Shown piece after piece: positions 1 through 64,000 of a DNA stretch of 64,000 nucleotides; within the stretch, counting starts at the first letter, position 1, and every line of letters begins with the position of its first letter. The stretch is from Phototrophicaceae bacterium (GTDB taxonomy: Bacteria > Chloroflexota > Anaerolineae > Aggregatilineales > Phototrophicaceae): the NCBI GenBank assembly GCA_965223835.1, contig CBDCXQ010000001.1, positions 606,845 through 670,844 of the forward strand. The letters are read 5' to 3'. A model generated the notes under the pieces. The model had not been told where the DNA came from and did not search any database. It saw only the letters and a list, made by a program, of their open reading frames with translations. Made by a program: the position numbers and the translations under genes.

Positions 1-1496
1 CGGTCATAATGATGGTACCAGGTTTCAATTTCGCCAATTTCTTTTAGACAGATGGCTACCTCCGTCTGATTGTGATGTTGGTGGGCAATTTCCAGGGCTG
101 CCGTTGCAGCAGCCAGAAGCACCTGATACGCTTCCGGCATTGACTGTGATGACCGGGATAGTCTTTCCAAGGGCAGGTGCCGAATCACCACGCGTGCCCA
201 GGTCAATGAGTGCGCGGTATTTGCGTGTTGCTCGAGCATGTTGCGTGCCGCTAAGAACAAGGTTGATCCTTCGCGGAAAAGGTTTTGTGTTTGGCAAAAA
301 ATGGCTAGACTCTCTACCGCATGGGTGATGAAATGTTCGCTGTGTTGTTGTACGGCCTGCAACCAGGCACTACGGATGTTCTCGAAGTCGGCGCGGATGT
401 CTTGTAACGCCTGCAACTCGCCTGCACCTTTAAGATCGCGCTCACGCTTATGCATAAATTGGCAAAAATAAACGCTGTGGGCATTCAACGTCACTTCGGT
501 CTCGTTTGTCAAGTCGAGTTGCTCTTTAGCATATTGGCGTACCAGTTCGTGCAGGTCATAGCGGTCGTTGTCATCCACCTGGACCAGCGATTTATTGATG
601 AATGCGGCTAACAGTGTCAACGATGCACCAGCCACCTCTCGTGCGGCGTCAGCAGTAAACCCACCGCGAAATACTGCCAGTTTCGGGAAAACAGTTCGTT
701 CTTCAGCGTTAAGCAAACTCCAGGAATGATCGAACACGGCCCGCATACTCTGATGGCGTTCTGGCTGGTCGCGGTGATTGGTAACCAAAATATCAATGTT
801 GTGCTGAATCTCATTTGCAATAGTTTTGCACGACATCATAGGGGTCCAACTGGCCGCCAGTTCCAGGGCTAGCGGCAATCCCTGGACCAGTTGGCAAATT
901 TGGATTACTGCATCTTGTTGGTCATCCAGTGAGAAAGCTGGTTGCAGCCGTTGGGCACGTTCCACGAAAAGCTGAACAGCACTGTGCTGATTGATTGAAT
1001 CAGTTTCAACACTTTCGGATATTTCTAGTCCCCACACCGGCCATACGTGTTCGGCCTGCAAATTGAGCCGTTCGCGTGATGTCACCACCAGTGTGGTGCG
1101 GGTGGTATTAGTGAGAATGTCGGTCACAATGTCCACTCCGTCCAGCAGATGCTCAAAGTTGTCCAGCACCAGCAGCAGGTCTTTCGTCTGCAAGTAATTG
1201 AGCAGGCGCTGCCGGGGGTCACTGCTATCAAGGAGTTGCAGGGGTAGGCTATCGATAATCGCAGTGACGATATTGTCGGCGGCTTGCAGTGGCTGTAGAG
1301 GCACGAAGTAGCCGCCGTCGGCGAAGTCGACTTGCCGCGCCACTTCAATCGCCAGCCGGGTCTTACCGCTCCCGCCGGGGCCAGCTAGCGTGAGCAAACG
1401 ACAGTCGGCTGACTGCAACTTATTGGATATATCGGTGATTTCACGTTCCCGCCCAATGAAAGGTGTCAGGTACTGGGGCAGGTTGTTGGCTGTCAT
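1..1496 (-). CDS. STAND-class NTPase (NB-ARC/AAA-like P-loop plus C-terminal helical repeats); C-terminus runs off the left window edge
   Basis: Absent from the supplied ORF track because it has no in-window stop. Hand translation of the minus strand from ATG 1496-1494 gives MTANNLPQYLTPFIGREREITDISNKL...RLLTLAGPGGSGKTRLAIEVARQV (Walker A), KDLLLVLDNFEHLLDG (Walker B), LVVTSRERL, LPLALELAA and LAVFRGGFT. The frame stays open to position 2. Confidence 0.8.
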   Translation of the reverse strand, partial: MTANNLPQYLTPFIGREREITDISNKLQSADCRLLTLAGPGGSGKTRLAIEVARQVDFADGGYFVPLQPLQAADNIVTAIIDSLPLQLLDSSDPRQRLLNYLQTKDLLLVLDNFEHLLDGVDIVTDILTNTTRTTLVVTSRERLNLQAEHVWPVWGLEISESVETDSINQHSAVQLFVERAQRLQPAFSLDDQQDAVIQICQLVQGLPLALELAASWTPMMSCKTIANEIQHNIDILVTNHRDQPERHQSMRAVFDHSWSLLNAEERTVFPKLAVFRGGFTADAAREVAGASLTLLAAFINKSLVQVDDNDRYDLHELVRQYAKEQLDLTNETEVTLNAHSVYFCQFMHKRERDLKGAGELQALQDIRADFENIRSAWLQAVQQHSEHFITHAVESLAIFCQTQNLFREGSTLFLAARNMLEQHANTAHSLTWARVVIRHLPLERLSRSSQSMPEAYQVLLAAATAALEIAHQHHNQTEVAICLKEIGEIETWYHHYD

Positions 1497-1631
1497 CAAG
1501 CAACCCTATTTCTTTTGCTTTTAATCTATTATATCGTACTACGAATCTGCATCCACACGCTAGCTGCGTTAAAATAATGGCTTACATCACGTTGAATGTA
1601 ATCTTTAGTGAAACATCTCTTTGGAGCAAAT

Positions 1632-2915
1632 ATGTCTGCTTTAGAAACTGCTTTTACGATGGATACATCCAGCATCAAGTATGGCCCTGGCGTTACCCAT
1701 GAGATTGGGCATGATATGGCCCGCTACGGTGTCAAGCGGGTGCTGGTCATGACTGATCCCAATCTCACGGACAGCGAACCGGTCAGCATCGTGCGTGATG
1801 CGCTCAAAGCGCAAGGGATTGATACGGTGTTGTACAATCAGGTGCGCGTCGAACCAACCGATGCATCGTTCAAGCACGCGATTGCCTTCGCGTCGGACGG
1901 AAATTTTGATGGCTATGTCGCGGTGGGGGGTGGCTCCACGATGGACACGGCCAAAGCGGCCAACCTCTACGCGACGTATCCGCCGGATGATTTTCTGGAT
2001 TATATCAACCCACCCATTGGCAAGGGCAAACCGGTCTCTGGTGCGCTCAAACCGTTGATCGCGGTGCCCACCACCGCTGGTACTGGCAGCGAAACAACCG
2101 GCGTCGCCATCTTCGATCTGCTGGAGATGCACGCGAAAACCGGCATTGCCCACCGCGCCCTGCGCCCGGTCATGGGCATCATTGACCCGCACAACACGGC
2201 AACACTATCCCCAATGGCAGCGGCTTGCTCCGGGCTGGATGTGCTCAGTCACGCTATCGAATCCCTGACGGCCATTCCCTATGCTTCGCGTCCGCAGACC
2301 GAAAGCCCGGTATATCGCCCGGCCTATCAGGGCAGCAATCCCATCAGCGACATCTGGTCGGCCAAATCAATTGAACTCGTCGCGAAATATCAATTACGGG
2401 CCATCAATGACCCGGATGATGTCGAAGCACGCGGACAAATGCTGCTGGCGGCATCGTTCGCAGGCATCGGCTTCGGCAATGCAGGGGTACATCTGCCGCA
2501 TGGGATGTCGTACCCGGTGTCGGGTATGGTGCGTGATTACTACCCGGAGGGCTACCAAACCGATCATCCCATTATCCCGCACGGCATGTCGGTGATTTTG
2601 AATGCGCCCGCCGTTTTTCGCTGGACAGCGGCAGCGAGTCCTGAACGGCATTTATGGGCAGCGGAATTGTTGGGTGCGGAAGTGAGGGGTGCAACCAATG
2701 ACGATGTTGGCGATATTCTGGCACAGGCGATCATCGACATTATGCAGGCGACCAGGATGCCCAATGGTCTCAGCGCCGTCGGTTTTACCGAAGCGGATGT
2801 AGAGCAACTGGCGGAAGGGACACTCCCGCAGCATCGCGTGACCAAGCTGTCACCGCGCCCGGCGGACAAAGATGACCTGATGCAATTATTCCGCGACGCG
2901 CTGACGTACTGGTAA
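1632..2915 (+). CDS. Iron-containing alcohol dehydrogenase (hydroxyacid-oxoacid transhydrogenase-like subfamily)
   Basis: Carries the GGGSTMDTAKA motif and metal-ligand His motifs (HAIESL, HLPHGMSYP, IPHGMS). ATG 1632 has GGAG 5 nt upstream. The track start at 1608 is a GTG extension. Confidence 0.85.
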   Translation: MSALETAFTMDTSSIKYGPGVTHEIGHDMARYGVKRVLVMTDPNLTDSEPVSIVRDALKAQGIDTVLYNQVRVEPTDASFKHAIAFASDGNFDGYVAVGGGSTMDTAKAANLYATYPPDDFLDYINPPIGKGKPVSGALKPLIAVPTTAGTGSETTGVAIFDLLEMHAKTGIAHRALRPVMGIIDPHNTATLSPMAAACSGLDVLSHAIESLTAIPYASRPQTESPVYRPAYQGSNPISDIWSAKSIELVAKYQLRAINDPDDVEARGQMLLAASFAGIGFGNAGVHLPHGMSYPVSGMVRDYYPEGYQTDHPIIPHGMSVILNAPAVFRWTAAASPERHLWAAELLGAEVRGATNDDVGDILAQAIIDIMQATRMPNGLSAVGFTEADVEQLAEGTLPQHRVTKLSPRPADKDDLMQLFRDALTYW

Positions 2916-2929
2916 TTCTCTTTTTGATG

Positions 2930-3472
2930 CTATTCTTCACGGACCAGGTAAAGGCGATTGTCCTCGACCAGATAGAGCATGGGTGCGACCAGAGTCTTTG
3001 GGTAGCGATTGCGGAGTCGCTGTGCTTCAATCAGCACAAAGTCAATTTCGTTGCCAATCTCGAAAAGCGGCGCGAAGCTATAAAAATGATTTTCCGCCTG
3101 CTCATGGGTCCAACCAGCATTTTCGACCAGATTGTTGACGAATAAATCTTTGCGGGCGGCGAGGTTGACCATGCCACAGTTGTTGTGTCCAATCAGCGCA
3201 ATGGTGTTGACACCACCGACGGCGATGGCATAGGACACTTTGAACTCGCTGAAGCGCAGATTGGCGCCGCCAGAGCGAATAATATAGGAGAAATTATCCG
3301 GGATATGCAGGTGTTTGCGATGATCCATGCACATGCCCACCAGCAGTTCCGCCTGGGTATAGGTCGCAAATGGGCGGTCCAGGTTATGGTAGGCCAGCAA
3401 GCGCTCAATCGGGGTATCCCGGTATTGGGGAAAGATGTCAGCAACGCTTTCAACTGGGACTAAACGATCCAT
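2930..3472 (-). CDS. Beta-class carbonic anhydrase-like protein
   Basis: Zinc-ligand motifs CMDHR (CxDxR) and YAIAVGGVNTIALIGHNNCG (HxxC) are present. Start moved to ATG 3472 (MDRLVPV); the track start at 3556 looks like an extension. Confidence 0.65.
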   Translation of the reverse strand: MDRLVPVESVADIFPQYRDTPIERLLAYHNLDRPFATYTQAELLVGMCMDHRKHLHIPDNFSYIIRSGGANLRFSEFKVSYAIAVGGVNTIALIGHNNCGMVNLAARKDLFVNNLVENAGWTHEQAENHFYSFAPLFEIGNEIDFVLIEAQRLRNRYPKTLVAPMLYLVEDNRLYLVREE

Positions 3473-3501
3473 TACGAAATTACCTCTAAACAGTTTAAGC
3501 T

Positions 3502-4332
3502 TTATGTCGTTGTTGGTTGCTGAGTTGGCGAGACCAGATTGCGCACGGCGGCCCACTCAGCAAACCGCAGCATACCTGCTGTGAGCGCGACATACAAGCC
3601 CATTCCGCCAATTGCGGCAGCCACCAGCGCCGGATTCCACTCATGGACGAGCAGGCCGATGCCGATCGAAAGCGCCATGATCGCCACTGAGACCACAATC
3701 CGCATCCCGAACGCGACGGTCAAAACTACCGGATGGCGACCACTCACCGGCGGCAAAATACCCAGCACGACCGAGAGTGAACTATCGGCAACCGTAAAGG
3801 CCGTTATAACGATCAGCCCGACGATCAAGCGCGACGGGTTCGGCAGGTCCGGGTCACTGCCGATGAAATCCAGCCAGGTGACAACACCCAGGCGCAGCAC
3901 CAACACCATCACGTGATCGCCCCACAGTGAGCGTAGCGTCGCCCACCATTTGCCCTGCACGATCTGGCGGGCCGACATGTTGGTTAGCAATAGATTTTCC
4001 CAGGTGTGGCTTTCATATTCGCGGCTGATGCTGCGGGCCGCCAATGCCAGCGTAATCAACGTGACGACGATATAGAGCGCGAAGTTCATGATGAGCAGGC
4101 TGGTGACGCTTAGTTCGCCGATCATGTCCAACAGCGGTTCAGTAAACAGCTGCCCCAGATCAATGCGGAGCAATGCTGCGCCGATCAACACGACCGAGGC
4201 AATAAACGCCGGGACCAGCATCACGACGGCCAGCAAAATCCAGAACCAGCCGGAGCGACTGCTGCTTATCAGATGCCGCTGGTGCTTGAGTTCGGCGTGC
4301 ATCACCGGGTTGTCGATGGCGATCAAGGTCAC
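3502..4332 (-). CDS. ABC-2-type transporter permease-like membrane protein (orphan, no adjacent ATPase)
   Basis: About 6 hydrophobic segments and the ISREYESHTWENLLLTNMSARQIVQGKWWA block typical of ABC-2 permeases. The start is uncertain: GTG 4332 is preceded by GGGAG, and ATG 4301 is an alternative. The track start at 4485 would overlap the divergent TIR gene. Confidence 0.55.
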   Translation of the reverse strand: MTLIAIDNPVMHAELKHQRHLISSSRSGWFWILLAVVMLVPAFIASVVLIGAALLRIDLGQLFTEPLLDMIGELSVTSLLIMNFALYIVVTLITLALAARSISREYESHTWENLLLTNMSARQIVQGKWWATLRSLWGDHVMVLVLRLGVVTWLDFIGSDPDLPNPSRLIVGLIVITAFTVADSSLSVVLGILPPVSGRHPVVLTVAFGMRIVVSVAIMALSIGIGLLVHEWNPALVAAAIGGMGLYVALTAGMLRFAEWAAVRNLVSPTQQPTTT

Positions 4333-4434
4333 GATGTTGCTCCCTGTTTTTTCATTGGTTGTTCCCACTCCACTATACTGGCAGTTTGCACGAACCAAGT
4401 ATAAACGATGCGCAAAAGCCACTTTGTAAGTTGA

Positions 4435-4463
4435 TCGCCAGCCGAGTCGTTGCTGGTTATAAT
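4435..4463 (+). promoter_or_regulatory. Candidate sigma70-type promoter for the TIR-WD40 gene
   Basis: TCGCCA (4435-4440), 17-nt spacer, perfect TATAAT (4458-4463), about 35 nt upstream of ATG 4499. GAGGA lies 7 nt before the ATG. Confidence 0.35.
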
Positions 4464-4498
4464 TGCAACCGCCGTTCGACACCACTGAGGATCACCAC

Positions 4499-7471
4499 AT
4501 GACTGATGTGTTCATCTCCTATTCTCGTCAAGACGATGAATTTGCCAAACGCTTGACCAACGCCCTGAAGAAACAGGAACGCGATGTCTGGATTGACTGG
4601 GAGGACATCCCCCGCGCGGCAGACTGGCTCAACGAGATTTATGCCGGGGTCGAAAGCGCTGATACATTCTTATTCATCGTGACACAGCACTCGTTGACTA
4701 GCGAGATCTGCAATTACGAGGTCGCCCACGCCCGCAAACACAACAAACGCATCGTACCGCTCATTCGTCAGCGGATTGAAGGCGACCTTGAAGCGCTGGT
4801 TAAAGGCCAATGGATGGACACGACCTGGGAGCAAACGGCCCGCGAAAACTGGCAGCAGATCGGACACCTTAACTGGATTTTCTTCGAGGATGACGAGAAG
4901 TTTGATGTCGAATTTGCGGCGCTGACCGAAACGTTGCAAACCGACATCGAACATGTCAACTTGCATACCCGATTGCTGGTGCGGGCGCGTGAATGGGAAA
5001 GCCGAGATAAGAACGCCGGTTTTCTGCTTACTGGAGACGAGATAAGCAGCGCGGAAGATTGGCTGCAACTGGCTGAAGCTGGTAGCAAAACTCCTGAGCC
5101 GACTCAACTTCATTGTGATTACATCCAGCAGAGCCGAGCACGCGAACAGGCCGAAAAACGGCTCCTGCGCAACCTCCGTCGGACGACGATCATTGCCGTA
5201 GTGATAGGTGCCATTGCAATTATTGCGACGATTGCATCGTTTTTCCTGTTTCAGCTGTCGGAAGTTCAGCGGGCCGAGGCGGAACGGGCCCAGGCACTGG
5301 CGGAAGATCGTGGTAATCAGGCTTCCAGCGTAGCGCTGGCCGCCAATGCACGCAATCTTATCAATGACGCTGAAACCGGGCTGGGCCTGACACTGGCAAT
5401 TGCCGCTTATGAAACCTATGATCCGCCGCTCGCCGATGTGCAGCAAACTCTGGCACGCGCTATTTATGGTCCCAATGCTCTTTATCGTCTCAGCGAACAC
5501 ACAAAATCCGTGTTGGATGTCGCTTTCAACCCGGATGGTCGCACCGGCTACTCAGTGGCATCCGATGGCGCACTCATCTTCTGGGATCTAAATTCCGGGA
5601 CGATGCTCAACGAAGTCACCTTTGCCGACAATCTGGTCGCCAATAATGTAGCTGTCAGCCCGGACGGCACGCAACTGGTTGTTTCGCTATTTGACAATTC
5701 GTTGCGCCTGTTGGATGCGACGGAAGGTAGCGAGGTTGCCACCTTGACCGGGCATGATGACCTGGTTATGCAGGTGGTCTTCAGTCCTGATGGCAGCCGG
5801 TTGCTCTCCGGCGGGCTGGACCGTACCCTACGCCTGTGGGATGTGGCGACGGGTGAAGAACTGCAACGCATCGACAGCCCTGGCGCGATACTGAATCTGG
5901 CCTTTTCGCCGGATGGTCGGCTAGCGGTAACTGGTTCGGGTGACAGTATCCTCACTGGCTCTGAGTTTCAACGGGAAATTGACCGCACTGTACGGGTGTG
6001 GAACTTGCGGACCGGGTCGGAAATGCAAAAATTCACGCCCAACTCCGGGTTTGTGCGAGCTGTCGCCTTCAGCCCGGATGGCAGCAACGTAGTGGCGGGA
6101 ACCTGGAACTCAGGTGACAATGGGCGGTTGCACCTATGGGACATTACGTCGGGAGACAGGCAAAACATTTTTTTCGGGCACACGGACATCATTACCAATG
6201 TGGCTTTCAGCCCGGATGGTCAGCGTCTACTTTCAACTTCCTGGGACCGCTCTTTGCGCGTGTGGGACATCGCCACCAGCCTGGAAATCCAGCGTTTTCA
6301 AGGTCATCGGGACCGTGTGCTGTCGATGGCGCTGAGCGCGAATGGGGAATATGTTCTGACAGGCACGGGCAATGCCGGAAATGACGTACCTGACCCTGAC
6401 ATTGATCTGGCGGTTGATCAAGTTGTCTGGTTATGGGATCTGGAAAGCCGCGCGCAGATTCATCTGCTGGAAGGGCATGACGATTGGGTATGGGGTGTCG
6501 ATATCAGTCCCGATAGTATCCTGGCGGCATCGGGTTCCGGCCCCTTAAGGCCCCCGGCGCTCGATTCCAGTGTGCGCATCTGGGATGTCGCCACCGGGGA
6601 GCAAATTCGGCGACTGGGCGGACATACCGATACCGTGCATGCGGTACGCTTCAGCCCGGATGGGGCGCTACTGGCATCGGCCAGTTGGGATGATACGGTG
6701 CGCATCTGGGAGGTGGCAAGCGGCGACAGACTCATCACTTACGATAGGCACACCGACAATGTGCTCGGCGTAACCTTCAGTCACGATGGTGCAACCATTT
6801 TTTCAGCGTCCAGCGACAAGACCATTCACATGTGGGATGTCGCCTCAGGTGACGAGATCAAGCGCTTTGAGGGGCACACGGGCGCGGTTAACAGTGTCGA
6901 TCTCAGCTCGGATGGCATGCAGATCCTGACCGCTTCCGATGACCGCACCCTGCGTCTGTGGGATGTTGAGACTGGCGAACCGATCAGGCAATTCATCGGA
7001 CATTCCGACCGCATCAATGATGCGATTTTTAGCCCCGATGGCACGCGCCTGATATCCACCTCGTGGGATACTTCCGTGCGCGAATGGGATGTCGCTACGG
7101 GCGAGGAAATTCGCCAATATATCGGGCACAATGGTCCGGTGTTTGGTGTGGATTACAGCCCGGATGGTCGAATCGCAATGACGGCTTCGGCAGATCTGAC
7201 TATTCGCCTGTGGAACACAGCAACCGGCCTCGAGATTCGGCGGTTCGAAGGACATACCAACTGGATACTCAGTGTGTTGTTCAGCCCGGATGGTAACTTC
7301 GCTGTGTCCGGCGCGGAAGATAATACCGTTCGCTCATGGCGTGTGGAAAGCACACTGGACGGTCTGGTGGCGTGGGCGCATAATAACCGCTACGTCCCGG
7401 AACTAACCTGCGCTCAACGTGAACTCTATAATGTTGAGCCATTGTGCCAGGAATATACCGTGGCATCCTGA
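4499..7471 (+). CDS. TIR domain / single TM helix / 14x WD40-repeat protein
   Basis: N-terminal MTDVFISYSRQDDEFAKRL...ADTFLFIVTQHSLTSEICNYEVAHARKHNKRIVPL is a TIR_2-like domain with a conserved Glu. The TM segment is RRTTIIAVVIGAIAIIATIASFFLF. I counted 14 repeats of the form (F/V)SPDG...(L/V)R(L/V/I)WD, and the Cys-pair tail ELTCAQRELYNVEPLC follows. Confidence 0.9.
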   Translation: MTDVFISYSRQDDEFAKRLTNALKKQERDVWIDWEDIPRAADWLNEIYAGVESADTFLFIVTQHSLTSEICNYEVAHARKHNKRIVPLIRQRIEGDLEALVKGQWMDTTWEQTARENWQQIGHLNWIFFEDDEKFDVEFAALTETLQTDIEHVNLHTRLLVRAREWESRDKNAGFLLTGDEISSAEDWLQLAEAGSKTPEPTQLHCDYIQQSRAREQAEKRLLRNLRRTTIIAVVIGAIAIIATIASFFLFQLSEVQRAEAERAQALAEDRGNQASSVALAANARNLINDAETGLGLTLAIAAYETYDPPLADVQQTLARAIYGPNALYRLSEHTKSVLDVAFNPDGRTGYSVASDGALIFWDLNSGTMLNEVTFADNLVANNVAVSPDGTQLVVSLFDNSLRLLDATEGSEVATLTGHDDLVMQVVFSPDGSRLLSGGLDRTLRLWDVATGEELQRIDSPGAILNLAFSPDGRLAVTGSGDSILTGSEFQREIDRTVRVWNLRTGSEMQKFTPNSGFVRAVAFSPDGSNVVAGTWNSGDNGRLHLWDITSGDRQNIFFGHTDIITNVAFSPDGQRLLSTSWDRSLRVWDIATSLEIQRFQGHRDRVLSMALSANGEYVLTGTGNAGNDVPDPDIDLAVDQVVWLWDLESRAQIHLLEGHDDWVWGVDISPDSILAASGSGPLRPPALDSSVRIWDVATGEQIRRLGGHTDTVHAVRFSPDGALLASASWDDTVRIWEVASGDRLITYDRHTDNVLGVTFSHDGATIFSASSDKTIHMWDVASGDEIKRFEGHTGAVNSVDLSSDGMQILTASDDRTLRLWDVETGEPIRQFIGHSDRINDAIFSPDGTRLISTSWDTSVREWDVATGEEIRQYIGHNGPVFGVDYSPDGRIAMTASADLTIRLWNTATGLEIRRFEGHTNWILSVLFSPDGNFAVSGAEDNTVRSWRVESTLDGLVAWAHNNRYVPELTCAQRELYNVEPLCQEYTVAS

Positions 7472-7536
7472 AATTGATTAGTATTCTGCTGCAAATAGAT
7501 GATGAGCGGAAATAGCCAGGTTTTGGAGTAACTGAT

Positions 7537-8769
7537 ATGTTCCCCTTTGGTGATGCGCGTGACTGGTTTGGCGAGAAGCGTTTTGGGCTGTTCATTCACT
7601 GGGGGCTATATGCGCTCAATGAATGGCATGAGCAGGATCAATGGCGGCGGCGGTTTCCCCGTGCTGAGTATGTGCCGCTGGCGCAACGCTTCAACCCGGT
7701 CAACTTCGACCCGGATGCCTGGCTGGATGTGGCCGAGGCTGCCGGGATGGAGTACGTGTGCTTCACGACCAAGCATCACGATGGCTTCTGCATGTGGGAT
7801 ACGGCCCAGACCGATTACAACATCATGCACACGCCCTACAGTCAGGACATCCTCGCCCAACTCGCCGCAGCCTGTCAGCGGCGTGGCTTTCCGTTGATGC
7901 TGTATTACTCGGTAGTCGATTGGCATCATCCCAATTATCCCAATCAGGGCCGCAGCCACGAACTCGAACAACCGGAACCGGGCGATGACCCCGATTTCGA
8001 TAAGTATCTGGACTTCCTCAAGGCGCAGATCCGCGAGTTATGTACCAATTATGGCGCGATTCACGGCATCTGGTGGGACATGAACGTCACCGGCGTGGTG
8101 GATGAATCAATCAACGCCATGATCCGCGAATTGCAGCCAGCGGCGGTCATCAATAATCGCGGTTTTGATGCGGGTGATTACGGCACACCGGAACGCGATA
8201 ATGTTCGCGATGAATCGCGGGTGTTCACGCGACGCACCGAAGCCTGTCAGTCGGTTGGGCGCGAAAGCTGGTGCTATCGGGCGGATGAGGATTACTACAG
8301 CGACCTGCATCTGATGCGCAGCATTGATCGCACACTGGCGCGGGACGGCAATTATCTGCTCAACGTCGGTCCGAAGCCGGATGGCACGCTGCCGCCGGAA
8401 GCTGTCGCCATCTTACAACGTATCGGTGCGTGGTACAATGCAGTCAAGGAATCCTTCGTCGAACCGGCCTCACACAAAACGGATAATCTCGACGTGCTGC
8501 TCACGGAAGACGAAAAAGCGCTGTATGTACATCTCTTCCGCGAACCGCTCATGCGCCGGGTGCTGCTCAATCCGCTGGATCAATTGCCGCAAAAAGTGAC
8601 TCTGCTCAACACCGGGCAGGAACTCCCCGCCCGCAACGATCCGCTGCCGACGTTGCATATGGATAAAGGTGGACTGCTGACGTCTGGGAAAAAAGATTAC
8701 CTGCGCATCGCCGAATTACCCGTCAATGAGCTGGCGGGGCAGGTGCTGGTGCTAAAGCTGGAATTTTAG
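7537..8769 (+). CDS. Alpha-L-fucosidase (GH29)
   Basis: RFGLFIHWGLYALNEW, VCFTTKHHDGFCMWDT and YLLNVGPKPDGTLP are typical GH29 blocks. Confidence 0.85.
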   Translation: MFPFGDARDWFGEKRFGLFIHWGLYALNEWHEQDQWRRRFPRAEYVPLAQRFNPVNFDPDAWLDVAEAAGMEYVCFTTKHHDGFCMWDTAQTDYNIMHTPYSQDILAQLAAACQRRGFPLMLYYSVVDWHHPNYPNQGRSHELEQPEPGDDPDFDKYLDFLKAQIRELCTNYGAIHGIWWDMNVTGVVDESINAMIRELQPAAVINNRGFDAGDYGTPERDNVRDESRVFTRRTEACQSVGRESWCYRADEDYYSDLHLMRSIDRTLARDGNYLLNVGPKPDGTLPPEAVAILQRIGAWYNAVKESFVEPASHKTDNLDVLLTEDEKALYVHLFREPLMRRVLLNPLDQLPQKVTLLNTGQELPARNDPLPTLHMDKGGLLTSGKKDYLRIAELPVNELAGQVLVLKLEF

Positions 8770-8838
8770 GATGGGAAGCTCAACCGGCCAACTACCGATT
8801 CTCGCAGCTTGATCGCTCTGGCCGTTTTTGATTTGCGG

Positions 8839-9399
8839 TCAGCAGGCATACTTGAAGCACTCGGCGGTATGGTCGTTGACAAGGCCGCACGCCTGCATGT
8901 AGGCGTAACAGATCGTCGGCCCGACGAATTTGAAGCCGCGTTTTTTCAGGTCTTTGCTCATGGCTTCTGATGTCGCGGTTTTTGCCGGTAAATCGGCCAG
9001 CGTTTGAAAGCAATTGAGTTGGGGCGTGCCGTCAACGTACTGCCAGATATACGCATCGAAACTGCCGAATTCGGCCTGCACCTTGAGAAAGGCCTGGGCA
9101 TTCGTCACGACGCTGTTGATCTTGGCGCGGTTGCGGATGATACGGGTATCGGCTAACAATTCTGCAATTTTTTTATCATCATATTCGGCGACGATCTCTG
9201 GCTGAAAATCATCGAACAAGGCTTTGTATTCTGCCTGCCGCTTGAGGATCGTAATCCAGCTTAAACCGGCCTGTGCCCCTTCCAGCGAGAGCATTTCAAA
9301 ATGTAACCGGTCATCATGCACCGGCACCCCCCACACGTTATCATGATAGACCTGATACAGCGGATCATCGCCACACCACGCACAACGATTTGCTGGCAT
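8839..9399 (-). CDS. tag: DNA-3-methyladenine glycosylase I
   Basis: MPANRCAWCGDDPLYQVYHDNVWGVPVHDDRLHFEMLSLEGAQAGLSWITILKR, with length and motifs typical of Tag. Confidence 0.9.
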   Translation of the reverse strand: MPANRCAWCGDDPLYQVYHDNVWGVPVHDDRLHFEMLSLEGAQAGLSWITILKRQAEYKALFDDFQPEIVAEYDDKKIAELLADTRIIRNRAKINSVVTNAQAFLKVQAEFGSFDAYIWQYVDGTPQLNCFQTLADLPAKTATSEAMSKDLKKRGFKFVGPTICYAYMQACGLVNDHTAECFKYAC

Positions 9400-9575
9400 T
9401 ACATTCCCCCAAGTTGTTAGAACATGCGTCTCTATTTTACACGATTATCCGGCTGAATTGGACTGGTGGTCGGGAGGCGCAGTCTATGTTACGATTCGCG
9501 TCATTGGCAGAGACTGACTTTTGCAAAAAAATTAAAATTTGATGTTACGCAGATTCACTCGAGTTTGTACCCAAA

Positions 9576-9595
9576 CAGTGGGTTTAAACCCACTG
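9576..9595. repeat. Perfect 20-bp palindrome CAGTGGGTTTAAACCCACTG (candidate operator or hairpin) upstream of the GH127 gene
   Basis: Read directly: 10-nt arms are exact reverse complements with no spacer. It lies 60 nt upstream of the GH127 start, in the tag/GH127 divergent intergenic region. Confidence 0.6.
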
Positions 9596-9654
9596 CCTAC
9601 AAGCACAAGGTGCGTAAAGTCAGTTAAAATATTTTTCAAGAAGCGAGGCACACA

Positions 9655-11592
9655 TTGGTCAAACAAGTTGATTCGCTTAAGTCTGCCCGGTTACAAGCAG
9701 TCCGTTTTGGCGAAGGTTTCTGGGGAGACCGACTCCAGACTAACCGGACGGTAACGCTACCGGCGGTCCAGCATCAATCAGACATCACCGGACGCTTTGC
9801 TGCCTGGAAATTAGATTGGCAGCCGGGCGACCCCAATAAACCTCATTATTTTTGGGATTCTGACGGGGCCAAGTGGATTGAAGCCGCCGCCTATAGTCTG
9901 GCAACCCACCCGGACGCCCAACTGGAAGCGCAGGTTGATGCCATTATTGATTTAATTGCGCAGGCCCAGCACGCTGACGGCTATCTGAACATCTATTTCA
10001 CGGTCGTTGAGCCGGAAAAGCGCTGGCAGAACTTGCGTGATTGGCATGAACTGTACTGTGCCGGGCATCTAATCGAAGCGGCTGTCGCCTACTTTGAAGC
10101 CACCGGCAAGCGTCAATTGCTGGATGTTATGTGCCGCTATGTCGACTACATTGCGACGTTGTTTGGCCCGAACGAAGGTCAAAAGCGTGGGTACCCTGGT
10201 CATCAAGAGATCGAACTGGCGCTGGTGAAGTTGTATCGCATCACGGGCGCGGCGCAATATCTGGCGCTGAGTCAATTTTTCATTGACGAGCGCGGCCAAC
10301 AACCGCATTATTTCGACACCGAAGCGCTGGCACGTGGCGAGCGTTTGGCAGATTATTGGGCCAAAACGCATCAATATACGCAGTCCCATTTGCCGGTGCG
10401 TGAACAGCGTGAGCCGGTTGGTCATGCGGTGCGAGCCTGCTATTTATACGCGGGGATGGCGGATGTCGCGCTTGAGACCGGCGACACAGCGCTGGCGGCA
10501 GCCTGTAAACGCATCTGGGAAAACCTGACGGCGACCCAGATGTATATTACGGGCGGGATTGGGCCAACCTACCTCAACGAGGGTTTTACTACTGCCTATG
10601 ATTTGCCCAATGAAACGGCCTATGCTGAGACCTGTGCCGCGATTGCGCTGGTGTTCTGGGCGCAGCGTATGTTTCAGCTTGACCCGGATAGTCGCTACAC
10701 CGATGTGATAGAGCGGGCGCTGTATAATGGCGTCCTCAGCGGCGTCTCGCAGTTGGGGGATCGTTTCTTTTATGCCAATCCGCTGGCAGCCCAACCGCAT
10801 GTTCACCCCTACAATCCCCGGCATGCATTGGCGCACCCCGATTATATGCATTATCAACGTGAAGAATGGTTTGATTGTGCCTGTTGTCCGCCTAATCTGG
10901 CACGTCTGCTGGCAAGCCTGGGGCAATATGTTTACTCGACGGGACCCGATACGATTTATGTCCATTTGTATGCGGCATCCAGCCTGGAGTCGGCGGTCAA
11001 TGGGCAGGTCATCAAGGTGGAACAGCGCACAAATTATCCCTGGGATGAGCAGGTACAGATTGTGGTTCAGGCTGACCAACCCGCTCAATTCACACTCAGT
11101 TTACGCGTTCCGGGCTGGTGTGGTGAACCCAGCATTGCGGTGAATGGCGACTCGATTGATGCCCCGGTACATAAGGGTTATGCAACGATCGAGCGCGAAT
11201 GGCAGCCGGGCGATCAAGTCTTATTGAACTTGCCCATGCCGGTCGAGCGCGTCCAAGCGCACCCCAAAGTCTGGGCAAATGTCGGCCAGGTGGCGTTGCA
11301 ACGGGGACCCATCGTCTACTGTTTAGAGGAAGTAGATAATGGCCCCGATCTCGCCAGTATCGTACTTCCCAACGACGTGGAACTTCGCGCTGACTTCGAC
11401 GCGGACTTGCTTGGCGGAATCACGGTAGTTACGGGTACTGCGCTGCGCAGCACCAGTTCGACAACCGACCTGTACCAGTCAGCGGCAGCAGTCAACTCAG
11501 CCGTGCCCTTTAGCTTAAGGGCAATACCCTATGCATTATGGGCGAACCGGGAACCCGGTGAAATGCGCGTCTGGATTCAGGCAGGGACGTGA
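9655..11592 (+). CDS. GH127 family beta-L-arabinofuranosidase-like glycoside hydrolase (DUF1680)
   Basis: Contains HELYCAGHLIEAAVAY, ETCAAIALV and the WFDCACCPPNLARL Cys cluster typical of GH127. TTG start as given in the track. Confidence 0.85.
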   Translation: MVKQVDSLKSARLQAVRFGEGFWGDRLQTNRTVTLPAVQHQSDITGRFAAWKLDWQPGDPNKPHYFWDSDGAKWIEAAAYSLATHPDAQLEAQVDAIIDLIAQAQHADGYLNIYFTVVEPEKRWQNLRDWHELYCAGHLIEAAVAYFEATGKRQLLDVMCRYVDYIATLFGPNEGQKRGYPGHQEIELALVKLYRITGAAQYLALSQFFIDERGQQPHYFDTEALARGERLADYWAKTHQYTQSHLPVREQREPVGHAVRACYLYAGMADVALETGDTALAAACKRIWENLTATQMYITGGIGPTYLNEGFTTAYDLPNETAYAETCAAIALVFWAQRMFQLDPDSRYTDVIERALYNGVLSGVSQLGDRFFYANPLAAQPHVHPYNPRHALAHPDYMHYQREEWFDCACCPPNLARLLASLGQYVYSTGPDTIYVHLYAASSLESAVNGQVIKVEQRTNYPWDEQVQIVVQADQPAQFTLSLRVPGWCGEPSIAVNGDSIDAPVHKGYATIEREWQPGDQVLLNLPMPVERVQAHPKVWANVGQVALQRGPIVYCLEEVDNGPDLASIVLPNDVELRADFDADLLGGITVVTGTALRSTSSTTDLYQSAAAVNSAVPFSLRAIPYALWANREPGEMRVWIQAGT

Positions 11593-11667
11593 TGTGTGAT
11601 GTTCATCGTCATCCAGCCTGGGGCAAAATATTGTAAATTCTTTTGGTTTGATTGAGGGAAGTCCAAT

Positions 11668-12315
11668 TTGTCACTCTCTTTTTTGATGCCCGATCCCGGT
11701 TCCTGGGCGGACCGGGTGTTTACGTTTATCATCGCCAATTTGCTCTGGCTGTTTTGTGCAGTGCTGGTGCTGCCTTTACCGGCGGCGACCGCCGGGCTGT
11801 TTGCAACGTTGATGCCCTGGATGCGGGGCAAGGATAAAGAAGTTTTTGTCGTCTTTTTTGGGACGATGCGCCGCCTCTGGTTGAAAAGCACCCTGCTACT
11901 GGTAGTTGATGTCGCCATCATTGCCCTGCTGCTGCTGAATTTCCGGTTAATGAACCTCATGGACCAGGACAATATCTTGCTCTGGTTTGCGCGTAGTGCG
12001 CAGATTTTTGTCTTGCTGGCCGTGTTAATGACCAATGTTTATCTGTGGCCGCTGCTCGTGCTCTTCGATTTACCCCTGCGGCGGCTGGTATCGGTATCGG
12101 TGCGGCTGGGGCTGGTGCATCCCTTTTGGACGCTGCTGGTGATCGGGTTGGCCGTTTTGCCGATTCTGTCAGGGCTGATTGTGCCCGGCGTGATCATTAT
12201 TCTGGGAGGCGGCTCAGCGATTGCATTCATCGTTAACTGGGGAGCCTGGCGCATCATCAAACTTCATGCCACCCCCGAAGAATTAGCGGAATTGGATGAA
12301 CTGGACCGGGAGTAA
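11668..12315 (+). CDS. DUF624 (YesL-like) membrane protein
   Basis: FIIANLLWLFCAVLVLPLPAATAGLFATL followed by further TM segments, in a sugar-utilisation context. TTG 11668 is preceded by GAGGGA; ATG 11686 is an alternative. Confidence 0.6.
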   Translation: MSLSFLMPDPGSWADRVFTFIIANLLWLFCAVLVLPLPAATAGLFATLMPWMRGKDKEVFVVFFGTMRRLWLKSTLLLVVDVAIIALLLLNFRLMNLMDQDNILLWFARSAQIFVLLAVLMTNVYLWPLLVLFDLPLRRLVSVSVRLGLVHPFWTLLVIGLAVLPILSGLIVPGVIIILGGGSAIAFIVNWGAWRIIKLHATPEELAELDELDRE

Positions 12316-12320
12316 ACCCG

Positions 12321-12851
12321 TTGAATAGACATATTCTCGCGGTGTGCCTGGATTGTGGTGACACCCTGGTTGACGAAGCCACCGAAATCAAAGATGAACG
12401 CGAAGTCACGCAGCAAGCCGATCTGATTCCGGGTGCGGCGGCGATGGTACGTGGCATCAAGCAGCGGGGTTATCCACTGGCCCTGGTGGCCGATGGCCCG
12501 GTGGGGACGTTCCATAATGTGCTGCATCAACATCACCTGTACGAGTTGTTCGATGTATTTGCGATTTCAGGCGAAGTCGGCGTGAGTAAGCCGGATGCGC
12601 GAATGTTCCAGCACGCGCTGGATCAACTGAACATCGCGCCTGCTGATTATGGTCGGGTGGTGATGCTCGGCAATCATCTGGGGCGGGACATCAAAGGAGC
12701 GAACGCGCTGGGGATCATCAGCGTGTGGCTCAACTGGTCGCCACGTCGGTCCAAAGTCCCGGCGGACTCTACAGAAGTGCCACGCTATACGCTACAATCG
12801 CCCGCAGACTTTTTACCGTTAATTGAGCAGATTGAAGCGACATTCTCATGA
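12321..12851 (+). CDS. HAD-superfamily hydrolase
   Basis: HAD motif I is CLDCGDTLVDE. The later blocks LALVADGP and GNHLGRDIKGANALG are also present. The stop overlaps the next start as ATGA. Confidence 0.7.
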   Translation: MNRHILAVCLDCGDTLVDEATEIKDEREVTQQADLIPGAAAMVRGIKQRGYPLALVADGPVGTFHNVLHQHHLYELFDVFAISGEVGVSKPDARMFQHALDQLNIAPADYGRVVMLGNHLGRDIKGANALGIISVWLNWSPRRSKVPADSTEVPRYTLQSPADFLPLIEQIEATFS

Positions 12852-13449
12852 CCCAAACGCAAACCGCCATCCATCCGTTGATTTCCCAACGCCGTAGTCC
12901 CCGCGCCTACCAACCAACGTTGGTTGCACCAGAAACATTGACCGGTTGCTAGAAGCGGCACGCTGGGCCGCCTCGTCACGTAATCGCCAGCCCTGGCATT
13001 TTATTGTGGCGACCAAAGATGACCCACAGGAATATGAGCGTCTCTTTCATTGCTTGCTGGAAGGCAACCAGAAGTGGGCACAGACTGCGCCGGTTTTGAT
13101 GCTGGTGGTTGCGCTGATGGAAGAGGCTGGTACGCCCATTCGCCATAGCTGGTATGACAGCGGTTTGGCAGTCGGCAACCTGACCGTGCAGGCGCTGGCG
13201 GAAGGCTTGATGCTGCGTCAGATGGGTGGCATCGACCGCGACAAAGCCCGACAGGTTTACGACATTCCCGCCGACTATGAAGCCATTTGCGGCCTGGCAA
13301 TCGGCTATCCGGCTGATCCTAATACCCTGCCCGATGAACAACGCGAACGCGAAACCGCCCCCCGCGTGCGCAAGGCGCTGAGCGAGTTTGTGTTCACCGG
13401 CGAATGGGGTCAGGCTTCAAAGCTGGTTGATGGTCAGGACCAGGCATAG
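12848..13449 (+). pseudogene. Nitroreductase-family gene interrupted by a 1-nt frameshift near 12940
   Basis: ATG 12848 gives MTQTQTAIHPLISQRRSPRAYQPTLVAPETL, then TAG at 12950. The +2 frame continues (NI)DRLLEAARWAASSRNRQPWHFIV... to 13449. Adding one G in TTGAC (12938-12942) restores PETLDRLLEAARW. Confidence 0.75.
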
Positions 13450-13462
13450 TCCTGTAACATGC

Positions 13463-14107
13463 CTATTCCAGTTTGATACCAGCGGCCATGCCATCACCAA
13501 TGGCGAAGATGGTGCTGTAGAGACGCTTATTCGCAGCCAGTGCCTGATTGAATTCGTGCATAATCCGGTCATCATCGCTTTGCGGGTCCATGACGCGGCC
13601 CCCACGAAAAGCATTATGTGCGGTGACGATTCCACCAATCCGCAAGTTCTCAACCGCCCAGTCCAGGTATTGCGGATAGCTACCTTTGTCGGCATCGATG
13701 AACACCAGATCAAACGGACCCGACCCCGTGAGTTTGGCTAATGATTGCAGCCCAGGACCTTCCAGCAGTTCAACCTGTTGACTGAGGCCAGCCCGTTCGA
13801 AACTGGCACGGGCAACTGCTGCGTGTTTGCTACTGGCTTCCAGCGTATACAATTTGCCGGTGACGGGCAGGGCACGGGCCAGCCAGGTCCCGCTATACCC
13901 GGCCAGGGTGCCGATTTCGACCACTTTTTGGGCTTGTGTGACCTTGACCAGAAATTGTAGCAACCGGCCTTCCTGCGGTGCGAGGCTGATTTGTGGCATG
14001 TCATTGCGACGCGTTTCGGCCTGAATCGTTGTCAAAACGTCATCTTCGGCTGCGAAAAGGTCGGTAACATACTGTTCAAATGTCTGCTGCTTATCTGCCA
14101 TGCTCAA
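13463..14107 (-). CDS. Class I SAM-dependent O-methyltransferase (family 3, caffeoyl-CoA OMT-like)
   Basis: Contains QKVVEIGTLAGYSGTWLARAL and FDLVFIDADK. Confidence 0.8.
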   Translation of the reverse strand: MSMADKQQTFEQYVTDLFAAEDDVLTTIQAETRRNDMPQISLAPQEGRLLQFLVKVTQAQKVVEIGTLAGYSGTWLARALPVTGKLYTLEASSKHAAVARASFERAGLSQQVELLEGPGLQSLAKLTGSGPFDLVFIDADKGSYPQYLDWAVENLRIGGIVTAHNAFRGGRVMDPQSDDDRIMHEFNQALAANKRLYSTIFAIGDGMAAGIKLE

Positions 14108-14121
14108 AGCTCCCGTTTTAC

Positions 14122-15084
14122 TTAGTCCTGTGGATTGTGATGTGATGCTTGTTTCTTTTTGACCGGTTGGCCGCGCTGTAAGACAAAATGATCCATATCC
14201 CTTGCTACATAGGCATCGGGGAATACCGCCCGTGCCTCGGCAATAATATCGCGTTCGCGGTAGCGCCGCGAGACATGCGTGAGGATCAGCGTTTTGACAC
14301 CGGTTTCGCTTGCCAGGGTAGCGGCCTGTTTGGCAGTAATATGGCCGAAGGCTTGGGCCGTATCCGCATCATCTTCCAGAAAAGTGGCCTCGATCACCAG
14401 GGCGTCGGCATCCTTAACGTATTCGTGGATATTATCCGTGCGGCCCACGTCACCGATATGGACCAGTTTGACACCGGGTATCGCATCACCCAGTACCATC
14501 TCTGGTGTGATGACCCGGCCATCGGCCAGCGTAACGGATTCGCCGCGCACCAGGTCGCCGCGAATCGGGCCAGCAGGAACGCCGAGTGCTTCGGCCTTTT
14601 CAACCAGAAAAGGGCTGTGCGTTTTTTGCTGAAAGATGAAGCCGAAATTGCCCCGCCCGCGATGCGTGACCGGGAAGGCGTGGACGGTATAATCTTTGGC
14701 TTCGATCATTTTGCCAGGGCGCAAATCAATCAAATGCGGTTTAATTGGGAGCCGGTCAAAATCGAGCACGACACCGTACAATAATTTTTGCACCCGGTTG
14801 AGGGTATGTTCGCCGCCCCAGATCTCGATCTCATCGATATTTTCCCAGCGTACAAAGGTTGAGATCAACCCGCCCAAACCCAGAATATGATCGAGGTGGG
14901 CATGTGTCAAAAATATCCGATTGAGGCGTTTGAAGCCGATGCCGCTGCGCAAAATCTGGCGCTGGGTGCCTTCGCCACAGTCGATCAAAAAGCGTTGTTC
15001 ACCGGCCAGAATGGCCTGTGAGGGGAGACCGCGATAAACCGATGGTGCCGAGGCCGATGTTCCAAGAAAGACGATTTCAAACAT
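14122..15084 (-). CDS. rnz: Ribonuclease Z (metallo-beta-lactamase fold)
   Basis: MFEIVFLGTSASAPSVYRGLPS, LIDCGEGTQRQ and the FLTHAHLDHILGLGGL HxHxDH motif. Confidence 0.85.
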   Translation of the reverse strand: MFEIVFLGTSASAPSVYRGLPSQAILAGEQRFLIDCGEGTQRQILRSGIGFKRLNRIFLTHAHLDHILGLGGLISTFVRWENIDEIEIWGGEHTLNRVQKLLYGVVLDFDRLPIKPHLIDLRPGKMIEAKDYTVHAFPVTHRGRGNFGFIFQQKTHSPFLVEKAEALGVPAGPIRGDLVRGESVTLADGRVITPEMVLGDAIPGVKLVHIGDVGRTDNIHEYVKDADALVIEATFLEDDADTAQAFGHITAKQAATLASETGVKTLILTHVSRRYRERDIIAEARAVFPDAYVARDMDHFVLQRGQPVKKKQASHHNPQD

Positions 15085-15085
15085 T

Positions 15086-17122
15086 TTATTCTACTGTGAT
15101 TGTGTTGGCAGCGAGAAAGAGGCGCGTGCCGCGTGCCTGATTGTTGACCAGTACCGGCAGACGCATGTCATCTGTATCCTGATAGGCACCAATCGAAATG
15201 GTGTAGTTCCCCGCCGGGGTCGAGTTGGGTAGTTGCACAAACGTGATCTGAATAAAGACGTCACGCGGGCGCAACTGCGTCGCCAGCACGCTGAGCGTAT
15301 CGGTCTGGGAAATGATCGCTACCGGGTCGGAGAGCACATGGGTGAACAGCCGGATGTCGGGCGGCGGCGGTCCTTCAACCCGCCAGTAACCGATTGATGT
15401 GATGATGTCGCCCGGCTGGAATATAGTCGGCGGCAGATGCTCATACCCCAAAAAGGTCACATTGCCTCCAAATGCTACCGGTGGCAATGTGACCTCGGCA
15501 CCGCCCGGTGCTTCCGGGGCATATGTTACCGGGGTTGTCGTTGTAAATTCTCCAATTTTGTCGGCTAACTGCGCACTGACATTCATCAGGATGACAGCAT
15601 CGGGTGGCAGGTCGTCAGTGGCTTGCAGCTTGCCCCGCATCAACCAGTCCTGCAAATAGGGATGGACATCGGCGAGTGAATCCTCGTTGGTCATGATAAT
15701 TTGCTGGTGTTCGCCACCGTTGGTTAAGATCAGACCCGTGCCACAATCCGCGTAGCGAATGTCACGATTGCGACTATGCATCATCAACAGTAAAAGCTGG
15801 GTTTCGCTTAGCTCTGACCGGGGTGTTGTGCGTGAAATAGTGGGTGTACAAATCACCGTCGGCAAGGTATGGGCGGTGCGGTCAATGTGATTGGCGATCT
15901 GGCCCAGGCGTCCGTTGAAGCTGGCATAGACTGCCGGGACTTGCGGCCATTTGACGAACAGGTCCTGGGTCAACCACACTACATTGAATCCCAATAACGC
16001 GACGAATCCCAACCACAAAAGCAGTTGCGCCTGACCCTTGAGTTTGGTGTACAGGGATGTTACACCCAGCCCAAAAAACAGCGCCAGCATGGGCAGTATT
16101 ACCACTATCGTCTGGAAATCGGGGCTGTTGTTGCTTAAGAAGGCGACCGGCAGCAAGAACAGCAAGCTCACCAGCGGCAACAGGAAGCGGGGACGCCGCC
16201 AGTTACGTACCGCCATGACAACACCCACGATAATGAGCAGCCCGCTCAACGGGTCCACTAACGGGCGTCCTGGAACATTGGTGATTACTGACTCATCCCC
16301 AATGCCAACGATGCCCACCAGGCTGTCAAATATTGCGGCTAAAGGTGGCTTCGTCCAGATATGATAATCGCCTAATAAACGGCTGGCTGCGGCCAAATCA
16401 GGCAAGCGAATGCTGGAAATGAGGTAGGGCATGGCAACGATGATCATCATCAAGATCGCAAAGCCGATGTAGCTGAGGGTTCGTCGTGACAATTTGTGCG
16501 GTGAAGCAACCATGTAAATGATAAAGATGATGACGCCCAGCACCAGCAACAGGTGCGCCGGATGGATATAAAAACCCAATCCGAGCAGCAACCCTAATGC
16601 GGCAAAGGGCGTTGTGCCGGGTTCGCGGGGTGGGGCTTGATAATAGACCGGGAGTGCCCGTGCCAGCGCCAATAATACGCCGGCAATCAGCAACAACAGC
16701 AGCGCATCACGGCCAACCGTGCGTGCCAGAATGGTCGGCCACAAGCCCAGGACGAGCAGCGCCAGCGCCGCTACCCCGCCCAACGGTCCATAGAGCCGGG
16801 TCGCCAGTGCATAGATGACCGCCAGCATCAATATACTTGCCATGACCGACAGTAAGCGATAACTGATTAATCCGCGCCCGGTAATGGCCGTCGTCGCGGC
16901 AAGCAGGGTGGGATAGAGGCCCTCCCGTCCGCCAGTTGCCCCTAATGACTCCAGGTTGTAAAAGACCGAGACATTGCCGTTACGAACGGTTTCAGCGATG
17001 CGAATCGCCGTGATCTCGTCCGCTGAAAATCCCGGCGGTAGCGCTGCCAGATTCCAGAAGCGTACACCGGCCCCCAACAGCAAGAGGATGGTGGCTAGCG
17101 CAAACCCAATTCGACTCGACAA
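15086..17122 (-). CDS. GT-C fold membrane glycosyltransferase (GT39/ArnT-like) with a C-terminal soluble domain
   Basis: Many TM segments and a first-loop acidic motif, GFSADEITAIRIAE. The C-terminal roughly 200 aa are non-membrane. Confidence 0.65.
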   Translation of the reverse strand: MSSRIGFALATILLLLGAGVRFWNLAALPPGFSADEITAIRIAETVRNGNVSVFYNLESLGATGGREGLYPTLLAATTAITGRGLISYRLLSVMASILMLAVIYALATRLYGPLGGVAALALLVLGLWPTILARTVGRDALLLLLIAGVLLALARALPVYYQAPPREPGTTPFAALGLLLGLGFYIHPAHLLLVLGVIIFIIYMVASPHKLSRRTLSYIGFAILMMIIVAMPYLISSIRLPDLAAASRLLGDYHIWTKPPLAAIFDSLVGIVGIGDESVITNVPGRPLVDPLSGLLIIVGVVMAVRNWRRPRFLLPLVSLLFLLPVAFLSNNSPDFQTIVVILPMLALFFGLGVTSLYTKLKGQAQLLLWLGFVALLGFNVVWLTQDLFVKWPQVPAVYASFNGRLGQIANHIDRTAHTLPTVICTPTISRTTPRSELSETQLLLLMMHSRNRDIRYADCGTGLILTNGGEHQQIIMTNEDSLADVHPYLQDWLMRGKLQATDDLPPDAVILMNVSAQLADKIGEFTTTTPVTYAPEAPGGAEVTLPPVAFGGNVTFLGYEHLPPTIFQPGDIITSIGYWRVEGPPPPDIRLFTHVLSDPVAIISQTDTLSVLATQLRPRDVFIQITFVQLPNSTPAGNYTISIGAYQDTDDMRLPVLVNNQARGTRLFLAANTITVE

Positions 17123-17220
17123 TTGGATAATCCCCCGAATGGAGCGCTAAGTACAAAATAAAGGGTATTCACAACGCAATCGAGCAGAATATTGCCCGGT
17201 AGATTCTGGTCAGGCGTTGC

Positions 17221-17751
17221 TCATAAGGCCGTTGCCCAGGCGGTAAAAGCCAACACCAGAATGCCCAGTCCGGCATTGATCCAGGTGAGCCGAACTTCAA
17301 ACCGGCGCAGACGGGACCATTCATCCTGATTGTCTTTGGCTCGTTCGGCCAACATACTGGCTCGTTCCAGTGCTGGTGCCACCCAGAACTGTAGAATCAC
17401 GCCACAGATAACCATGCCCCCGACCGCAATATGCTTCAGCAAAATCGCCTGGCTCCAGACGTTGGTGAATTGTAGCACACCTTCATAATTTGGGTCAGCC
17501 GTCATCTGGAATAAGCCGGTCACCACCAATACCACGAGGCTAAAGTTGCTGAGCGGCAGAAACCGCTGGCGCAGGCGCGTCAAAAAACGGTACATGCCCG
17601 GATTATCGGCCAGCAAGCGGCGCGTCTCCGGCCAGACCAATATGGTTAAAATCACCAGCCCGCCAATCCAGACGACCGTTGCCAGCAGATGGAAGAACAG
17701 GCTAATCACAAGGGTCGACTGGGACAAGACCACGCGCCTCCGGGCTACCAT
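17221..17751 (-). CDS. CopD-like integral membrane protein
   Basis: FHLLATVVWIGGLVILTILVWP plus 4-5 TM segments. Start set to ATG 17751 to limit overlap with the upstream gene (stop at 17702); the start is uncertain. Confidence 0.4.
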   Translation of the reverse strand: MVARRRVVLSQSTLVISLFFHLLATVVWIGGLVILTILVWPETRRLLADNPGMYRFLTRLRQRFLPLSNFSLVVLVVTGLFQMTADPNYEGVLQFTNVWSQAILLKHIAVGGMVICGVILQFWVAPALERASMLAERAKDNQDEWSRLRRFEVRLTWINAGLGILVLAFTAWATAL

Positions 17752-18940
17752 TAAAGCGAGCGGGAATAACACGATCGCCACAATATTTTGCCATATTCGC
17801 CAGATCTTTATAGGCGGGTCGGCTGGCCCCGTTAGGAAAAACAATCGACCACCAGTATTCCTCGTCGGCTTCGGTCCAGGCCGGGTCGGCGACATAAATC
17901 GTCGTCATCAATCCCATCCAGGGCCGCCAGTGGTCCGCCGCGTACTGGTAGGCCTCAACCAGATATTGGGCCTGGGTATCTTCGTCTACCGCATACCAGG
18001 AATAATCCGGGTTGATACCGGTGGTATCCATGTTCCACCCCATTTCCAAAATCGCCATTTGCCGCGCCGCATCGCCATTGGCAACCATGATCTCACGCAG
18101 GTCTTCAACCCGGCGAAACGTAAAGAAGCGCTGACTGCCGCTGGCAACGGCTTCGTCCGGACTAAGCTGCGGGGCGGAGTAGCCCGGTGCGTGAACCCCA
18201 ACCACATCGATATATTGCTGGAAATCGGCGTCGTACAGCGCCTGTAAATATTGGTCATCTGGCTGGGCGATCTCACAGCAATCGCCAGTGGGCGATAATC
18301 CGGCAGAGATGATGATGGCGGCGGGGTCGGCGGCCCGAATCGCCGCACTACAGCGCCGCAACATCTCAACATAGGTCGCGACGTCGGGTGGCTGGTTGCC
18401 CCATTCACGGCTCAGGTTGGGTTCGTTCCACACCTGATAGGCAGCGATGCGGCCTGGATAGCGACTGGCAACTGCACCACAGTATGCGGCCCAGTCGTCC
18501 ATAAATGCCGGTTCCGGTGGGATGTCGATGAAATCAACATCTTTGACACCGGTTGAATTGGGATGGACCCAGTCGGGCGCATCGCTCAGCCGGACCACGA
18601 GTTCCAGGTTGCGCCGCTCGGTTTCGCCCAGGATCTGGTCCATCCGCGCAAAATTCCATTCGCCGGGTCCCGGTTCGACATCTTCCCAGGCGACGATTTG
18701 CTTGACATGGCTGAAGACCATGCGCTGAATCATATCGAGGCGCAACCCGGCGAAACCGTCATCCCACCATAGAAAGGCATGGATGCCATACGTCAAGGGT
18801 GTGAAGGGTGGATCTACGACGGCAGCAGCGGCGAAGGGATCGGCTGGTGGTCGGTTGGCTAACCCAACGGCGATCAGTAATCCAATCAGGACCAGCAGCA
18901 CGATACTGATCCTGAGGCGACGCTGTTGTAAAACGGCCAT
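17702..18940 (-). CDS. Membrane-anchored clan GH-A-like glycoside hydrolase (paralog 1)
   Basis: N-terminal TM segment LRISIVLLVLIGLLIAVGL, acid/base-type motif YQVWNEPNLSREWG and nucleophile-type motif AILEMGW. Start ATG 18940 overlaps the upstream stop (TGATG). Confidence 0.6.
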   Translation of the reverse strand: MAVLQQRRLRISIVLLVLIGLLIAVGLANRPPADPFAAAAVVDPPFTPLTYGIHAFLWWDDGFAGLRLDMIQRMVFSHVKQIVAWEDVEPGPGEWNFARMDQILGETERRNLELVVRLSDAPDWVHPNSTGVKDVDFIDIPPEPAFMDDWAAYCGAVASRYPGRIAAYQVWNEPNLSREWGNQPPDVATYVEMLRRCSAAIRAADPAAIIISAGLSPTGDCCEIAQPDDQYLQALYDADFQQYIDVVGVHAPGYSAPQLSPDEAVASGSQRFFTFRRVEDLREIMVANGDAARQMAILEMGWNMDTTGINPDYSWYAVDEDTQAQYLVEAYQYAADHWRPWMGLMTTIYVADPAWTEADEEYWWSIVFPNGASRPAYKDLANMAKYCGDRVIPARFNGSPEARGLVPVDPCD

Positions 18941-20388
18941 CAACTGCTGGTACGCTCCTGATATTCGCGTTGCCACTGACCAACCGCATCATAGATCGGA
19001 CGGAAGTTCCAGTCTTTGCCGATCATGGAATAGGGGACATTATCATTGCTGGGGTCCCAACCGGCCTGGGGTCCATAATTGAAATTCCAGATGAACGCCA
19101 ACCAGACGGTGCCCCATTCTTCCATGTTATTGAGCGCTTCAATTGTCCAGTCGGCCTGCTCTTCCAGCGTATTGTCATTGGCAAACCCAAAGCCTTCGGG
19201 CGATCCACCCAGATCTTCGGTCACGGCCCAGCCGAATTCTGTGATGCACAATGGCTGGTCTGACCCTGCCAGTTCAATCTTGTTGGCGTAAGTCTGCAGG
19301 GTGCTGTAGAAACTCCAACTGTGATGCGGGTTATCAAATGGCCCCCGGTAGGTAGCGGTTGGGTCGTTCGTCACGTTATTCCAGGGCACGCTGGGGCCGA
19401 TATTATAGCCGTTGTGATGGGCACCCACACAGTCGGCATAGTTCAACATCCCGGCGCTAATCAGGCTGTCAAAATAAACGAAGTCATCAATCGCCGAGAT
19501 GCGTCCGTCGGGTTCGGTCCAACCGCCAGTAGGTGCCAGCGCACCACTAATGATGATGATGCCGGGGTCAACCGCTTTGACAGTTGTCGCCGTCACCCGT
19601 AGCAATTCAACATAATTGGCGGCAATCAGACCCTGCGTAGAGGTCCATTCGCGGTCCAGATTTTGCTCATTCCAGACTTCAACGCCATGAACCATATTGG
19701 GATAACGCTCGACCAGTGCTTTAACGAAATCCGCGTAGATCTGCGGATCAGCCGGGGGGCCGTGCTGGCTGAGGTTAACACCCGGTTCACGTGCCCACTC
19801 TGGCGCTGTGACAATTGACAGCATCACTTTGAGGCCATAATCCGATGCCAGCGGCAGCGAAAGATCCAGCGCGGCCCAATTGTACTGACCCTGTGCGGGT
19901 TCGACATCTTCCCAGCGTACCTGTTGCTTAAACCATTCCAGCCCTAATTTGTCCCGCACTTCCCGCATCCAGAGTTCTTGATTCTCCGGGTCAAGGTCCG
20001 GGCTGACCTGCACCTGGGTGCCGACCTGGAATGTTCGGTTATCGACAGGCAGTGGCGTTGCGAGAATCGGCGCTTCGGTGGGTGCGTCGGTCGGTTCACT
20101 CGCCTGGACCACAGTGGTTGGCTGCGATTGCTGTTCCAGCGTGGCGGTTGCTGGTTGCTGGGGCAACGCCGTCGGGAAGTCGATGGTTGGTAAAGCAGCA
20201 GCCGCAATGGGACTGGCGGGCGGTAAAACCAGATTACCCGTATCGTTGATAGGATTGGGTGGGTTCACCACGCCATACACCATGTAGATGGCAACAAAGG
20301 TACAGGCTCCCATCACCAGCGTGATACCGCTCCAGATTACGGCAAAGGTTCGTACGCGCCGCTTCAGTGTTTGTGGTTGTGTAGCCAT
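18940..20388 (-). CDS. Membrane-anchored clan GH-A-like glycoside hydrolase (paralog 2)
   Basis: ATG 20388 (MATQPQTLKRR) is preceded by AAAGGAGG. A TM anchor and a Pro/Thr/Ala linker follow, then VEVWNEQNLDREW and LCITEFGWAV. Confidence 0.6.
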   Translation of the reverse strand: MATQPQTLKRRVRTFAVIWSGITLVMGACTFVAIYMVYGVVNPPNPINDTGNLVLPPASPIAAAALPTIDFPTALPQQPATATLEQQSQPTTVVQASEPTDAPTEAPILATPLPVDNRTFQVGTQVQVSPDLDPENQELWMREVRDKLGLEWFKQQVRWEDVEPAQGQYNWAALDLSLPLASDYGLKVMLSIVTAPEWAREPGVNLSQHGPPADPQIYADFVKALVERYPNMVHGVEVWNEQNLDREWTSTQGLIAANYVELLRVTATTVKAVDPGIIIISGALAPTGGWTEPDGRISAIDDFVYFDSLISAGMLNYADCVGAHHNGYNIGPSVPWNNVTNDPTATYRGPFDNPHHSWSFYSTLQTYANKIELAGSDQPLCITEFGWAVTEDLGGSPEGFGFANDNTLEEQADWTIEALNNMEEWGTVWLAFIWNFNYGPQAGWDPSNDNVPYSMIGKDWNFRPIYDAVGQWQREYQERTSS

Positions 20389-20398
20389 AGTGCCTCCT

Positions 20399-23347
20399 TT
20401 AGCGTGCCCGGGCCATCGCGTCACAGGCCGGGCAACTGCCATCGGCCCGGATCATGGCGTAGCCCGCCTGCGGGTCGCTGCCATAAACGGTGAAATCGAC
20501 ATTCCACACGATCAGCAGGCGCACCCGCCCGCTTTGCGATGCCAGCGCAGCTGCTTCGGCCAGCCAGGCCGCATGTTGATCGAGCGTGACATTTTGTGCC
20601 CACGCAAAGAATCCCGGCAGCGGGGGATAACCGGCTGAGGTCAGGAAACCCAACTCGGTAAAGCAGATGGGCTTTTGACCACCAATGAGGTTCCAATAGG
20701 TATCCAGCATCCCATAGAAATAGCGCGTGTAATACCCGTCGCGGGGATCACCGCTGCGCTGGCTGGGACCGACGATGCCTTCGTTATAGTGCGCACCGAG
20801 ACAATCCATTGATTGCAGGCCACCAGCATCCACCATCTGCCGAATCCAGTTGTCATCGTTGACCACCTGGCCGGGGAATGCAGCTTCAGCACCGGTGGGG
20901 GCCGGGGCACCACTAATAACCATTACGGAGCCGTTCGTGCCTTTGATGGCGCTGTAGGCCCGACGCAGCATGTCGGCATACATGGTCCCGCTGATCTGGC
21001 CGCGCGGCCATTCGCGGTCAATATTGGGTTCGTTCCAGACTTCAATCGCATCCGGCCCCTGACCAGCGACACCACCCAGAAAGGCGGCATATTGATCCAT
21101 GTAACCGGTGCCACCGGATCCCAGCTCATTGGGACTGCCGACGACCGCCAGCAAGATTTTGAAGCCGCGCGATTTAGCATTCTGGATGGGACCTGCAACC
21201 GAACCAGGGTCCATCCCAACCGAATAGCGAATCTGCACCTTCATCCAGTTCATGCCAGCCCGTTGCATTGCGCCTGCTGCCCGATCACTGGATGTGCTGG
21301 TCACATGCCCACCATACTCGAAATTGCCAACGGCGATGCTCCCCGCACCAGGGGCTACTGCGGGGGCGCCACCCCCGCCACTGCTCTGGGGGGCGGCGGC
21401 GACCACGGGCGCAGCGGTTGCGGTCGGCGTTGGACTCGGTGTCGGTGTGGCAGTGGGTAAGGGCGTCGGGGTCGGCGTCGCGGCGAACAGGGCGACGGCC
21501 ACGCCACTGCGCGGAATCTCTGCTGCTGCGCCCACCACATCGACATTCACCGCGTAATTGCCATCGGGCGCATCCAGCGTCACCACCAGTTTGGCGTTGA
21601 GGTCGGTAACGGCCTCGCTCACCACTTCATTGGCACTTTCAATGCGCCAGCGCAGTGCCAGGCTTTGCTCCATCGGCACGGCGGGAATCTGTAATTTGTA
21701 GTTGAGAATCGTCGGTAGAATATCGCCTGCAAGATCGGAAGCCAGCAGGTCATTGAAGGCCACCCCACCCAGCGCGAACGGTAGGGTCCGGTCCATGCGG
21801 AAACGCAGGGCTTCGCCAGTCGTTAGCCAGATCGTGGCAACGGATTCGTCCGCAGCGTTGCGATATTCCAGGAACGGTGCCTGGATGGTTGTATCAAAAT
21901 CGGCAACCGCACCATACCCATCGAGCGCGACCTCGATCTCGGAACCGGGCAAGATCGTCCCGACCTCGGTTGTATCCGCTGAGATGGTGACATCGCCCAG
22001 GCCCGATAGTGATTCGGCAAAGCCGACTGCTGTGAATACGCCCTCTGCCTCCCGTTGTGAGCGGGCACTCAGGCCAATTAAGAGTTTGTGGCGGTCAACC
22101 TCACCCACCGCCCAGCGTAGCATCGCTTCCACCAGTTGATTGTCGCCGGGGGCAAAGGTCTGCGGGTTGGGGCCAAGATTGACCTGGAGGATGTCGGCGG
22201 CGGCTCCCAGGGTGCGCCAATCATAAGCGCCGGTCTCCCAGATGCCAGCAACATTATCAGCAGCGGGCACGACCACGCCCAATTGCAAGCCCAGGTTATC
22301 GAGAGCGGTACCCAGTTCGCTGATAAAAGCGCTGTATTGTTCGCGTAATTCTACCGGCACTTCGCGATAGTCAATGATGAGACCATCGTAACCAGTGCTG
22401 GCGAAGGAAGCCAGTTGGGTAACGTGTTCGCTGCGAACGGTACTGTTTGCCAGAATTGCTGAAACGGTATCCGGGTCCAGCGCGCGCGGGTCAGTGAAGT
22501 TGCGGACAATTGGTGTCAGCAAGTAACCCTCATTCTGATCGAAGCCGGCGGCCAGACTGCCCGTCAGCGCGCCTTGCACAGTGGGTTGCAAACCCGCTGG
22601 AGCGACGATGGTCGCCAGTTGCGCGACATCGGGGGAGAGCGTTTGCACCACATCATAGGCTACCAGCACCGTCGGCTGTGAGGGTGGTGCGACCTGAAAT
22701 AAGCCAATGCGGTCGGGCAGGTCGGCAATCGTTGTTTCGAAACTTCCCGCGCTACCTGGCTGGGTGGGCAAGAACTGCCAGGTGCCGGCGGCTGCGTCCC
22801 AGCCATACAATGAGAGCAGGTCCGGGCTGCCGACATTGGGCGGAACCGCTACCTCTAGCTTGACTGCCTGGGGCAAAGAGCCGCTGGTGCGAATGGAGTA
22901 GATCGGGCTTTGCAGCGCCAGTTGGGGCGGAATCGCTGCCCGCAGCGTTGTGATCTGGTCGGCTGCGGTGTTGCCACTCAGGAAATCATTGAACGATATT
23001 GACTCCAATGCTACTTCAAAGTTGTCGCCGTTAGCCGGTGGCTCGACCATCACCAGGGTGAGGCCCCCATCGGCAATCGCATTGGCTTCGGCAGTCAGGG
23101 TCGCATATTGCACCCCAAACAGGCGGTTCCACAAATCAACCGGGGGTAAAAACAGCCCAACCACCACCAGTACACCGGCGACAAATAGCGTGAGCAGGGC
23201 GGGCAACCAGCACCCACACCCGCTGCCACGTCGCGTGGTTGGTGGCGTTTCATCCGGTACATTCGGATCAATTTCTTGCTCGTAGGGGACCGGTTTCACC
23301 GCTGGCCTGGATTGGGCATCTTCACGAGCGGGAGGAGTCTCTGACAT
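20399..23347 (-). CDS. 982-aa envelope protein: TM anchor, weak GH18-like central region, PT-rich linker, C-terminal clan GH-A-like domain (paralog 3)
   Basis: TM segment WLPALLTLFVAGVLVVVGLFL. YDGLIIDYREVP weakly resembles the GH18 DGxDxDxE motif. The linker is TPTPTPLPTATPTPSPTPTATAAP. The C-terminal domain carries IEVWNEPNIDREWP and ICFTELGFL, and the protein ends in GYAMIRADGSCPACDAMA. Confidence 0.6.
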   Translation of the reverse strand: MSETPPAREDAQSRPAVKPVPYEQEIDPNVPDETPPTTRRGSGCGCWLPALLTLFVAGVLVVVGLFLPPVDLWNRLFGVQYATLTAEANAIADGGLTLVMVEPPANGDNFEVALESISFNDFLSGNTAADQITTLRAAIPPQLALQSPIYSIRTSGSLPQAVKLEVAVPPNVGSPDLLSLYGWDAAAGTWQFLPTQPGSAGSFETTIADLPDRIGLFQVAPPSQPTVLVAYDVVQTLSPDVAQLATIVAPAGLQPTVQGALTGSLAAGFDQNEGYLLTPIVRNFTDPRALDPDTVSAILANSTVRSEHVTQLASFASTGYDGLIIDYREVPVELREQYSAFISELGTALDNLGLQLGVVVPAADNVAGIWETGAYDWRTLGAAADILQVNLGPNPQTFAPGDNQLVEAMLRWAVGEVDRHKLLIGLSARSQREAEGVFTAVGFAESLSGLGDVTISADTTEVGTILPGSEIEVALDGYGAVADFDTTIQAPFLEYRNAADESVATIWLTTGEALRFRMDRTLPFALGGVAFNDLLASDLAGDILPTILNYKLQIPAVPMEQSLALRWRIESANEVVSEAVTDLNAKLVVTLDAPDGNYAVNVDVVGAAAEIPRSGVAVALFAATPTPTPLPTATPTPSPTPTATAAPVVAAAPQSSGGGGAPAVAPGAGSIAVGNFEYGGHVTSTSSDRAAGAMQRAGMNWMKVQIRYSVGMDPGSVAGPIQNAKSRGFKILLAVVGSPNELGSGGTGYMDQYAAFLGGVAGQGPDAIEVWNEPNIDREWPRGQISGTMYADMLRRAYSAIKGTNGSVMVISGAPAPTGAEAAFPGQVVNDDNWIRQMVDAGGLQSMDCLGAHYNEGIVGPSQRSGDPRDGYYTRYFYGMLDTYWNLIGGQKPICFTELGFLTSAGYPPLPGFFAWAQNVTLDQHAAWLAEAAALASQSGRVRLLIVWNVDFTVYGSDPQAGYAMIRADGSCPACDAMARAR

Positions 23348-23423
23348 TCAGTTACCTTAGACCTTCATTGACGTAAACAGGCCGCATTATACTTGGACGG
23401 GTTCGATAATGTGAGGGCGGTTC

Positions 23424-25091
23424 TTACCGCGCCAATGCATCACAGGCCGGGCAACTACCGTCCGGGCGAATCATGGCATAACCGGCCATAGGGTCGCCGC
23501 CATATTCGGTGAAGTCGACATTCCAGATGATGAGCAACCGGACGCGGCCACTCCCCGCAGCCAGCGACACCGCCCGGTCCAACCATGTGGCCTGTTGGGC
23601 TACGGTCACATTCTCGGCCCAGCCAAACGCACCCGGTAATGGCGGGAAGCCTTCGGGCGTCAGGTAGCCAAGTTCGGTAAAACAAAGGGGACGTCGTCCA
23701 CCAATCGCGTTGGTATAGGTGTTCAACATACCCCAGAAATAGCGTGTGTAGTGGCCGCTGTTACCACGAGGATCGCCACTGGTTCGGTTTGGCCCGAGGA
23801 TACCCTCATTGTAATGAATACCCAGACAGTCCATATAATTCGCGGCACCGGCTGCGGCCATCCCCCGGATAAATGCATCATCGTCACAGCCACCACCGTG
23901 ACAACCACCAAAGAAACCGGTGGGTGCCGGGGCACCGCTGACCACGAGCGTATTGGGATTCGCGCCCTTGATGGCGTTGTAGGCGCGGCTCAACAAGGCG
24001 GTATAACCCTGCGGACTGATGCTACCCGCAGGCCATTCGCGGTCGATATTGGGTTCATTCCAGACTTCGATTCCGTCTGCGCCCAGCGCCGCCGCGCCTG
24101 CGACAAAATTGGCATAATCATCATGATAGCCGGGTTGGTTCAATTCATTTGGCAAGCCCACAATGCCGATCAAGATGCGGAAGCCATTGGCATGGGCTTC
24201 GTTAATATAGCCCGCAACGGCGTCGGGTGATTGACCCCTGGCATAACGCCATTGCCGTTTCACCCAGGTCATACGGGCTTGTTGCATTCGCTGGACGGTG
24301 TTTGGCCCCAAATGTGCCACATGCCCGCCATAACTAAAACCCCGAACCGGTGCGGTGTTGACGATGGGTGCCGGCGGCGGATTTGCGGCGGTGTTTGCCG
24401 CGGCATCGGGGGCGGCTGGAGCGGCAGCGGGGTTTGATGCGCCGCCTTCGACCACCGGCAACTGCCCATATTGTTCGCCCGATAGCACGATGTAGTCAAC
24501 CACCACCCAACCACGCGCTCCATCGGCGGTAATCACGCGGACCCAGCTACCATTGGGGTGTTTGCCGTCCACGGTTACCGGTTCGTTGAAGTTCAACCCC
24601 CGAATGACATTGCCATCGGGATTGTCGCGCATCCGCACGCCGTTAGCAACGGTGGTCGCCACACCTCCAGACGGTGCGACAACCGGGGCACTGGCCGCTG
24701 GAGCCGGTGCTGCATTCTCGGCAGGTGCAGGGGCCGCTGGGGCGCTGCCACCGCCCGGTGCGGGCAGGTTAAACGGCTCTTCGACCCAGATGCCGCGCAA
24801 ACCAGCAGCCTGGTCGGGTGTGATGTTGAGATTGGCGGCCAGTACCCAACCGACAGTGCCATCGGGTACGATGCCCCGGACCCATGACCCATCAAATGCC
24901 TGACCGTCCAACCGAATCGGTGTTCCGGCGGGATAGGTTCCCTTGATGTTCCAGTCCACGCCGCCACCTGAACGCAGGTTGGAATTCACACTAAAGGTCG
25001 TCAGTAGATCGCTGCTTTGCCCCAGCGGAGCGGCGGCGGCCACCGTCGTCATCGTCAACAGCACCAATAGAATTATTACAATTCGTTGCAT
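23424..25091 (-). CDS. Secreted 2x SH3b-like domains plus clan GH-A-like domain (paralog 4)
   Basis: Signal peptide MQRIVIILLVLLTMTTVAAAAP. Two SH3b-like repeats (GSWVRGIVPDGTVGWV and GSWVRVITADGARGWV) are separated by Ala/Pro linkers. IEVWNEPNIDREWP, LCFTELGYL and the tail GYAMIRPDGSCPACDALA follow. Confidence 0.65.
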   Translation of the reverse strand: MQRIVIILLVLLTMTTVAAAAPLGQSSDLLTTFSVNSNLRSGGGVDWNIKGTYPAGTPIRLDGQAFDGSWVRGIVPDGTVGWVLAANLNITPDQAAGLRGIWVEEPFNLPAPGGGSAPAAPAPAENAAPAPAASAPVVAPSGGVATTVANGVRMRDNPDGNVIRGLNFNEPVTVDGKHPNGSWVRVITADGARGWVVVDYIVLSGEQYGQLPVVEGGASNPAAAPAAPDAAANTAANPPPAPIVNTAPVRGFSYGGHVAHLGPNTVQRMQQARMTWVKRQWRYARGQSPDAVAGYINEAHANGFRILIGIVGLPNELNQPGYHDDYANFVAGAAALGADGIEVWNEPNIDREWPAGSISPQGYTALLSRAYNAIKGANPNTLVVSGAPAPTGFFGGCHGGGCDDDAFIRGMAAAGAANYMDCLGIHYNEGILGPNRTSGDPRGNSGHYTRYFWGMLNTYTNAIGGRRPLCFTELGYLTPEGFPPLPGAFGWAENVTVAQQATWLDRAVSLAAGSGRVRLLIIWNVDFTEYGGDPMAGYAMIRPDGSCPACDALAR

Positions 25092-25177
25092 TATGTTCCC
25101 CTAAGACAAGAGCGCACAACACAAAACATAACCGCTTTGCCTGTGCGCCCCCATTCAATTTTCCCGAAATCGGCGGC

Positions 25178-25206
25178 ATTTTAGCAAAACCCGGTCGGTT
25201 TCGCAA
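25178..25206 (-). promoter_or_regulatory. Candidate sigma70-type promoter for the SH3b/GH-A gene array
   Basis: On the minus strand: TTGCGA (25206-25201), 17-nt spacer, TAAAAT (25183-25178). The predicted 5' UTR is about 80 nt. Confidence 0.4.
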
Positions 25207-25469
25207 CCAGCGTATCAATCGAGTTTGTTCGGCTTTAGGTACAATGAGTTGCCAGCGTGTTTGCACGGATAGCATACACAGGTCGCGTAAATTCATCTTT
25301 AGATTCCGCTGTGAACGCGGTAAACTGCTAGACATGAATCAGGCAGGTCTAAGCAATGTTGATATTGATGGCATTAATGAGCGCAGATCTCTGCGCTAAT
25401 GGTAGGCTGCTGAACCTCATGGAGACGCCGGGATGAACTTCAACCAGATTGGCAGCCACAGGAAATAAT

Positions 25470-26240
25470 ATGATGCCGGGATTTTATGCGACGATCGCGC
25501 GTTATTATGACGCAGAACACACCGACAAGACTGATGATTTAGTCCTCTATAGCGACCTGGCCGAGACGTATGGTGGACCCATTTTCGAAGTGGGCTGCGG
25601 GACCGGGCGCGTGATGCTGCATCTGGCCCAGGCCGGTTATGAGATTCATGGCATTGACAGCGAGATTGCCATGCTGGACATCGCTCGTATGAAATTGGAT
25701 ATGTTCGCTCACGTGCGGGATAAGCTCAAATTTTATCATGGTGATGTGCTGACGTATGATCTGGACAAACAGTTCAAGCTGGTGCTGCTGTCATATAACA
25801 GTTTGATGCACTTTCATGAACAGGCCGATCAATTGACCCTGTTGCGCCAATTACGCGGCTGGACAGCAACTGATGGGCTGTTAGTGATTGATCTCCCCAA
25901 CGCTGGCGAGGCCTTCGCTGCACCGGACAATGACAACATCTCGCTGGAACGCACTTTTATCGAGAACGAGACCGGGCATCTGGTGATGCAGCAAGCCACC
26001 AGTTATCTGGACCGCGTGGAACAACTCATGCATGTCAACTGGATTTATGATGAAGTCGATGGTGATGGCGGGGTCTCACGCACGCTGGCACCGGTGATTT
26101 TTCGCTATTTTTTCTATGCCGAAGTGAAGTTGCTCCTGCAACAGAGCGGCTTCAAGGTCCAGGCCGTGTACGGTGATACTGAGCGCGGGCCGTTCGAAGA
26201 TGGCTGCGAACGCATGATTATCTGCGCGGAGCCGGTTTGA
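25470..26240 (+). CDS. Class I SAM-dependent methyltransferase
   Basis: The IFEVGCGTGRVMLHLA glycine-rich SAM motif is present. ATG 25470 has AGGA 7 nt upstream. Confidence 0.75.
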   Translation: MMPGFYATIARYYDAEHTDKTDDLVLYSDLAETYGGPIFEVGCGTGRVMLHLAQAGYEIHGIDSEIAMLDIARMKLDMFAHVRDKLKFYHGDVLTYDLDKQFKLVLLSYNSLMHFHEQADQLTLLRQLRGWTATDGLLVIDLPNAGEAFAAPDNDNISLERTFIENETGHLVMQQATSYLDRVEQLMHVNWIYDEVDGDGGVSRTLAPVIFRYFFYAEVKLLLQQSGFKVQAVYGDTERGPFEDGCERMIICAEPV

Positions 26241-27082
26241 GGAACCCCTTTTTAATCGGTTTCCCACACTGCTTGGTCGCGCTGCTCATTACCGCCTGCA
26301 CACCGGCTGTAGCCCCCACAATGACGCCAACCTACCAGCTCAGTGGCCCGACGATTGCGCCCACTGCACCCCTGTTTATAGGTCCACCTACTGAAGGCCC
26401 ACCACCCCAAACGGGCAGTGTAGGTATCAGTGATCCGACTGCTGCCGCCCAACCGCGAGATGGTGTGTTGCCACCCCTGGCAGTGGGTTCGGTTGATGCG
26501 ACTCATCAGGAAATTGAAATTACCGCTGCTGATGGCGCATTGCTCGTCGGCAATCTCTATCAACAAGGCAGTGAACGTCGCCCCGGCGTGCTGCTGCTGG
26601 GGCCAGATCGTTTGTCATGGGGTGAGTTCCCGGCGGCGCTGAATGCGGCGGGCTTCACGGTGCTGGTGATGCCGGTACGCGATGGCACTTTCATTAGCGA
26701 TGCGACGGTGATGATCGAAACCCTGACAAGTGGCATTGCCGATCCAGCACGCATAGGCGCGGTCGGTGCGGCAGAGGGGGCTGATTTAGTCTTGCAAGCG
26801 TGTGCCGAGTTACGGGTGTGCGATACGGTCGTGCTGCTCAGTCCACTGGCAGAATTGGCCCTGCTGGATGCCCTGCCGCGTTACAATCCACGCTCATTAT
26901 TCATCATTGTGAGCCAGAACGACGAGCAAGCCTTCGTCACGGCGCGGTCCATCAGTGAAGCGGCTACGGGCGAAAAAGCATTCGAGTTTCCCGAAAATGC
27001 CGGACGTGGCACCGCCATGCTCAATGCCCAACCCGACCTCGCTGCGCAGGTCATCAAGTGGTTGCAGGCGCATCTGGTTTAG
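26237..27082 (+). CDS. Lipoprotein with alpha/beta-hydrolase (dienelactone-hydrolase-like) fold; nucleophile Ser apparently replaced
   Basis: Lipobox LVALLITAC. GVLLLGPD and IGAVGAAEGADLVL sit where GxSxG is expected. TTG start overlaps the upstream stop (TTGA). Confidence 0.45.
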   Translation: MRNPFLIGFPHCLVALLITACTPAVAPTMTPTYQLSGPTIAPTAPLFIGPPTEGPPPQTGSVGISDPTAAAQPRDGVLPPLAVGSVDATHQEIEITAADGALLVGNLYQQGSERRPGVLLLGPDRLSWGEFPAALNAAGFTVLVMPVRDGTFISDATVMIETLTSGIADPARIGAVGAAEGADLVLQACAELRVCDTVVLLSPLAELALLDALPRYNPRSLFIIVSQNDEQAFVTARSISEAATGEKAFEFPENAGRGTAMLNAQPDLAAQVIKWLQAHLV

Positions 27083-27339
27083 GCCGATTCCACAGTGACA
27101 CGAACATTGCCACCCAGCTTGCTCATAAATTCTGAGAGAATATCCCATGTCAACGGAAAGCCCCGCGTATCGGCGGCACCCAGATACATCAGCACGTCCA
27201 TCATCAAATCGACATCTTCATAATGGGGAATATCTGGCTCAATGAGCGCATTTTCAGCCCAGTCAACCAGATCAACCAATGTAATCTGATGATTTAGGTA
27301 GGCATTAAGTCTTTCAAGAATCACCTGACGGGTTATCAC
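27079..27339 (-). CDS. Small acidic hypothetical protein (86 aa), downstream partner of the DUF2283 gene
   Basis: Clean ORF 3 nt downstream of the DUF2283 gene on the same strand. No family recognised. Confidence 0.45.
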   Translation of the reverse strand: MITRQVILERLNAYLNHQITLVDLVDWAENALIEPDIPHYEDVDLMMDVLMYLGAADTRGFPLTWDILSEFMSKLGGNVRVTVESA

Positions 27340-27342
27340 GAT

Positions 27343-27582
27343 CTATTCATGCGTGAGTTCATGTAAGTCAATGCCTACCGGCAACGATTGTGTCGCTGTG
27401 ATTTCGCCGAATCTTGAAGAGAGGTTCATAATCGTTAAGCCAACGAGATCATCGGTTTGCGGATCGACTCGTAGTAACACATCATCGCCGACTTCGCGTG
27501 AGATGGCCCGTTGAGGTTTCCCGATTGAGAGATACAATACATCTGATTCTCGATCATAGAAAAGTTCTGCCTTTTTTGCCAT
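27343..27582 (-). CDS. DUF2283-family small protein
   Basis: MAKKAELFYDRESDVLYLSIGKP...VLLRVDPQTDDLVGLTIMNLS matches the DUF2283 pattern (YD.e.D.lyi ... G.ivGiei). Confidence 0.6.
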   Translation of the reverse strand: MAKKAELFYDRESDVLYLSIGKPQRAISREVGDDVLLRVDPQTDDLVGLTIMNLSSRFGEITATQSLPVGIDLHELTHE

Positions 27583-27638
27583 GTCACCGTTCTCGATTAT
27601 GATATTTTGCTGAATTGCTGTCGACTGAAAGCTGATGG

Positions 27639-28055
27639 CTATTTATCCATCAGTTCAACCAGCGCCTGATACTCATCCTCGCTCAACGGTCGCCATGATT
27701 CGCCCATACGCGGGTACTTCTCCACGTCCAGAATCTCGCGTACCTTCTCCATTGGCACCGGAGTCACGGATGCGCGATTTCGCACCACCTTGACAGGAAT
27801 CACGGCGTCGTGTTGTTCATCTTCGACCCGGACTTTGGCACCATCCTCGAACGTGCCGGTTACTTCCACCTCACCGACGATTGACTTGGTGCCCTTCGCT
27901 TTGGAGCCTTTGGGCTTGCCGGTCGTCTCGTAAAGCAACATCCGCGTACCCGCCGGGAGTTCGTCCGCCCACTTTTTGGCGGCGCGATTGCTGAAGCCAA
28001 TGGTCGGGTCGTCGTTCCAGCCCGCCCACACCAGTTTGATACCATAGGTTGTCAT
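27639..28055 (-). CDS. Hypothetical protein, possibly PUA-like (EVE/ASCH-like) beta-barrel
   Basis: GTRMLLYETTGKPKGSKAKGTKSIVGEVEVTG resembles EVE/ASCH cores. This is weak pattern recognition only. Confidence 0.3.
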   Translation of the reverse strand: MTTYGIKLVWAGWNDDPTIGFSNRAAKKWADELPAGTRMLLYETTGKPKGSKAKGTKSIVGEVEVTGTFEDGAKVRVEDEQHDAVIPVKVVRNRASVTPVPMEKVREILDVEKYPRMGESWRPLSEDEYQALVELMDK

Positions 28056-28113
28056 TGGTTACTCCTGTTAATGACCGTATCTTTGCGTTGGATCGTTTTA
28101 GCGTTGGGTATTT

Positions 28114-29016
28114 TTAGATCCCGGTTGTGTTCAGCGTGATCGCATACAACGAGGTCGTCGCCGTGATGAACAGGCGATTTTTGTCCGGCCCGCCGAACGC
28201 GCAATTGGCGATTTTTTCCGGCACAAGAATTTTGCCCAGCCGCTTACCCGTTTCGGTATAGACCTGAATGCTATCGGCTGAACTGGTGTAGAGCAGGCCA
28301 TTTTGATCGAAGCGGAAGCCATCGGCCATGCCGGGGTCAATCAGGCAGAAGGTGCGACTGTCCTTCAGCGATTTGCCATCCACCACATCGTAGACGCGAA
28401 TCTCACGCGGGACTTCCGGGTCATGCGATGCGCCGGTGTCAGCCACATACAGCCGTTGTTCATCGGGCGAAAACGCCAGACCGTTGGGCTTCACCATGTC
28501 ATCCACCACCAGCGTTGTTTCATTGCTTGCCGGATCATGGCGGAAGACGTAGCAGCCATCCAGGTCCGGCTCGGTGGCATAGCCTTCTTTGGTGCCTTCG
28601 AGAATGCCGTAGGGCGGGTCGGTGAACCAGATGGTGCCATCCGATTTGACGACGACATCATTCGGCGAGTTGAAGCGCTTGCCCTGATAATTATCGACGA
28701 CCGTGACAACGGTGCCATCAGCTTCGGTGCGACTGACGCGGCGGCCACCATGCTCACAGGTGACGATACGCCCCTGCAGATCGAGCGTGTTGCCGTTGGT
28801 GAAGTTGCACGGTTGGCGGAACGTCTCTACACTACCATCGCTTTCGTTCCAGCGCAGCATCCGGTTGTTGGGAATATCGCTCCAGATGACATAGCCCGCC
28901 GGGACATACACCGGCCCCTCGGCCCAGATGCAGCCCTCCGCCAGTTTTTCCAGTTTGGAATCTGGCAGCAGCAAATCGTTAAAATGCTCGTCAAAAATCT
29001 CAAATTGGTCAGACAT
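28114..29016 (-). CDS. SMP-30/gluconolactonase/LRE-family protein
   Basis: AEGPVYVPAGYVIWSDIPNNRMLRW, NGNTLDLQGRIVTCEHG and PNDVVVKSDGTIWFTDP. Confidence 0.85.
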   Translation of the reverse strand: MSDQFEIFDEHFNDLLLPDSKLEKLAEGCIWAEGPVYVPAGYVIWSDIPNNRMLRWNESDGSVETFRQPCNFTNGNTLDLQGRIVTCEHGGRRVSRTEADGTVVTVVDNYQGKRFNSPNDVVVKSDGTIWFTDPPYGILEGTKEGYATEPDLDGCYVFRHDPASNETTLVVDDMVKPNGLAFSPDEQRLYVADTGASHDPEVPREIRVYDVVDGKSLKDSRTFCLIDPGMADGFRFDQNGLLYTSSADSIQVYTETGKRLGKILVPEKIANCAFGGPDKNRLFITATTSLYAITLNTTGI

Positions 29017-29087
29017 GTTTATGTTCTCTTTGCATAAATAAGCGAATTTAGGATGCCCTCCATTTTACCGGGTTTCAGTAACTTTGT

Positions 29088-30203
29088 TTAATTTGTGCTT
29101 TGGTAGGGGCGTTCCAGCGCCGCGTGCCACACGTCCAGCACTGCACGGGGCTGACCATCGCCGGTGTAGAAGCCGGTATCGCGCCACACCGCTGCCAGAT
29201 CACCACCGCCGATTTGCTCATACAGTCGGTCATAATCGCGTAGTACGAAATTAACGATAAAGCGCACGTCATGTGCATCCGCTGCTGCCAGCAGGTCGGA
29301 GATGTAGTTCGCCTGCTTTTGTGGGTTACTGGGCATGACCAGCGTGTCGTTGAACACCGAAAGCGTCTCGGCGGGATACCCGGTCTCGGTGATGGCAATC
29401 GGCTTGTCGCTGAGCGCGAACAGATCTGTGAACAGGGTGTCAGGAAGTGGGGCGGTCATATAGCGCGTCATAAACGGATACAGCGAAATGGCGTAATAAT
29501 CGCTGAAGGGCATGAGGTCGGCGAAAGCGGCTCGCTGGGCGGCAGGGTCAGGTTCATCGCGGTAGCCTGTCAGCAGATCCACGCCAAACACCGAGGCGAA
29601 AATAGGCAGGTCAGGGTAATCCTGCTTCAGGCGCACATACGTCTCGTGGTGGAGTTCCAGATAGCCCGGCCAGTCCGCCGGATTGTTCGTGACCAGCAAA
29701 TTGACCTCAATGCCAATCGCCAGATAGTCGGGCTGGAAGAACTCGATTGCGCGAACCGCATGATTGTAAAAGGCGGTTTTAATGTCGGGATGGGTAAAAT
29801 CGTAGGTGTCCCAGGGTGCCGGCAGCGGCATATCACCTGCGCTACCCCGATACGGCGCTAAGCCATTGCGGTCAATGTTGATGGGGGTCAGCGACAGGAA
29901 CACCTCATGGTCGGGTGGGGTGCGTTCGATGCGGCCCTGCCAGTCACCGCGATATTCCAGGGCGTAATCATCGCCCGCCAGCGCTTCCGGCCAGGGAATG
30001 CCGTCGTCAAAATGGTGGGCGATGATGTCAGCATCAGTGGTGATGTGGTCATAAACCCAGTTGACGGCACTGAGGCTGATCTCGTACGGGAAGGGCGTAA
30101 ATCCCAGCCGATAATGACGTGGCGACGTGTTCTCCTGAGCGGCGATAGATTGAATACCGAGCAACAGGAAAACAACGATTAGAATCCAGCGGCGGTGATA
30201 CAT
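29088..30203 (-). CDS. Secreted hypothetical protein, clan GH-A-like TIM-barrel candidate
   Basis: Signal peptide MYHRRWILIVVFLLLGIQSIAAQ and a nucleophile-like motif KPIAITETGYPAE. Confidence 0.4.
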   Translation of the reverse strand: MYHRRWILIVVFLLLGIQSIAAQENTSPRHYRLGFTPFPYEISLSAVNWVYDHITTDADIIAHHFDDGIPWPEALAGDDYALEYRGDWQGRIERTPPDHEVFLSLTPINIDRNGLAPYRGSAGDMPLPAPWDTYDFTHPDIKTAFYNHAVRAIEFFQPDYLAIGIEVNLLVTNNPADWPGYLELHHETYVRLKQDYPDLPIFASVFGVDLLTGYRDEPDPAAQRAAFADLMPFSDYYAISLYPFMTRYMTAPLPDTLFTDLFALSDKPIAITETGYPAETLSVFNDTLVMPSNPQKQANYISDLLAAADAHDVRFIVNFVLRDYDRLYEQIGGGDLAAVWRDTGFYTGDGQPRAVLDVWHAALERPYQSTN

Positions 30204-30322
30204 GAGATTGGTCTTTCAATCGCTTCCTTTGCAGGCGTATACGATTGAAGCGTGAAAACGTTGCCCAGATCAGCATCACATCGCGAGATTTTCGTAAGCA
30301 ATCCATACACAATATACATCTG

Positions 30323-30342
30323 GCGACCAAAGACTACTGACT
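30323..30342 (-). repeat. Solo copy of the 20-nt core of the repeat that flanks the four-helix-bundle gene
   Basis: Minus strand AGTCAGTAGTCTTTGGTCGC here versus AGTCAATAGTCTTTGGTCAC at 37913-37932: 18/20 identical, same strand. It overlaps the TAG stop of the PLP-enzyme gene. Confidence 0.5.
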
Positions 30343-31452
30343 TAAAGCCTGCGCAAGATCAGCGATCAGGTCATCAGCGTTTTCCAGGCCAACGGATAGT
30401 CTAAGCAGATTCTCTGGCGTAGTCCCGGTTGTTTCGATGGAGGCCCGATGTTCGATCAGGCTGTGGGTTCCGCCAAAGCTGGTCGCCCTCGTAAACAACT
30501 TGACTTTCGCGGCGACTCCCATTGCTTCTTCCTGTCCACCCTTGACCTGAACCGAAAGCATCCCACCGAAGGCTTGCATCTGCCGCTGGGCGATTTCATG
30601 GCCGGGATGACTCGGCAAGCCGGGATAGAGTACGGATTCGACCTGGGGATGGTCGGCCAGGAATTGGGCCACTTTGAGCGCGTTATCGGCATGGGCACGC
30701 ACGCGGTAGGGCAGTGTTTGGATGCCGCGCAGGGTCAGCCAGCTCTCAAATGGCGAGGGGACCGCACCGCCGATCTTTTGAATCATGCGCAGGCGCTCGA
30801 ACAGTTCACTTTCTTCGCGGGCCACAACGATTCCGCCCAGCGCATCGGAATGCCCGGCCAGGTATTTAGTCGTCGCATGAATGACGAAATCCGCCCCCAG
30901 TGCCAGCGGTTGTTGCAGGACGGGTGTCGCCATCGTGTTATCGACTGCTAAGTACGCGTCGCCCGCGTGGGTGACAGCGGCGATCTTTTGAATGTCCGTT
31001 ACGCGAATCAGCGGATTGGTGGGTGATTCCAGGATGACCAATCTGGTATTGGGTTGGATAGCTTGGGCAACGGCGGTAGGGTCGCTGGTATCGACGAATG
31101 TGACATCGAGTCCCCAGGGGCCGAAGATGTCGGTCATGATGACGCGAATGCCGAAATACAGGTCACTGGATGAAACGACATGATCGCCCGCTTGCAACGC
31201 TTGCAACAGGCTCATGGTCGCCACGGAGCCAGACCCAAAGGCCGCGGCCTGAACACCGCCTTCCAGTTCGCACAGGGCGGTTTCCAGCGCTGTCCGGTTA
31301 GGGTTGCCATAACGCCCATACACATATTCCAGCGGGTAACTGCCGTCCGGGGCGCGTTCAAAGGTGGTGGAGAGGTAAATCGGCTGGGCGACTGCGCCAC
31401 TGGCCGGGTCGATATGGTGCCCGGCATGGATGGCCTGCGTTTCAATTTTCAT
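30334..31452 (-). CDS. Cys/Met-metabolism PLP-dependent enzyme (cystathionine gamma-synthase / beta-lyase family)
   Basis: MKIETQAIHAGH N-terminus and the PLP-lysine block HATTKYLAGHSD. Start ATG 31452 overlaps the upstream stop (ATGA); the track start at 31569 is an extension. Confidence 0.85.
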   Translation of the reverse strand: MKIETQAIHAGHHIDPASGAVAQPIYLSTTFERAPDGSYPLEYVYGRYGNPNRTALETALCELEGGVQAAAFGSGSVATMSLLQALQAGDHVVSSSDLYFGIRVIMTDIFGPWGLDVTFVDTSDPTAVAQAIQPNTRLVILESPTNPLIRVTDIQKIAAVTHAGDAYLAVDNTMATPVLQQPLALGADFVIHATTKYLAGHSDALGGIVVAREESELFERLRMIQKIGGAVPSPFESWLTLRGIQTLPYRVRAHADNALKVAQFLADHPQVESVLYPGLPSHPGHEIAQRQMQAFGGMLSVQVKGGQEEAMGVAAKVKLFTRATSFGGTHSLIEHRASIETTGTTPENLLRLSVGLENADDLIADLAQALSQ

Positions 31453-32027
31453 GAGGTTGCCTTTCGCTGATTGTATTCCCGGCGCAGCAGGCCGAACTGT
31501 TTGATATTGACGAAGCGGCCATGCTCCCAGCAGCTTTCGCGCCAGATGCCCTCCAGTTGAAAGCCGCATTTGAGCATGACACGCTCGGAAGCGATATTGC
31601 CTTCAGTGCAATCGGCCTGGATGCGGTGAACATCGAGGTTGTCAAAGCTCCATTGGATGACCGCATGGGCGGCTTCAGTCGCGTAACCCTGCCCCCAATG
31701 CGACGGCAGGATGTGATAGCCGATGTCGATATGGCGGTTATCACGCTCCCAGGCATAGTTGCCGCAGGTGCCAATTAATTGATCCGTTTCCGGCAGCGTG
31801 ATCGCCCATTGGACCGACTCCTGCTGATCAAAGGTGTCATTGAGCCAGTCGATCAATCCAATCGCTTTTTCAGGTGTATCTGTTGGCGATTGATTGAGAA
31901 AGCGGAGCACCTCCGGCGAACTGAATAGAGCCATCATCGCCGACGCATCGTCGTGACGGAAGCGGCGCAAACGGAGTCGCTCGGTCGTGAGGGTCGGAAA
32001 GGTGGAAAAATCAAAGCTGCTCGTCAT
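31449..32027 (-). CDS. GNAT N-acetyltransferase (RimJ/RimL-like)
   Basis: TTERLRLRRFRHDDASAMMALFSSPEV, WGQGYATEA and ASERVMLKCGF. Confidence 0.8.
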   Translation of the reverse strand: MTSSFDFSTFPTLTTERLRLRRFRHDDASAMMALFSSPEVLRFLNQSPTDTPEKAIGLIDWLNDTFDQQESVQWAITLPETDQLIGTCGNYAWERDNRHIDIGYHILPSHWGQGYATEAAHAVIQWSFDNLDVHRIQADCTEGNIASERVMLKCGFQLEGIWRESCWEHGRFVNIKQFGLLRREYNQRKATS

Positions 32028-32067
32028 GTGTTGTATTTTCCCTTGTCCGATCAATATATTCTCGGAA

Positions 32068-32087
32068 GGGCACAGCGCCCTGTGCCC
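32068..32087 (-). other. 8-bp perfect hairpin between pheT and the GNAT gene
   Basis: GGGCACAG-cgcc-CTGTGCCC read directly. There is no clear U-tract, so terminator function is doubtful. Confidence 0.3.
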
Positions 32088-32131
32088 CTACAGAAATCCT
32101 TTGCGATCTTTGAGCCTTTGCATTGAAAAAT

Positions 32132-34687
32132 CTATGCCCGCAGTTTTGCACCCAGTTGATGTTCGGCTGCCTGGACGATTTTTCGATGAACTTTGGCGAC
32201 TTCTTTGTCTGTCAGCGTCTTTTCATCGGTCTGGTACACCAGATTATACGCCAGACTCTTATGCCCGGCGGGAATCGGTTCACCAGCATAGACATCGAAC
32301 AGCCGCACCTCTTTGAGTAAATCACCACCAGCCTTGACGATCACAGATTCGACCTCAGTTGCGGTCGTCTGATCTGTGACGACCAGCGCGATGTCCTGGT
32401 AAACCGGCGGCGTCACCGGCGCGGGTTTAATGCTGAAGAACTGGTAGTTGATACGGCTCAGCAGCGCATCCAGGTCGAATTCAGCGACCATCACTGGCGC
32501 ATCGGTCAGGCCAAAGTTGCGGGCCACAATCGGATGCAGTTCGCCAAACGGCCCGATTTCCGCATTACCGACGCGCAATATCGCTGAACGGCCCGGATGG
32601 AAGGTCGGGTGAGCGGCACGGGTGAAGTTCACGTTGTCTACCTTGAGCGCCTCAATCAGGCCATCAACAATGCCCTTCAGATCGAAATAATCCAGCAGCG
32701 CATCAGAGACATCACCGGTCCACGTGACGGGCCGCCGCCTGCCGGTCAGCAGCATTGCCAACCGGCGCGGTTCATCCGGCAGCAGTTGCCCTTCGACTGG
32801 CAAATACACATTGCCGATTTCGAATACCTGTTGACTCTCGCGGAATCGGGCATTATGAGCGGCGATATACAGCAGGTTCGTCAACAGCGAATGGCGCATC
32901 ACCGTCTTATCCGGCGCGATGGGATTCGCCAGTTCAACATAGGGCAGAGTGTGATAACCCGCATCACGGTCCGGCGTTAAGAGTGCTTCGCTTTCGGGCG
33001 CGGTGAAGCGATGGCTGATGTTCTCCTGCAAGCCTAATGCCACCAACACATCACGGGTATGTTCTTCGGTTTCCAGCGCGATATTGGCCCATTGCGGTGG
33101 CATGTCATCCGACATGATCGTATCAGGAATTTGATCGTAGCCGTGAATGCGGGCAATCTCTTCAATCAGATCGGCCATGCCCGTAACCGGTTCGTCGCTG
33201 ATGTCCAGGCGATGGTCGGGGGTCACGACATGCAGGGTGTCGCCATTGATCGCCACGTCAAATTCCAGACGTTGGAGAATGGCCGCTGCCTCAGTGATCG
33301 CGAAATCCATGCCCAGAATGCGCTGCACTTCCGCAATGGGAAGATCAACCGCAACCGGTTCCGGCTTTAATGGATACTCGTCTATCACACCGGCAGCGAT
33401 CTGACCGCTACCCGTTTGCCGCATCAGTTCGATGCCGCGTTGGACACCTAGAATTGCCTGACTGGGATGCACGCCCCGGCTGAAGCGCACACCCGCGTCG
33501 GTAATCACCTTCTGCGATTGCATCGTGCGGCGGATATTAATGAAGTTCCAGTTCGCCGCTTCCAGCAATACGTTGGTGGTGTCATCTGAAATTTCAGTTT
33601 CTGCGCCACCAATGACCCCGCCGAGACTCAGAATACCAGCATCATCCAGCAGAATGATGTTATGGGGTTCCAGTTCGCGTTTGACTTCATCCAGCGTAGC
33701 CAGCGTTTCACCGGGCTGTGCCAACCGCGTGGTGATGGTCGGCGGTTTGCCACCCGACCGTTCCAGGAGCCTGTCATAATCAAAGGCGTGCAAGGGTTGA
33801 CCGAGTTCGAACGTGATGTAATTGGTCACGTCCACGATGTTGTTGATAGGCCGCTGCCCAACCAGTGTCAGTCGATGCTGCATCCATTGGGGCGAGGGCT
33901 GCACCTGCGTATTCCGCAGCAGCGTAAGGGTGAAGCGCTGGTTGTATTCTGGGCTTTCGATTTTAATGGCCGCCTGCCCCTTGATGCTCGGACCTTCCGC
34001 CACGAAATCATAGGAAGGATAGCGCATTGCTTTGCCCAGCAAGGCGGCAACTTCGCGGGCGACGCCGACGATGCTGAAGCAACGTGCCAGGTTGGGCGTC
34101 AGTTCAATATCGAGGATATAGTCGCCGAGGATGTCCTGGAACGGCGTACCGGGTACATAATCAGGATGATGATCCAACAGCAAAATGCCCTCATGCTCTT
34201 CTGAGATGCCCAGTTCTTTTTCCGAACACACCATGCTCCGGTTGGGAATGCCGCGCAGCGCCCGCTCCTTGAGGATCATGCGTTTGGGTTCATCGCTGTG
34301 CCCATCCCAGACCTCGGCCCCCTCTTTAGCGAACGGTGTCCACAGGGGGGTATCCAGCGGCCCTTGATCTTTATAGTCGAGCAAATTGGGTGCGCCGGTG
34401 ACGCATTGTTCGAGATCTTCGTCGCCATAATCGACCATTGCCAGCACGAGCCGGTCAGCATCGGGGTGTGACTTGACTTCGCGGATGGCACCCAGCAGGA
34501 TTCTCTTACGGTCCCATACCAGATGATCGGAGGGCGGCACGCGGATTCCTTCGACATGCTGCTGCGGGACACCAATGTAGCGGATTTCGCCGACTTCCAG
34601 TCCGGCCAATGTCAGTCGCTCGGCCAATAGTTCTACGGGGATGTCAATGTCAACATAGTCTTTCAGCCACGAAACGGGTACTAGCAT
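32132..34687 (-). CDS. pheT: Phenylalanine--tRNA ligase beta subunit
   Basis: MLVPVSWLKDYVDIDIPVELLAERLTLAGLEV N-terminus, 851 aa, with B3/4- and B5-type blocks. Confidence 0.95.
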   Translation of the reverse strand: MLVPVSWLKDYVDIDIPVELLAERLTLAGLEVGEIRYIGVPQQHVEGIRVPPSDHLVWDRKRILLGAIREVKSHPDADRLVLAMVDYGDEDLEQCVTGAPNLLDYKDQGPLDTPLWTPFAKEGAEVWDGHSDEPKRMILKERALRGIPNRSMVCSEKELGISEEHEGILLLDHHPDYVPGTPFQDILGDYILDIELTPNLARCFSIVGVAREVAALLGKAMRYPSYDFVAEGPSIKGQAAIKIESPEYNQRFTLTLLRNTQVQPSPQWMQHRLTLVGQRPINNIVDVTNYITFELGQPLHAFDYDRLLERSGGKPPTITTRLAQPGETLATLDEVKRELEPHNIILLDDAGILSLGGVIGGAETEISDDTTNVLLEAANWNFINIRRTMQSQKVITDAGVRFSRGVHPSQAILGVQRGIELMRQTGSGQIAAGVIDEYPLKPEPVAVDLPIAEVQRILGMDFAITEAAAILQRLEFDVAINGDTLHVVTPDHRLDISDEPVTGMADLIEEIARIHGYDQIPDTIMSDDMPPQWANIALETEEHTRDVLVALGLQENISHRFTAPESEALLTPDRDAGYHTLPYVELANPIAPDKTVMRHSLLTNLLYIAAHNARFRESQQVFEIGNVYLPVEGQLLPDEPRRLAMLLTGRRRPVTWTGDVSDALLDYFDLKGIVDGLIEALKVDNVNFTRAAHPTFHPGRSAILRVGNAEIGPFGELHPIVARNFGLTDAPVMVAEFDLDALLSRINYQFFSIKPAPVTPPVYQDIALVVTDQTTATEVESVIVKAGGDLLKEVRLFDVYAGEPIPAGHKSLAYNLVYQTDEKTLTDKEVAKVHRKIVQAAEHQLGAKLRA

Positions 34688-34781
34688 GATTTTGTCCTCA
34701 GCTTTCAGTTACGAGTTATCAGTCTACAGTTGCCAGTTAAAGCATCTGGTTGTTCACATCTGTACAAGATTTGTGCGCCGT

Positions 34782-36011
34782 CTATCGATCCAAATTGGGC
34801 ATTATGACATCCAGTATCTTGTCCGCGACGATCTCATTGCCACTGGGAGTCAGATGATTAAAGTCAATCCAGAGATCACCAGCCTGATTTTCCAACACGT
34901 TGCCCAGGTAATGGAGGTGATCGTTGGTGGCGGCGGCAGCTTCGGCCTGTGCATAAACCACCCGAAATAATTCTGGCAGGCCGCCCGGCATCTCCCAGAG
35001 GAAACGTTGTTCCTCATCTGTTGCTGGTTCGTCGTGCATCACCAGCACCGGTTGCCAGAAGGCGATAAACTCAAATTCATATTCATCTGCCAGTAGTGTC
35101 GCCGTGTTGATATTGGTCAGGTAAACTGCCATAATCGAGTCAATGAATTCTGTGCTGTACGATCCGAGTGCTGGCCCAACCTCATTTGTAGTCGGGTTGG
35201 CGACGATATTCTGCACCAGACGAAAAGTCGCGCTTTGGCGCAGCCATTCGACCAGAGGCGATGCTGGTGCGGCTTCGGCAGTTGGTGGACCGAACGCCAG
35301 ATTACCCTGTACCGCCTGCTCAATTGCGTCGAGATAAAAATGGGTGCCCGCCTCATTGGTGAGGTTGGCAATGGTGACATCATTCGCGCCGTCGTAGAAA
35401 ATCACCATGTCAGGTACATTGCCCTGCTGCAACTCCAGCAGCAACTTGATGATGCTCTGGGTCGAGTTGAAGGCGACATCAGCCTGATTAATCACGCAAA
35501 CGTTGGTATCCAGCCCTGCCAGACCAGCCTGTAAATAGGCCGGGATTGTGCCCCAGTCGGGCGATCCAAAACCCCACATGGTTGAGCCGCCAAACACGAA
35601 AATGCGGTAACTTTCGTCGCTACAGTTCGACTCTGGAGTTTGCCGGATGCCGTCCTGATTGATGTTGATATAATCACCCGTGAACGGCCAGGTGCGCCAG
35701 ACGATATACGGTTGGTAGTTCCAGTGATCGACGATTTGCATATGTTCGTCCCAGTAAGCTCGTGCCCAATCCTGTTCGTGATAATAGGCCAGCGACAATT
35801 GCTTCTGTTTGAACCTTTCCACTTGCTCGGCGATTGATGCTGCTTCCGGCTCTTGCTCGACCATTGTCAGCGCGAGGCTTGCACCCACTTCGATCACCAA
35901 CACGATGATAAGGCTATTCAGCAACATGATGCCCGTGATCTGATAGAGTCGAGCAACCCGCTGCCAGACTGCTGGCGGTGTGACTGGCGAAGCGCCATTG
36001 TCATTACTCAT
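34782..36011 (-). CDS. Membrane-anchored SGNH/GDSL-like hydrolase
   Basis: TM anchor ITGIMLLNSLIIVLVIEVGASLAL. SGNH-like blocks YRIFVFGGSTMWGFG, MVIFYDGANDV and a late DFNHLTP. ATG 36011 overlaps the channel gene stop by 8 nt. Confidence 0.6.
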   Translation of the reverse strand: MSNDNGASPVTPPAVWQRVARLYQITGIMLLNSLIIVLVIEVGASLALTMVEQEPEAASIAEQVERFKQKQLSLAYYHEQDWARAYWDEHMQIVDHWNYQPYIVWRTWPFTGDYININQDGIRQTPESNCSDESYRIFVFGGSTMWGFGSPDWGTIPAYLQAGLAGLDTNVCVINQADVAFNSTQSIIKLLLELQQGNVPDMVIFYDGANDVTIANLTNEAGTHFYLDAIEQAVQGNLAFGPPTAEAAPASPLVEWLRQSATFRLVQNIVANPTTNEVGPALGSYSTEFIDSIMAVYLTNINTATLLADEYEFEFIAFWQPVLVMHDEPATDEEQRFLWEMPGGLPELFRVVYAQAEAAAATNDHLHYLGNVLENQAGDLWIDFNHLTPSGNEIVADKILDVIMPNLDR

Positions 36012-36396
36012 CTTCGCTGTCTGTGTGCCTCGCCTCGTTGTCGTTGCGTTGTCGGAAGCCGGGCAGCAATGGCTGTTGATCGGCAATCAATGCGATGAAA
36101 CCACCCAGAATGCCCAGCCCGACCAGGATGTAGAACACCGTGAAGAGCTTGCCGCCACTGGTCTGAGGCGTCAGGTCGCCATAGCCGACCGTCGTCAGCG
36201 TTACGACCGTGAAATACAATGCATCAACCCATGACCAGTTCTCCACTACCCGGTAAAAAACCATGCCAGCTATCACCACAAAGACAGTGGTATAAACCAG
36301 TCCGCGCGTTTCCGGCTCTTTCAACGCTTGCCAGGCACCGCGCCGCACACGCCTGGACATGAGCCAGATGGCGAACAGGATTGGGATAACAGGCAT
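36004..36396 (-). CDS. Two-TM mini potassium channel (KcsA-like pore-only protein)
   Basis: Selectivity filter TLTTVGYGDLTP flanked by two TM helices; 130 aa with no RCK or other cytoplasmic domain. Confidence 0.8.
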   Translation of the reverse strand: MPVIPILFAIWLMSRRVRRGAWQALKEPETRGLVYTTVFVVIAGMVFYRVVENWSWVDALYFTVVTLTTVGYGDLTPQTSGGKLFTVFYILVGLGILGGFIALIADQQPLLPGFRQRNDNEARHTDSEDE

Positions 36397-36406
36397 GTAT
36401 GTGTTC

Positions 36407-37441
36407 CTAGAACTGCTCTAAAAAGCGCAGATCGTTGCCCCAGAAGTAGCGGATGTCTTCGATGCCGTGCTTCAACATGGTGGCGCGTTCTGGCCCCATG
36501 CCGAAGGCGAAACCGCTCCATTCACTGGGATCATAGCCGCCGTTGCGCAATACATTGGGATGCACCATGCCCGACCCGGCGATCTCCAGCCAACCCGTAT
36601 ATTTGCAGATGCGGCAGCCAGCGCCGCCACACAGAAAACATTCGACATCCACCTCCATGCTCGGTTCGGTGAAGGGGAAGTATGACGCACGGAACCGTAC
36701 CTGGACATCAGCACCATACATCCGCCGGGCGAACTCGGCAATCGTCCCCTTCAGATCGGTCATGCGAATGTTGCGCCCCACTGCCAGCCCTTCAACCTGA
36801 TTGAACTGGACCTCACTGCGGGCGGTGATTTGCTCAAAGCGATAGCACATCCCCGGCAAAATCACGCGGATGGGTTTGGTGCCGTTATCACCCAGTTCAT
36901 GCATTGCCCGGATCTGACCCGGCGAGGTGTGGGTACGCAAGATGACGTCCGATTTGGTCGTATAGAACGTGTCCTGCATATCACGTGCGGGATGATGGGG
37001 CGGGAAGTTCAAGAGTTGGAAGTTGTATTCATCGGTTTCGACATCGCGGCTGCGATACACCTGAAAGCCCATCTCCGCCCAGATGTCGGCGTACAATCGC
37101 AGCGTTTGGGTCGCTGGATGCAAGCCACCGGTTGTGCGCGGACGACCGGGCAAAGTGATGTCGATTTCCCCTTCTTCCAGATCCTGTGCGAGTTCCTGGG
37201 CAGCAACCAACGCTTGCTGGTTTTCCAGCGCAGTTGTCAGTAGATTCTTGATCTCGTTGGCGCGTTTGCCAAAGCTGGCGCGTTGCTCTGCTGGCAGCTT
37301 GCCGGTGCTGCGCAGCATGTTTGTGATCTTGCCGTTGCGCCCCAGGTATTCGATCTGCCACTCATGTAGCGTTTCGCTGTCGGTGATGGTTGCCAGCGCT
37401 TCCTGTGCTTCGACATAGTGTGTTTCCAGTTGTTCGAGCAT
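36407..37441 (-). CDS. pheS: Phenylalanine--tRNA ligase alpha subunit
   Basis: FPPHHPARDMQDTFY, YFPFTEPSMEVDV and GFAFGMGPERATMLKHGIEDIRYFW. Confidence 0.95.
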   Translation of the reverse strand: MLEQLETHYVEAQEALATITDSETLHEWQIEYLGRNGKITNMLRSTGKLPAEQRASFGKRANEIKNLLTTALENQQALVAAQELAQDLEEGEIDITLPGRPRTTGGLHPATQTLRLYADIWAEMGFQVYRSRDVETDEYNFQLLNFPPHHPARDMQDTFYTTKSDVILRTHTSPGQIRAMHELGDNGTKPIRVILPGMCYRFEQITARSEVQFNQVEGLAVGRNIRMTDLKGTIAEFARRMYGADVQVRFRASYFPFTEPSMEVDVECFLCGGAGCRICKYTGWLEIAGSGMVHPNVLRNGGYDPSEWSGFAFGMGPERATMLKHGIEDIRYFWGNDLRFLEQF

Positions 37442-37458
37442 GGTTAGTCTCCAGTTTT

Positions 37459-37484
37459 TAGTCTCTTGTCATTAGTCTCTTGTC
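37459..37484 (-). repeat. Downstream arm of the 26-nt inverted repeat flanking the four-helix-bundle gene (also two 14-nt tandem units)
   Basis: Minus-strand RNA UGACAAGAGACUAAUGACAAGAGACU. It can pair with 37900-37925 at 21/26 positions (19 Watson-Crick, 2 G-U), aligned by hand. Confidence 0.65.
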
Positions 37485-37502
37485 ATTAGTCATACTGTGT
37501 TA

Positions 37503-37865
37503 TCAGTGCTTAGAAGTGGTTAAGCTTTTTATCAGACCGGCGAGCATACGAATTACCTCTCCTATGCTGTCATCAAGCTGTTGATATTGATCTGGTGTCA
37601 GAAAGTTCAAATCATGTGCGAGCAAAATATGATATTCAACCTCATAGGCCGATCCCATCGCAATACGTAGAAAGCGTGCCAGTTCCGCATCACTGCCGCG
37701 CCCAGAGCCTTCAGCAATGTTTGCTGGAATAGAAGCCACTGCTCGTTTCAGTTGACTGGATAAACCAAACTGTTCATCTTTAGGGAAGTTCGCTGTCGCC
37801 CGATAAACTTCGAGTGTCAATTGATGCGCCTTGTGCCAGACACTTAGCTTTTTGTAGTCGCCCAT
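37503..37865 (-). CDS. Four-helix-bundle protein (23S rRNA intervening-sequence protein / Avd-like family)
   Basis: YKKLSVWHKAHQLTLEVYRATANFPKDEQFGLSSQLKRAVASIPANIAEGSGRGS..ELARFLRIAMGSAYEVEYHILLA is the hallmark pattern of this family. GGTGGAG lies upstream of the ATG. Confidence 0.85.
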   Translation of the reverse strand: MGDYKKLSVWHKAHQLTLEVYRATANFPKDEQFGLSSQLKRAVASIPANIAEGSGRGSDAELARFLRIAMGSAYEVEYHILLAHDLNFLTPDQYQQLDDSIGEVIRMLAGLIKSLTTSKH

Positions 37866-37899
37866 TTTTGTACTCCACCTGGGACACTATCTTTGCTTT

Positions 37900-37925
37900 T
37901 CACTAAAGACTTGTGACCAAAGACT
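37900..37925 (-). repeat. Upstream arm of the 26-nt inverted repeat flanking the four-helix-bundle gene
   Basis: Minus-strand RNA AGUCUUUGGUCACAAGUCUUUAGUGA, itself two related 12-mers. It starts 14 nt after the T-box terminator U-tract. Confidence 0.65.
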
Positions 37926-37939
37926 ATTGACTACCCAAC

Positions 37940-37979
37940 AAAAAACGCCCTCATCCCCAAAACATCAGGGACGAGAGCG
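37940..37979 (-). terminator. Intrinsic terminator of the T-box leader
   Basis: Minus-strand RNA CGCUCUCGUCCCU-GAUGUUUU-GGGGAUGAGGGCG-UUUUUU. The stem is 13 bp including 3 G-U pairs, followed by U6. Confidence 0.75.
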
Positions 37980-38215
37980 CTTGTGAGCGATTCTCCCGCG
38001 GTACCACCCTGGTTGGCCGCTGTGCGACCCACCTCATTGTGTCCGTTAACGCTGGAACCAGCGGAGCAGGCTACTGCCGGACTATCTGGTCACGGGTTCA
38101 CCTGTCAGCTCAGGAGTGAATTTTGCAGCGATTGACCTGCCGGGGCTTGCAGTCTTTGGCCCCTGGCTCCCTGGAGGCAATACCTGCCACAAACTGTCTC
38201 CATCATTGCCTTTCA
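37940..38215 (-). promoter_or_regulatory. T-box riboswitch leader, probable Phe (UUC) specifier
   Basis: Minus-strand AACCAGGGTGGTACCGCG (37997-38014) contains the invariant T-box core GGGUGGUACCGCG just 5' of the terminator. The candidate specifier loop is AAAUUCAC, with UUC at 38118-38120 followed by a purine and closed by CAGGGAG/CUCCUG. pheS lies downstream. Confidence 0.8.
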
Positions 38216-38221
38216 GTGGTT

Positions 38222-38251
38222 ATTATGCCGATGGTGGCGGCGGCTTGTCAA
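38222..38251 (-). promoter_or_regulatory. Candidate promoter of the T-box/pheS transcription unit
   Basis: On the minus strand: TTGACA (38251-38246), 18-nt spacer, CATAAT (38227-38222). Confidence 0.55.
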
Positions 38252-38348
38252 GCGCGGTTTTGAGTAATTCGCGTAACGATACGAGTCACTGCGAACCATG
38301 TTGACCTGTAAGTAGCTATTAAAGCGAAATTTAGCCTCAAACAATCTC

Positions 38349-38377
38349 TTGACACAGGTTGTGAACTATGATAACGT
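38349..38377 (+). promoter_or_regulatory. Candidate promoter of the HTH gene
   Basis: TTGACA (38349-38354), 17-nt spacer ending in TG (extended -10), then TAACGT (38372-38377). Confidence 0.4.
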
Positions 38378-38406
38378 GGAACGGATTGTGAAAGGTGGTG
38401 TATTCC

Positions 38407-38616
38407 ATGTCTGAAAAATCCGTAATCGAGTCTGGTGTCGTGTATTCACGACAAGAAGCAGCCGAAGCGCTGGGCATCAGCCTCAGTACGCTGAAACGAC
38501 TCATTAAAAACGGACACCTCAAGGTGAGTAAGCCAAATGGTATGCGCCGCGTGTTCATTACTGGTGAGAGCATTTTAGCAATGCTGAGTGATACCGCAGT
38601 GGAGAAAGGTGCATAG
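38407..38616 (+). CDS. Excisionase/MerR-like helix-turn-helix (HTH_17-type) DNA-binding protein
   Basis: YSRQEAAEALGISLSTLKRLIKNGHLKVSKPNGMRRVFI is the typical HTH_17 pattern. AAGGTGG lies 8 nt before ATG 38407. Confidence 0.65.
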   Translation: MSEKSVIESGVVYSRQEAAEALGISLSTLKRLIKNGHLKVSKPNGMRRVFITGESILAMLSDTAVEKGA

Positions 38617-38849
38617 CGATGCTGGCACAACGGCTCTTGGGTAAACAACACAACAGAATACCCCTTTTGCCGCATATGCCTAATCGGATTCCGCCTGTTT
38701 GCGGTAGGCTATCGGGCCTGGATAAAGAGCGGACGAGCGCCGCCTTTGGTCAAGGTAATGATGCGACACGCGCAAGTTTTTGGTCTCACAAGTGGAGGGA
38801 AGTGCCTGACGGCACCTGACAAAACCTCCATAATCTAGTCCCTGCAAAG

Positions 38850-38894
38850 AAGGGCGTGAGACTGAAATTAGAACTCACGCCCTTTTTGTTTTTT
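38850..38894 (+). terminator. Rho-independent terminator
   Basis: AAGGGCGTGAG, 13-nt loop, CTCACGCCCTT, then TTTGTTTTTT. The stem is 11 bp and perfect. Confidence 0.7.
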
Positions 38895-38927
38895 GTCTGG
38901 AACATGAAGAACTGCACGAGGTGAAAA

Positions 38928-39176
38928 ATGGCTCAGATTCACCAGCCGAACTTCCAGATTGTCCACAATGACATGCGCCTGGCCGGGCTGTTTCATTCTC
39001 TGGACGAACTGCACACTGCTGCCAGCGAGGGACACCTGCAAAAGGTTACACCTCTGACCGATGCTGAACTGGTCGGTTGGTTGCAGGAATTGATCTATAC
39101 AGCCGAGGAAACTATCGCTGAGATCAAGCATGATGAACCACAAATCAATCTGCCGCAATTGCGGATTGTAAAATAG
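38928..39176 (+). CDS. Hypothetical small protein (82 aa)
   Basis: GAGGTG lies 6 nt upstream of the ATG. The ORF sits exactly between two 11-bp-stem hairpins. No family recognised. Confidence 0.4.
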   Translation: MAQIHQPNFQIVHNDMRLAGLFHSLDELHTAASEGHLQKVTPLTDAELVGWLQELIYTAEETIAEIKHDEPQINLPQLRIVK

Positions 39177-39178
39177 AC

Positions 39179-39213
39179 TTGCGACCAGGGATCTAAACAT
39201 GTCCTGGTCGCAA
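39179..39213 (+). other. 11-bp perfect hairpin after the small ORF (no U-tract)
   Basis: TTGCGACCAGG, 13-nt loop, CCTGGTCGCAA. Confidence 0.4.
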
Positions 39214-39420
39214 TATTGGAATATTGTCTGCGTACATGCATATAAATTATGTTATTGGTGGGGAAGTTCGTGCGCGAACAGGGGTGTTGGCTCAACTTCC
39301 CCGCTGAACTTCACAGTCCTAACCGGAATTTAAAGTGCTATTAGCCAGATTTGCGTTATACTTAATGTGAAGGATGGTGCAAACGCACCATAGATGGAGG
39401 TAACATTTTCAGGAGGCATC

Positions 39421-39960
39421 ATGTCTTACGGACGTGTATTGCTACTTAATGGCAGTACCTGGGAACCCTTATCGGTGATTAGCGTCCCACGGGCAATTAA
39501 TCTGGTGCTGGCCGATAAAGCGATTGTGGTTGAACAAAGCGGCCAGTTCTTGCGGACGATCAACTCACGTTTTCCAGTGCCGTCGGTTATTGCGCTGCGG
39601 ACGTTTATCAATGTGCCGCGCCGCCGTGCCCACTGGAGCCGCAAAGGCGTTCTGGTTCGCGACAACTTCACCTGCATTTATTGTGGAGCCAAGCCGGGCA
39701 CGATTCAAAAAGGCAAGGTGCTGGCGAAAAGTGACCTGACCGTTGATCACATTATCCCGCGCTCACGTAATGGCAAAGACCACTGGACCAACACGGCCTG
39801 TGCCTGTTATAACTGTAACCATCGCAAAGGTAATCGCTTGCCCAATGAGGCAGGGATGAAACTGCGGTGGGAGCCGAAGACACCACGAACCAGTTATCTG
39901 GTGATCGCTATCGGTAGCGGACCCGATCGGTGGAAACAATATATCGAGATTGAACGGTGA
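39421..39960 (+). CDS. HNH endonuclease-family protein (conserved ~180-aa type)
   Basis: The HNH core is FTCIYCGAKP...LTVDHIIPRSRNGKDHWTNTACACYNCNHRKGNRLPNEAGM. CAGGAGG precedes ATG 39421. Confidence 0.85.
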   Translation: MSYGRVLLLNGSTWEPLSVISVPRAINLVLADKAIVVEQSGQFLRTINSRFPVPSVIALRTFINVPRRRAHWSRKGVLVRDNFTCIYCGAKPGTIQKGKVLAKSDLTVDHIIPRSRNGKDHWTNTACACYNCNHRKGNRLPNEAGMKLRWEPKTPRTSYLVIAIGSGPDRWKQYIEIER

Positions 39961-39991
39961 TTGAACCCCAACCCAATCACCGTTTTTGATT

Positions 39992-41440
39992 CTACAATGC
40001 CAGTCGATAGGTAAAGTCCCGACTGGCAGTCAACTGAATTTCAACCCGGTTCTCGCCAGTTGTCAGGATAAAATCAGCACCTTTGGCCTCAATGCTTAGC
40101 GTTAAGCCCGGTAACTGCCAGCGATCCGCCCGGAGCTTACTCGCCTCTAATCCCGCTGCCTGAACATCAAACACCATCGTTAAACCAGCTTTGCCACTCA
40201 ATAGCAAGGCCTCTGGCTCGGCTCGTGCCGCGATCGGTGCCTCACAGCGCAGTCGTAACCAACCGATTTTACTGTCGGGCAGCCGCCAATGGATGGTTGC
40301 CAGATGAAATTGCTCGTTCGCCGACCGCATCACGTTGCCCGCCTGAGCGCCAATCATGACATTTTCACTCAACCAGGCCGTTGCGACTCGGCCAGGTTCT
40401 ATGACCTGCTCTACCTGGCGTTCGCCGACAAAATGTTGAAAATGCGGTTGCGCCTTGGCGGGAAGCTGGGGTGCAAGTAGCGCAATCGGTGGCATGAAAT
40501 GAAAATCGTGGGGATGACCAAAGGGCTGATTGATGTCTGGCAGTGGAGCCAGTTCCGGCAGGACTAACGTCGCGATTGAGAGGCCCACAACGGCGATATA
40601 TTGCTGCATGTCCATACCGTAGCTGCGGTCCCAGGGACCACATAAATTTTTCAGACCGGCATGATAAAAGCGGGCAATGTCGCGCCAGAAAGCAGCTTCC
40701 ATCGCGGCACCAGGCGTGCGGAAAACGTCGTCATTCAGGCCGTACTCGCGCCATAGGGCCAGCGCGAACGCATCGACCCCATAGTACGTCGGTGAATTAT
40801 ATTCCCAGAATGCACCGTGTTCGGTATACAGCGCGTCAATCGCCTTCGCCAGCGCATCTGCCTGCGCCTGCCAGATGGGAACGCTAAATCGTTCACCCGC
40901 CCAATCCAACAGAAAAGCGCTCATCAGCGAGATATTCGTATACTGGGGTGGGACCCGGCGTTGGAATGACCCGGCTGCTGCCTGACGAATGGCTACCAGC
41001 ATCGCCGCTTGCAGGTCGTCGGGTAATAGCGTCGGATATTCAATGAGCATCACGATCAAAATGGTGCCGATGAATTCGCGCCAGTTAGGATCATAATCTT
41101 TCCACTCAACGGCATGGTCGGGTGGTGGATCGGGTTCCATTGGGGAGCGCTTAAACGTCCCATGATAAACGTGCGCTGGCGCATCGTACTGGTAGCTCAA
41201 GACCGCCTGTATCGCTGCTTGTGCGCGGGCGACATCATCATTTTGTTGGCGCATACAGAGGCCTAATGCATACCAGATGGTGTTGCGCACGGTATGGTGC
41301 TGTTGGGTTGGTGATGGACGATCCGGGTCAGGCATCACGCGAAGGAGATGAAGCTGTTCGTCCCAAAATTGATCGGCCCATTCTAACCCCACACGGCTCC
41401 AGTGGCGGGCATTGGGATTCAAGTTATCGAGGGTTTTCAT
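39992..41440 (-). CDS. Hypothetical protein (482 aa), possibly an alpha/alpha-toroid plus beta-sandwich glycan-active enzyme
   Basis: Clean ORF with GGAGAC upstream of the ATG. No signal peptide and no diagnostic motif recognised; the fold guess is weak. Confidence 0.5.
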   Translation of the reverse strand: MKTLDNLNPNARHWSRVGLEWADQFWDEQLHLLRVMPDPDRPSPTQQHHTVRNTIWYALGLCMRQQNDDVARAQAAIQAVLSYQYDAPAHVYHGTFKRSPMEPDPPPDHAVEWKDYDPNWREFIGTILIVMLIEYPTLLPDDLQAAMLVAIRQAAAGSFQRRVPPQYTNISLMSAFLLDWAGERFSVPIWQAQADALAKAIDALYTEHGAFWEYNSPTYYGVDAFALALWREYGLNDDVFRTPGAAMEAAFWRDIARFYHAGLKNLCGPWDRSYGMDMQQYIAVVGLSIATLVLPELAPLPDINQPFGHPHDFHFMPPIALLAPQLPAKAQPHFQHFVGERQVEQVIEPGRVATAWLSENVMIGAQAGNVMRSANEQFHLATIHWRLPDSKIGWLRLRCEAPIAARAEPEALLLSGKAGLTMVFDVQAAGLEASKLRADRWQLPGLTLSIEAKGADFILTTGENRVEIQLTASRDFTYRLAL

Positions 41441-41555
41441 GATTAGTCTCCGCTGTCAATAATGGCCCATATTGTACCTACTAATTTCGTGACGATAACA
41501 ATTTTATCGGTTATAATATAGAACAAAATTTCTAGGTATGAGGTGGGAAACAGAT

Positions 41556-42191
41556 ATGTGGCAGCGCGTGATTGATGGGCAATATCGGCGACCAGCGGGC
41601 TGGTTGGGTCGATGGATTGGACAGCAGATGGCACAGCAACATGTCCCCGAGAATCAATGGACCGTAAAGCTGCTGGCAGCGCAACCGCAGGACCAGATTC
41701 TGGAAATCGGCTTTGGGCCGGGGCTGGCAATTGCGTTACTGGCCGGTCAGGTTTCTGGCGGTCAGATTGCAGGTGTCGATTTTTCGCGGGCGATGGTCGC
41801 GGCGGCCCGCAGGCGAAATCGTAGCGCTATTAAGCAAGGCCGGGTTGACCTGCGGTATGGTCAGGCGGCGCAGTTACCGTTTCCAGATGCAACCTTTGAT
41901 AAGGTGTTCAGCATCCATAGTATCTACTTCTGGTCGGAGCCGAAGCGGAGTCTGCAAGAAATTCAGCGCGTGCTGCGACCCAATGGCAAACTTATTTTGA
42001 CGATTCTCCCCAAAGAGAAATGGCATCCGTCGGGATCACCGCTGCCGGTTGGGACGCCGGAATGTACACCCTATTCGGGTGCCGAGCTGGAAACGCTGTT
42101 GGGTGAGGTGGGCTTTATAAATGTATCTATCAAAGCCGACAGCGATCATCGCTTCCCGTCCAATTATTCAGTTATCGCTACCCGGCAATAA
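41556..42191 (+). CDS. Class I SAM-dependent methyltransferase
   Basis: ILEIGFGPGLAI SAM motif, FDKVFSIHSIYFW and LRPNGKLIL. GAGGTGG lies upstream of ATG 41556. Confidence 0.8.
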   Translation: MWQRVIDGQYRRPAGWLGRWIGQQMAQQHVPENQWTVKLLAAQPQDQILEIGFGPGLAIALLAGQVSGGQIAGVDFSRAMVAAARRRNRSAIKQGRVDLRYGQAAQLPFPDATFDKVFSIHSIYFWSEPKRSLQEIQRVLRPNGKLILTILPKEKWHPSGSPLPVGTPECTPYSGAELETLLGEVGFINVSIKADSDHRFPSNYSVIATRQ

Positions 42192-42245
42192 AACAGGCGC
42201 ACCGACTATGGCACGCCTATCAGTTTCAATATTTGGTATTGATTT

Positions 42246-42851
42246 TTAGCCGGTGGTTGCCGCTTGTTGGCGGGCCTCGATCTGGCGTTTGACGTCTTCG
42301 AACTGACCATAATGACCGACTTCATGGCTGAGGCCAAACAGGAAACAGGCAGCGGCATTCATCTCACCCTGGCGGGCGACGAAGCGCGGGGATAATTCCC
42401 GTTTCAGTTCGAGATCAGGATTGTCGGGCCAGGTATCGAGATAACCGAGGCGGATACGGCGGCTTTCTTCCAGGCGCTGCACGGCTTTGGCTTTGGTATC
42501 GACATCGCGCCAGGGCGTTTCATAGCGCAAACGCGGATCTGCTGGATAGGGCACACCGCGCGCCAGAATTGAACTGTAGCTGGCCCATTCTTCACTGCTG
42601 GCGGTCACATGTGCTACCAGATGGCCGATGCCCCAACCAATCTCTTCCTCGCCGGCGACAGCGTGCGGGTCGTTCGCGTCGGGGTCGCTCGGATCAAAGA
42701 CAATATCATCATCGCTCATATTTTCAATGAGACTCAGCAGGTAATCAACGCTGTCATTGGTGGCCTGGCGCAGGTCAGCCACGCTGAACCGCTGACTATA
42801 TTCCAACATTTTCACTTCATCATTTTTGACCGGCTTGAAATCAATCGCCAT
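42246..42851 (-). CDS. DinB-like (DinB_2) metal-binding helical-bundle protein
   Basis: A His triad pattern is present (GIGHLVAHVTAS ... SHEVGHYGQ). Confidence 0.5.
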   Translation of the reverse strand: MAIDFKPVKNDEVKMLEYSQRFSVADLRQATNDSVDYLLSLIENMSDDDIVFDPSDPDANDPHAVAGEEEIGWGIGHLVAHVTASSEEWASYSSILARGVPYPADPRLRYETPWRDVDTKAKAVQRLEESRRIRLGYLDTWPDNPDLELKRELSPRFVARQGEMNAAACFLFGLSHEVGHYGQFEDVKRQIEARQQAATTG

Positions 42852-43061
42852 TACGACTCTCCTGGATTTATGTCAAGGATTACAAGTTTGCCCATCAAGT
42901 TGGGCAAGATAGAGCATAACCATGAACAGCCCTGATTGGGTAGGGCCATCCGCTAATTAGTTAGAAGGAAATCATGTCAGATTTCTTACGCCTGTCATTT
43001 TGCGCGTTTTCCCGGATGGATGTTAAACTCAGCGGCAGTCGCTAACAGGCAAAAAGGATGG

Positions 43062-45089
43062 ATGTTGATGCTCACCCCCGTTGAACAAATGTTATTTGGC
43101 TTGCTGGCCTTGCTGGCGTTGGGCGCGACTTATGCTGGTTTTCGGGATATAGTGCGGATTATCCACCGAGGATCTGGTGAGCTATACCTCGACAATTTTC
43201 TTGGGCGGGCGTGGCGGGCACTGGTTGTCTATATTACCCAGCAAACCACGCTCAAGACGCGCCGTTTGACCAGCCTGTTTCATCTGGCGGTGGTGTGGGG
43301 ATTCACCTTTTATTTTCTGGTCAATCTGGGCGATTTCCTTGAAGGTTTTTTGCCCGATTATATTTTTTTAGAAGAGGCTGGTCTCATCTTTGAATTGTAC
43401 CGTTTGCTAGCCGATGTGTTGAGCGTGGCCGCATTAGTCGGAGTCGGTTATCTGATGATTCGGCGCTGGCTGTTGCCCAGCCGTAACCAACTGACGTTTC
43501 ATGACAACGTGCTGCTGCACCCCAAAGTCAGGGCCGGGGCGGTGCATCGTGATTCGCTCATTGTTGCCTGGTTCATCATCATTCATGTCGGGGCGCGGTT
43601 TCTGGGTAAAGCGGTCCACATCGCTGAACATGGCCCCGATCTGTTACAACCGTTTGCGACGCTGGTATCGCCGCTGTTCGTCGGTCTCAGTGCCGATGGC
43701 TTTACGCTGTATAGCCATCTGTTTTGGTGGATTGCATTGGGCGGTATTCTGATTTTCATGCCCTACTTCCCGCAAAGCAAACATGCACACCTGTTTATGG
43801 CACCGCTAAATTTCCTCAATCGGCCCAAACGCACATCACTGGGCGAACTGGATGCGCTGGATTTCGAAAATGAGGACATTGAGCAATTTGGCGTGGCGCG
43901 GCTGGAAGACCTGTCACAAACGCAGATTTTAGACGCGTACGCCTGCATTCAGTGTAATCGCTGTCAGGATGTGTGCCCGGCCTATGTCACGGGCAAAGAG
44001 CTGTCACCGGCTGCGCTGGAGGTGAATAAACGCTATCTCATTGGCGAGAATGTGTTTCATTTAGCCAATGGTGAAGCGTCGGTGAACCCGCTACTGGGGT
44101 CCGCCATCAGTGAATCCGCCGTTTGGGCCTGCACATCATGTGGCGCATGTATTGATATTTGCCCGGTGGGCAATGAACCGATGCACGATATTCTGGACAT
44201 TCGGCGCGATCAGGTGCTGATGGAGTCCAACTTCCCGGCGGAACTGCAAGGCGCGTTCAATGGTATGGAACGCCAGAGCAATCCCTGGCAGCAAGACCCG
44301 GGTGAGCGCTTCCGCTGGGCGAAGGGTCTGGATTTCCCCGTTCCGACCGTTGACGAAAAACCTGATTTCGAAATTCTCTACTGGGTGGGCTGTGCGGCCA
44401 GTTATGACCCGCGTGCCCAACTCACGGCCCGGGCACTGGTCAAGATACTGCATAGTGCCAACGTGAATTTCGCCGTATTGGGGGAGATGGAACAATGTAC
44501 GGGTGATGTGGCGCGACGGGCCGGTAATGAATTTCTGTATTCCGAGATGGCTGCTGCCAATGTGGAAACGTTGAACGCCGCCAACCCGCCACGCATTGTC
44601 GTTACCTGCCCGCACTGTTTGCATAACCTCGGCAAAGAATATCATCAATTTGGCGGCAACTATGAGGTCATTCATCACACAGAATTAATCGACGAATTAA
44701 TCGCGGCGGGCCGGGTGCCCTTAAGTGCGCATCCCAACCAACAACCGAATGTAACCTTTCATGATCCCTGTTATCTGGGCCGCCATAATGATGTTGTGCA
44801 AGCGCCGCGTACTGTGCTCAATCAACTGGCAGGCGACTTGATCGAGATGCCGCGTTCCGGTCACAATTCATTCTGTTGCGGCGCAGGCGGTGCGCAATTC
44901 TGGAAAGAAGAAGAACCCGGAACACAGGCCGTTAATGTCGAACGTTATGCGGAAGCAACGGCTACAGGGGCCGATGTGGTCGCAGTGGGTTGTCCGTTCT
45001 GTATGCAGATGTTCGAGACGGCGCAGGCGACCCTTGATGGTGGCCCGGAAGTCAAGGATGTGGCGGAATTGATTGCTGATCGCCTGTAG
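43062..45089 (+). CDS. Membrane-bound (Fe-S)-binding oxidoreductase (HdrD/GlpC-like: TM domain, 2x[4Fe-4S], 2 CCG domains)
   Basis: CIQCNRCQDVCP and CTSCGACIDICP ferredoxin motifs. CCG-type motifs WVGCAASYDPR, CPHCLHNL, HDPCYLGRH and FCCGAGG. About 5 N-terminal TM helices. The start is uncertain (43020, 43062 or 43068). Confidence 0.8.
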   Translation: MLMLTPVEQMLFGLLALLALGATYAGFRDIVRIIHRGSGELYLDNFLGRAWRALVVYITQQTTLKTRRLTSLFHLAVVWGFTFYFLVNLGDFLEGFLPDYIFLEEAGLIFELYRLLADVLSVAALVGVGYLMIRRWLLPSRNQLTFHDNVLLHPKVRAGAVHRDSLIVAWFIIIHVGARFLGKAVHIAEHGPDLLQPFATLVSPLFVGLSADGFTLYSHLFWWIALGGILIFMPYFPQSKHAHLFMAPLNFLNRPKRTSLGELDALDFENEDIEQFGVARLEDLSQTQILDAYACIQCNRCQDVCPAYVTGKELSPAALEVNKRYLIGENVFHLANGEASVNPLLGSAISESAVWACTSCGACIDICPVGNEPMHDILDIRRDQVLMESNFPAELQGAFNGMERQSNPWQQDPGERFRWAKGLDFPVPTVDEKPDFEILYWVGCAASYDPRAQLTARALVKILHSANVNFAVLGEMEQCTGDVARRAGNEFLYSEMAAANVETLNAANPPRIVVTCPHCLHNLGKEYHQFGGNYEVIHHTELIDELIAAGRVPLSAHPNQQPNVTFHDPCYLGRHNDVVQAPRTVLNQLAGDLIEMPRSGHNSFCCGAGGAQFWKEEEPGTQAVNVERYAEATATGADVVAVGCPFCMQMFETAQATLDGGPEVKDVAELIADRL

Positions 45090-45150
45090 AGTATGGATAC
45101 TTTTGCACTGGTCGATGCAGCGCCGTGTCAAGATTGGTGATTATTGCGGT

Positions 45151-47019
45151 ATGCAGTTTAACCTGAAGGCTCCCGGACACATAGTATTAATAGGGTTGCT
45201 GGCCCAACTTTGGCTGTTCGTCCTTGTCTGGCAGCATACCAGCGAAAATGGCGTTATTTTAGGTCGATTTTCCAGAGGTTATGGTATTTTTGTCGGCCTG
45301 TTTATTGTCACCCTTTGTCTGTGGTGTGGAGCATTGATCTGGCAGCGACGATTTTCAGCGTTGCTTTATGCTGTGCCCCGGCAGTTGTTATTCCCCCTGA
45401 TCGTTTTCAGTGGGGGTGGGCTAGTCTGCTGGTTTACCTCTATCGAGATTACGATCAAGCTTTTTTTTAGCCTGAACTGGTTGTTGTTCGTATTGTTGCT
45501 CCTGCCCATGATTGATGTTGACCAGCCGGTGCGCCTGGAGCGCTGGGTTATTTTGGGCGTCCTATTATTATTGCCCATCATCCTTATTGCTTCGCTGGCA
45601 ACGCAAGGTTACTTCCCTGATGAAGCTGGCTGGGCAGAACGGGCGCGTAATCTCTATTGGCTGGGTGGAGCCTATAAACTCACCCGCCTTCAGGAACCGT
45701 TTTTAATAACGCCAGGTTACGGCTGGTTCCTTGCCCCATATGGCTGGTTATTGCATCATGTTGCGTTCAGCTACCATGTCGGTCGGGTGTGGATTTTTGT
45801 TGCAAATTTGCTGGGTGTTATCGGTGTTGGCTTGCTCACAGGACGCTTATATGGACGGCGGGCTGCGCTTATCAGTGCCGGGTTTGCGATGTTGAGTCTC
45901 TCGGTCTTCCCGATTTATGATTTCAAAGCCAATTTTCAACTAAAGGCAATTGCCCCATATATTATTTTCGCTGCGGTCCAGAGCCGGTTATCGTTGCATC
46001 CAACGCGTTATATATGGCATGGAATCTGTGGGTTGTTGATGTTCCTGGCAATGCAATTGCACGCTGCCGCTATCGCCTATGTGCTGGGGTTGGGCGTCTT
46101 TTATGCCGGTGAATATCTGGTTCAGGTTGTGCAGGCACGCAAACTCGTGGACGTGCGCCCGATCCTGGCCTTTGGCACCGGTGCGTCAATTGGTTTGGTG
46201 ATTTTCATCATTTTTAATGTATTGAGTATAGGCGGATTCGCAGTATATCTTGAACATTTGTCGAGCAATCGTTTTGGTAATAGCACGATTGACTGGTCGC
46301 GCTTCTTACAATGGCCGTCATTGCTGGAAAGGATCATCATTTTTGCGGCGCTAGCTTATATCATTGCTCGGCGAAATCAACAGGATCGACTGTTACTGAT
46401 TCTACTATCATTAATTATTGGGTTCAATTTTGCCACCGATAGCTTCGGCTACACCGCGACTTATCAAATGCTATATTTCGTGCCGGTTGGTGCCTTGCTG
46501 GTAACCGGGATCATCCGTTTGGCACAGCCAAAAGCCTGCGATTTGTTCGTTACGGGCTTCAGCTTAGCCTTATTATTGGTCCTGACTCTGCAACTTTACT
46601 CAGAATTCTTATCAAGTAATGATGTTCGGGCAACATTGCGAAACGGCATGTTACCTGAGCATGTCTATGTAGTGATGGGTGAAGCCTTGGACCCTATTCT
46701 GCGACCCAATGATGTCATTGTCAGCGAACCCGACCTGATCTGGGGCTTGCCATCCTATCGTAATCGCCTCTACAGCTATGGGTTACCTACACAGGAGTAC
46801 GAACAAATGGGCTATGCTAGTGAGGCGGCAGTGTGGTCCGAAATTGCACCAACTATTCTTGTGGATACTGAGCGTATTTTTTATGACGTTAATTTACTTA
46901 ATTATCTGACAAGCACTAACTTCCGTGAGTGCGAACGCTTCCCTGACTTGATGACGATATACCGCCCTGATTGTGACGGGCCAGTATTCAACCTGGATCT
47001 GCGGGGTGTTAATCAATAA
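45151..47019 (+). CDS. GT-C fold membrane glycosyltransferase (GT39/ArnT-like), paralog A
   Basis: More than 10 TM segments and a first-loop motif GYFPDEAGWAERARN. The start is uncertain (45073, 45115 or 45151). Confidence 0.6.
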   Translation: MQFNLKAPGHIVLIGLLAQLWLFVLVWQHTSENGVILGRFSRGYGIFVGLFIVTLCLWCGALIWQRRFSALLYAVPRQLLFPLIVFSGGGLVCWFTSIEITIKLFFSLNWLLFVLLLLPMIDVDQPVRLERWVILGVLLLLPIILIASLATQGYFPDEAGWAERARNLYWLGGAYKLTRLQEPFLITPGYGWFLAPYGWLLHHVAFSYHVGRVWIFVANLLGVIGVGLLTGRLYGRRAALISAGFAMLSLSVFPIYDFKANFQLKAIAPYIIFAAVQSRLSLHPTRYIWHGICGLLMFLAMQLHAAAIAYVLGLGVFYAGEYLVQVVQARKLVDVRPILAFGTGASIGLVIFIIFNVLSIGGFAVYLEHLSSNRFGNSTIDWSRFLQWPSLLERIIIFAALAYIIARRNQQDRLLLILLSLIIGFNFATDSFGYTATYQMLYFVPVGALLVTGIIRLAQPKACDLFVTGFSLALLLVLTLQLYSEFLSSNDVRATLRNGMLPEHVYVVMGEALDPILRPNDVIVSEPDLIWGLPSYRNRLYSYGLPTQEYEQMGYASEAAVWSEIAPTILVDTERIFYDVNLLNYLTSTNFRECERFPDLMTIYRPDCDGPVFNLDLRGVNQ

Positions 47020-48005
47020 TTTACCTGGCGCAAATCGTCGACCAGCAAACCCAGTCGGTATTTGCGCCACAACATGTAAAACAGATGCCAGGTCCGGCCA
47101 TTAAAGTATTGACGTACTTGGCGGATCAAGCCGACCGTAAGGCGTTTTCGCTTGAGTTGGTGAATATAATCTTCAGATACGATTTCCCCATTTTTGTCAG
47201 GTTGATAACCCATCGTTTGCATCAAATCTCCACAAATCTCTTCGACGAGTGCGATGTCTTGAGCAGTCAGATGTTGCCGCCATGCCTCAATCCGGTCTGG
47301 TTGGGGTGGCCGGTTTAAGTTCTGGTGAATCGAGGCGTGATACTTACCATAGTCCTGCCCGGATGTTTCATGGTAGGTGAGCATAGCATCGTCATAGATT
47401 AGACCTAAAAAGTCACACACGACGCGCAGGGCTGTTCTGGGTGTTTTGACCAGATCTTCATACTTAATTTCGAGCACAGAGTTCGGATAGCGTTGCTTCA
47501 AATCGTAACCGGCCTGGACATCGCGCAGCCAGCGTTGAGCACCGAAATAGGTGTTACTATGATGCACATTCGAGCGCGTAAGCGAGGCCGCAACCGCTCT
47601 TGGATCACGAATCAAATGAATGAAGCGGGCGGCGGGGTAGGTGTTTTTGAGCAGATCGCCATAACGAATAAAACGTGGTGTCTTTTGGCCCCAGATGTGT
47701 TTGCCATTTTTGTGGGCATATTGTTCGTGCAAGTAAGTCAGTAAGTTGGCTACGGTGCGCTGTGGCACTAAATCTTGTAAAGTTATGTCAATCTGCCATT
47801 CTTGAAACTCAGATTCCTGTAACACTAGCTTTTGAAAACGTTCAATCGGGCGGTTATTCGCCGCCCGCAAATAATCAATCATGAACAATGACTCGACTGG
47901 GATGGCTACCGCCGGGTGGTTATTCAGCATGGTTCGCAACAGAGTCGTTCCTGAACGCGCACAGCCGACGATAAAAATTGGCTCGACATTCATCAAATCA
48001 GTCAT
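47013..48005 (-). CDS. Sulfotransferase-family protein
   Basis: PAPS 5'-PSB-like loop IFIVGCARSGTTLLRTML and 3'-PB-like motif FIHLIRDPRAVAASL. ATG 48005 is preceded by GAGGAA and overlaps the GT2 stop by 8 nt. Confidence 0.8.
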   Translation of the reverse strand: MTDLMNVEPIFIVGCARSGTTLLRTMLNNHPAVAIPVESLFMIDYLRAANNRPIERFQKLVLQESEFQEWQIDITLQDLVPQRTVANLLTYLHEQYAHKNGKHIWGQKTPRFIRYGDLLKNTYPAARFIHLIRDPRAVAASLTRSNVHHSNTYFGAQRWLRDVQAGYDLKQRYPNSVLEIKYEDLVKTPRTALRVVCDFLGLIYDDAMLTYHETSGQDYGKYHASIHQNLNRPPQPDRIEAWRQHLTAQDIALVEEICGDLMQTMGYQPDKNGEIVSEDYIHQLKRKRLTVGLIRQVRQYFNGRTWHLFYMLWRKYRLGLLVDDLRQVNY

Positions 48006-48987
48006 TGGTTTCCTCGGCCAGGTTTGGAGTTGCAACATGTAGCTTACGGACTGTGCTCAATGGATCGGTTTGTTCCTGTTTAGATTGGACGATAAGTTCT
48101 CCAATCAGGCCGGTGGTTAGTAATTGCAGGCCCACAAGCATTAGCAAGATGCCCAACAACAGCGCCGGACGATCACCGAGCGGGCGAATTCCCCGGAACC
48201 ACTCCAACGCGAGCATTGTATTGATCACAAAACCAATAAACATAAACAAGCCGCCGATGGATCCGAACAGGTGCAGCGGACGGCGACCATAGCGGCTGAG
48301 GAATAGTACGGTAATCAGATCGAGGCCACCACGTAATAGTCGGCCTGTACCGTACTTCGATTTTCCGAATTGACGCGGATGATGGATAACCGGTAGTTCG
48401 GTTACGCGGAAACCATCTAAATAAGCGATTACTGGGACATAGCGGTGCATATCACCATAAATGCGCAGACTCCGGGCACAATCCCCAGAAAATACTTTGA
48501 GGCCGCTGTTCATATCATGGAGGTAAAGCCCGCTCAACCAACTGGTGATCGTATTGGCGATTTTCGATGGCAGGCGTTTTGAAAAAGGATCCTGACGATC
48601 TTGTTTCCAACCGGTAACAATATCATAACCTTCAGCGAGTTTATCCAAGAGCCGGGGAATCTCATTGGGTTCGTCCTGTAAATCAGAATCCATTGTGGCA
48701 ATATTTTGGCCCTGTGCCAGCGCAAAACCGGTCATTAGAGCGACGCTTTTGCCATAGTTGCGGCGCTGCACAGCCAATTTTACTCGGTCATCCTGATTAA
48801 CCAACGCGCGCAATATTTCAGTTGACCCATCGTTGCTCCCGTCATCAACGTAAATAATTTCCCACGAAGTTTGCAAATCAGTCAACATAGTTAACACGTT
48901 TTCATGCAAGAGTGTCAAACTTTCCTGCTCATTATAGACCGGCATGACGATAGAAATATCAACTGACAGGTCTACTTCTGGCTTCAT
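47998..48987 (-). CDS. GT2 polyprenol-phosphate glycosyltransferase (GtrB/ArnC/DPM1-like, C-terminal TM helices)
   Basis: ISIVMPVYNE, IIYVDDGSNDGS and MDSDLQDEP (DxD), plus two C-terminal TM helices. ATGA overlap with the upstream gene. Confidence 0.85.
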   Translation of the reverse strand: MKPEVDLSVDISIVMPVYNEQESLTLLHENVLTMLTDLQTSWEIIYVDDGSNDGSTEILRALVNQDDRVKLAVQRRNYGKSVALMTGFALAQGQNIATMDSDLQDEPNEIPRLLDKLAEGYDIVTGWKQDRQDPFSKRLPSKIANTITSWLSGLYLHDMNSGLKVFSGDCARSLRIYGDMHRYVPVIAYLDGFRVTELPVIHHPRQFGKSKYGTGRLLRGGLDLITVLFLSRYGRRPLHLFGSIGGLFMFIGFVINTMLALEWFRGIRPLGDRPALLLGILLMLVGLQLLTTGLIGELIVQSKQEQTDPLSTVRKLHVATPNLAEETND

Positions 48988-49934
48988 GAAACAGATCCTT
49001 TTCTGTTTTCAAGCAGCGATAAGCCGAATGTGAAAGAAATGTGGATTCCCTCTGCTAGCATCCACCACAGCCGGGACAGTACACTAATCAAGATCGCTAC
49101 ACTTTCGCCCGCCAGCGGTGTAAAGAACGCTAAAATGACGAGTTCGCGGATGCCTAATCCGCCAGGGGCGATAATGACGAGAAAGCCAGTGACCCACGCC
49201 AATGAATAAATAAAAAAGGCCTGAGTCAGCCTGATTTGCTCAGCGGTGATAAAGGTCAAAGCGACGAAATAAAAGCCTAGATTGATAAACACCCAACCAA
49301 TCAGCGCCAGTCCAGTAAGGCCTATGGTTGCCCAGTAGCGTCGCGCCCCTAGTTGATTAATGATTGTCAGCATTTGTGTCGCCAATGGTAGTCGCACCTG
49401 GATGAGAAGTTGCCAGAACCAACGAGCCTGAGTCAGCCAGGTCAGCAGCAGCAGCGCAATCGCCAACCCCAATAAGCGGCGGTGGTTATCATCACTCATA
49501 GCAACATCAGAACTCAACACCAGAAAGATACCGGTTAGCAAAATAATGAGTGTTTCCCATATGATGACCGCTGCACTTAACAATGCTGGCATGCCGTTAA
49601 GCGTATACATGCTGCCGCGTGTGGCAAATTGCCAGACCCCCCCAGGGATGTATTTAGAGAGTTGGGATACAAACCAGAATCGATACGATTGGATAACGGT
49701 GATGGGGTAGCGTAGGGTGTCATGGGCAACTTTGCCAGACATTGACCGAAAAAACAGTCCGACAAGCAAAAAGCAACAGGCGATCAAAAAGTTGGGCCAC
49801 TGGGCCGAACGATAGATAGTTTGCCAGTTATTCTGTTGCAAGAGCCGCTGAAATGTTGTGATAAAGAACAGAGCAGCAATGAGCCATCCCAGCCATTTTA
49901 GTCTGCGTTTCCAGTTTTTTCGCATACCAACCAT
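48984..49934 (-). CDS. Flippase-like / LPG-synthase-TM (UPF0104) family membrane protein
   Basis: About 8 TM segments, a basic N-terminus MRKNWKRRLKW, and IAPGGLGIRE near the C-terminus, typical of this family. Confidence 0.55.
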   Translation of the reverse strand: MVGMRKNWKRRLKWLGWLIAALFFITTFQRLLQQNNWQTIYRSAQWPNFLIACCFLLVGLFFRSMSGKVAHDTLRYPITVIQSYRFWFVSQLSKYIPGGVWQFATRGSMYTLNGMPALLSAAVIIWETLIILLTGIFLVLSSDVAMSDDNHRRLLGLAIALLLLTWLTQARWFWQLLIQVRLPLATQMLTIINQLGARRYWATIGLTGLALIGWVFINLGFYFVALTFITAEQIRLTQAFFIYSLAWVTGFLVIIAPGGLGIRELVILAFFTPLAGESVAILISVLSRLWWMLAEGIHISFTFGLSLLENRKGSVS

Positions 49935-50096
49935 GCTAACTCCTTCATGCCGGGAACCTTACCATAATTAGATCAGAATTCAATTGCCTACGGGTTCTTA
50001 TTGCAAACTGGAAGGCAGGATTATCATTTGTAAGGGCATCCTGTATAGTTGGCACCAGTCAGGTTTGTAAATCTTTTCTGATTCTTTGAGGCGTAA

Positions 50097-52004
50097 ATGC
50101 ATCAATATCGAAGACTGCTTCATTGGTGGTTAATTATTCCGTTAATGCTTTTCGTAGCTACAGTTGGAGTAATGAACTTAGACAGTGATCACATCTGGAT
50201 TGATGAGCTATCTTCAATTGGCAATATCGGCTGGCTGGCCGGGGACCAATACAATCCGATAGAGGTTATCCAATCGGTTGCTGCCAAAAGCCCGGCGCAT
50301 CTTCCTGGTTATTTTATCTTATTAAGTATATGGTCTACTTTTACCGGGTGGTCACCGTTTACACTGCGGGCGTTCTCGCTGTTGCTGGGTTTGCTTGCTA
50401 TAGCCGTCACCTATCAATGTGGCCGTGTGTGGCTGCCGAAACGCACTGGCTTGTATCCAGCCCTTGTGATCGGGTGGAGCGCATATTTCATTTACTATAC
50501 GCATGAATTGCGTATGTATACGCAGTTAGCATTCTTTGTAGCCCTGACGTTATGGGTATATGGTCGAGTTGTCTGGCAAAAACAGCATTCAACGCTGAAC
50601 TGGCTCCTGCTGTTTTCCAGTACACTCGGATTGATCTACACCCATGTTTTTGGGCTGCTGTTGGTGGCGAGTATCGGTATCTATCATTTGATTGTTGAAG
50701 CTAAGAATCGGCATTGGCTTTATGTAGCGGTTGTGATGGGCAGTGCCGGGATGCTCTTTTTACCCTGGTTGACCGTATTATTGTATGGGGCTGAGCGCAA
50801 TGCTGGTTGGATTCCGCGCAATTCTACGCTAAGTCCGATTGGTATTTTACAGACCCAACTTCGGCTGTTCAGCAATGATCAGACTGGCTTCATGCTGATT
50901 ATGGTCGCTCTGGCAATTGTCGGTTTATTTATTTTCCAGCGGTCAGCCTACCGACTGTGGCTGATTTTTATCATAACATTTGTAATCGTGGTCATTTTCA
51001 ATGTCATTATGCCATCGCTGCCCCCAGGACGGGTGCGTTATCTGATGATTTTCTGGCCGTTATTAGCTCTGTTGGTTGGTCTCGGCCTAGAAACTATCCA
51101 GCAGCTTGGCTCGGTTCGGTGGGCATTAGCTGTATTGACCTTATGGTTAGCATTTGGCGTTGCAACCTTTAGCGATCCGGAAGCTCAACCCCAGAAATCT
51201 AGTGTTCGATCCAGCCGGTTCCCACCATTTAATCGCATCATTAGCGCCATGAAGCCCATAGCATTCTCCAATGATTTGCTCATCAGCTTTTCTGATACAA
51301 ATGCTTATGAGCCTGGGAAATTTAATAGCATAGGCGAGTTTTATCTGGGACCGCTCGCGGGTGATCTCAATTTGGTGCGACTGGATAAAGTTTTGGCGGA
51401 TGATGATGAGCAGCAGCTTTTACTCGATAAGATCGGTTCTCGGGTGACTGTGTGGCTTGTTTCAGAACCGGACCTGGCGCCTGATGTTGTCGACCTTTAC
51501 CGGGAAACCATGACCCAGGATTTTACTTTGTGTGATGTACCAATAGACGATAGTGAACTGCGCATCGAACGTTATGATATTGATTGGTTCGAGTGTGCGA
51601 GTCGGGTGCTACCATCTGAGACTTTAGCTAAATTTGGAGCGGACATCACCCTGCACGACATCAAATTGTTTTCTAGAGTGGATAACCGATTAGAGATTGC
51701 CAGCGCCTGGTCAGTTGGGGATTCAATTCCACCGGAGACCTTTTCGGTTTCGTTCAAGTTGTGGCAAGATGGACCCGACCATTTGGCCCTGACCGATTTC
51801 GGCTTGCGGTATCCGGGTGAAAGCTGGTACAGCGCTACTATGTTGTCCGATAATTTAGCAAATGGAACTTATCGCCTGACAGTGACCGTCTACAATTGGA
51901 AAACTGGCGAACGGTTAGCCGGTGTTTATGGTGATGTGGTTGCGAGCGAAATCCCTGTTATGGAATTTCGGCTACCGCTTGATGAGGTGTTTCGGGCTGG
52001 TTGA
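50097..52004 (+). CDS. GT-C fold membrane glycosyltransferase, paralog B (low GC)
   Basis: First-loop motif HIWIDELSSIGNIG, then HLPGYFILLSIW and YTHELRMYTQLAF. The C-terminal soluble domain ends in GTYRLTVTVYNWKTGERL. Confidence 0.65.
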   Translation: MHQYRRLLHWWLIIPLMLFVATVGVMNLDSDHIWIDELSSIGNIGWLAGDQYNPIEVIQSVAAKSPAHLPGYFILLSIWSTFTGWSPFTLRAFSLLLGLLAIAVTYQCGRVWLPKRTGLYPALVIGWSAYFIYYTHELRMYTQLAFFVALTLWVYGRVVWQKQHSTLNWLLLFSSTLGLIYTHVFGLLLVASIGIYHLIVEAKNRHWLYVAVVMGSAGMLFLPWLTVLLYGAERNAGWIPRNSTLSPIGILQTQLRLFSNDQTGFMLIMVALAIVGLFIFQRSAYRLWLIFIITFVIVVIFNVIMPSLPPGRVRYLMIFWPLLALLVGLGLETIQQLGSVRWALAVLTLWLAFGVATFSDPEAQPQKSSVRSSRFPPFNRIISAMKPIAFSNDLLISFSDTNAYEPGKFNSIGEFYLGPLAGDLNLVRLDKVLADDDEQQLLLDKIGSRVTVWLVSEPDLAPDVVDLYRETMTQDFTLCDVPIDDSELRIERYDIDWFECASRVLPSETLAKFGADITLHDIKLFSRVDNRLEIASAWSVGDSIPPETFSVSFKLWQDGPDHLALTDFGLRYPGESWYSATMLSDNLANGTYRLTVTVYNWKTGERLAGVYGDVVASEIPVMEFRLPLDEVFRAG

Positions 52005-52058
52005 TGATTATACAGATCCGTAATAGTAATTCGGTTAAAAAACCGTGCTGAATGTTGA

Positions 52059-53921
52059 TTGATGTCTTTCTATGAGCGAAATTCCTGGTTGTGGTTGATA
52101 CCGGCATTGCTGTTGGTCACGGGCCTGGCAGCACGCAATTTGAACGATTTGCTTTGGGTGGACGAAGTGTTCTCCATTGGCAATATCGGTGGGTATCAGG
52201 GACCACCCTATAATCCGGCGCAAGTGTGGGAAGCGCTCAGTCAGAATAGCCCGCAGCATGTCCCCGGCTACTTTTTCTTGCTGAGTGGCTGGGCGGGGTT
52301 GGTGGGCTGGACACCACTGGCATTACGGACGTTTTCGTTGTTCTGGGGCTTGCTGGCGATAGTCTGGACGTATCGTGTTGGCACGGATTGGGCCGGATCC
52401 CAGGTGGGCCTGTTTGCCGCCTTCATTCTGAGCAGCAGCGCGTTTTTCATCCACTTTATGCACGAACTTCGCATGTACTCGTTGCTGGCGTTCCTGACAA
52501 TTTTCACCATCTGGATTTATTGGCGGGTTGTCACACGAATCGGCCCCGTGCGTCGCTGGGAATGGCTGACATTATTTGGCGGTGCGCTGGCACTACTTTA
52601 TTCGCAATTGTTCGGCGCGATTCCATTGGGGGCGATTGGCTTCTATCACCTGCTGTTCGTGCGCAAAGACCGGCGCTGGTGGCTGGTCGCCGTGTTGCTG
52701 GGGGTCGTCGGCGCCTCCCTGCTGCCCTGGGTGCAGGTTTTGCTGCAGGGGGTCAGAAATATTGGTCTGGCGGAAACGCCGCTGGCAGTCCCGGCAATTT
52801 TCGCAGCGCTGGTGCATTTGTTTGGTAACGGCAATGGGGTGCTGGTGGGGGTGTTGGCATTGGCCGGGGTGCTGGCTTGGCGATGGCAGGGCGCACGAGC
52901 TATCTGGTTTTTTGTGCTTGTGACCTTTGTCCTGACCCTGATTGCGAACGAAATTCGCCCCATGATTAGTACGGGTCGCACGCGTTACTTGATCCATCTC
53001 TGGCCGCTGCTGGCGCTGTTGTGTGGGCTGGGGCTGGCGTGGTTGGCTCGGCGGCGCTGGTTGGCGGCTTTGCTGCTGGGGGCATGGCTGGTCGTCGGCC
53101 TCAACAACACGCTGGACCCGAATTTCATGATTGAGAGCGATGGTCCCCGTTATGTAAAGGATTACCCACCGTTGCGCACCATCATGGCAGAAGTTAACCC
53201 GCGCGCCACGCCCGATGATCTGCTGGTCGTTTTCTCGCGTCAGTGGCATGTCTTTAACTTGTTCCGCTTTTTTACGATTGGTGAATATCATTTACAGCCG
53301 TTGCGCAGCGCCGATTACTTCATTACTCTGCCAGAAACCCGCGCAGCGGAAGTCATCCGGGATGAACTGCGGACCGCGCTTGGTACCCGCCTGACGGTGT
53401 GGCTGGCCTATGAACCCCAGATTCCGGCGGCAGAATTGACTCGCTACCGGGACATTCTGAGTGAAGATTATAATTGGTGTGCGACGCCGGTTGAGCGTCC
53501 AGATCTCACGATTGAGCGCTATGGACTGGCAAGCATTGGGTGCCTGGACCCGACTACGCGTGATGCGGTTTTGCTGAATTATCCGTCGGGGATTCAACTC
53601 CATGCGGTTGAACACGCCGTTGCCGACGAGCTTCAAGTTGCGTTGAGTTGGTCCGTTGCTGAGACGGTACCGGTGAATACCTATTCGGTCTCGCTCAAAC
53701 TGTGGGATACCGCCGATAATTTTGTTGCGCAACGCGATGTGAGTTTGCCAGCCGCCGGCTCGCAGTGGCAACTGGTGACGATGACAATTGAAGAGTTGCC
53801 GGCGGGCGATTATACCTTGACGCTCGTTGTCTATGATTGGGCAACGGGTGAACGCCTCGTGGCACAGGGGGCGGCAGCGCAGAGCGCGGAACTGCCCGTG
53901 AGCAGTGTCAAACTCTCATGA
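52059..53921 (+). CDS. GT-C fold membrane glycosyltransferase, paralog C (high GC)
   Basis: LLWVDEVFSIGNIGG, HVPGYFFLLSGW and FMHELRMYSLLAF. The C-terminal domain has YSVSLKLWD and GDYTLTLVVYDWATGERL. Confidence 0.65.
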   Translation: MMSFYERNSWLWLIPALLLVTGLAARNLNDLLWVDEVFSIGNIGGYQGPPYNPAQVWEALSQNSPQHVPGYFFLLSGWAGLVGWTPLALRTFSLFWGLLAIVWTYRVGTDWAGSQVGLFAAFILSSSAFFIHFMHELRMYSLLAFLTIFTIWIYWRVVTRIGPVRRWEWLTLFGGALALLYSQLFGAIPLGAIGFYHLLFVRKDRRWWLVAVLLGVVGASLLPWVQVLLQGVRNIGLAETPLAVPAIFAALVHLFGNGNGVLVGVLALAGVLAWRWQGARAIWFFVLVTFVLTLIANEIRPMISTGRTRYLIHLWPLLALLCGLGLAWLARRRWLAALLLGAWLVVGLNNTLDPNFMIESDGPRYVKDYPPLRTIMAEVNPRATPDDLLVVFSRQWHVFNLFRFFTIGEYHLQPLRSADYFITLPETRAAEVIRDELRTALGTRLTVWLAYEPQIPAAELTRYRDILSEDYNWCATPVERPDLTIERYGLASIGCLDPTTRDAVLLNYPSGIQLHAVEHAVADELQVALSWSVAETVPVNTYSVSLKLWDTADNFVAQRDVSLPAAGSQWQLVTMTIEELPAGDYTLTLVVYDWATGERLVAQGAAAQSAELPVSSVKLS

Positions 53922-55753
53922 CAACAGGGGGAAGTCGCTGGTTCTGGCTGCTGCCCGTGCTGCTATTGGCTACCGGATTGGCGGCACACAATCTGCAAAC
54001 CGATGCTTACAGCCCCGACGAAGCTGCTTCGATGATTGTTGCCGGGGGTGCGCATTATGGCCCGTTTACACTGGCACAGGCCTGGCAGCGAGTCGCCGAA
54101 CATTCGCCCGATCAAGCCGTGGGGTTGGCGCTGGTGTTGTCAAGCTGGGGGCGGCTGGTGGGCTGGAGCGAGTTGGCGACGCGCAGCCTCGCCTTGTTTG
54201 CCGGGCTTTTGACGATTGCGCTGGTGTATCGCATCGGCACTGATCTGTTCACCCCGTTCGCCGGGTTCAGCGCAGCGCTCGTGCTGGCGACCTCTACCTA
54301 TTTCTTGACCTACATGCATATCATCCGGGTGTTTACGCTGGCCGCCTTGATGGTTTCCCTGACGTTATGGTGTTATTGGCGGGTGATGCTGGCCGCCCGA
54401 CCGCCCGGTTGGTTGCCACAATTAGGTCTATTCGTGGGTGGGGTTGGCCTGTTTTATACGCACTATTTTGCGACGCTATTTGTTGGTGCACTCGGTATCT
54501 ATCACCTGCTGCTCGCGCCGCGGTCACGCTGGTGGTGGCGCACGATATGGCTTTTCCTGCTGGTGTTGATTCTCTTCCTGCCGGAACTGCGCATCTTTAT
54601 CAGCGGTTACGCGCGGAATCTCGACAATGTACAGGCCGCCGCGCTCGGTCCGGGTCAGACGGTGCAGCAGCTTGTTTATGTTTTTACGAATGACTTGCCG
54701 GTTCAAATACCCGCTGCTTCCGTCTGGCTAAGCATGCCGCTGGCCTTCGTTGTGATTTATCTGCGACGCCGCACACCCAATCTAAGTCTGTTAATGGTTT
54801 TGCTGCTGGTTTTGCTGGGGTTGATTATTGGTGCGAATCAAATCGTGCGGTTGGTGACGCCCGGGCGCATCCGGTATCTCATGCCGTTGTGGCCGCTGCT
54901 GGCGCTGTTGTTGGGCGTGGTCATCGGGTGGTTGGCGCGTCAACGGCGCTGGTTGGGCATGGGTTTCATAGGCGTGTGGCTGTTATTTGGGTTGTGGACT
55001 TACCTGACAACGCCCTTCGCCTATCAACTGGACGAATTTTCTCGTTACCCGTTGCATCACTTTCAGGTAGAGTGGCAGCAATTTGCCAGCCCAGACGATT
55101 TGCTGGTCATTCATGGTTTGGGTTATGGCAATGGCCGTCCGCGTGACTTGTATACTGGTGATGTACCCCAGCGTATCATCCTGCGTGAAGGCCATACCCT
55201 GGAGCACCTGACTGAAACCTTCAACGGGTTCCAGCGCATCTGGACTCTGGTGCAATCAAGGCCAGAACTGTTAACCCGTTCTGACTATCAGGCAGTGGCA
55301 ACTATCCTTGAACGCGACTTCGTTCACTGTTATCAACCCGTGAAGCAGAATCAATTGCAGGTTGATCTCTATGCACGCTTCGCTGCTTTTTGCCCGACTG
55401 AGAATGACTTATGGCAGTTTGGGACGCGTATCGCGATCACTGGTATGGAATCGTTGGTGGTTGACGACAACCGCTTGATGATCCGAATCGGTTGGTCGGT
55501 TGATCGTGATGTCCCCCAAGAATCATATTCCGTTGCCCTGCATTTGTACCAGGGGGCTGAATTTATATTGGCGGCTGACTATGGCTTGCCGTCCGCACCG
55601 TTTGGTGCCGCCGAGTCGCTGGTCGACATCAGCAGCCTGTCACCCGGTAGCTACGCTGTCAGGGTCGGCGTCTACGATTGGGCGACGCTCCAACATCAAT
55701 ACACCGATACGGGTAGTGCCTTCGTCGAATTAGCAACAATAACGCTCCCCTGA
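53918..55753 (+). CDS. GT-C fold membrane glycosyltransferase, paralog D (high GC)
   Basis: AYSPDEAASMIVAGG. The C-terminal domain has YSVALHLYQ and GSYAVRVGVYDWAT. ATGA overlap with paralog C. Confidence 0.6.
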   Translation: MTTGGSRWFWLLPVLLLATGLAAHNLQTDAYSPDEAASMIVAGGAHYGPFTLAQAWQRVAEHSPDQAVGLALVLSSWGRLVGWSELATRSLALFAGLLTIALVYRIGTDLFTPFAGFSAALVLATSTYFLTYMHIIRVFTLAALMVSLTLWCYWRVMLAARPPGWLPQLGLFVGGVGLFYTHYFATLFVGALGIYHLLLAPRSRWWWRTIWLFLLVLILFLPELRIFISGYARNLDNVQAAALGPGQTVQQLVYVFTNDLPVQIPAASVWLSMPLAFVVIYLRRRTPNLSLLMVLLLVLLGLIIGANQIVRLVTPGRIRYLMPLWPLLALLLGVVIGWLARQRRWLGMGFIGVWLLFGLWTYLTTPFAYQLDEFSRYPLHHFQVEWQQFASPDDLLVIHGLGYGNGRPRDLYTGDVPQRIILREGHTLEHLTETFNGFQRIWTLVQSRPELLTRSDYQAVATILERDFVHCYQPVKQNQLQVDLYARFAAFCPTENDLWQFGTRIAITGMESLVVDDNRLMIRIGWSVDRDVPQESYSVALHLYQGAEFILAADYGLPSAPFGAAESLVDISSLSPGSYAVRVGVYDWATLQHQYTDTGSAFVELATITLP

Positions 55754-55970
55754 TTGTTGCCAGCGCCAATGGCCCAGATGATGACTGTATTTTGTGCAGA
55801 CTATCTAATCATTCATGAACAAGCTGCCCAATTATGCTATGCTGATAAAAAATATAGGACAAATTGTGGGGGTGAGGCGGTTTATCCTTAGATTAAGCGT
55901 TAAAATGGCAATATCAATACCGTTCAACCGCGTAAGCAGAGCTTGATCGCAAGCGTAAGGGCAAAATCCA

Positions 55971-57011
55971 ATGACAAAGGCACGCATTCGACCTTCAGAT
56001 GACTTAAGTGAGGCGACCTTGCTGGAAATGTATTGGTCGATGCTGCTGAGCCGTCGCCTTGATGAACGGGCCTGGGTGTTGCACCGGCAAGGCAAAATCG
56101 TCTTTCACGTCAGTGCATTGGGCCATGAAGCGGCGCAGGTCGCAACCGCGTTTGCTCTAAATCGCGGTGTCGATTATGTGAACCCCTATTATCGTGATCT
56201 GGCAATGTGTCTGGCGCTGGGTTGTCCGCCCATTGATTTTATGATGAGCCTGTTTGCGAAAAAGGCGGATAAGTGGAGTGGCGCACGCCAGATGCCCAGC
56301 CATTTTAATGATGCCAACCTCAATATTATTAGTGGCTCATCAGTGGTCGCGACTCAAGTACCGCAGACGGTGGGTCTGGCATTCGCAATCAAATATCGTC
56401 AGCAAACCGGTGTGGTTGATCCCAACGATCAAACCCTACCCCGTGTTGCGCTGACGTCACTGGGCGAAGGCTCCACCAGCCAGGGTGAATGGCACGAAGC
56501 GATGAACTGGGCGGGGGTTCACAAGCTGCCGTTTATTTGTCTGGTTCAGAATAATAAATATGCGATTTCGGTGCCGGTTGAAAAGCAGATGGCGGTGCTG
56601 GATGTGGCTGATCGCGCGGCGGGTTATGGTGTAGCTGGTGTGGTGGTTGATGGCAATGATCTGCTCGCCGTTTATGATGTGATGAAAGCAGCGGTAGAAC
56701 GCGCCTACAATGGTGATGGTGCGACGCTGGTTGAGGCCAAAACCTACCGCCTGACGCCGCACTCATCCGACGATGATGACCGCAGTTATCGCAGCCGCGA
56801 AGAGGTGGAATTGTGGAAAACGCGCGATCCAATCGTACGTTTCCAGCAGCACTTGTTAGACACCGGGTTGCTGACCCCGGCAAAAGTGGATGAGTATGAA
56901 GCACAGGCAATGGCGGCGGTGAATGCGGCACACAAACAAGCCGAGGCAGCGCCAGATCCGGACCCGGCAGATGGCTTTGGAGCGGTATATGCCCCGGCGG
57001 AAGGTCAATAA
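55971..57011 (+). CDS. 2-oxoacid (branched-chain/pyruvate type) dehydrogenase E1 alpha subunit, TPP-dependent
   Basis: GEGSTSQGEWHEAMNWAGVHKLPFICLVQNNKYAIS TPP-binding block and YRLTPHSSDDDD. Confidence 0.85.
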   Translation: MTKARIRPSDDLSEATLLEMYWSMLLSRRLDERAWVLHRQGKIVFHVSALGHEAAQVATAFALNRGVDYVNPYYRDLAMCLALGCPPIDFMMSLFAKKADKWSGARQMPSHFNDANLNIISGSSVVATQVPQTVGLAFAIKYRQQTGVVDPNDQTLPRVALTSLGEGSTSQGEWHEAMNWAGVHKLPFICLVQNNKYAISVPVEKQMAVLDVADRAAGYGVAGVVVDGNDLLAVYDVMKAAVERAYNGDGATLVEAKTYRLTPHSSDDDDRSYRSREEVELWKTRDPIVRFQQHLLDTGLLTPAKVDEYEAQAMAAVNAAHKQAEAAPDPDPADGFGAVYAPAEGQ

Positions 57012-57014
57012 ATC

Positions 57015-58001
57015 ATGACCGAGATGACGTTGATTGACGCACTGCGGCTGGCAATGGCTGAAGAATTGGAACGTGACCCCCGCGTTTTTATCACCGGGGA
57101 AGATGTTGGTGTGCGCGGTGGGGTGTTCCGGGCGACCCAGGGCTTGATTGAGAAATACGGTGAACTGCGGGTGATTGACTCGCCGCTGGCTGAATTGTCG
57201 CTGGTCGCTACTGGAATCGGAGCGGCACTGGCTGATCTGCGTCCGATTTGCGAAATTCAATTTGCCGATTTTATTCATCCGGCTTTCAATCAGATCGTGA
57301 ATGAGGCGGCCCGGATGTATTATCGCTCGAATGGCGCGTGGCAGGTGCCGTTAACGATTCGCGCCCCTTATGGTGGTGGTGTTGGCGGTGCACTCTATCA
57401 CAGCCAGAGTGTGGAAGCATTCTTTGCCCATGTGCCGGGCTTGAAGGTTGTCATACCGTCAACGCCCTATGATGCAAAGGGATTACTCAAAAGTGCGGTG
57501 CGGGACCCCAACCCGGTGTTATTTTTTGAACCGAAAAAGGGCTATCGGTCAATCAAGGGCGAGGTAGCAGCCGACGATTACACGGTGCCATTAGGACCGG
57601 CCCGAATCGCACGTGAGGGCAATGATCTCAGCGTGTTCGCCTATGGCATGATGGCCCACTATACGGTGTTGGCGGCGGAGCAAGTTGCCAGAAGCGATGG
57701 TCTAGATGTCGAAGTGATTGACCTGCGTACCCTGTTGCCCGTGGATAAAGACGCGATTGTAAAGTCAGTGAAAAAAACCAGCAAAGCGCTGATCGTTTAC
57801 GAGGATAACCTGACGCTGGGTTATGGGGCGGAGGTTGCCGCCATCATTGCTGACGACTGTTTTGAGTATCTGGATGGTCCGGTGCGACGCCTGGCAGGAC
57901 CCGATGTTCCCGCGATGCCGTTCAGTCACACGATGCAGGAACATTTTATGCCCAACCCGGATAAAATCGCGGCTGCGATACGCGAAATTGCCGCTTACTA
58001 A
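57015..58001 (+). CDS. 2-oxoacid dehydrogenase E1 beta subunit
   Basis: VFITGEDVGVRGGVFRAT, IDSPLAE and PNPVLFFEPK. Confidence 0.9.
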   Translation: MTEMTLIDALRLAMAEELERDPRVFITGEDVGVRGGVFRATQGLIEKYGELRVIDSPLAELSLVATGIGAALADLRPICEIQFADFIHPAFNQIVNEAARMYYRSNGAWQVPLTIRAPYGGGVGGALYHSQSVEAFFAHVPGLKVVIPSTPYDAKGLLKSAVRDPNPVLFFEPKKGYRSIKGEVAADDYTVPLGPARIAREGNDLSVFAYGMMAHYTVLAAEQVARSDGLDVEVIDLRTLLPVDKDAIVKSVKKTSKALIVYEDNLTLGYGAEVAAIIADDCFEYLDGPVRRLAGPDVPAMPFSHTMQEHFMPNPDKIAAAIREIAAY

Positions 58002-58014
58002 AGGAGGCCGCGTT

Positions 58015-59277
58015 TTGAAAACTCGAGTCATCATGCCGCAATTGGGCGAAAGCGTTGTCGAAGGGACGGTCAGTCGCTGGCTCAAACAGCCGGGCGATCC
58101 GGTGGCTGAGTATGAAGCGCTGGTCGAGGTGAGCACGGATAAGGTTGATACCGAGATTCCGTCTCCGGCTGCGGGTGTGATCCTGGAAATTTTGGTTGAA
58201 GCCGGACAGGTCGTTGCTGTCGGGACGCTACTGGCGGTGATCGGTGAAACCGGCGATGATGATGGGCCAGATCAACCAATGACACACATCAACGGGAAAG
58301 AGCATAAAGGGGTGAGCACTAGCGGACATGTCACCCCGGTCGTGGCGCGGATGGTGGCGGAACATAATCTTGATCTAGGCCAAATTACAGGAACCGGGCG
58401 GGCCGGACGTGTCACCAAAAAAGATGTCCTCGCCTATCTAACGACGCTCGAAACGGACGCCGATGTGCCGGCGTGGGAACAGCCGGTCGAGGACGTTGAC
58501 CTGTTTAATCCAACGGTTGTGTACGGTGCGGAACCCGACGCTATACCGACCAAAGTTCCATCGCAAACAGCATCTGAAATCTCATTACCAGCCGATACCC
58601 CCGGCGAATTGATTGAGCATAGCGCTATGCGGCGACGTATTGCCAAGCACATGGTACAGAGCAAATTGCAGACTGCACCGCATGTCACCACCGTGTTTGA
58701 GTTTGATATGCACGCGGTTATGCAGCACCGGGCGGCTCATCATGACGCGTATGCCAAACAGGGCGTGAACCTGACGCTGACCGCCTATTTCGTGCAGGCG
58801 ACGGTGGCGGCGTTACAAGCGCACCCACGCTTGAACAGCCAGTGGACAGACGAGGGTCTATTGCTGCATCAGGCACAACACATCGGTGTCGCGGTTGCGT
58901 TGGACGATGGCTTGATTGTGCCGGTGATTCGCAACGCGCAAGATTTGAACCTGCTGGGTTTGGCACGGACAGTCAACGATGTTGCCCGGCGCGCGCGGGC
59001 GGGACAGTTGCAACTACATGAGATGCAAGGCGGCACGTTTACGATCAGTAATCACGGTGTCAGCGGCAGTTTATTGGCTACGCCGATTATCCATCAACCC
59101 CAGGCCGCGATTCTCGGTGTGGGTAAAGTCGACCAGCGGGTCAAAGTCATTGACGATGCCATTGCCATTCGTCCCCAGTGTTATGTCTCGTTGACCTTTG
59201 ATCATCGGGCGCTGGATGGTGCGCAAGCTGATGCGTTTATGCGCGCGCTGCAATCCGCGCTTGAAAATTGGGCTTAG
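58015..59277 (+). CDS. Dihydrolipoamide acyltransferase E2 component
   Basis: Lipoyl motif VEVSTDKVDTEIPSP, peripheral subunit-binding domain PVVARMVAEHNLDL and catalytic SLTFDHRALDGAQAD. TTG 58015 lies 7 nt after AAGGAGG; the track start at 57823 overlaps E1 beta. Confidence 0.9.
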   Translation: MKTRVIMPQLGESVVEGTVSRWLKQPGDPVAEYEALVEVSTDKVDTEIPSPAAGVILEILVEAGQVVAVGTLLAVIGETGDDDGPDQPMTHINGKEHKGVSTSGHVTPVVARMVAEHNLDLGQITGTGRAGRVTKKDVLAYLTTLETDADVPAWEQPVEDVDLFNPTVVYGAEPDAIPTKVPSQTASEISLPADTPGELIEHSAMRRRIAKHMVQSKLQTAPHVTTVFEFDMHAVMQHRAAHHDAYAKQGVNLTLTAYFVQATVAALQAHPRLNSQWTDEGLLLHQAQHIGVAVALDDGLIVPVIRNAQDLNLLGLARTVNDVARRARAGQLQLHEMQGGTFTISNHGVSGSLLATPIIHQPQAAILGVGKVDQRVKVIDDAIAIRPQCYVSLTFDHRALDGAQADAFMRALQSALENWA

Positions 59278-59372
59278 CTTCCAGCAATTTTTGGCTTTGC
59301 TGCGCCCTTGTGTGGCCCCCGCCCTCTGGGTATGATGACCCTCTATTGATTGTAAGCAGGGAATAATCGTAT

Positions 59373-60110
59373 ATGTCTGACCAACCTGAATTCTACACGC
59401 CAGAACGGGTCCTGGTGATCTGTGCGCATGCCGATGATATTGAATTTGGCCTGTCCGGGTCGGTCGCGCTCTGGACTGCTGGTGGAGCGGAGGTCACATA
59501 TTGTGTCGTGACTGACAATTCGTCGGGTAGCAATGAACCGGGGATGGATCGTGAGACGTTAATCCAGACCCGCATTGAAGAACAGATCGCCTCGGCCAAA
59601 GTGGTTGGGGTGGAGGATGTGCGGTTTTTGGGGTATCAGGATGGGATTTTGCAGCCGACGCTGGAACTGCGCCGTGAGTTGACACGCTTGATTCGCGCTA
59701 TTCGTCCGCAGATTGTCGTCACATCGGATCCCACGATGGTGATTTCACCCAGCAACAATTATATCAATCATCCTGACCACCGGGCCGCAGCCGAGGCGGC
59801 GCTGTACGCGACGTTTCCCAGTGCCGAAACGCGCCCCATCTTCCCGGAATTGCTGGATGAAGGCTTAGAACCGCACAAAGTCAATTATGTTTATATGAAC
59901 TTTGGGATGAACGCCAATCTCGTAGTGGACATCACTGAGACGATGGCGCAGAAAGAAGCGGCGCTGCTATGCCACAAATCGCAATTGGATGAATCGGCAA
60001 TTAAATTTGTGCGCGAGTACAGCGAGATGATCGGCAAGGAACAAGGGTATCAGTATGCCGAAGCCTTCCGGGTTTTGACGCTCAATGCGGTAAATGGTCA
60101 GGAAAATTAG
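59373..60110 (+). CDS. PIG-L/LmbE-family deacetylase
   Basis: VLVICAHADDIEFGLSG and INHPDHRAA zinc-ligand motifs. Confidence 0.85.
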   Translation: MSDQPEFYTPERVLVICAHADDIEFGLSGSVALWTAGGAEVTYCVVTDNSSGSNEPGMDRETLIQTRIEEQIASAKVVGVEDVRFLGYQDGILQPTLELRRELTRLIRAIRPQIVVTSDPTMVISPSNNYINHPDHRAAAEAALYATFPSAETRPIFPELLDEGLEPHKVNYVYMNFGMNANLVVDITETMAQKEAALLCHKSQLDESAIKFVREYSEMIGKEQGYQYAEAFRVLTLNAVNGQEN

Positions 60111-60233
60111 GGGCAATGGGTTCGCAGCGCGCGTAACCTTTGGCGCGATTACACGGTCTTCAAAGCAGGTATCTTTTGTGTTGGCGGGTATAAACCCGGC
60201 TACAATAAACCTAACTCATGTTGAAGGACCGTT

Positions 60234-60995
60234 ATGAAATTAATCAGGATTGTTATCCTTATTGCTTTGCTGACTGCAGCCTGCCAGCCCGATGCGACGT
60301 CGCAGGAATTGCCAACGCTGGCGGTGCTGCCGTCGTTGACGCCCTCAAGCGAGCCAGATGCCCCCACGGCAGAGCCAACCATCGCGCCGCCCACCAACAC
60401 GGTTATTGTGCCGTCCGCCACCGTGACGATTTTGCGGCCAACGGATGTTCCGCAGCCGACTGTGACGCCGCGCCGCACCGCCACGATAGACCCGACCCAG
60501 GCGGCTGCGGTGGCGCTCACGGCTGCGGTTGATCAAGCGCCACGCATCATTACGCTGACGCCGAATCCTGCTGGCAATGAAGGGCCACCCCAGGTGCTGG
60601 CCGATGTCGTCATTACCGAGAGTCAATTTCAGTCTCAGGTTAACGCCGCGATTGCCGACATATCCAGCATCGAACAGGCCTTCGTCGATTTTCAACCGGA
60701 TGGCATCTACGTGGATTTGACGGCGCTGGGTGGTCAGGCTTATATTGCCGGTCGGGTCCAGCTTGACTTGGAACTCGCCGGGGGCTTCGTGGCGATCACA
60801 GTTGGCGAAATTGAAACCAATGCGGCGGAAGTTCCCGAAGGCTATCTGCTGGTTGTGAATGGTGAATTCTTTGCCATGATGATTGATGTACTCGACACGA
60901 TTTTGAACGAGCGCGTTGGCGAGGAAAATGATCTGGAAAACCTTATTCTCACTGATGCGGCGCTGGAAGTCTTCCTGCTCATTCCTGAACAGTAG
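60234..60995 (+). CDS. Lipoprotein, hypothetical
   Basis: Lipobox LIALLTAAC, a Pro/Thr-rich linker and an unrecognised C-terminal domain. Confidence 0.55.
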   Translation: MKLIRIVILIALLTAACQPDATSQELPTLAVLPSLTPSSEPDAPTAEPTIAPPTNTVIVPSATVTILRPTDVPQPTVTPRRTATIDPTQAAAVALTAAVDQAPRIITLTPNPAGNEGPPQVLADVVITESQFQSQVNAAIADISSIEQAFVDFQPDGIYVDLTALGGQAYIAGRVQLDLELAGGFVAITVGEIETNAAEVPEGYLLVVNGEFFAMMIDVLDTILNERVGEENDLENLILTDAALEVFLLIPEQ

Positions 60996-61066
60996 CTTAA
61001 ACGCCTGCAGTCAATTTGGGATATGCGCTATCATTGATGGGTGTGACTGTGAGCAAGTGATGATCT

Positions 61067-63628
61067 ATGACCACCAATGATGTGTTTATCTCATACCGGC
61101 GCAAGGATGCGGCTTTTGTCAAACAACTGGCGGCGGCATTCACGACTCAAGGGCACGATGTGTGGGTGGATTGGGAAGATATTCCGCCCGGTGTGAGTGA
61201 TTTCACACGTGAGATTGGCCTGGGCATTGAAGGTGCCAATACGTTTATTGCGGTCCTGAGTCCCGATTTTTTGGAATCCGAATATTGCCTGAATGAATTG
61301 CAATATGCGACCGATCTCAACAAGCGCATCATCCCCATTGTCCATCGTCCGGTCGATGATCGGTCTATTCCCGAAGCCGTTCGAACCATAAACTGGGTCT
61401 ATTTTATCCCCCATGCTGGTCAGTCCAACGAGTTTCCAACGGCATTCAAGGCGCTGCAACAGGCCATCAACACTGATTATGATTACCTGCGCGAACATAC
61501 CCGGTTGCTGACCCGTGCCCGCAATTGGGCGACGGCAGACCGTGATGCCAGCTTCCTGATTTCCGGTGCGGAATTATCTGCTGCTGAAAACTGGTTAGTC
61601 GGCGCCGCCCAGCATACACCACCACCGGCTACTATTCATTCGGAATTTATCCTGCAAAGTCGCCAAGCTCAGACGCGGCGGCAACGGCGGTTGCTCAGTG
61701 GGGCTGTAGTATTACTGTTACTGGCGCTGGTGGGGCTGGTGGTGGCGGTGTTAGGTGGTCTGGAAGCCCGGCGACAGCAGATCATTGCCGAACGCCGTGC
61801 CGACGAGTTGTTGAGTCTGGCGGCGGCCAGTGCGGCTGAAGAAGCCGTTGCGGCGGGTGAACGTTTTACCGGTTTACGACTGGCCCACTTTGCTGGCACA
61901 TTTATCGAGCAGCCACCGGCACAGGTGCAACAGACGCTGCAACAGATCGCCTACCAGCCCGGCGCGCGCTACGCATTTTTCGATGATGTCCCGGCAGATC
62001 ACAGCCTGTATGCCGGTTTGCAACCGGGCGACACCGTGCGCAGTTCAGACCAGAGTGGCACCTATCTGGTCGCAGACGATGATGACCTGCTCACCGTGCG
62101 TAATGCCGACGATCAAATTTTGCTGCGCTTACACAAGCTCTATCGACCGGTTGGCTTTCCATTGCGCGAGTATGATCCGGCCATCCACCCAGCAGTGCTT
62201 GAACGTTATGCCGACAGTGCGCCGCCGCTGGCCCTCAGCCCCGATCAAGCATTTGTCGCCGTGGGTGGGGAAAGCGTATTTCGCATCGTCAGCAATGACG
62301 AATCGGCTGGCGAACTTCAGATACTGGACGGGCACACTTTGCCAGTCGATGGCGTCCGTTACAGCGCGGATGGTCGCTATCTGGTTTCACGGGCTTCGGC
62401 GGATACGCTGATTAACGAATCGCGGATCGATAAGGAATTCTTTGTCTGGGACATGAGCACGGGGCAGGCTATTTTTCAGTTGGATAAATTCCAGCGTAGT
62501 CGTGACCTGTTTGCCATTGCTGAGGATGGGGTTCATCTGCTGTTTATCGAGGATTCGCCACCCGGTTACACCCTCTGGGATGTCCGAGATAGCCGTTTGC
62601 TGGTGAATTTCGCCGGGAGCTTTGGCCCGGTGATGGAGGTATCGTTTACCCCCGATGGTGACCATCTCATCGCGGCATCGGTCGCGACGCTACGGATGCG
62701 TCCGCCGCGCGAGTATAAAGTCTATGATCTGGCGGGCAATCTGATTAATCAATTTGGCGGGATTGAGAGCAATCATATCATTGATGCGCCGCTGCTCTTC
62801 AGCCCTGATGGTACCGCCGCGTACATTATCGACAACGATGGGCGAATCATTGAAACGGATGTCCTGACCGGTGCCGAGACCGTCATTGGCAGTTTGCCGA
62901 ATACCAACGTCGAAGGCAAAAGCGCCAATGGTCAGTTTGTCGCGATTCGCGATTATGAAAACGATGGGATGATTATCTGGGATCTGCAAACGGGTGAAGC
63001 ACTAACGAATTTCAGCGCTGCCGATATTGGTTTTACGTCGCTCATTAGCAATGATGGGCGCTTCGTTGCGTCCAGTATCTTCAATGACAACGGCCTGGCA
63101 GAACTGGTCGTGTATGATTTGGCCGTGGGGGCAGCAGCAACCTGGTTTGAAGACTATGCTGGTGAGTCCGGTTTTGTTGGGGCCATCGCCTTTGCCTTCA
63201 GCCCGGATTCCGAGCAACTGCTATATGTGGATAATCAGAGTAATGTGCGTGTAGTGCAAACGGGAACCTGGGAAATACAAACGCTGATGCGTGGGGTGCC
63301 GGGTCGCGTGTCAGATTTGAAGATGAGCACGGACCAACGATTAATCGCCGTTGCTGGTGAAGCCGGTACCGTTGTTGTTTGGGATGCCGACACCGGCAGC
63401 TTATTGCAGCGCCTCGAAGGGGCGGGGGCCGTTTCCAAGCTGAGTATTGCGCCTGATGGAACGACGTTGTTGACGGGTGATGAGCGTGGTCAAATACGTC
63501 TGTGGCGGTTGTCAGGGACCGGCGATGTACTCACTTGGTTGGCGGACAATCGGGCGTTGATGCCCATTACCTGCGACGATTTACTCCAGGCAATTGTGAT
63601 CGTGTCACTGGCAACCTGCCCACTGTGA
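61067..63628 (+). CDS. TIR domain / single TM helix / degenerate WD40-like beta-propeller protein (paralog of 4499-7471)
   Basis: MTTNDVFISYRRKDAAFVKQL...ANTFIAVLSPDFLESEYCLNELQYATDLNKRIIPI. The shared linker is HTRLLTRARNWA..FLISGAELSAAENWL. The TM segment is LLSGAVVLLLLALVGLVVAVLGGL. Repeats end in FVWD, TLWD, IIWD, VVWD and IRLWR, and the tail carries a Cys pair. Confidence 0.85.
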   Translation: MTTNDVFISYRRKDAAFVKQLAAAFTTQGHDVWVDWEDIPPGVSDFTREIGLGIEGANTFIAVLSPDFLESEYCLNELQYATDLNKRIIPIVHRPVDDRSIPEAVRTINWVYFIPHAGQSNEFPTAFKALQQAINTDYDYLREHTRLLTRARNWATADRDASFLISGAELSAAENWLVGAAQHTPPPATIHSEFILQSRQAQTRRQRRLLSGAVVLLLLALVGLVVAVLGGLEARRQQIIAERRADELLSLAAASAAEEAVAAGERFTGLRLAHFAGTFIEQPPAQVQQTLQQIAYQPGARYAFFDDVPADHSLYAGLQPGDTVRSSDQSGTYLVADDDDLLTVRNADDQILLRLHKLYRPVGFPLREYDPAIHPAVLERYADSAPPLALSPDQAFVAVGGESVFRIVSNDESAGELQILDGHTLPVDGVRYSADGRYLVSRASADTLINESRIDKEFFVWDMSTGQAIFQLDKFQRSRDLFAIAEDGVHLLFIEDSPPGYTLWDVRDSRLLVNFAGSFGPVMEVSFTPDGDHLIAASVATLRMRPPREYKVYDLAGNLINQFGGIESNHIIDAPLLFSPDGTAAYIIDNDGRIIETDVLTGAETVIGSLPNTNVEGKSANGQFVAIRDYENDGMIIWDLQTGEALTNFSAADIGFTSLISNDGRFVASSIFNDNGLAELVVYDLAVGAAATWFEDYAGESGFVGAIAFAFSPDSEQLLYVDNQSNVRVVQTGTWEIQTLMRGVPGRVSDLKMSTDQRLIAVAGEAGTVVVWDADTGSLLQRLEGAGAVSKLSIAPDGTTLLTGDERGQIRLWRLSGTGDVLTWLADNRALMPITCDDLLQAIVIVSLATCPL

Positions 63629-63648
63629 GAAACCCGTTTTGGCACTGC

Positions 63649-63915
63649 TCAAATTATCTGCTCGCCGGGTCGTAGCGTCTTTTTGCGGTCAATCACCAAG
63701 TCTTTTTCGCTGTTATAGATGCCATCCATGTAGGGCTGATTGCCGATGATGTGCGCATCCAGTTCTGCAATCAAATAAACCAATTCGCCCGCCTGCACCT
63801 GACGGAACCGTAAGTCAACATACTCGTCTGGGGTCTGGTCGTCACCCCAATAGGGTTTGACATTGACAAGTTGTTGCTCATCGTCGCGTTGCGCACGGCG
63901 TACATTGATGGACAT
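63649..63915 (-). CDS. Short ORF resembling only the N-terminal part of a GNAT acetyltransferase (possible truncated remnant)
   Basis: MSINVRRAQRDDEQQL...GELVYLIAELDAHIIGN looks like GNAT beta1-beta3. The ORF stops at 88 aa, 20 nt from the TIR gene stop, and I saw no continuation in other frames. Confidence 0.3.
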   Translation of the reverse strand: MSINVRRAQRDDEQQLVNVKPYWGDDQTPDEYVDLRFRQVQAGELVYLIAELDAHIIGNQPYMDGIYNSEKDLVIDRKKTLRPGEQII

Positions 63916-64000
63916 GAGATCGTTGCCTGAAGGTGTTTATCGTTCTTTAGGGTTCAATTGTTGCACACCTACCACGTCACTGCCAGTGGTCAGGCACGGT

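Follow-up and report, generated by a model that had tools for sequence, protein, structure and literature searches.

Does the open reading frame studied here, found in a 64-kb window of Phototrophicaceae DNA (the whole stretch of DNA that was analysed), encode a receptor with a TIR enzyme inside the cell and its sensor outside, and what would such a protein do? That the frame is a real gene is strongly supported, and a chance ORF is rejected. From the N-terminus onward, the protein comprises a TIR_2 domain, a helical domain of about 100 residues, a transmembrane (TM) helix, a helical stalk, 14 WD40 blades, and a Cys-pair tail (Table 1). The frame opens at TTG 4463, the likelier start being ATG 4499, since a Shine-Dalgarno-like GAGGA sits 7 nt ahead of it; position 4435 is where a promoter-like match begins and not a start codon. 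The initial annotation gave the gene its own promoter, which could not be upheld: the basis is a single consensus match, promoter-like sites number seven in the 4.6-kb region (2.8 expected from shuffles), and between this gene and the fucosidase gene, which follows after 65 bp in the same orientation, no terminator-like site was found.

Table 1 Features of the TIR-TM-WD40 gene and of a second family member, with positions in the window. aa, amino acid residues.
Feature	Positions	Strand	Basis and details
Sigma-70-like promoter match TCGCCA-17-TATAAT	4435–4463	+	10/12 consensus matches; consensus match only
Shine-Dalgarno-like GAGGA	4487–4491	+	Read directly from sequence; 7 nt before ATG
CDS, TIR-TM-WD40 protein, 990 aa and stop codon (7469–7471)	4499–7471	+	Identical protein P0121 (6.25-Mb contig)
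TIR domain, aa 1–125	4499–4873	+	Pfam, Foldseek, Cat1 alignment, invariance; S7, D33, S68, E74 (codon 4718–4720) at active-site positions
Post-TIR helical domain, aa 126–228, HTRLLVRAxEW...LLxG..L..AE.WL...P.PT	4874–5182	+	AlphaFold2 model; ends in RLLRNLRR
TM helix, aa 229–251	5183–5251	+	Kyte-Doolittle 19-residue window 2.77
Predicted extracytoplasmic helical stalk and cap, aa 252–326	5252–5476	+	Model helices 242–289, 293–306, 312–323
First seven-bladed WD40 propeller, ~aa 327–650, boundary approximate	5477–6448	+	Pfam, blade cores, model
Second seven-bladed WD40 propeller, ~aa 651–950, boundary approximate	6449–7348	+	Pfam, blade cores, model
C-terminal two-helix tail, Cys-pair motif NRYVPELTCAQRELYNVEPLC	7349–7468	+	C971 codon 7409–7411; C983 codon 7445–7447
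Second family member: TIR, helical domain, TM, divergent beta-propeller, 853 aa	61067–63628	+	tblastn, translation, Pfam

The TIR_2-like domain seen at the N-terminus matches Pfam TIR_2 (PF13676) at residues 4–112 with 81.7 bits (E = 7.8e-23), above the curated gathering score of 28, and TIR was the sole domain found in a Pfam search of residues 1–334. The fold is supported by a model of the N-module (pLDDT 93) and by Foldseek matches of probability 1.00 to known TIR domains: RPP1, RPS4, RUN1, SARM1, Cat1, and SPARTA, and also TLR1, TLR6, and TLR15. ThsB-type TIR models of PADLOC match as well (best E = 1.9e-12), in the generic TIR core only. Among solved proteins, Cat1 is the nearest in sequence and aligns without gaps over residues 2–78. 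The NADase site of Cat1 is lined by S7, H8, N9, N10, D33, S68, and E74, and its toxicity in vivo is abolished by E74A, D33A, or S68A (PMC12162218). S7, D33, S68, and E74 are identical to the same-numbered residues of Cat1 and do not vary in any of the 37 full-length orthologs or 34 N-module relatives; the glutamate that had been noted as retained at the catalytic position, in SLTSEICNYEVAHA, is E74. Neither alignment (full-length or N-module) shows any variation at positions 7, 8, 9, 33, 68, and 74, R10 is invariant in alignment A1 and kept in 36/37 sequences of alignment A2, and no counterpart of the trans-acting Cat1 residues K121 and Y122 could be mapped in the TIR-TM-WD40 protein. From these positions the domain is predicted to cleave NAD; conservation of the glutamate is in itself no proof of NADase activity, since a TLR alignment places Glu at the E74 position in non-enzymatic TLR TIR domains as well.

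The fold matches to TLR1, TLR6, and TLR15 would also suit a TIR domain that, like those of animal TLRs, is no enzyme but a scaffold for assembly, recruiting TIR or effector proteins encoded elsewhere. Several further TIR proteins are encoded in the source genome, and linkage of effectors to the receptor gene would not be required. Such a role is nonetheless improbable in our judgement: identity at four of the seven residues of the Cat1 NADase site, with all seven positions invariant or nearly so, is hard to explain by scaffolding, and no adaptor-like partner is conserved nearby.

The helical linker of roughly 100 residues described after the TIR domain is borne out by the AlphaFold2 model, in which helices span residues 132–229 (132–147, 150–168, 180–195, and 203 onward; pLDDT >90). 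A Pfam search returned no matching family for residues 126–228. An hhalign comparison shows the domain to be a homologue of the region preceding the TM helix in kinase-nSTAND1-TM-WD40 proteins (probability 99.5%, E = 4e-23); 4737 protein cluster representatives match it, and it is also found in tandem TIR-helical units. It is all-helical, and its homology in paralogs is to the stretch after nSTAND1 and not to the NTPase. Membership of the STAND/NLR proteins (nSTAND1, NACHT, NB-ARC, Avs) was rejected, no P-loop NTPase being present between the TIR domain and the repeats. Next comes one strongly hydrophobic segment, TTIIAVVIGAIAIIATIASFFLF, its best 19-residue Kyte-Doolittle value as listed in Table 1, with the basic cluster RLLRNLRR immediately on its N-terminal side, as first described; the N-side flank holds six K/R and two D/E, the C-side flank two K/R and three D/E. 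A TM helix at the equivalent position was present in 37/37 aligned full-length orthologs and 67/70 genome loci, sequence identity in the TM region being only 0–47% despite retention of the helix.

All sequence indicators agree on a cytoplasmic TIR domain and extracytoplasmic propellers, a topology that was proposed at the outset and is now supported in silico. The protein begins directly at TIR strand A and so lacks an N-terminal signal peptide. Relatives have on average 4.64 K+R in the N flank versus 2.02 in the C flank (N > C in 211/233), and their ectodomains contain exactly two Cys in 70/109 and an even number in 86%, both counts being taken over related, non-independent sequences; the control for Cys parity, relatives without a TM helix at threshold, is not valid, since it comprises only nine sequences, most of which probably belong to the family too but have a weaker TM helix. 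Pro/Thr-rich tails terminate orthologs; LysM (E = 1.2e-10), SH3_3 (E = 4e-11 and 1.6e-15), and PPC (E = 2.2e-12) domains are found in relatives beyond the WD40 repeats, on the WD40 side of the single TM helix; TPR, FGE-sulfatase, SH3_3, and PD40 are alternative post-TM domains. WD40, TPR, and sulfatase-modifying (FGE-type) domains have been predicted to be periplasmic in single-pass Ser/Thr kinases (PMC11032199). The term "surface-sensing" was too strong for the diderm relatives (Cyanobacteria, Parabeggiatoa), in which the propeller would be periplasmic.

If the hydrophobic segment did not span the membrane, or if the N-terminus lay outside, the WD40 repeats would form a cytoplasmic sensor as in Apaf-1 or Avs. 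In STAND proteins the WD40 sensors classically lie in the cytoplasm, Apaf-1 is among the fold matches, the pre-TM helical domain is also found after nSTAND1 NTPases, and residues 228–244 have pLDDT <50 in the full-length model. Against this stand a hydropathy far over typical TM thresholds and kept while the sequence drifts; the strong positive-inside bias; the LysM, SH3_3, and PPC domains and Pro/Thr-rich tails distal to WD40; the conserved Cys pair in the ectodomain; and the consideration that an extracellular TIR domain would be without NAD+ substrate. A cytoplasmic WD40 sensor therefore appears very improbable to us.

The 14 WD40 blades counted initially are recovered as 14 regular [FLVIY]S.DG cores spaced 41–57 aa apart (Pfam WD40, E = 2.8e-122), and the full-length AlphaFold2 model has a mean pLDDT of 89.5, with most of the propeller region above 90. 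Its best structural match is 2ymu, a 14-repeat WD40 protein of Nostoc punctiforme, other matches including the Aip1-type protein 1nr0, which has two seven-bladed propellers; the match is limited to the propeller region, with no TIR or TM part, and is functionally uninformative, as is the full-length Foldseek search, in which generic WD40 proteins dominate. The Cys pair noted in the C-terminal tail (C971 and C983) accounts for the sole Cys in the 739 residues past the TM helix, and among 37 orthologs Cys is retained at the C971 position in 27 and at the C983 position in 33. The same motif terminates WD40-less short relatives and the kinase-nSTAND1 paralog. The tail is probably disulfide-bonded.

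The gene had been treated as a singular oddity; it belongs instead to a large modular family with another representative in this window, which carries Pfam TIR_2 (E = 2.6e-26), propeller families, and a terminal Cys pair of its own. More than 513 loci were found among species-representative genomes, in filamentous Chloroflexota, Cyanobacteria, and Parabeggiatoa; the family is confined to filamentous lineages and has multiplied in individual genomes. The best match to the protein among the genome contigs searched is 57% identical. Across the family, WD40, TPR, FGE, or SH3 ectodomains follow the TIR-helical-TM head, and some relatives carry three, five, or seven tandem TIR-helical units ahead of the TM helix, the S..C..E motif being kept in each. 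Compared with paralog P0122 of the same genome, the head is 39–47% and the ectodomain 75–81% identical (stalk/cap region, 81%); compared with the kinase-nSTAND1 protein P0160, also of the same genome, the ectodomain is 52% identical and the pre-TM helical domain is homologous. These contrasts in identity indicate that heads and sensors recombine freely, which argues against specific contacts between them.

As the initial annotation held, no partner gene is present in the window, and none is conserved across 70 related loci. The 481 neighbour ORFs of these loci fall into 393 clusters, none of which occurs in more than nine loci, and the largest are generic (ABC transporter, WD40, histidine kinase, TPR). 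A neighbour with PG_binding_1 and Peptidase_C1 domains recurs, but in five related Nostoc loci only. Membership of Thoeris was rejected: no ThsA-type gene (SIR2-SLOG or Macro-TM) is adjacent in the window or conserved across the 70 loci, and with the NCBIfam model ThcB4 the score of 36.6 bits falls short of the cut-off of 220. A defence-island context was likewise rejected, PADLOC returning no systems in the 64 kb and weak matches only to generic methyltransferase and PtuB/Cas9 models, the latter taken to be HNH-type. Nothing supports horizontal acquisition, the GC content (0.55–0.56) being the same as in the flanks. An immune role gains no positive support from the housekeeping neighbours in the window, the native GC content, or the absence of defence-island neighbours, and an ectodomain more conserved than the TIR domain between close relatives is the opposite of what is expected of an arms-race sensor. 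Immunity, kin recognition, and suicide, the roles suggested at the outset, are therefore putative only, as is NADase activity.

We propose, with about an even chance of being right, that the protein is a type-II single-pass receptor in which ligand-driven clustering activates NAD+ cleavage by the TIR domain with no dedicated partner gene. The TIR and helical domains would lie in the cytoplasm, followed by one TM helix, with the stalk, propellers, and tail outside, in the cell-wall zone or periplasm. The propellers would bind an extracytoplasmic ligand, possibly envelope- or peptidoglycan-associated, by which receptor molecules would be clustered or re-oriented, bringing the cytoplasmic TIR domains into head-to-tail contact to form a composite active site. 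Known TIR enzymes require head-to-tail contacts to build such a site. Cleavage of NAD+ may then lead to its depletion, with growth arrest or death of one cell of the filament, or to a signal derived from ADP-ribose. In this family of filamentous bacteria, cytoplasmic heads and ectodomains are swapped around the TM helix. The evidence for transduction of the clustering type consists of exchangeable heads and sensors and of the tandem TIR-helical arrays of three, five, and seven units.

With the same topology, the protein may instead serve signalling (on the state of the envelope, contact between cells, or a developmental cue of the filament) and not immunity or suicide, the TIR domain making a nucleotide second messenger or modestly tuning NAD+ without killing, in the manner of a receptor kinase. 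The neighbourhood, free of mobile elements and defence genes, would fit, as would the conservation of the ectodomain over the head between paralogs, the use of this ectodomain with a Ser/Thr kinase-nSTAND1 head elsewhere in the genome, the receptor kinases reported with the same ectodomain types (PMC11032199), and the peptidoglycan-binding LysM or SH3 domains of some relatives. Across the 70 loci, however, no cADPR- or ADPR-sensing partner (SLOG, Macro, SAVED) is conserved nearby; a family that is filamentous-only and genome-expanded fits the pattern of conflict systems of multicellular bacteria (PMC7159879). Moreover, according to established knowledge, the bacterial TIR enzymes characterised so far act in defence. 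We hold this role to be rather unlikely, though the most serious competitor of the clustering-activated NADase receptor.

Of known systems, Toll-like and IL-1 receptors share only the layout predicted here, TIR inside and sensor outside, signalling being expected to need receptor clustering in both. They are type I with a C-terminal TIR domain and an LRR or Ig ectodomain, whereas the protein described here is predicted to be type II with an N-terminal TIR domain and a WD40 double propeller, keeps NADase-type active-site residues, and has no evident adaptor; the shared layout probably arose independently. In the single-pass Ser/Thr kinases surveyed in Planctomycetota (PMC11032199), as predicted for the present protein, one TM helix links an enzymatic head in the cytoplasm to a WD40, TPR, or FGE sensor outside it, predicted there to be periplasmic, but the TIR head here is predicted to perform NAD+ chemistry and not phosphorylation. 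Defence TIR enzymes (Thoeris ThsB, Cat1, TIR-SAVED, TIR-APAZ/SPARTA, AbTir) have a TIR_2-type domain with the conserved Glu as well and are activated by oligomerisation; no ThsA, SIR2, Macro, CARF, SAVED, or Argonaute partner or domain occurs here, and their sensors are cytoplasmic nucleotide- or nucleic-acid-binding domains, whereas the present sensor is predicted to lie outside the cytoplasm. The TIR-STAND-WD40/TPR conflict systems of Kaur et al. (2020, 2021; nSTAND1, NACHT, AP-ATPase) show the same filamentous Cyanobacteria and Chloroflexota, the same vocabulary of effectors and repeats, and the same genome-level expansion and domain shuffling, but there an NTPase switch, and here a TM helix, separates TIR from WD40; the passages retrieved from those papers contain no membrane-spanning TIR-TM-WD40 arrangement.

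That this mode had not been characterised experimentally agrees with the searchable literature, a body that leaves most subscription journals outside: neither an experimental or explicit comparative description nor biochemical or genetic data on family members were found in it. To our knowledge, the bacterial TIR systems characterised so far all sense cytoplasmic cues, for example phage proteins, cyclic nucleotides, or guide-target duplexes. Tentatively, and with less than even confidence, we suggest that filamentous bacteria hold a large unstudied class of transmembrane receptors of innate-immune type that share a chassis of helical domain, TM helix, and extracytoplasmic repeats or lectin, with exchangeable heads (a single TIR, three to seven tandem TIRs, or a kinase-nSTAND1 NTPase). 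If true, no prokaryotic TIR or STAND protein before them would have been shown to sense events beyond the cytoplasm; extracellular or periplasmic recognition would be converted to NAD+ destruction or signalling by clustering, and the class would match Toll-like receptors in function while having evolved independently. The chassis shared with kinase-nSTAND1 proteins raises the question of how a STAND NTPase switch can be controlled by a sensor across the membrane. Culturable Nostoc and Leptolyngbya strains are among the carriers, so the family is experimentally tractable. The TIR-TM-WD40 wiring would couple envelope events directly to NAD+ chemistry in bacteria, building the logic of Toll-like receptors from different parts, and would bear on the evolution of immune receptor layouts and on the policing of infected or damaged cells in filamentous, multicellular bacteria.

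The gene occupies a single long open reading frame on the + strand, from TTG 4463 to a stop codon at 7469-7471 (ORF list and translation). ATG 4499, 7 nt 3' of a GAGGA, is the most plausible start and gives a product of 990 aa with the N-terminus MTDVFISYSR. A sigma-70-like consensus match (TCGCCA-17-TATAAT, 4435-4463) lies 5' of this ATG; the initial annotation had placed the feature at 4435-7471, of which the right end stands, the left edge being this promoter-like match and not a start codon. The gene has the same GC content as its surroundings. It may or may not be monocistronic: the 65 bp that separate it from the downstream fucosidase gene contain no terminator-like site. For the divergently transcribed upstream ORF (window 3502-4329, - strand), the probable start is not 4485 but a GTG near 4329 that follows a GGGAG motif; the similarity of this ORF to ABC-2 membrane proteins is only weak (E about 1e-3).

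All elements of the architecture first read from the DNA (a TIR domain with its Glu, a helical linker, a hydrophobic segment, 14 WD40 blades and a Cys pair) were recovered by profile searches, in the sequence and in the structural model. The two Pfam families proposed for checking, TIR_2 and WD40, both matched (E=7.8e-23 and E=2.8e-122, respectively); PADLOC ThsB-type TIR models hit the same TIR core. Blade cores ([FLVIY]S.DG) number 14 and are spaced 41-57 residues apart. The TM segment is flanked by 6 basic and 2 acidic residues on its N side and by 2 basic and 3 acidic on its C side, and the only cysteines C-terminal of it are C971 and C983. An AlphaFold2 model was built with 37 orthologs (mean pLDDT 89.5); when aa 1-264 were modelled separately (pLDDT 93), the helix ran unbroken over 203-263 across the membrane span. 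In Foldseek searches the ectodomain matched tandem-propeller WD40 proteins (best match 2ymu; also 1nr0, with two seven-bladed propellers), and the head, i.e., the TIR domain, helical domain and TM helix, matched TIR domains of plant TNLs, SARM1, Cat1, SPARTA and TLRs.

Domains and predicted structural features of the 990-aa protein
Feature	Position (aa)	Basis
TIR domain	1-125	Pfam TIR_2 at aa 4-112, E=7.8e-23, score well over gathering cut-off
Helices	132-229	AlphaFold2
TM segment	229-251	Kyte-Doolittle 19-residue mean 2.77
Low-confidence stretch, the membrane span	228-244	AlphaFold2
Long helix, then small helical cap to 323	242-289	AlphaFold2
56 beta-strands in runs of four, followed by two terminal helices	327-948	AlphaFold2

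An inside TIR domain and an outside propeller had been proposed, and comparison with relatives backs this layout; the counts that follow are drawn from related sequences and are not independent trials. A hydrophobic helix occupies the equivalent position in all 37 aligned full-length orthologs, in almost every other listed relative with a TIR head and at 67 of the 70 genome loci, at a helix sequence identity of just 0-47%; selection has therefore acted on hydrophobicity, not on sequence. Across 233 single-TM relatives, Lys+Arg average 4.64 in the 15 residues before the helix and 2.02 in the 15 after it, with the N flank richer in 211. The protein has no N-terminal signal peptide and opens with TIR strand A. 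Post-TM cysteines number exactly two in 70 of 109 relatives and are even in number in 86%; the pair lies in a conserved terminal motif, LTCxERxxYNVEPxC, past which Pro/Thr-rich tails extend in many orthologs. Distal to the propellers, some TIR-TM-WD40 relatives carry LysM (P0189), SH3_3 (L024, L031) or PPC (L013) domains, all over Pfam cut-offs and, given the single TM helix, on the same side as the WD40 repeats. LysM, SH3_3 and PPC are typical of cell-wall-binding or secreted proteins. In place of WD40, other family members have TPR, FGE-sulfatase, SH3_3 or PD40 after the TM helix; WD40, TPR and FGE-type (SUMF1) domains were predicted to be periplasmic in a survey of single-pass Ser/Thr kinases (PMC11032199). 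Because TM conservation, charge bias, lack of a signal peptide, Cys pair, tails, and distal and alternative domains combine, a predicted N-in/C-out topology is by far the best reading of this comparative evidence.

The closest solved sequence relative is Cat1, a CRISPR-associated NADase; since residues 2-78 align to it without gaps, the two proteins share their residue numbering there. The Cat1 NADase pocket is lined by S7, H8, N9, N10, D33, S68 and E74, and Ala substitution of N10, D33, S68 or E74 abolishes its toxicity in vivo (PMC12162218). S7, D33, S68 and E74 are identical between the two proteins. Positions 7, 8, 9, 33, 68 and 74 are invariant both in the 37 full-length orthologs and in 34 relatives of the N-terminal module; position 10 is invariant in all 34 of the latter and conserved in 36 of the former. 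This pattern fits a TIR domain that would be under selection for catalysis and is not proof of catalysis, since TLR TIR domains keep the same Glu.

The gene is a mosaic. A search with aa 1-334 retrieved 461 proteins, mainly from Chloroflexota and Cyanobacteria, in which the same head is joined to differing ectodomains. The identical protein record (P0121) maps to a contig of 6.25 Mb, where a paralog with 70% identity (P0122) and a Pkinase-AAA_16-nSTAND1 protein of 1606 aa (P0160) are encoded too. Identity to the paralog is 40% in the TIR domain, 47% in the helical domain and 39% in the TM helix, whereas stalk, propellers and tail reach 75-81%; the head is closest (60-67%) to proteins with other ectodomains, e.g., the FGE-bearing P0002. 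This contrast places the junction near the TM helix. P0160 is 52% identical to aa 268-983 and shares the unusual blade insertions as well as the Cys-pair tail. It has a TM helix at about aa 773 and a 14-blade WD40 ectodomain; some 70 comparable proteins with a Pkinase domain, roughly 1500-1700 aa in length, were listed, and most of them also have nSTAND1. If its topology holds, the membrane lies between STAND NTPase and WD40 'sensor', which is unexpected for STAND proteins. Homology also links the helical domain with the segment that precedes the TM helix in kinase-nSTAND1-TM-WD40 proteins (TM residues left out; hhalign probability 99.5%, E=4e-23).

An exhaustive search with the 99-aa helical domain gave 4737 cluster representatives at E<=0.001, of which 1354 remained at E<=1e-10. 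Among the 146 top-ranked proteins matched by this domain, a ranking biased toward multi-copy proteins because domain scores sum, three tandem TIR-helical units occur in 111, five in 15 and seven in 3. In most tandem proteins examined a TM helix follows the last unit and precedes a long C-terminal region; the S..C..E motif is kept in all TIR copies of the two proteins checked (P0245, P0270). Some of the proteins P0245-P0390 have polytopic C-terminal membrane regions, and some a different N-terminal head (MKVFLGGTVN..W), by its appearance a putative deoxyribosyltransferase/DRHyd-type domain. Members of one subfamily, about 550 aa long (P0016-P0027, P0035, P0036, L004, L005), have the TIR-helical-TM head, followed by some 280 aa with no assigned domain and by a second TM helix right at the C-terminus, so that both ends would be cytoplasmic. 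The species-representative genome scan gave at least 513 loci; the best 78 of these are in Anaerolineae-type Chloroflexota, filamentous Cyanobacteria (Nostoc, Leptolyngbya, Aerosakkonema, Alkalinema) and Candidatus Parabeggiatoa, with two loci in several genomes. One member is plasmid-borne (L035; CP166617.1, Leptolyngbya sp. BL-A-14 plasmid unnamed7), with a chromosomal copy (L045) in the same strain. The window itself holds a second, more divergent member (61067-63628, + strand, 853 aa, TIR-helical-TM-beta-propeller) with TIR_2 at E=2.6e-26, the S..C..E motif, a divergent propeller and its own terminal Cys pair. The neighbours of this second member, an operon for a 2-oxoacid dehydrogenase and the gene of a PIG-L deacetylase, are again housekeeping.

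Flanking genes encode an Fe-alcohol dehydrogenase, a carbonic-anhydrase-like protein, the putative ABC-2 membrane protein, alpha-L-fucosidase, 3-methyladenine glycosylase, GH127 arabinofuranosidase, a HAD protein and a nitroreductase, and none matched PADLOC models. The remaining window is housekeeping (Phe-tRNA synthetase, 2-oxoacid dehydrogenase, methyltransferases, glycosyltransferases), with weak, generic PADLOC matches. One ORF within 13466-60992 has weak matches to the models of PtuB and Cas9 (E about 3e-7 to 5e-6), for which a common HNH-type nuclease motif is the likeliest cause; another product of the region is a 23S rRNA-intervening-sequence protein (PF05635). Glycosyltransferase, sulfotransferase and PMT_2-type proteins are encoded in the window as well; its GC content falls to 0.47-0.48 at 46000-52000 (about 0.55 elsewhere). 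Around 70 related loci, 481 neighbouring ORFs formed 393 clusters, the largest of which (ABC transporters, WD40, histidine kinases, TPR proteins) are present in no more than 9 loci and occupy no constant position; no conserved partner gene was found across these loci, and the protein is therefore self-contained. With housekeeping neighbours and no ThsA partner, the earlier statement that no ThsA/SIR2/SLOG-type partner is nearby holds. In five Nostoc loci (L067, L069, L070, L075, L076) the next gene downstream codes for a protein of some 960 aa that combines PG_binding_1 with a papain-like Peptidase_C1 domain; this may reflect synteny of close relatives or a lineage-specific, envelope-linked partner.

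In SARM1, plant TNLs, AbTir, TIR-SAVED, Cat1 and SPARTA the active site is built between two TIR domains, and activation is by induced oligomerisation. The three to seven TIR domains per chain in relatives fit this need for TIR-TIR packing. Because head and sensor would lie on opposite membrane sides and recombine freely, the signal would most simply be carried by ligand-induced clustering or, alternatively, by re-orientation of a rigid helix running from helical domain through membrane to stalk; the activated head would either deplete NAD+ or yield a signal derived from ADPR. A candidate source of the ligand is the peptidoglycan layer, as hinted by relatives with fused LysM and SH3_3 domains. 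Both the distribution over lineages and earlier comparative studies of conflict systems in multicellular bacteria (PMC7159879, PMC8195603) make immunity or altruistic death within the filament plausible. Non-lethal signalling is a serious rival; the housekeeping context and the good conservation of the ectodomain speak for it.

The protein belongs to the TIR_2 family and to the WD40 double-propeller proteins. It is not Thoeris (no ThsA partner; NCBIfam ThcB4 score 36.6, cut-off 220), not a STAND/NLR protein (no NTPase) and not a TLR homologue in architecture (WD40 ectodomain, not LRR; type II orientation); its predicted layout resembles that of TLRs, and its construction that of bacterial receptor kinases. 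Descriptions exist of the components and of the version with a kinase; no description or experimental study of a TIR-TM-repeat receptor was found in the searchable literature, and databases name family proteins just 'TIR domain-containing protein' or 'WD40 repeat protein'. We tentatively raise the possibility, somewhat against the odds, of a whole class of transmembrane TIR and STAND receptors that sense outside the cytoplasm, which, if true, would be of high interest.

Follow-up and report, generated by a model that had tools for sequence, protein, structure and literature searches.

In the leader of the pheS operon, we found that a gene for a small four-helix-bundle (4HB) protein is bracketed by two tandem arrays of 7-nt units in inverted orientation, with (AGTCnnn)n on its upstream and (nnnGACT)n on its downstream side, and that the complementarity of these arms is maintained at orthologous loci in Anaerolineae. 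We consider it probable that the locus is a hairpin-bracketed cassette of the intervening-sequence (IVS) type, made up of a promoterless PF05635 gene with its own Shine-Dalgarno (SD) sequence and two inverted 7-nt arrays. The initial annotation of the 64-kb stretch of DNA analysed here (the window) had placed a 4HB gene between a T-box terminator and the pheS start codon. That position was borne out and the observation is confirmed as real, with small coordinate corrections; the parts of the locus, from upstream to downstream, are as follows.

38222-38251, minus strand: candidate sigma-70-like promoter, TTGACA-18-CATAAT (11 of 12 consensus matches), directly upstream of the T-box leader
37964-38215, minus strand: probable T-box leader (RF00230, E=2e-16, 76.1 bits, full-length model match)
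37943-37982, minus strand: intrinsic terminator hairpin of the T-box with T-run (18-pair stem, 4-nt loop, then TTTGTTGGGT)
37898-37932, minus strand: 5' arm, five tandem heptamers, AGTCaat AGTCttt gGTCaca AGTCttt AGTGaaa (motif search and TRF)
37873-37879, minus strand: SD of the 4HB gene, GGUGGAG, 7 nt ahead of its ATG (read from the sequence)
37503-37865, minus strand: 4HB protein gene, PF05635 / TIGR02436, 120 aa (profile matches)
37446-37491, minus strand: 3' arm, about 6.5 heptamers, GACTaat GACaaga GACTaat GACaaga GACTaaa aACTgga GACT (TRF)
36407-37441, minus strand: pheS, host gene that follows the cassette (PF01409 E=3e-91, PF02912 E=2e-17)

The Rfam gathering score for RF00230 is 93, so a default Rfam scan missed the T-box leader, which scores 76 bits, and a search of the entire 64-kb window at the gathering threshold returned no match; the leader was found with an E-value threshold instead. 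Its specifier position in the alignment reads UUC (Phe), and it contains the T-box sequence GGUGGUACCGCG, a box kept in 72 of 81 orthologous loci. The arms themselves match no Rfam family. The 5' array begins 5-6 nt past the T-run of the terminator, and the minus strand shows no promoter-like site from the terminator to the 4HB gene. At the other end, the 3' array runs to 4 nt ahead of the pheS ATG (37441), and its last two units carry the pheS SD, GGAG (37452-37449).

The 120-aa protein matches PF05635 over profile positions 1-105 of 106 (E=5.3e-40, 136.4 bits, cut-off 33.8) and also TIGR02436 (E=3.4e-39, 133.4 bits, cut-off 24). Its structural homologues include the pentameric 4HB protein XCC0516 (PDB 2GSC, E=3.5e-18) and PDB 2RLD (E=1.5e-8), and an alignment of orthologues shows the motif region G-x2-R-x3-S-x3-N-x2-E(G). 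The family is very common, with 1555 matches to this query at the 90%-clustered level; none of the PADLOC models of anti-phage defence was matched (0 families). Codon comparison of the orthologous ORFs shows strong purifying selection: dN is 0.07-0.33 with saturated dS, and omega is 0.03-0.14 where measurable, with the value for the ORF of this window against L001 at 0.025. The protein also shares a homologous fold with the pentamer Avd of diversity-generating retroelements (PF22296 E=8e-7, NF033474 E=2.5e-8). Identity with Avd was rejected, since the scores fall under both cut-offs (30 versus 40 bits for PF22296, 34.2 versus 80 for NF033474) and a Pfam scan of six neighbouring ORFs found no reverse-transcriptase domain; nor did a template/variable repeat pair come to notice, and we know of no description of Avd genes bracketed by heptamer arrays.

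The arms had initially been described as a 26-nt inverted repeat. Their complementarity stands, whereas a unique repeat does not: they are inverted 7-nt arrays and can therefore pair in several registers. The 5' arm had been located exactly (37925-37900); the sequence quoted for the 3' arm lies at 37485-37460, one base away from the 37484-37459 first given, and it ends 7 nt rather than 17 nt from the pheS SD (18 nt from the AUG). TRF reported a period of 14 at 37458-37491 (100% matches) and again at 37905-37931. With up to 2 mismatches, the motif AGTCNNNAGTCNNNAGTC occurs 13 times in the 64-kb window against 2.2 expected, a count that none of 100 shuffles reached, and the two arms together hold 8 of these 13 occurrences. 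A strict lag-7 sliding-window scan of the window returned no array because its threshold was set too high to catch units in which 3 positions vary.

Folding of the 521-nt stretch as a whole predicted pairing of 37931-37908 with 37468-37491, mostly at probabilities of 0.8-1.0, in a four-segment stem of about 20 bp that is also part of the minimum-free-energy structure. This register lies 14 nt away from the one first proposed; because each arm is a tandem array, the register is ambiguous by 14 nt. RNAduplex gave -22.2 kcal/mol for the two 26-mers and -32.4 kcal/mol for the 61-nt flanks. That the arms pair better than controls was upheld only in part: dinucleotide shuffles equalled the latter energy in 19 of 2000 cases, whereas 878 of 3000 random segment pairs of the same spacing in the 54% GC window also reached it, a control made uninformative by the AT-richness of the arms in a GC-rich genome. 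Pairing energy is weak evidence for an arm helix, and the z-score of the whole-region fold is only -1.27. Speaking against the favoured reading, the helix is short and AT-rich, and its energy is unexceptional beside that of random segment pairs.

The main proof against chance lies in the recurrence of the architecture at orthologous loci and throughout the family. Arrays at both ends of a 4HB gene were observed at ten orthologous T-box-pheS loci of Anaerolineae (this window, L001, L002, L003, L006, L029, L034, L163, L165 and L166), the 5' array occupying the same place in the nine loci besides this window. Unit sequence varies from locus to locus (CnnCAGT, UnnCAGU and CnnUAGU, for example) and the 3' arm changes to match, so that arm complementarity within each locus is maintained despite sequence differences between loci. 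In all ten, GGAG or GAGG stands in the last 3' units just ahead of the pheS ATG. RNAduplex energies of 5' against 3' flanks gave a modest within-locus advantage (-47 versus -39 kcal/mol); because arrays of different loci share cores, this matrix was replaced by consensus-heptamer and permutation tests. The array columns are not homologous between loci.

Empty sites expected in relatives were found: most orthologous T-box-pheS loci lack the cassette and have a gap of 75-160 nt in its place. Carriers always have arms of the same kind, and a 4HB gene at the orthologous position without conserved arms, which would have spoken against the initial reading, was not seen. On the pheS tree, 8 of 10 carriers fall in one clade together with L004, an empty site, and L005, which retains the arms and a 21-aa C-terminal remnant of the 4HB protein (E=1.4e-5); L029 and L034 form a second carrier clade. 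Three further leaders (L010, L024 and L066) contain gene-less hairpins of inverted arrays, and L037 contains a long hairpin of less regular repeats. Still other relatives retain a lone 3' array. The T-box-pheS locus offers a natural experimental series that runs from the full cassette through the remnant, the hairpin alone and the lone array to the empty site. A recent mobile insertion, as the initial annotation's mobile element might have implied, is not borne out at this locus, where the pheS tree indicates an old, vertically inherited cassette and the ORF is under purifying selection.

A sample of 106 PF05635 loci, drawn from metagenomes, viral contigs and genomes, showed the same design across the family. 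Period-7 arrays lie on both sides of the gene in half of them (53 loci), and 7 was the best period in 59 of 64 loci. Against the favoured reading, about one third of sampled members have no clear arrays. An upstream period-7 array of at least 3 copies was present at 49 of 76 metagenomic loci, compared with 2.5% of background windows. In the 53 two-array loci, which have 40 distinct consensus heptamers, the 5' and 3' consensus heptamers are reverse complements (at most 1 mismatch) in 60% of cases against 8% for permuted partners, and a match in direct orientation occurs in 9%; same-locus arms reach a pairing score of at least 12 in 43% of cases, permuted partners in 11%. Copies of the 4HB gene elsewhere carry analogous arms, in favour of the initial reading, with no second copy of the cassette within the 64-kb window. 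Neighbouring genes are mostly co-directional and separated by short gaps, and 0 of 20 family loci tested were located in rRNA. Location outside rRNA is therefore no exception in this family and is the usual situation among the sampled loci.

From this anatomy we infer co-transcription, helix formation in vivo and RNase III cleavage with its consequences. Transcription would start at the promoter upstream of the Phe T-box, and the cassette would be transcribed only upon read-through of the T-box terminator. The finished 3' array would then pair with the 5' array in an imperfect helix of about 20-24 bp, so that the 4HB mRNA is looped out over about 416 nt. As the stems of 23S rRNA IVSs suggest, RNase III is likely to cut this one too; three RNAs would result, namely the T-box leader, a 4HB mRNA paired at its ends and the pheS mRNA. 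The host gene would stay translatable because the last 3' heptamers, outside the helix, supply its SD.

It is unlikely, in our judgement, that the arrays act as DNA instead, serving a mobile cassette as its terminal inverted repeats or as handles for recombination with RNA pairing incidental, and with the 4HB gene gained, lost or exchanged through recombination or replication slippage between heptamer arrays. The patchy distribution of the cassette, with clean empty sites, the L005 deletion remnant, gene-less hairpins and lone arrays, fits such a role, as does L162, which encodes a 69%-identical 4HB protein between the same AGTC-type arms in an unrelated genomic context. Protein and heptamer similarity are correlated (Spearman -0.36), consistent with gene and arms travelling together, and copy number shifts in 7-nt steps, as in the 8 perfect GACTACC units of L034 and among Coxiella strains (PMC4990558). 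A comparison of G-U with A-C mismatches, aimed at separating RNA-level from DNA-level constraint, gave an asymmetry that is marginal (31 versus 17 in a first test, then 143 versus 114, p=0.04). However, the cassette is accompanied by neither a transposase nor a recombinase, PF05635 proteins are small helical bundles for which no catalytic activity is known, and inheritance at the pheS locus is mainly vertical, with saturated dS. The arms also fit each other (60%) far more tightly than they fit the protein (14% heptamer match at 60-70% protein identity), and IVS stems of the same design are proven RNase III substrates (PMC4990558). No direct target duplication is evident at the cassette boundaries. 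Roles of the arrays at the DNA level and at the RNA level could both hold.

Similar to an idea earlier put forward for the TAACTGA repeats of Beggiatoaceae (PMC4679880), the arrays might be protein-binding sites controlling the translation or stability of flanking genes, with the 4HB pentamer or a host RNA-binding protein as the binder; we regard this as unlikely. Arrays usually comprise about 3-6 units and the homologues are pentameric (PDB 2GSC), heptamer type correlates with protein similarity, and lone 3'-type arrays end at the downstream SD or start codon as the TAACTGA repeats do (PMC4679880). The paired arrays of Geobacter were likewise interpreted as regulator sites (PMC2700814). Such binding sits poorly with 40 different consensus heptamers, with mixed unit types in single arrays and with orthologous proteins, 65-90% identical, that lie between arms of differing units. 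What is conserved is the period of 7 and inverted complementarity, whereas binding to single-stranded RNA predicts direct orientation.

The initial annotation had also suggested that the long-range helix might modulate pheS translation; in that reading it would mask or unmask the pheS ribosome binding site. Although the 3' array reaches the pheS start and contains the pheS SD, and a shift of register by 7 or 14 nt might in principle carry the pairing towards the SD, the ensemble places the helix at 37468-37491 and leaves 37459-37453 mostly unpaired. The four bases of the SD (37452-37449) have unpaired probabilities of 0.31, 0.35, 0.92 and 0.63. The SD thus sits in the last, unpaired heptamers and is predicted to be mostly accessible, so translational control of pheS by the helix is not supported; in no orthologue does the shorter 5' array extend far enough to reach the SD-bearing units, the same design stands ahead of unrelated genes, and we consider such control very unlikely. 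That the complementarity is a chance outcome of two unrelated low-complexity repeats is scarcely conceivable, for the unimpressive energy-based genomic control is outweighed by a design that recurs in ten orthologous loci with co-varying units, is shared by half of 106 family loci and is reproduced neither by permuted partners nor in direct orientation.

The IVS-type cassette that we favour has a precedent. IVSs of 23S rRNA that carry an S23p/PF05635 ORF are known from Leptospira, Coxiella, Brucella and Xanthomonas, and the likeness drawn at the outset, a PF05635 ORF in a loop closed by complementary flanks, holds. The Coxiella IVS contains a PF05635 ORF and a 28-bp terminal stem cut by RNase III, with tandem GACAGAT heptamers at the 5' side of the stem, where the cleavage site lies; among 23S rRNA IVSs, ORF-less versions exist and ORFs can decay (PMC4990558). 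Shared features therefore comprise the ORF family, complementary termini, tandem heptamers (in Coxiella) and ORF-less and decayed forms, and a predicted stem of about 20 bp that encloses the element is found here and kept through sequence change in orthologues. The host differs: 23S rRNA IVSs are inserted in helix 25 or 45 of the rRNA, whereas the cassette described here lies in a T-box-pheS mRNA leader and not in helix 45, and the 64-kb window gave no rRNA match. In addition, the 3' arm here gives the next gene its SD, and the ORF has a good SD and is under purifying selection, whereas the Coxiella ORF is seemingly unexpressed and decaying.

Two further groups of repeats resemble the arms. 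The cyanobacterial STRR sequences and the TAACTGA direct repeats of Beggiatoaceae, Cyanobacteria and Bacteroidetes (PMC4679880) are likewise intergenic with a 7-nt period and have units of the nnYAGYn / nRCTRnn type, TAACTGA itself being of the 3'-arm type; the unit here (nnnGACT / AACTGnn) is related to it, not identical. As in the 3' arm, a gap of just 1 to a few nt separates the end of those arrays from the start codon; they contain stop codons in all three frames and vary in copy number by 7-nt steps. However, they were reported as lone direct arrays, tied neither to PF05635 genes nor to a partner array in opposite orientation (PMC4679880), whereas the arrays here are paired and inverted. 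On plasmid pNPUN01 of Nostoc punctiforme PCC 73102, a cultured carrier of the design, a 4HB gene (NPUN_RS33770) is flanked by (CAGGAGT)n on one side and the inverse array on the other. The paired heptanucleotide sites of Geobacter metallireducens, named 'class 3 global regulator binding sites' (consensus MTYCTGA x5), are two arrays of about five heptamers on opposite strands between operon genes, as here, some 80-100 bp apart in two pairs (PMC2700814). An SD-like AAGGAGAGG follows one 'B' array, Gmet_I301B. They equal the gene-less hairpins of L010 and L024; they were interpreted as IHF/HU-type protein sites, with no ORF between the arms and no link to PF05635.

Integron cassettes also combine a promoterless ORF, host transcription and a structured, sequence-variable imperfect palindrome at the boundary. 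Their attC, however, is one site, at the 3' end, on which an integrase acts in recombination, whereas the present element has two heptamer arms, no integrase and no cassette array.

A limited literature search found no link between PF05635/S23p genes and inverted heptamer arrays. Some of the 7-base repeats that lie, so far unexplained, between bacterial genes may stem from this design. A wider proposal is tentative and, on balance, doubtful: PF05635 genes with period-7 arrays would form a widespread class of operon cassettes, of which rRNA IVSs were merely noticed first, their decay would be a major source of the unexplained tandem heptamers between prokaryotic genes and the 4HB protein would act on the hairpins. 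If true, decay would leave gene-less hairpins and lone SD-bearing arrays, and would explain the STRR of cyanobacteria, the TAACTGA repeats, the paired sites of Geobacter and also the 'prime-number periodicity' that the SPADE survey reportedly noted. The role of the 4HB protein on period-7 hairpins would then be processing, protection or propagation of the cassette. Ribosomal IVSs would become special cases of a general cassette, and elements once read as regulator sites may prove to be cassette hairpins or scars. The uncharacterised PF05635 family, which includes the retroelement protein Avd, gains a defined context and a testable frame, namely a hairpin of free sequence with conserved period 7 and self-complementarity, which would ride on operon transcripts and whose 3' arm provides the following gene with its ribosome binding site. 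Annotation pipelines could mark heptamer arrays as cassette boundaries or scars.

One such candidate scar lies downstream in the same operon.

34705-34739, minus strand: lone 3'-type array, AACTGgc AACTGta GACTGat AACTCgt AACTGaa ... (motif search and TRF)

This array ends in an SD just before the pheT ATG (34687) and is probably the scar of a second cassette. Lone arrays of the same kind stand ahead of pheT in L001, L002, L003, L008, L012, L035, L053 and L076, and in L020 and L046 a 4HB gene is present between pheS and pheT.

An IVS-like cassette in an mRNA leader, which was the core reading of the initial annotation, holds up as a real finding and is supported by arms both in orthologous loci and across the gene family; because it does not lie in rRNA, the cassette is not of the 23S rRNA intervening sequence (IVS) class in the strict sense. 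It consists of a four-helix-bundle (4HB) gene and two flanking arms in the pheS operon.

Layout of the pheS operon and nearby repeat arrays in the window
38251-38222, minus strand: sigma-70-like promoter
38215-37964, minus strand: T-box leader (RF00230, E=2e-16, 76 bits)
37982-37943, minus strand: T-box terminator
37865-37503, minus strand: 4HB gene, 120 aa
37441-36407, minus strand: pheS
34782-36396, minus strand, between pheS and pheT: small K+ channel gene (130 aa, two-TM, PF07885) and GDSL-like gene (434 aa)
34705-34739, minus strand: lone 3'-type array before the pheT ATG (34687), AACTGgc AACTGta GACTGat AACTCgt AACTGaa agCTGag GAC
34687-32132, minus strand: pheT
30325-30342, minus strand: short 5'-type array, GTCagt AGTCttt gGTCgcc AG, abutting the stop codon of gene 30334..31569

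The Phe T-box scores below the Rfam gathering score of 93 and is not reported by a default Rfam scan, so default annotation would miss the T-boxes of this Anaerolineae lineage. We found no promoter-like site on the minus strand between the terminator and the 4HB gene, which is therefore probably expressed solely via T-box read-through. Its product is a clear PF05635 member (E=5e-40) that matches TIGR02436 (E=3e-39) and is homologous to the pentameric four-helix bundle XCC0516 (PDB 2GSC, E=3.5e-18). An identity as the Avd protein of diversity-generating retroelements was rejected, with scores under the Avd cut-offs, and no PADLOC model matched the protein.

Each arm proved to be a tandem array. 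At period 7, the 5' arm reads AGTCaat AGTCttt gGTCaca AGTCttt AGTGaaa and the 3' arm GACTaat GACaaga GACTaat GACaaga GACTaaa aACTgga GACT; TRF reported period 14 at 37458-37491 (100% matches) and at 37905-37931. With as many as 2 mismatches allowed, 13 matches to AGTCNNNAGTCNNNAGTC are present where 2.2 would be expected, a count reached in 0 of 100 shuffles. The initial annotation had described these arms as 26-nt inverted repeats, placing the 5' arm exactly (37925-37900) and the 3' arm, whose sequence is present, one base away from its true position of 37485-37460. The 3' arm ends 7 nt, rather than the claimed 17 nt, before the pheS Shine-Dalgarno sequence (SD; GGAG, 37452-37449) and 18 nt before the AUG. 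Pairing of the 26-mers gives -22.2 kcal/mol. Energy alone proves little: of 2000 dinucleotide shuffles of the 61-nt flanks just 19 were as good, but 29% of segment pairs drawn at random from the GC-rich window also reached the flank energy. In a fold of the whole 521 nt, the predicted minimum-free-energy structure contains the arm helix, with pair probabilities mostly of 0.8-1.0 for 37931-37908 with 37468-37491; this predicted helix is shifted in register by 14 nt from the one initially proposed because the arms are tandem arrays.

Orthologous loci supplied a stronger comparison than folding energy. We assembled 80 pheS loci from one-per-species genomes, all Anaerolineae (Aggregatilineales or Phototrophicaceae where named more precisely), together with loci found via the closest 4HB proteins, and assigned locus states by classifying 85 loci. 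The clean empty site that the initial annotation had suggested seeking in relatives is common: in 58 of 76 loci with a recognisable T-box box, the leader contains neither a 4HB gene nor an array or hairpin. Most of these place the box just 75-160 nt from the ATG, and a few have longer leaders with other sequence, such as the small ORF in L033, L055 and L056.

Ten carriers (the window, L001, L002, L003, L006, L029, L034, L163, L165 and L166) hold the 4HB gene between terminator and pheS. In every one, an (AGTCnnn)-type array begins only a few bases from the terminator T-run and an inverse array extends to the pheS start, its last units holding GGAG or GAGG; the gene without conserved arms, named initially as evidence against the cassette, was seen in none. 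The heptamer unit varies between carriers with the opposite arm changing to match: 5' CnnTAGT with 3' ACTAnnG in the window, CnnCAGT with ACTGnnG in L029, and TnnCAGT with ACTGnnA in L002 and L163. In the pheS tree, eight carriers form one clade and L029 and L034 a second. Nested inside the former are L004, an empty site, and L005, where the two arms remain along with a C-terminal fragment of the 4HB protein, 21 residues long (E=1.4e-5); the ORF is also frameshifted in L003 and truncated at the C-terminus in L029. Between carriers, dN is 0.07-0.33 with synonymous sites saturated in most comparisons, and omega is 0.025 for the window versus L001, indicating that selection has long kept the gene here.

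Individual leaders differed in further ways. In the closest relative, L001, whose pheS is 93% identical, the 4HB stop and the 3' array are separated by an additional ~600 nt (4364-4989) that are AT-rich and contain no called gene, and the two arms lie ~1 kb apart. In L034 (~1880-2084), a second 5'-type array directly follows the 4HB stop, and eight perfect GACTACC units then make up the 3' array; this arrangement shows that arrays expand rapidly by 7 nt at a time and may reflect nested cassettes. The ORF that replaces the 4HB gene in L033 (2496-3001), L055 (2451-3001) and L056 (2445-3001) encodes a hydrophobic protein of ~130-150 aa, probably a membrane protein, and these leaders have no heptamer arrays.

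The pheS-leader cassette exposes a general rule for the whole PF05635 gene family. Scanning metagenome contigs with an alignment built from 40 members of the family yielded 80 loci at 50-70% identity, to which we added 23 from viral contigs and further examples from cyanobacterial plasmids. The design recurs throughout these loci: the gene bears analogous arms, with (nnTCAGC)n on its upstream side and (GCTGAnn)n on its downstream side, or with different units. A period-7 array with 3 or more copies lies no further than 130 nt upstream in 49 of 76 loci, and 32 of the 76 have such an array downstream, against a background of 2.5% of 1268 windows. Arms from the same locus reached a helix score of at least 12 in 43% of cases versus 11% for permuted arms, and of at least 16 in 24% versus 2.7%. 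Where arrays flank both sides (53 of 106 loci), the 5' consensus heptamer is the reverse complement of the 3' one with at most 1 mismatch in 32 (60%), compared with 8% for permuted partners and 9% in direct orientation. The best period is 7 in 59 of 64 loci, and 40 different consensus heptamers occur (for example, GGAGAGT, TAGGCTG, GGGAATT, GGTAAGA and TCGGCTT). Heptamer similarity correlates with protein similarity (Spearman -0.36). Among locus pairs whose proteins are 60-70% identical, however, just 14% have a heptamer in common, so the arms track each other far more closely than they track the protein. Neighbours are mostly co-directional (42 of 49 downstream, median gap 51 nt; 50 of 68 upstream, 66 nt), and 0 of 20 long loci lie within rRNA. 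A cultured example is Nostoc punctiforme plasmid pNPUN01, in which (CAGGAGT)n and its inverse enclose a gene annotated as 'four helix bundle protein' and the inverse array abuts the next ATG.

Viral contigs L174, L176-L179 and L183-L186 have purine-rich 5' arrays that resemble an SD (GGAGAGT, GGAGTCT, GGTAAGA), with the CU-rich inverse as their 3' arrays; several viral-contig cassettes face the end of an opposite-strand gene. A subgroup without clear heptamer arms (L092, L102, L107, L127, L131-L133, L136, L142, L152 and L155) is a different context for the family: its members share the conserved motif TTGGTTGCGGCC...GGCCGCGCTAG downstream, and the gene upstream of them lies on the other strand.

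Arrays also occur without the gene. Three leaders (L010, L024, L066) have an inverted-array hairpin and no 4HB gene, L037 likewise has no 4HB gene but a long hairpin whose repeats are less regular, and in L032 and L036 the pheS ATG is preceded by a lone 3'-type array. The window's array at 34705-34739 ends in the pheT SD and has neither a partner array nor a 4HB gene; at least eight relatives (L001, L002, L003, L008, L012, L035, L053 and L076) have a similar one before pheT, and in L020 and L046 a 4HB gene itself lies between pheS and pheT. The array at 30325-30342, with no clear partner before the next gene (start 30203), may be another cassette scar. Together these states look like a decay series from full cassette through remnant and hairpin to lone array, a direction we infer, in which the 3' array would outlast the rest because the next gene's SD sits in it.

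What is conserved is the 7-nt period, the reverse-complementarity of the arms and the placement of an SD among the distal 3' units; arm sequence is not, which points to arms that act through base pairing. After T-box read-through, the 5' and 3' arrays would pair and RNase III would probably cut the stem, by analogy with 23S rRNA IVSs, the closest experimentally studied relatives. We propose RNase III because the Coxiella IVS has a PF05635 ORF and a 28-bp terminal stem cut by RNase III on both strands, with tandem GACAGAT heptamers at the 5' cut site (PMC4990558). The products would be a leader RNA, a 4HB mRNA with paired ends and a pheS mRNA with its SD intact. The arrays may instead, or in addition, act on DNA in cassette gain, loss or exchange: a 69%-identical protein has AGTC-type arms in an unrelated locus (L162), and the excess of G-U over A-C expected under RNA-level selection is marginal (143 versus 114, p=0.04). 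A sequence-specific binding site is less favoured than base pairing, as arm sequence is free between loci. Control of pheS translation by the long-range helix, also raised initially, is not favoured because the predicted fold leaves the pheS SD mostly unpaired.

Parts of this design have been reported before. In Beggiatoaceae, Cyanobacteria and Bacteroidetes, direct TAACTGA repeats that stop shortly before start codons were proposed as regulator sites, with the 7-nt unit noted to place stop codons in all three frames (PMC4679880); paired five-heptamer arrays on opposite strands between Geobacter metallireducens operon genes were interpreted as IHF/HU sites (PMC2700814). Neither of these two papers mentions PF05635. 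Literature linking PF05635 genes to inverted heptamer arrays was not found and may exist in publications or database notes outside our search. Tandem heptamers are the most abundant intergenic periodic repeat and have no known function (bioRxiv 10.1101/309039); PF05635 cassettes are a possible explanation. PF05635 genes have also been found wedged between cas genes (PMC3936711).

Around the window's operon, the K+ channel and GDSL-like genes are in reversed order in L001 and other relatives have different inserts, suggesting a gene-insertion hotspot between pheS and pheT. Divergent from the operon, upstream of the T-box, lie an HTH_17 excisionase-like gene (38395-38616, plus strand) and an HNH endonuclease gene (39394-39960, plus strand); this neighbourhood is kept in L163 and L165, with the HTH_17 gene also in L001 and L166, and is therefore not a recent mobile insertion.

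Follow-up and report, generated by a model that had tools for sequence, protein, structure and literature searches.

Layout of the Gene

The stretch of DNA analysed here (64,000 nucleotides, hereafter the window) contains two genes in which a TIR domain is joined through a hydrophobic segment to a large C-terminal repeat region. The gene at 61067..63628 raises the question of what such a protein does, on which side of the membrane its repeats lie, and whether the pair reflects an expansion in which the sensor diversifies while the TIR effector is conserved, as the original prediction held. The ORF listing of the window gives this gene (P0001, + strand) an intact reading frame of 853 aa, and in the orthologue alignment 15/15 orthologues begin at most two residues from the same ATG. 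A promoter and terminator scan returned matches no more numerous than in shuffled sequence. The features of P0001 and of its paralogue P0002 are as follows:

61067..63628, + strand: whole gene P0001, with TIR, helical extension, TM helix, juxtamembrane helices, β-propeller region and Cys-pair tail
61076..61420, + strand: TIR domain, residues 4–118 (PF13676, E 2.6e-26)
61421..61681, + strand: helical extension, residues 119–205, 87 aa (profile of 55 copies)
61682..61762, + strand: single transmembrane helix, residues ~206–232 (hydropathy, flank charge, predicted helix)
61763..61960, + strand: juxtamembrane helical region, extracytoplasmic by predicted topology, residues 233–298 (predicted helices)
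61961..63508, + strand: β-propeller region, residues 299–814, ~515 aa (Pfam, AlphaFold model, Foldseek)
63509..63628, + strand: C-terminal tail, residues 815–853, two short helices and a Cys pair (orthologue alignment)
4499..7471, + strand: paralogue P0002, 990 aa, same architecture with canonical WD40 repeats (Pfam, BLASTP)

The domain order (TIR, linker, TM, propeller, Cys tail) is the same in both genes, as had been predicted. P0001 is predicted to be a single-pass membrane protein with the TIR inside the cell and a large β-propeller outside. The bacterial family to which it belongs is very large and laid out like a receptor kinase, with a TIR as the output; within it P0001 is an old and well-conserved member.

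The TIR Domain and Its Helical Extension

The Pfam family TIR_2 (PF13676) matched residues 6–114 of P0001 (E 2.6e-26; 92.9 bits, cut-off 28), and PF01582 was above its cut-off too (31.7 bits vs 21.3). Glu77, encoded by 61295–61297, is in the catalytic position and is the sole invariant Glu of FLESEYCLNELQYA (residues 68–81) in an alignment of 56 family members, bearing out the TIR with a conserved Glu that had been predicted. A BB-loop-like motif, WEDIPPG, occupies residues 36–42, and the alignments showed that its D-I-P-P-G core is invariant in the family and that an aromatic residue is found at −4 from Glu77. Residues S9, Y10, R12, W33, D35, D38, I39, P40, E77, K86, P90 and N109 are invariant in the 56 members. 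Sequence matches in the PDB were confined to residues 3–109 and included 7uxr, TRR-2, PdTIR (3h16), Cat1, SARM1 and TLR1/2/6. In gap-free alignments Glu77, which lies in SPDFLESEYCLNEL, falls on the Glu of motifs of the SENFVKSEWCKYEL type and likewise on that of S..F..S.WC..EL, the motif seen in TLR2 and bacterial TIRs. P0001 has the feature of enzymatic TIRs, a conserved catalytic Glu in the α-C helix motif, and from this invariant Glu and the BB loop its TIR is predicted to be of the NAD-cleaving type. TIR domains that retain the Glu can also serve as scaffolds.

The TIR is followed by a region with predicted helices at 123–135, 138–156 and 168–182, in which H144, W154 and P185 are invariant. 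The linker signature noted in the original prediction is indeed present in both window genes (HTRLLTRARNWATADRDASFLISGAELSAAENWL and HTRLLVRAREWESRDKNAGFLLTGDEISSAEDWL), with a basic stretch after each, and P0001 contains the family form of the signature after the TIR, HT(R)LL.RA..W ... G..L..AE.WL ... P.P. Its description as a linker did not stand. No Pfam family matched residues 119–205 and no solved relative was found in the PDB, where the sole match was at chance level (RpoD, E 0.23). A profile made from 55 copies (A3, with residues 119–205 of P0001 as its first row) matched 7,649 cluster representatives. The copy number of the extension equalled that of TIR_2 in 9/9 proteins sampled, and the TIR-extension unit is arrayed one to seven times per protein among relatives, some of which have two to seven units in tandem in one chain. 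This TIR subfamily has the “linker” as an obligate extension, which is part of the repeated TIR unit and not a spacer.

Membrane Topology

P0001 has exactly one strongly hydrophobic segment (~206–236), in agreement with the single TM helix originally predicted. The best 19-residue window starts at residue 214 (mean Kyte-Doolittle 3.05) and the TM helix (~206–232), a 27-residue run of L, V, A and G, is a portion of one continuous predicted helix, 189–262. P0002 has a single hydrophobic segment at ~225–257, and exactly one TM segment, at a conserved position, was found in 116/121 relatives. The charges flanking the helix of P0001 are +5/0 on the TIR side and +4/−4 on the opposite side (net +5 vs 0), and the corresponding net charges in P0002 are +5 and −2. 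(The bias in P0001 is modest; the outer flank bears four Arg as well.) The protein lacks an N-terminal signal sequence, its TIR starting at residue 4, and the TM helix comes directly after the last TIR unit and is followed by the C-terminal sensor domain. In the juxtamembrane region, predicted helices run up to 262 and then span 266–278 and 285–295; this region is 64% identical among orthologues and 40% identical to P0002.

In other members of the family, CHASE2, dCache, FGE-sulfatase, TPR or DUF1080 takes the propeller's place after the same TIR-extension-TM module. CHASE2 and dCache are classic extracytoplasmic sensor domains. Based on the missing signal sequence, the single TM helix, the charge bias, the CHASE2 and dCache relatives, the domains shared with the periplasmic parts of receptor kinases and the Cys pair of the tail, we infer a type II (N-in) topology for P0001, with the TIR and its extension in the cytoplasm and the propeller and tail outside. 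It is very unlikely that the orientation is reversed, with the TIR outside, or that the protein spans no membrane and its hydrophobic helix is buried in the core. The four Arg on the outer flank would be compatible with such arrangements, but a folded N-terminal domain of 205 residues without a signal peptide would not be expected to be exported, NAD+ is cytoplasmic, the hydrophobic stretch is that of a typical TM helix, kept in position in the 116 relatives, and in the CHASE2 and dCache relatives whatever is C-terminal to the helix has to lie outside.

The Propeller and the C-Terminal Tail

WD40-type families matched the C-terminal region of P0001 weakly, PF00400 scoring 64.8 bits against a cut-off of 27. 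A single stretch passed in P0001, compared to 13 in P0002, so that the term “degenerate” originally applied to the repeats was a fair one. The AlphaFold model, with a mean pLDDT of 88, has 43 strands between residues 299 and 814, and its best Foldseek matches, with probability 1.00, were tandem WD40 propellers, among them 2ymu (E 3e-26), Pwp2 and Aip1. PkwA also matched (TM 0.75). The profile match and the predicted fold are both those of a WD40 β-propeller, as had been anticipated, and the model suggests a propeller of about 11–12 blades made from degenerate WD40 repeats. Motifs conserved in the 15 orthologues include SPPGYTLWDVRDSR (497–510) and TLRMRPPR (541–548).

The tail contains the predicted Cys pair, Cys836 (codon 63572–63574) and Cys851 (codon 63617–63619). 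The protein has no other Cys outside the TIR, and neither of the two varies among the 15 orthologues. Exactly two Cys are found within the last 45 residues in 82 of 121 relatives, and the family tail consensus is W...NR....LTC...........C. The pair may be structural without forming a disulfide.

Orthologues and Selection

The 15 orthologues are all 836–861 aa long and are 40–64% identical across related Anaerolineae, with a mean column identity of 66%. The TIR is 70% identical among them and the propeller (ectodomain) 52%, and the ectodomain retains many invariant residues. Values of dN/dS were obtained from orthologue pairs at 82–92% identity; the window paralogues, at 27%, are saturated at synonymous sites. 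In six such pairs the region-wide dN/dS was 0.18–0.26 for the ectodomain and 0.07–0.24 for the cytoplasmic portion, so that every value is far below 1. The ectodomain value was at most about three times the cytoplasmic one, and the two were equal in one clade. Every part of P0001 is under purifying selection. Since dN/dS is 0.07–0.26 across the domains and the orthologues are all of such similar length, P0001 is a functional gene, and it belongs to a stable orthologue group, not to a set of fast-diverging duplicates.

These data also bear on whether P0001 could be a decaying, non-functional paralogue in which the WD40 repeats degenerated through drift after duplication. Such a history would account for one WD40 stretch passing in P0001 against 13 in P0002. 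However, it is highly improbable considering the intact frame, the 15 full-length orthologues in which Glu77 and the Cys pair are invariant, the dN/dS of ~0.2, and the confidently predicted fold.

Paralogues in the Same Genome

P0001 and P0002 are homologous over their full length (BLASTP E 4e-63, 27% identity over 885 columns). The per-domain alignment gave 42–44% identity for TIR plus linker (44% for the linker), 40% for the juxtamembrane region, 27–28% for the propeller and ~30% for the tail. Thus, two parts of the original prediction, homology outside the TIR and non-uniform conservation between the domains, were upheld. A tblastn search of the 64-kb window with TIR plus linker found only these two copies. 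A third copy, P0289, lies elsewhere in the genome, which carries at least three family members. The expansion that had been predicted is real in this sense, but it is neither recent nor local: in a tree of residues 1–300, P0001 and P0002 fall on opposite sides of the family, and several branches with strong support, as well as many proteins of other organisms, come between them. The two are ancient paralogues.

Between P0002 and P0289 the gradient is reversed, the TIR being 48% and the ectodomain 79% identical in a gap-free alignment, so that a conserved effector with a diverging sensor is not the rule in this family. Because of this reversal, P0002 appears to be a mosaic relative to P0289, indicating that modules are shuffled at the membrane boundary.

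Diversifying selection on the propeller with a conserved TIR effector, the reading originally given to the two window genes, is therefore improbable. The identity gradient between P0001 and P0002, the similar one among the orthologues and a dN/dS of ~0.5 for region 301–385 in one clade are consistent with it. However, the average dN/dS of the ectodomain is low in 6/6 pairs and at most about three times that of the cytoplasmic part, many ectodomain residues are invariant, the window genes are widely separated on the tree, and P0002 and P0289 show the opposite gradient.

Gene Neighbourhood and Distribution

A single 8-residue pattern recovered 504 loci of the family in species-representative genomes. 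Its distribution centres on filamentous Chloroflexota and Cyanobacteria, with several copies per genome. No partner gene was conserved across the window and 8 orthologue loci, and each genome examined has different neighbours (nusA-infB-truB-ribF; glyoxalase and peptidase M20; 2-oxoacid dehydrogenase and PIG-L). The context in the window and in the orthologue loci examined points to no ligand. The gene is surrounded by housekeeping genes, not by a defence island, in the window as well as at two further orthologue loci. One orthologue (L084) is located in a defence-like setting, flanked by a methyltransferase/Mrr-type gene and a TIR-NACHT-FGE-sulfatase gene. A literature search found no published study of TIR-TM-WD40 or TIR-TM-CHASE2 proteins.

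Comparison with Known Systems

The PknD protein of M. tuberculosis is a receptor kinase with an extracellular β-propeller. Single-span receptor Ser/Thr kinases with WD40, TPR, FGE-sulfatase and DUF1080 domains predicted to be periplasmic are found in Planctomycetota, and receptor kinases with such domains in Planctomycetota and Myxobacteria (PMC11032199). P0001 resembles these kinases in its N-in type II layout, with a cytoplasmic catalytic output, one TM helix and, outside, a sensor of repeats or a propeller at the C-terminus; the interchangeable ectodomains are the same set as in the relatives of P0001, and both families expand via duplication and recombination. It differs from them in its output, a TIR with its own helical extension. 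There was no Pkinase match in Pfam, and P0001 shares only layout and ectodomain set with the receptor kinases without being one of them.

Animal Toll-like and IL-1 receptors likewise combine an ectodomain sensor, a single TM helix and a cytoplasmic TIR, and their activation by dimerisation or clustering is the logic proposed here for P0001. The box motifs of the P0001 TIR (FISY; the D..PG BB loop; S..F..S.(W/Y)C..EL) align with the TIRs of TLR1, TLR2 and TLR6. Unlike these receptors, P0001 has the opposite polarity (N-terminal TIR, type II) and a WD40 propeller instead of LRR or Ig domains, keeps the Glu found in enzymatic TIRs, and has no adaptor cascade. The likeness is one of layout, and common descent of the whole architecture is not claimed; membership among the animal TLRs or IL-1Rs is ruled out by the N-terminal TIR, the absent signal peptide and the propeller ectodomain.

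With AbTir, BtTir, SARM1, TIR-SAVED/Cap, SPARTA TIR-APAZ and Thoeris ThsB, P0001 shares a TIR_2-type domain with a Glu in the catalytic position. Its best PADLOC/NCBIfam matches were to the TIR parts of SAVED-TIR, ThsB, Aga TIR and ThcB4, spanning residues 3–114 only and far below the family cut-offs (37 bits vs 220 for ThcB4). With this score, and with no conserved neighbour in the window and 8 orthologue loci, Thoeris of any type was rejected. A recent systematic survey of Thoeris by Yirmiya et al. set standalone TIR proteins aside (10.64898/2025.12.03.692087). P0001 differs from the NAD-cleaving effectors listed above in being membrane-anchored, with a predicted external sensor, and no SAVED, Argonaute, ThsA-type or other effector gene is near it.

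TIR-STAND/NLR-type proteins (Avs, bNACHT) also have an N-terminal TIR and C-terminal WD40 repeats as the presumed sensor. Kaur and colleagues, in eLife in 2020 and 2021, are said to have described such proteins with WD40 or TPR sensors among the “conflict systems” of multicellular bacteria, and enrichment in filamentous Cyanobacteria and Chloroflexota is common to them and to the P0001 family. In P0001, however, the 87-aa extension and the TM helix lie between the TIR and the repeats, and the predicted location of the sensor is extracytoplasmic. Assignment to the STAND/NLR type (Avs, NACHT, NB-ARC) was rejected: Pfam, NCBIfam and PADLOC gave no match to an NTPase family, and the 87 residues in between are helical and lack a P-loop. 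Finally, the relatives with CHASE2 or dCache after the TIR-extension-TM module resemble known CHASE2 and Cache receptors, the outputs of which are kinases, cyclases, GGDEF domains and similar; no TIR output for such receptors was described in the literature searched.

Proposed Mechanism

On balance, P0001 is probably an outside-in receptor in which clustering switches on a cytoplasmic TIR NADase. The TIR and its extension would reside in the cytoplasm and one long helix would span the membrane, leaving the juxtamembrane helices, the tandem propeller (~11–12 blades) and the Cys-pair tail facing the periplasm or cell surface. The propeller would bind a ligand at the level of the envelope or outside the cell, and ligand-driven clustering or reorientation of the receptors would bring the TIR units together. 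Their self-association would form a composite active site that cleaves NAD+, resulting in NAD+ depletion or a cADPR-type product. TIR–TIR contact is required for activity in SARM1, AbTir, plant TIRs and TIR-SAVED. The tandem arrays of two to seven TIR units fit this need for contact, so that members with a single TIR, such as P0001, would need receptor clustering. We infer all of the topology, the NADase activity, the activation by clustering and the purpose of P0001, be it defence and cell suicide or envelope and cell–cell signalling.

The same receptor might instead use its TIR as a signal generator or scaffold in ordinary physiology and not as an NAD-depleting suicide or defence effector, for example in envelope stress sensing, cell–cell communication within filaments or nutrient sensing, with a product or partner that acts on unlinked genes. 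The stable orthology, the purifying selection and the housekeeping setting make P0001 resemble a physiological sensor more than a typical fast-moving defence gene; the concentration of the family in filamentous Chloroflexota and Cyanobacteria and the ectodomain set common to receptor kinases also agree with such a role. Nevertheless, we consider it rather unlikely, since no linked receiver gene was found, neither the catalytic Glu nor the BB loop varies, as in NADase TIRs, the L084 orthologue is in a defence-like setting, and conflict systems typically have multiple copies per genome and shuffled modules.

To our knowledge, the bacterial TIR systems characterised so far all sense intracellular events. 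Returning to the clustering receptor, we tentatively propose, as a possibility somewhat short of an even chance, that [TIR+extension]n-TM-sensor proteins are a large overlooked class of bacterial outside-in receptors. Their ectodomains would be the receptor Ser/Thr kinase set (WD40, TPR, FGE-sulfatase, DUF1080) plus CHASE2 and dCache, and an extracytoplasmic cue would be converted by TIR clustering into cytoplasmic NAD+ cleavage or a cADPR-type signal, in a prokaryotic counterpart of Toll-like-receptor logic whose halves are reshuffled at the membrane boundary to give new pairings. The family is large, judging by the loci recovered with one short pattern and the cluster representatives of the TIR-extension unit, and the mosaic P0002 points to exchange of effector and sensor halves. 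If the proposal is correct, TIR signalling would reach as far as the cell envelope, through an enzyme coupled across the membrane to a sensor outside, and P0001 would offer a tractable one-protein model of how engagement of an ectodomain turns on a TIR.

The P0001 Gene and Its Predicted Fold

The gene under study encodes P0001, a paralogue of the first TIR–propeller protein in the window, P0002 (4499–7471, +, 990 residues):

61067–63628, +, P0001 open reading frame, intact, 853 residues

Pfam assigned residues 6–114 of P0001 to TIR_2 (E 2.6e-26; 92.9 bits with a cut-off of 28) and gave many weak WD40-type propeller matches over residues ≈390–830, where the WD40 repeat family scored 64.8 bits in a single passing stretch; 13 WD40 stretches passed in P0002. 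Each protein has one strongly hydrophobic segment, whose TIR-side flank is enriched in basic residues; the maximum in P0001 is a 19-residue window starting at residue 214 (mean Kyte–Doolittle hydropathy 3.05). C836 and C851 are the sole cysteines of P0001 outside the TIR domain. In BLASTP, P0001 and P0002 aligned from residue 5 through the last blades (E 4e-63, 27% identity), and a tblastn search of the window found TIR+linker copies in these two genes only. All of the elements listed in the original prediction (TIR, linker signature, transmembrane (TM) helix, degenerate propeller and Cys pair) are thus present in P0001; the gene is real and had been correctly described.

An AlphaFold2 model of P0001, built on a 56-sequence family alignment, had a mean pLDDT of 88.1 and a pTM of 0.67. 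It consists of a TIR α/β unit (residues 4–118) followed by helices at 123–135, 138–156 and 168–182, an unbroken helix (189–262) that holds the hydrophobic segment, two further helices, 43 β-strands within residues 299–814, estimated to form ≈11–12 four-stranded blades, and two short C-terminal helices. The top PDB matches in Foldseek were tandem WD40 propellers, including 2ymu from Nostoc (E 3e-26), Pwp2/Utp proteins and Aip1, and the bacterial PkwA WD40 domain matched with a target-normalised TM score of 0.75. The C-terminal region is accordingly predicted to be a propeller, as had been proposed.

Family Size and the Repeated TIR Unit

A search for the 8-residue pattern W[VI]DWEDIP in collections with one genome per species yielded 504 confirmed loci. 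Anaerolineae, Aggregatilineales, Phototrophicaceae and filamentous Cyanobacteria supplied most of the 80 best, and 11 assemblies contributed more than one of these (two or three). In three loci fetched from other genomes, two family genes of the TIR-TM-sensor type lie ≈3 kb apart, so such tandem arrangements occur:

L039, genes at 3361 and 6124
L044, genes at 3334 and 6401
L045, genes at 489 and 3328

The present genome holds at least three family members, since a match to residues 1–330 of P0002, the 972-residue protein P0289, is encoded in the same genome outside the window and adds to P0001 and P0002.

The linker (residues 119–205 of P0001) also occurs in long cyanobacterial relatives, in which three tandem TIR+linker copies precede the TM helix. 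A profile built from 55 linker segments had no relative among solved structures; it matched 7,649 cluster representatives (clustering at 50% identity), of which 5,644 reached E ≤ 1e-10, and single proteins held as many as 7 copies. Linker and TIR_2 counts were equal in all nine proteins sampled (7/7, 6/6, 5/5, 4/4, 3/3 in four proteins, and 2/2). Because copy number tracks TIR_2 number throughout this sample, the linker is a helical extension, obligate in this TIR subfamily and C-terminal to the TIR domain, and not a juxtamembrane spacer.

Sensor Slot and Topology

Exactly one hydrophobic helix follows the TIR unit or units in 116 of 121 relatives. Beyond it lie WD40, CHASE2, dCache, FGE-sulfatase, TPR or DUF1080 domains, or alternatively an uncharacterised domain of ≈300 residues and a second TM helix. 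CHASE2 and dCache are well known as sensor domains located outside the cytoplasm. The WD40, TPR, FGE-sulfatase and DUF1080 domains found in this slot are the same set that has been reported as periplasmic in the single-span receptor Ser/Thr kinases of Planctomycetota (PMC11032199). The slot is therefore modular and is predicted to be extracytoplasmic, with the TIR inside and the propeller outside. This orientation is supported by the absence of a signal peptide from P0001, by the agreeing charge bias, and by the location of the conserved Cys pair on the proposed outer side.

Divergence, Selection and Age of the Paralogues

A search of 5.8 billion proteins identified 15 full-length relatives of P0001 (836–861 residues, 40–64% identity), one of which is from an Anaerolineaceae MAG. 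The mean column identity of the orthologue alignment was 66%, and every part contained invariant positions, including Glu77 in the TIR, H144, W154 and P185 in the linker, and both tail cysteines; the ectodomain contained the long conserved motifs SPPGYTLWDVRDSR and TLRMRPPR. By tblastn, locus L005 of an uncultured Chloroflexia MAG (3001–5560) encodes a full-length orthologue with 65% identity over residues 3–853. The protein on record that probably corresponds to this locus, P0016, has only 594 residues, suggesting that the gene call was cut short or that the assembly carries a frameshift. Two mangrove metagenome runs (X5 and X6) contained 6–9% of the sampled 31-mers of the P0001 gene, a hint of close relatives in mangrove sediment, and four runs of "organism A" contained 82–100% of its sampled words.

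Identity by part (mean pairwise among P0001 orthologues; P0001 vs. P0002)
TIR: 0.70; 0.42
Linker: 0.63; 0.44
TM: 0.75; 0.07
Juxtamembrane helices: 0.64; 0.40
Residues 301–385: 0.43; 0.20
Propeller: 0.52; 0.28
Tail: 0.53; 0.32

The original prediction saw in the more diverged sensor the pattern expected under diversifying selection. The gradient in identity bore out the faster divergence, but not selection of this kind at the level of domains: Nei–Gojobori dN/dS, calculated per part from the coding DNA of six orthologues in two clusters at 82–92% identity, was 0.07–0.24 for the cytoplasmic part and 0.18–0.26 for the ectodomain, and only residues 301–385 reached ≈0.5, in one of the two clusters. 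The P0001 sensor is under clear purifying selection.

In a maximum-likelihood tree of residues 1–300, the P0001 orthologues formed one clade (support 100/99). P0002 fell on the opposite side of the tree, with several strongly supported branches between, and many proteins from other organisms were nearer to P0001 than P0002 was. P0001 and P0002 are old paralogues.

P0289 and P0002 are 70% identical overall, with 0.48 identity in the TIR, 0.51 in the extension and 0.47 in the TM helix, versus 0.81 in the juxtamembrane helices and 0.79 in the propellers over 625 ungapped columns. The gradient in this pair runs opposite to a conserved effector and diverging sensor, which consequently does not hold as a family rule; with purifying selection and old paralogues as well, most of the evolutionary interpretation first offered was not supported. 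The cytoplasmic half of P0002 instead shows 63–69% identity to proteins whose ectodomains are quite different, being FGE-sulfatase or other WD40 types, a similarity that ends just past the TM helix. P0316, from the same MAG as one P0001 orthologue, is a full-length, uniformly conserved orthologue of P0289. P0002 is a mosaic, most simply explained by the exchange, at the membrane boundary, of an entire half (cytoplasmic or sensor) or by gene conversion confined to the ectodomain.

Gene Neighborhoods

Upstream of the P0001 gene are 2-oxoacid dehydrogenase E1/E2 genes, a PIG-L deacetylase gene and a lipoprotein-like ORF, and a convergent ORF follows:

60234–60995, +, lipoprotein-like ORF, 253 residues, 71 bp upstream of the P0001 gene; N-terminus MKLIRIVILIALLTAAC, Pro/Thr-rich stretch
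63649–63915, −, convergent ORF, 88 residues, ending 20 nt from the P0001 stop codon

The lipoprotein-like ORF had no Pfam match and was absent beside the P0001 orthologues examined; the convergent ORF matched no Pfam family at E ≤ 0.001. Elsewhere in the window (50097–55753, +), there are three tandem paralogous genes (611–635 residues), each with a weak match to PMT_2, a GT-C glycosyltransferase family.

The neighbors of the orthologues vary: nusA-infB-rbfA-truB-ribF upstream, glyoxalase and peptidase M20 genes on either side, or other unrelated genes. The sole defence-like neighborhood among the orthologue loci is L084 (696–2459 and 8534–8580), where the orthologue P0005 lies between an N6_N4_Mtase/Mrr_cat gene and a TIR_2-NACHT-FGE-sulfatase gene. 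Since no partner gene is conserved in the window or the orthologue loci examined, P0001 is a one-protein system that lacks the defining feature of Thoeris, and membership of Thoeris was ruled out. PADLOC and NCBIfam matches were confined to the TIR part and were far under the family thresholds.

Proposed Mechanism

Glu77 lies within an S..F..S.(W/Y)C..EL motif common to TLR2 and bacterial NADase TIRs, and a D-I-P-P-G BB-loop-like motif is invariant in the family. For SARM1, plant TIRs, AbTir and TIR-SAVED it is established that TIR domains build their active site jointly, at the contacts through which they associate. The 2–7 tandem TIR units of some relatives fit such a requirement, and P0001 and other members with a single TIR would depend on receptor clustering for TIR–TIR contact. 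Because of these motifs, the known association requirement and the tandem arrays, we propose NAD+ cleavage activated by clustering: a ligand bound by the external propeller would cluster or reorient the receptors, the continuous helix 189–262 and the helical extension would relay the change to the TIRs, which, once assembled, would cleave NAD+. The outcome would be either NAD+ depletion, for suicide or defence, or a diffusible signal. Some evidence, namely the stable orthology and the housekeeping surroundings, favors a physiological sensor; other evidence (the presence of several copies, module shuffling and the phyletic distribution) favors a conflict system.

The Thoeris-related survey by Yirmiya et al. 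excluded standalone TIR proteins (10.64898/2025.12.03.692087), and our full-text literature searches found no study of the TIR-TM-propeller architecture. P0001 belongs to a large receptor-like TIR family for which these searches found no published study, and within it P0001 is both conserved and ancient. It is a second example and not a new kind, and the family is worth experiments.
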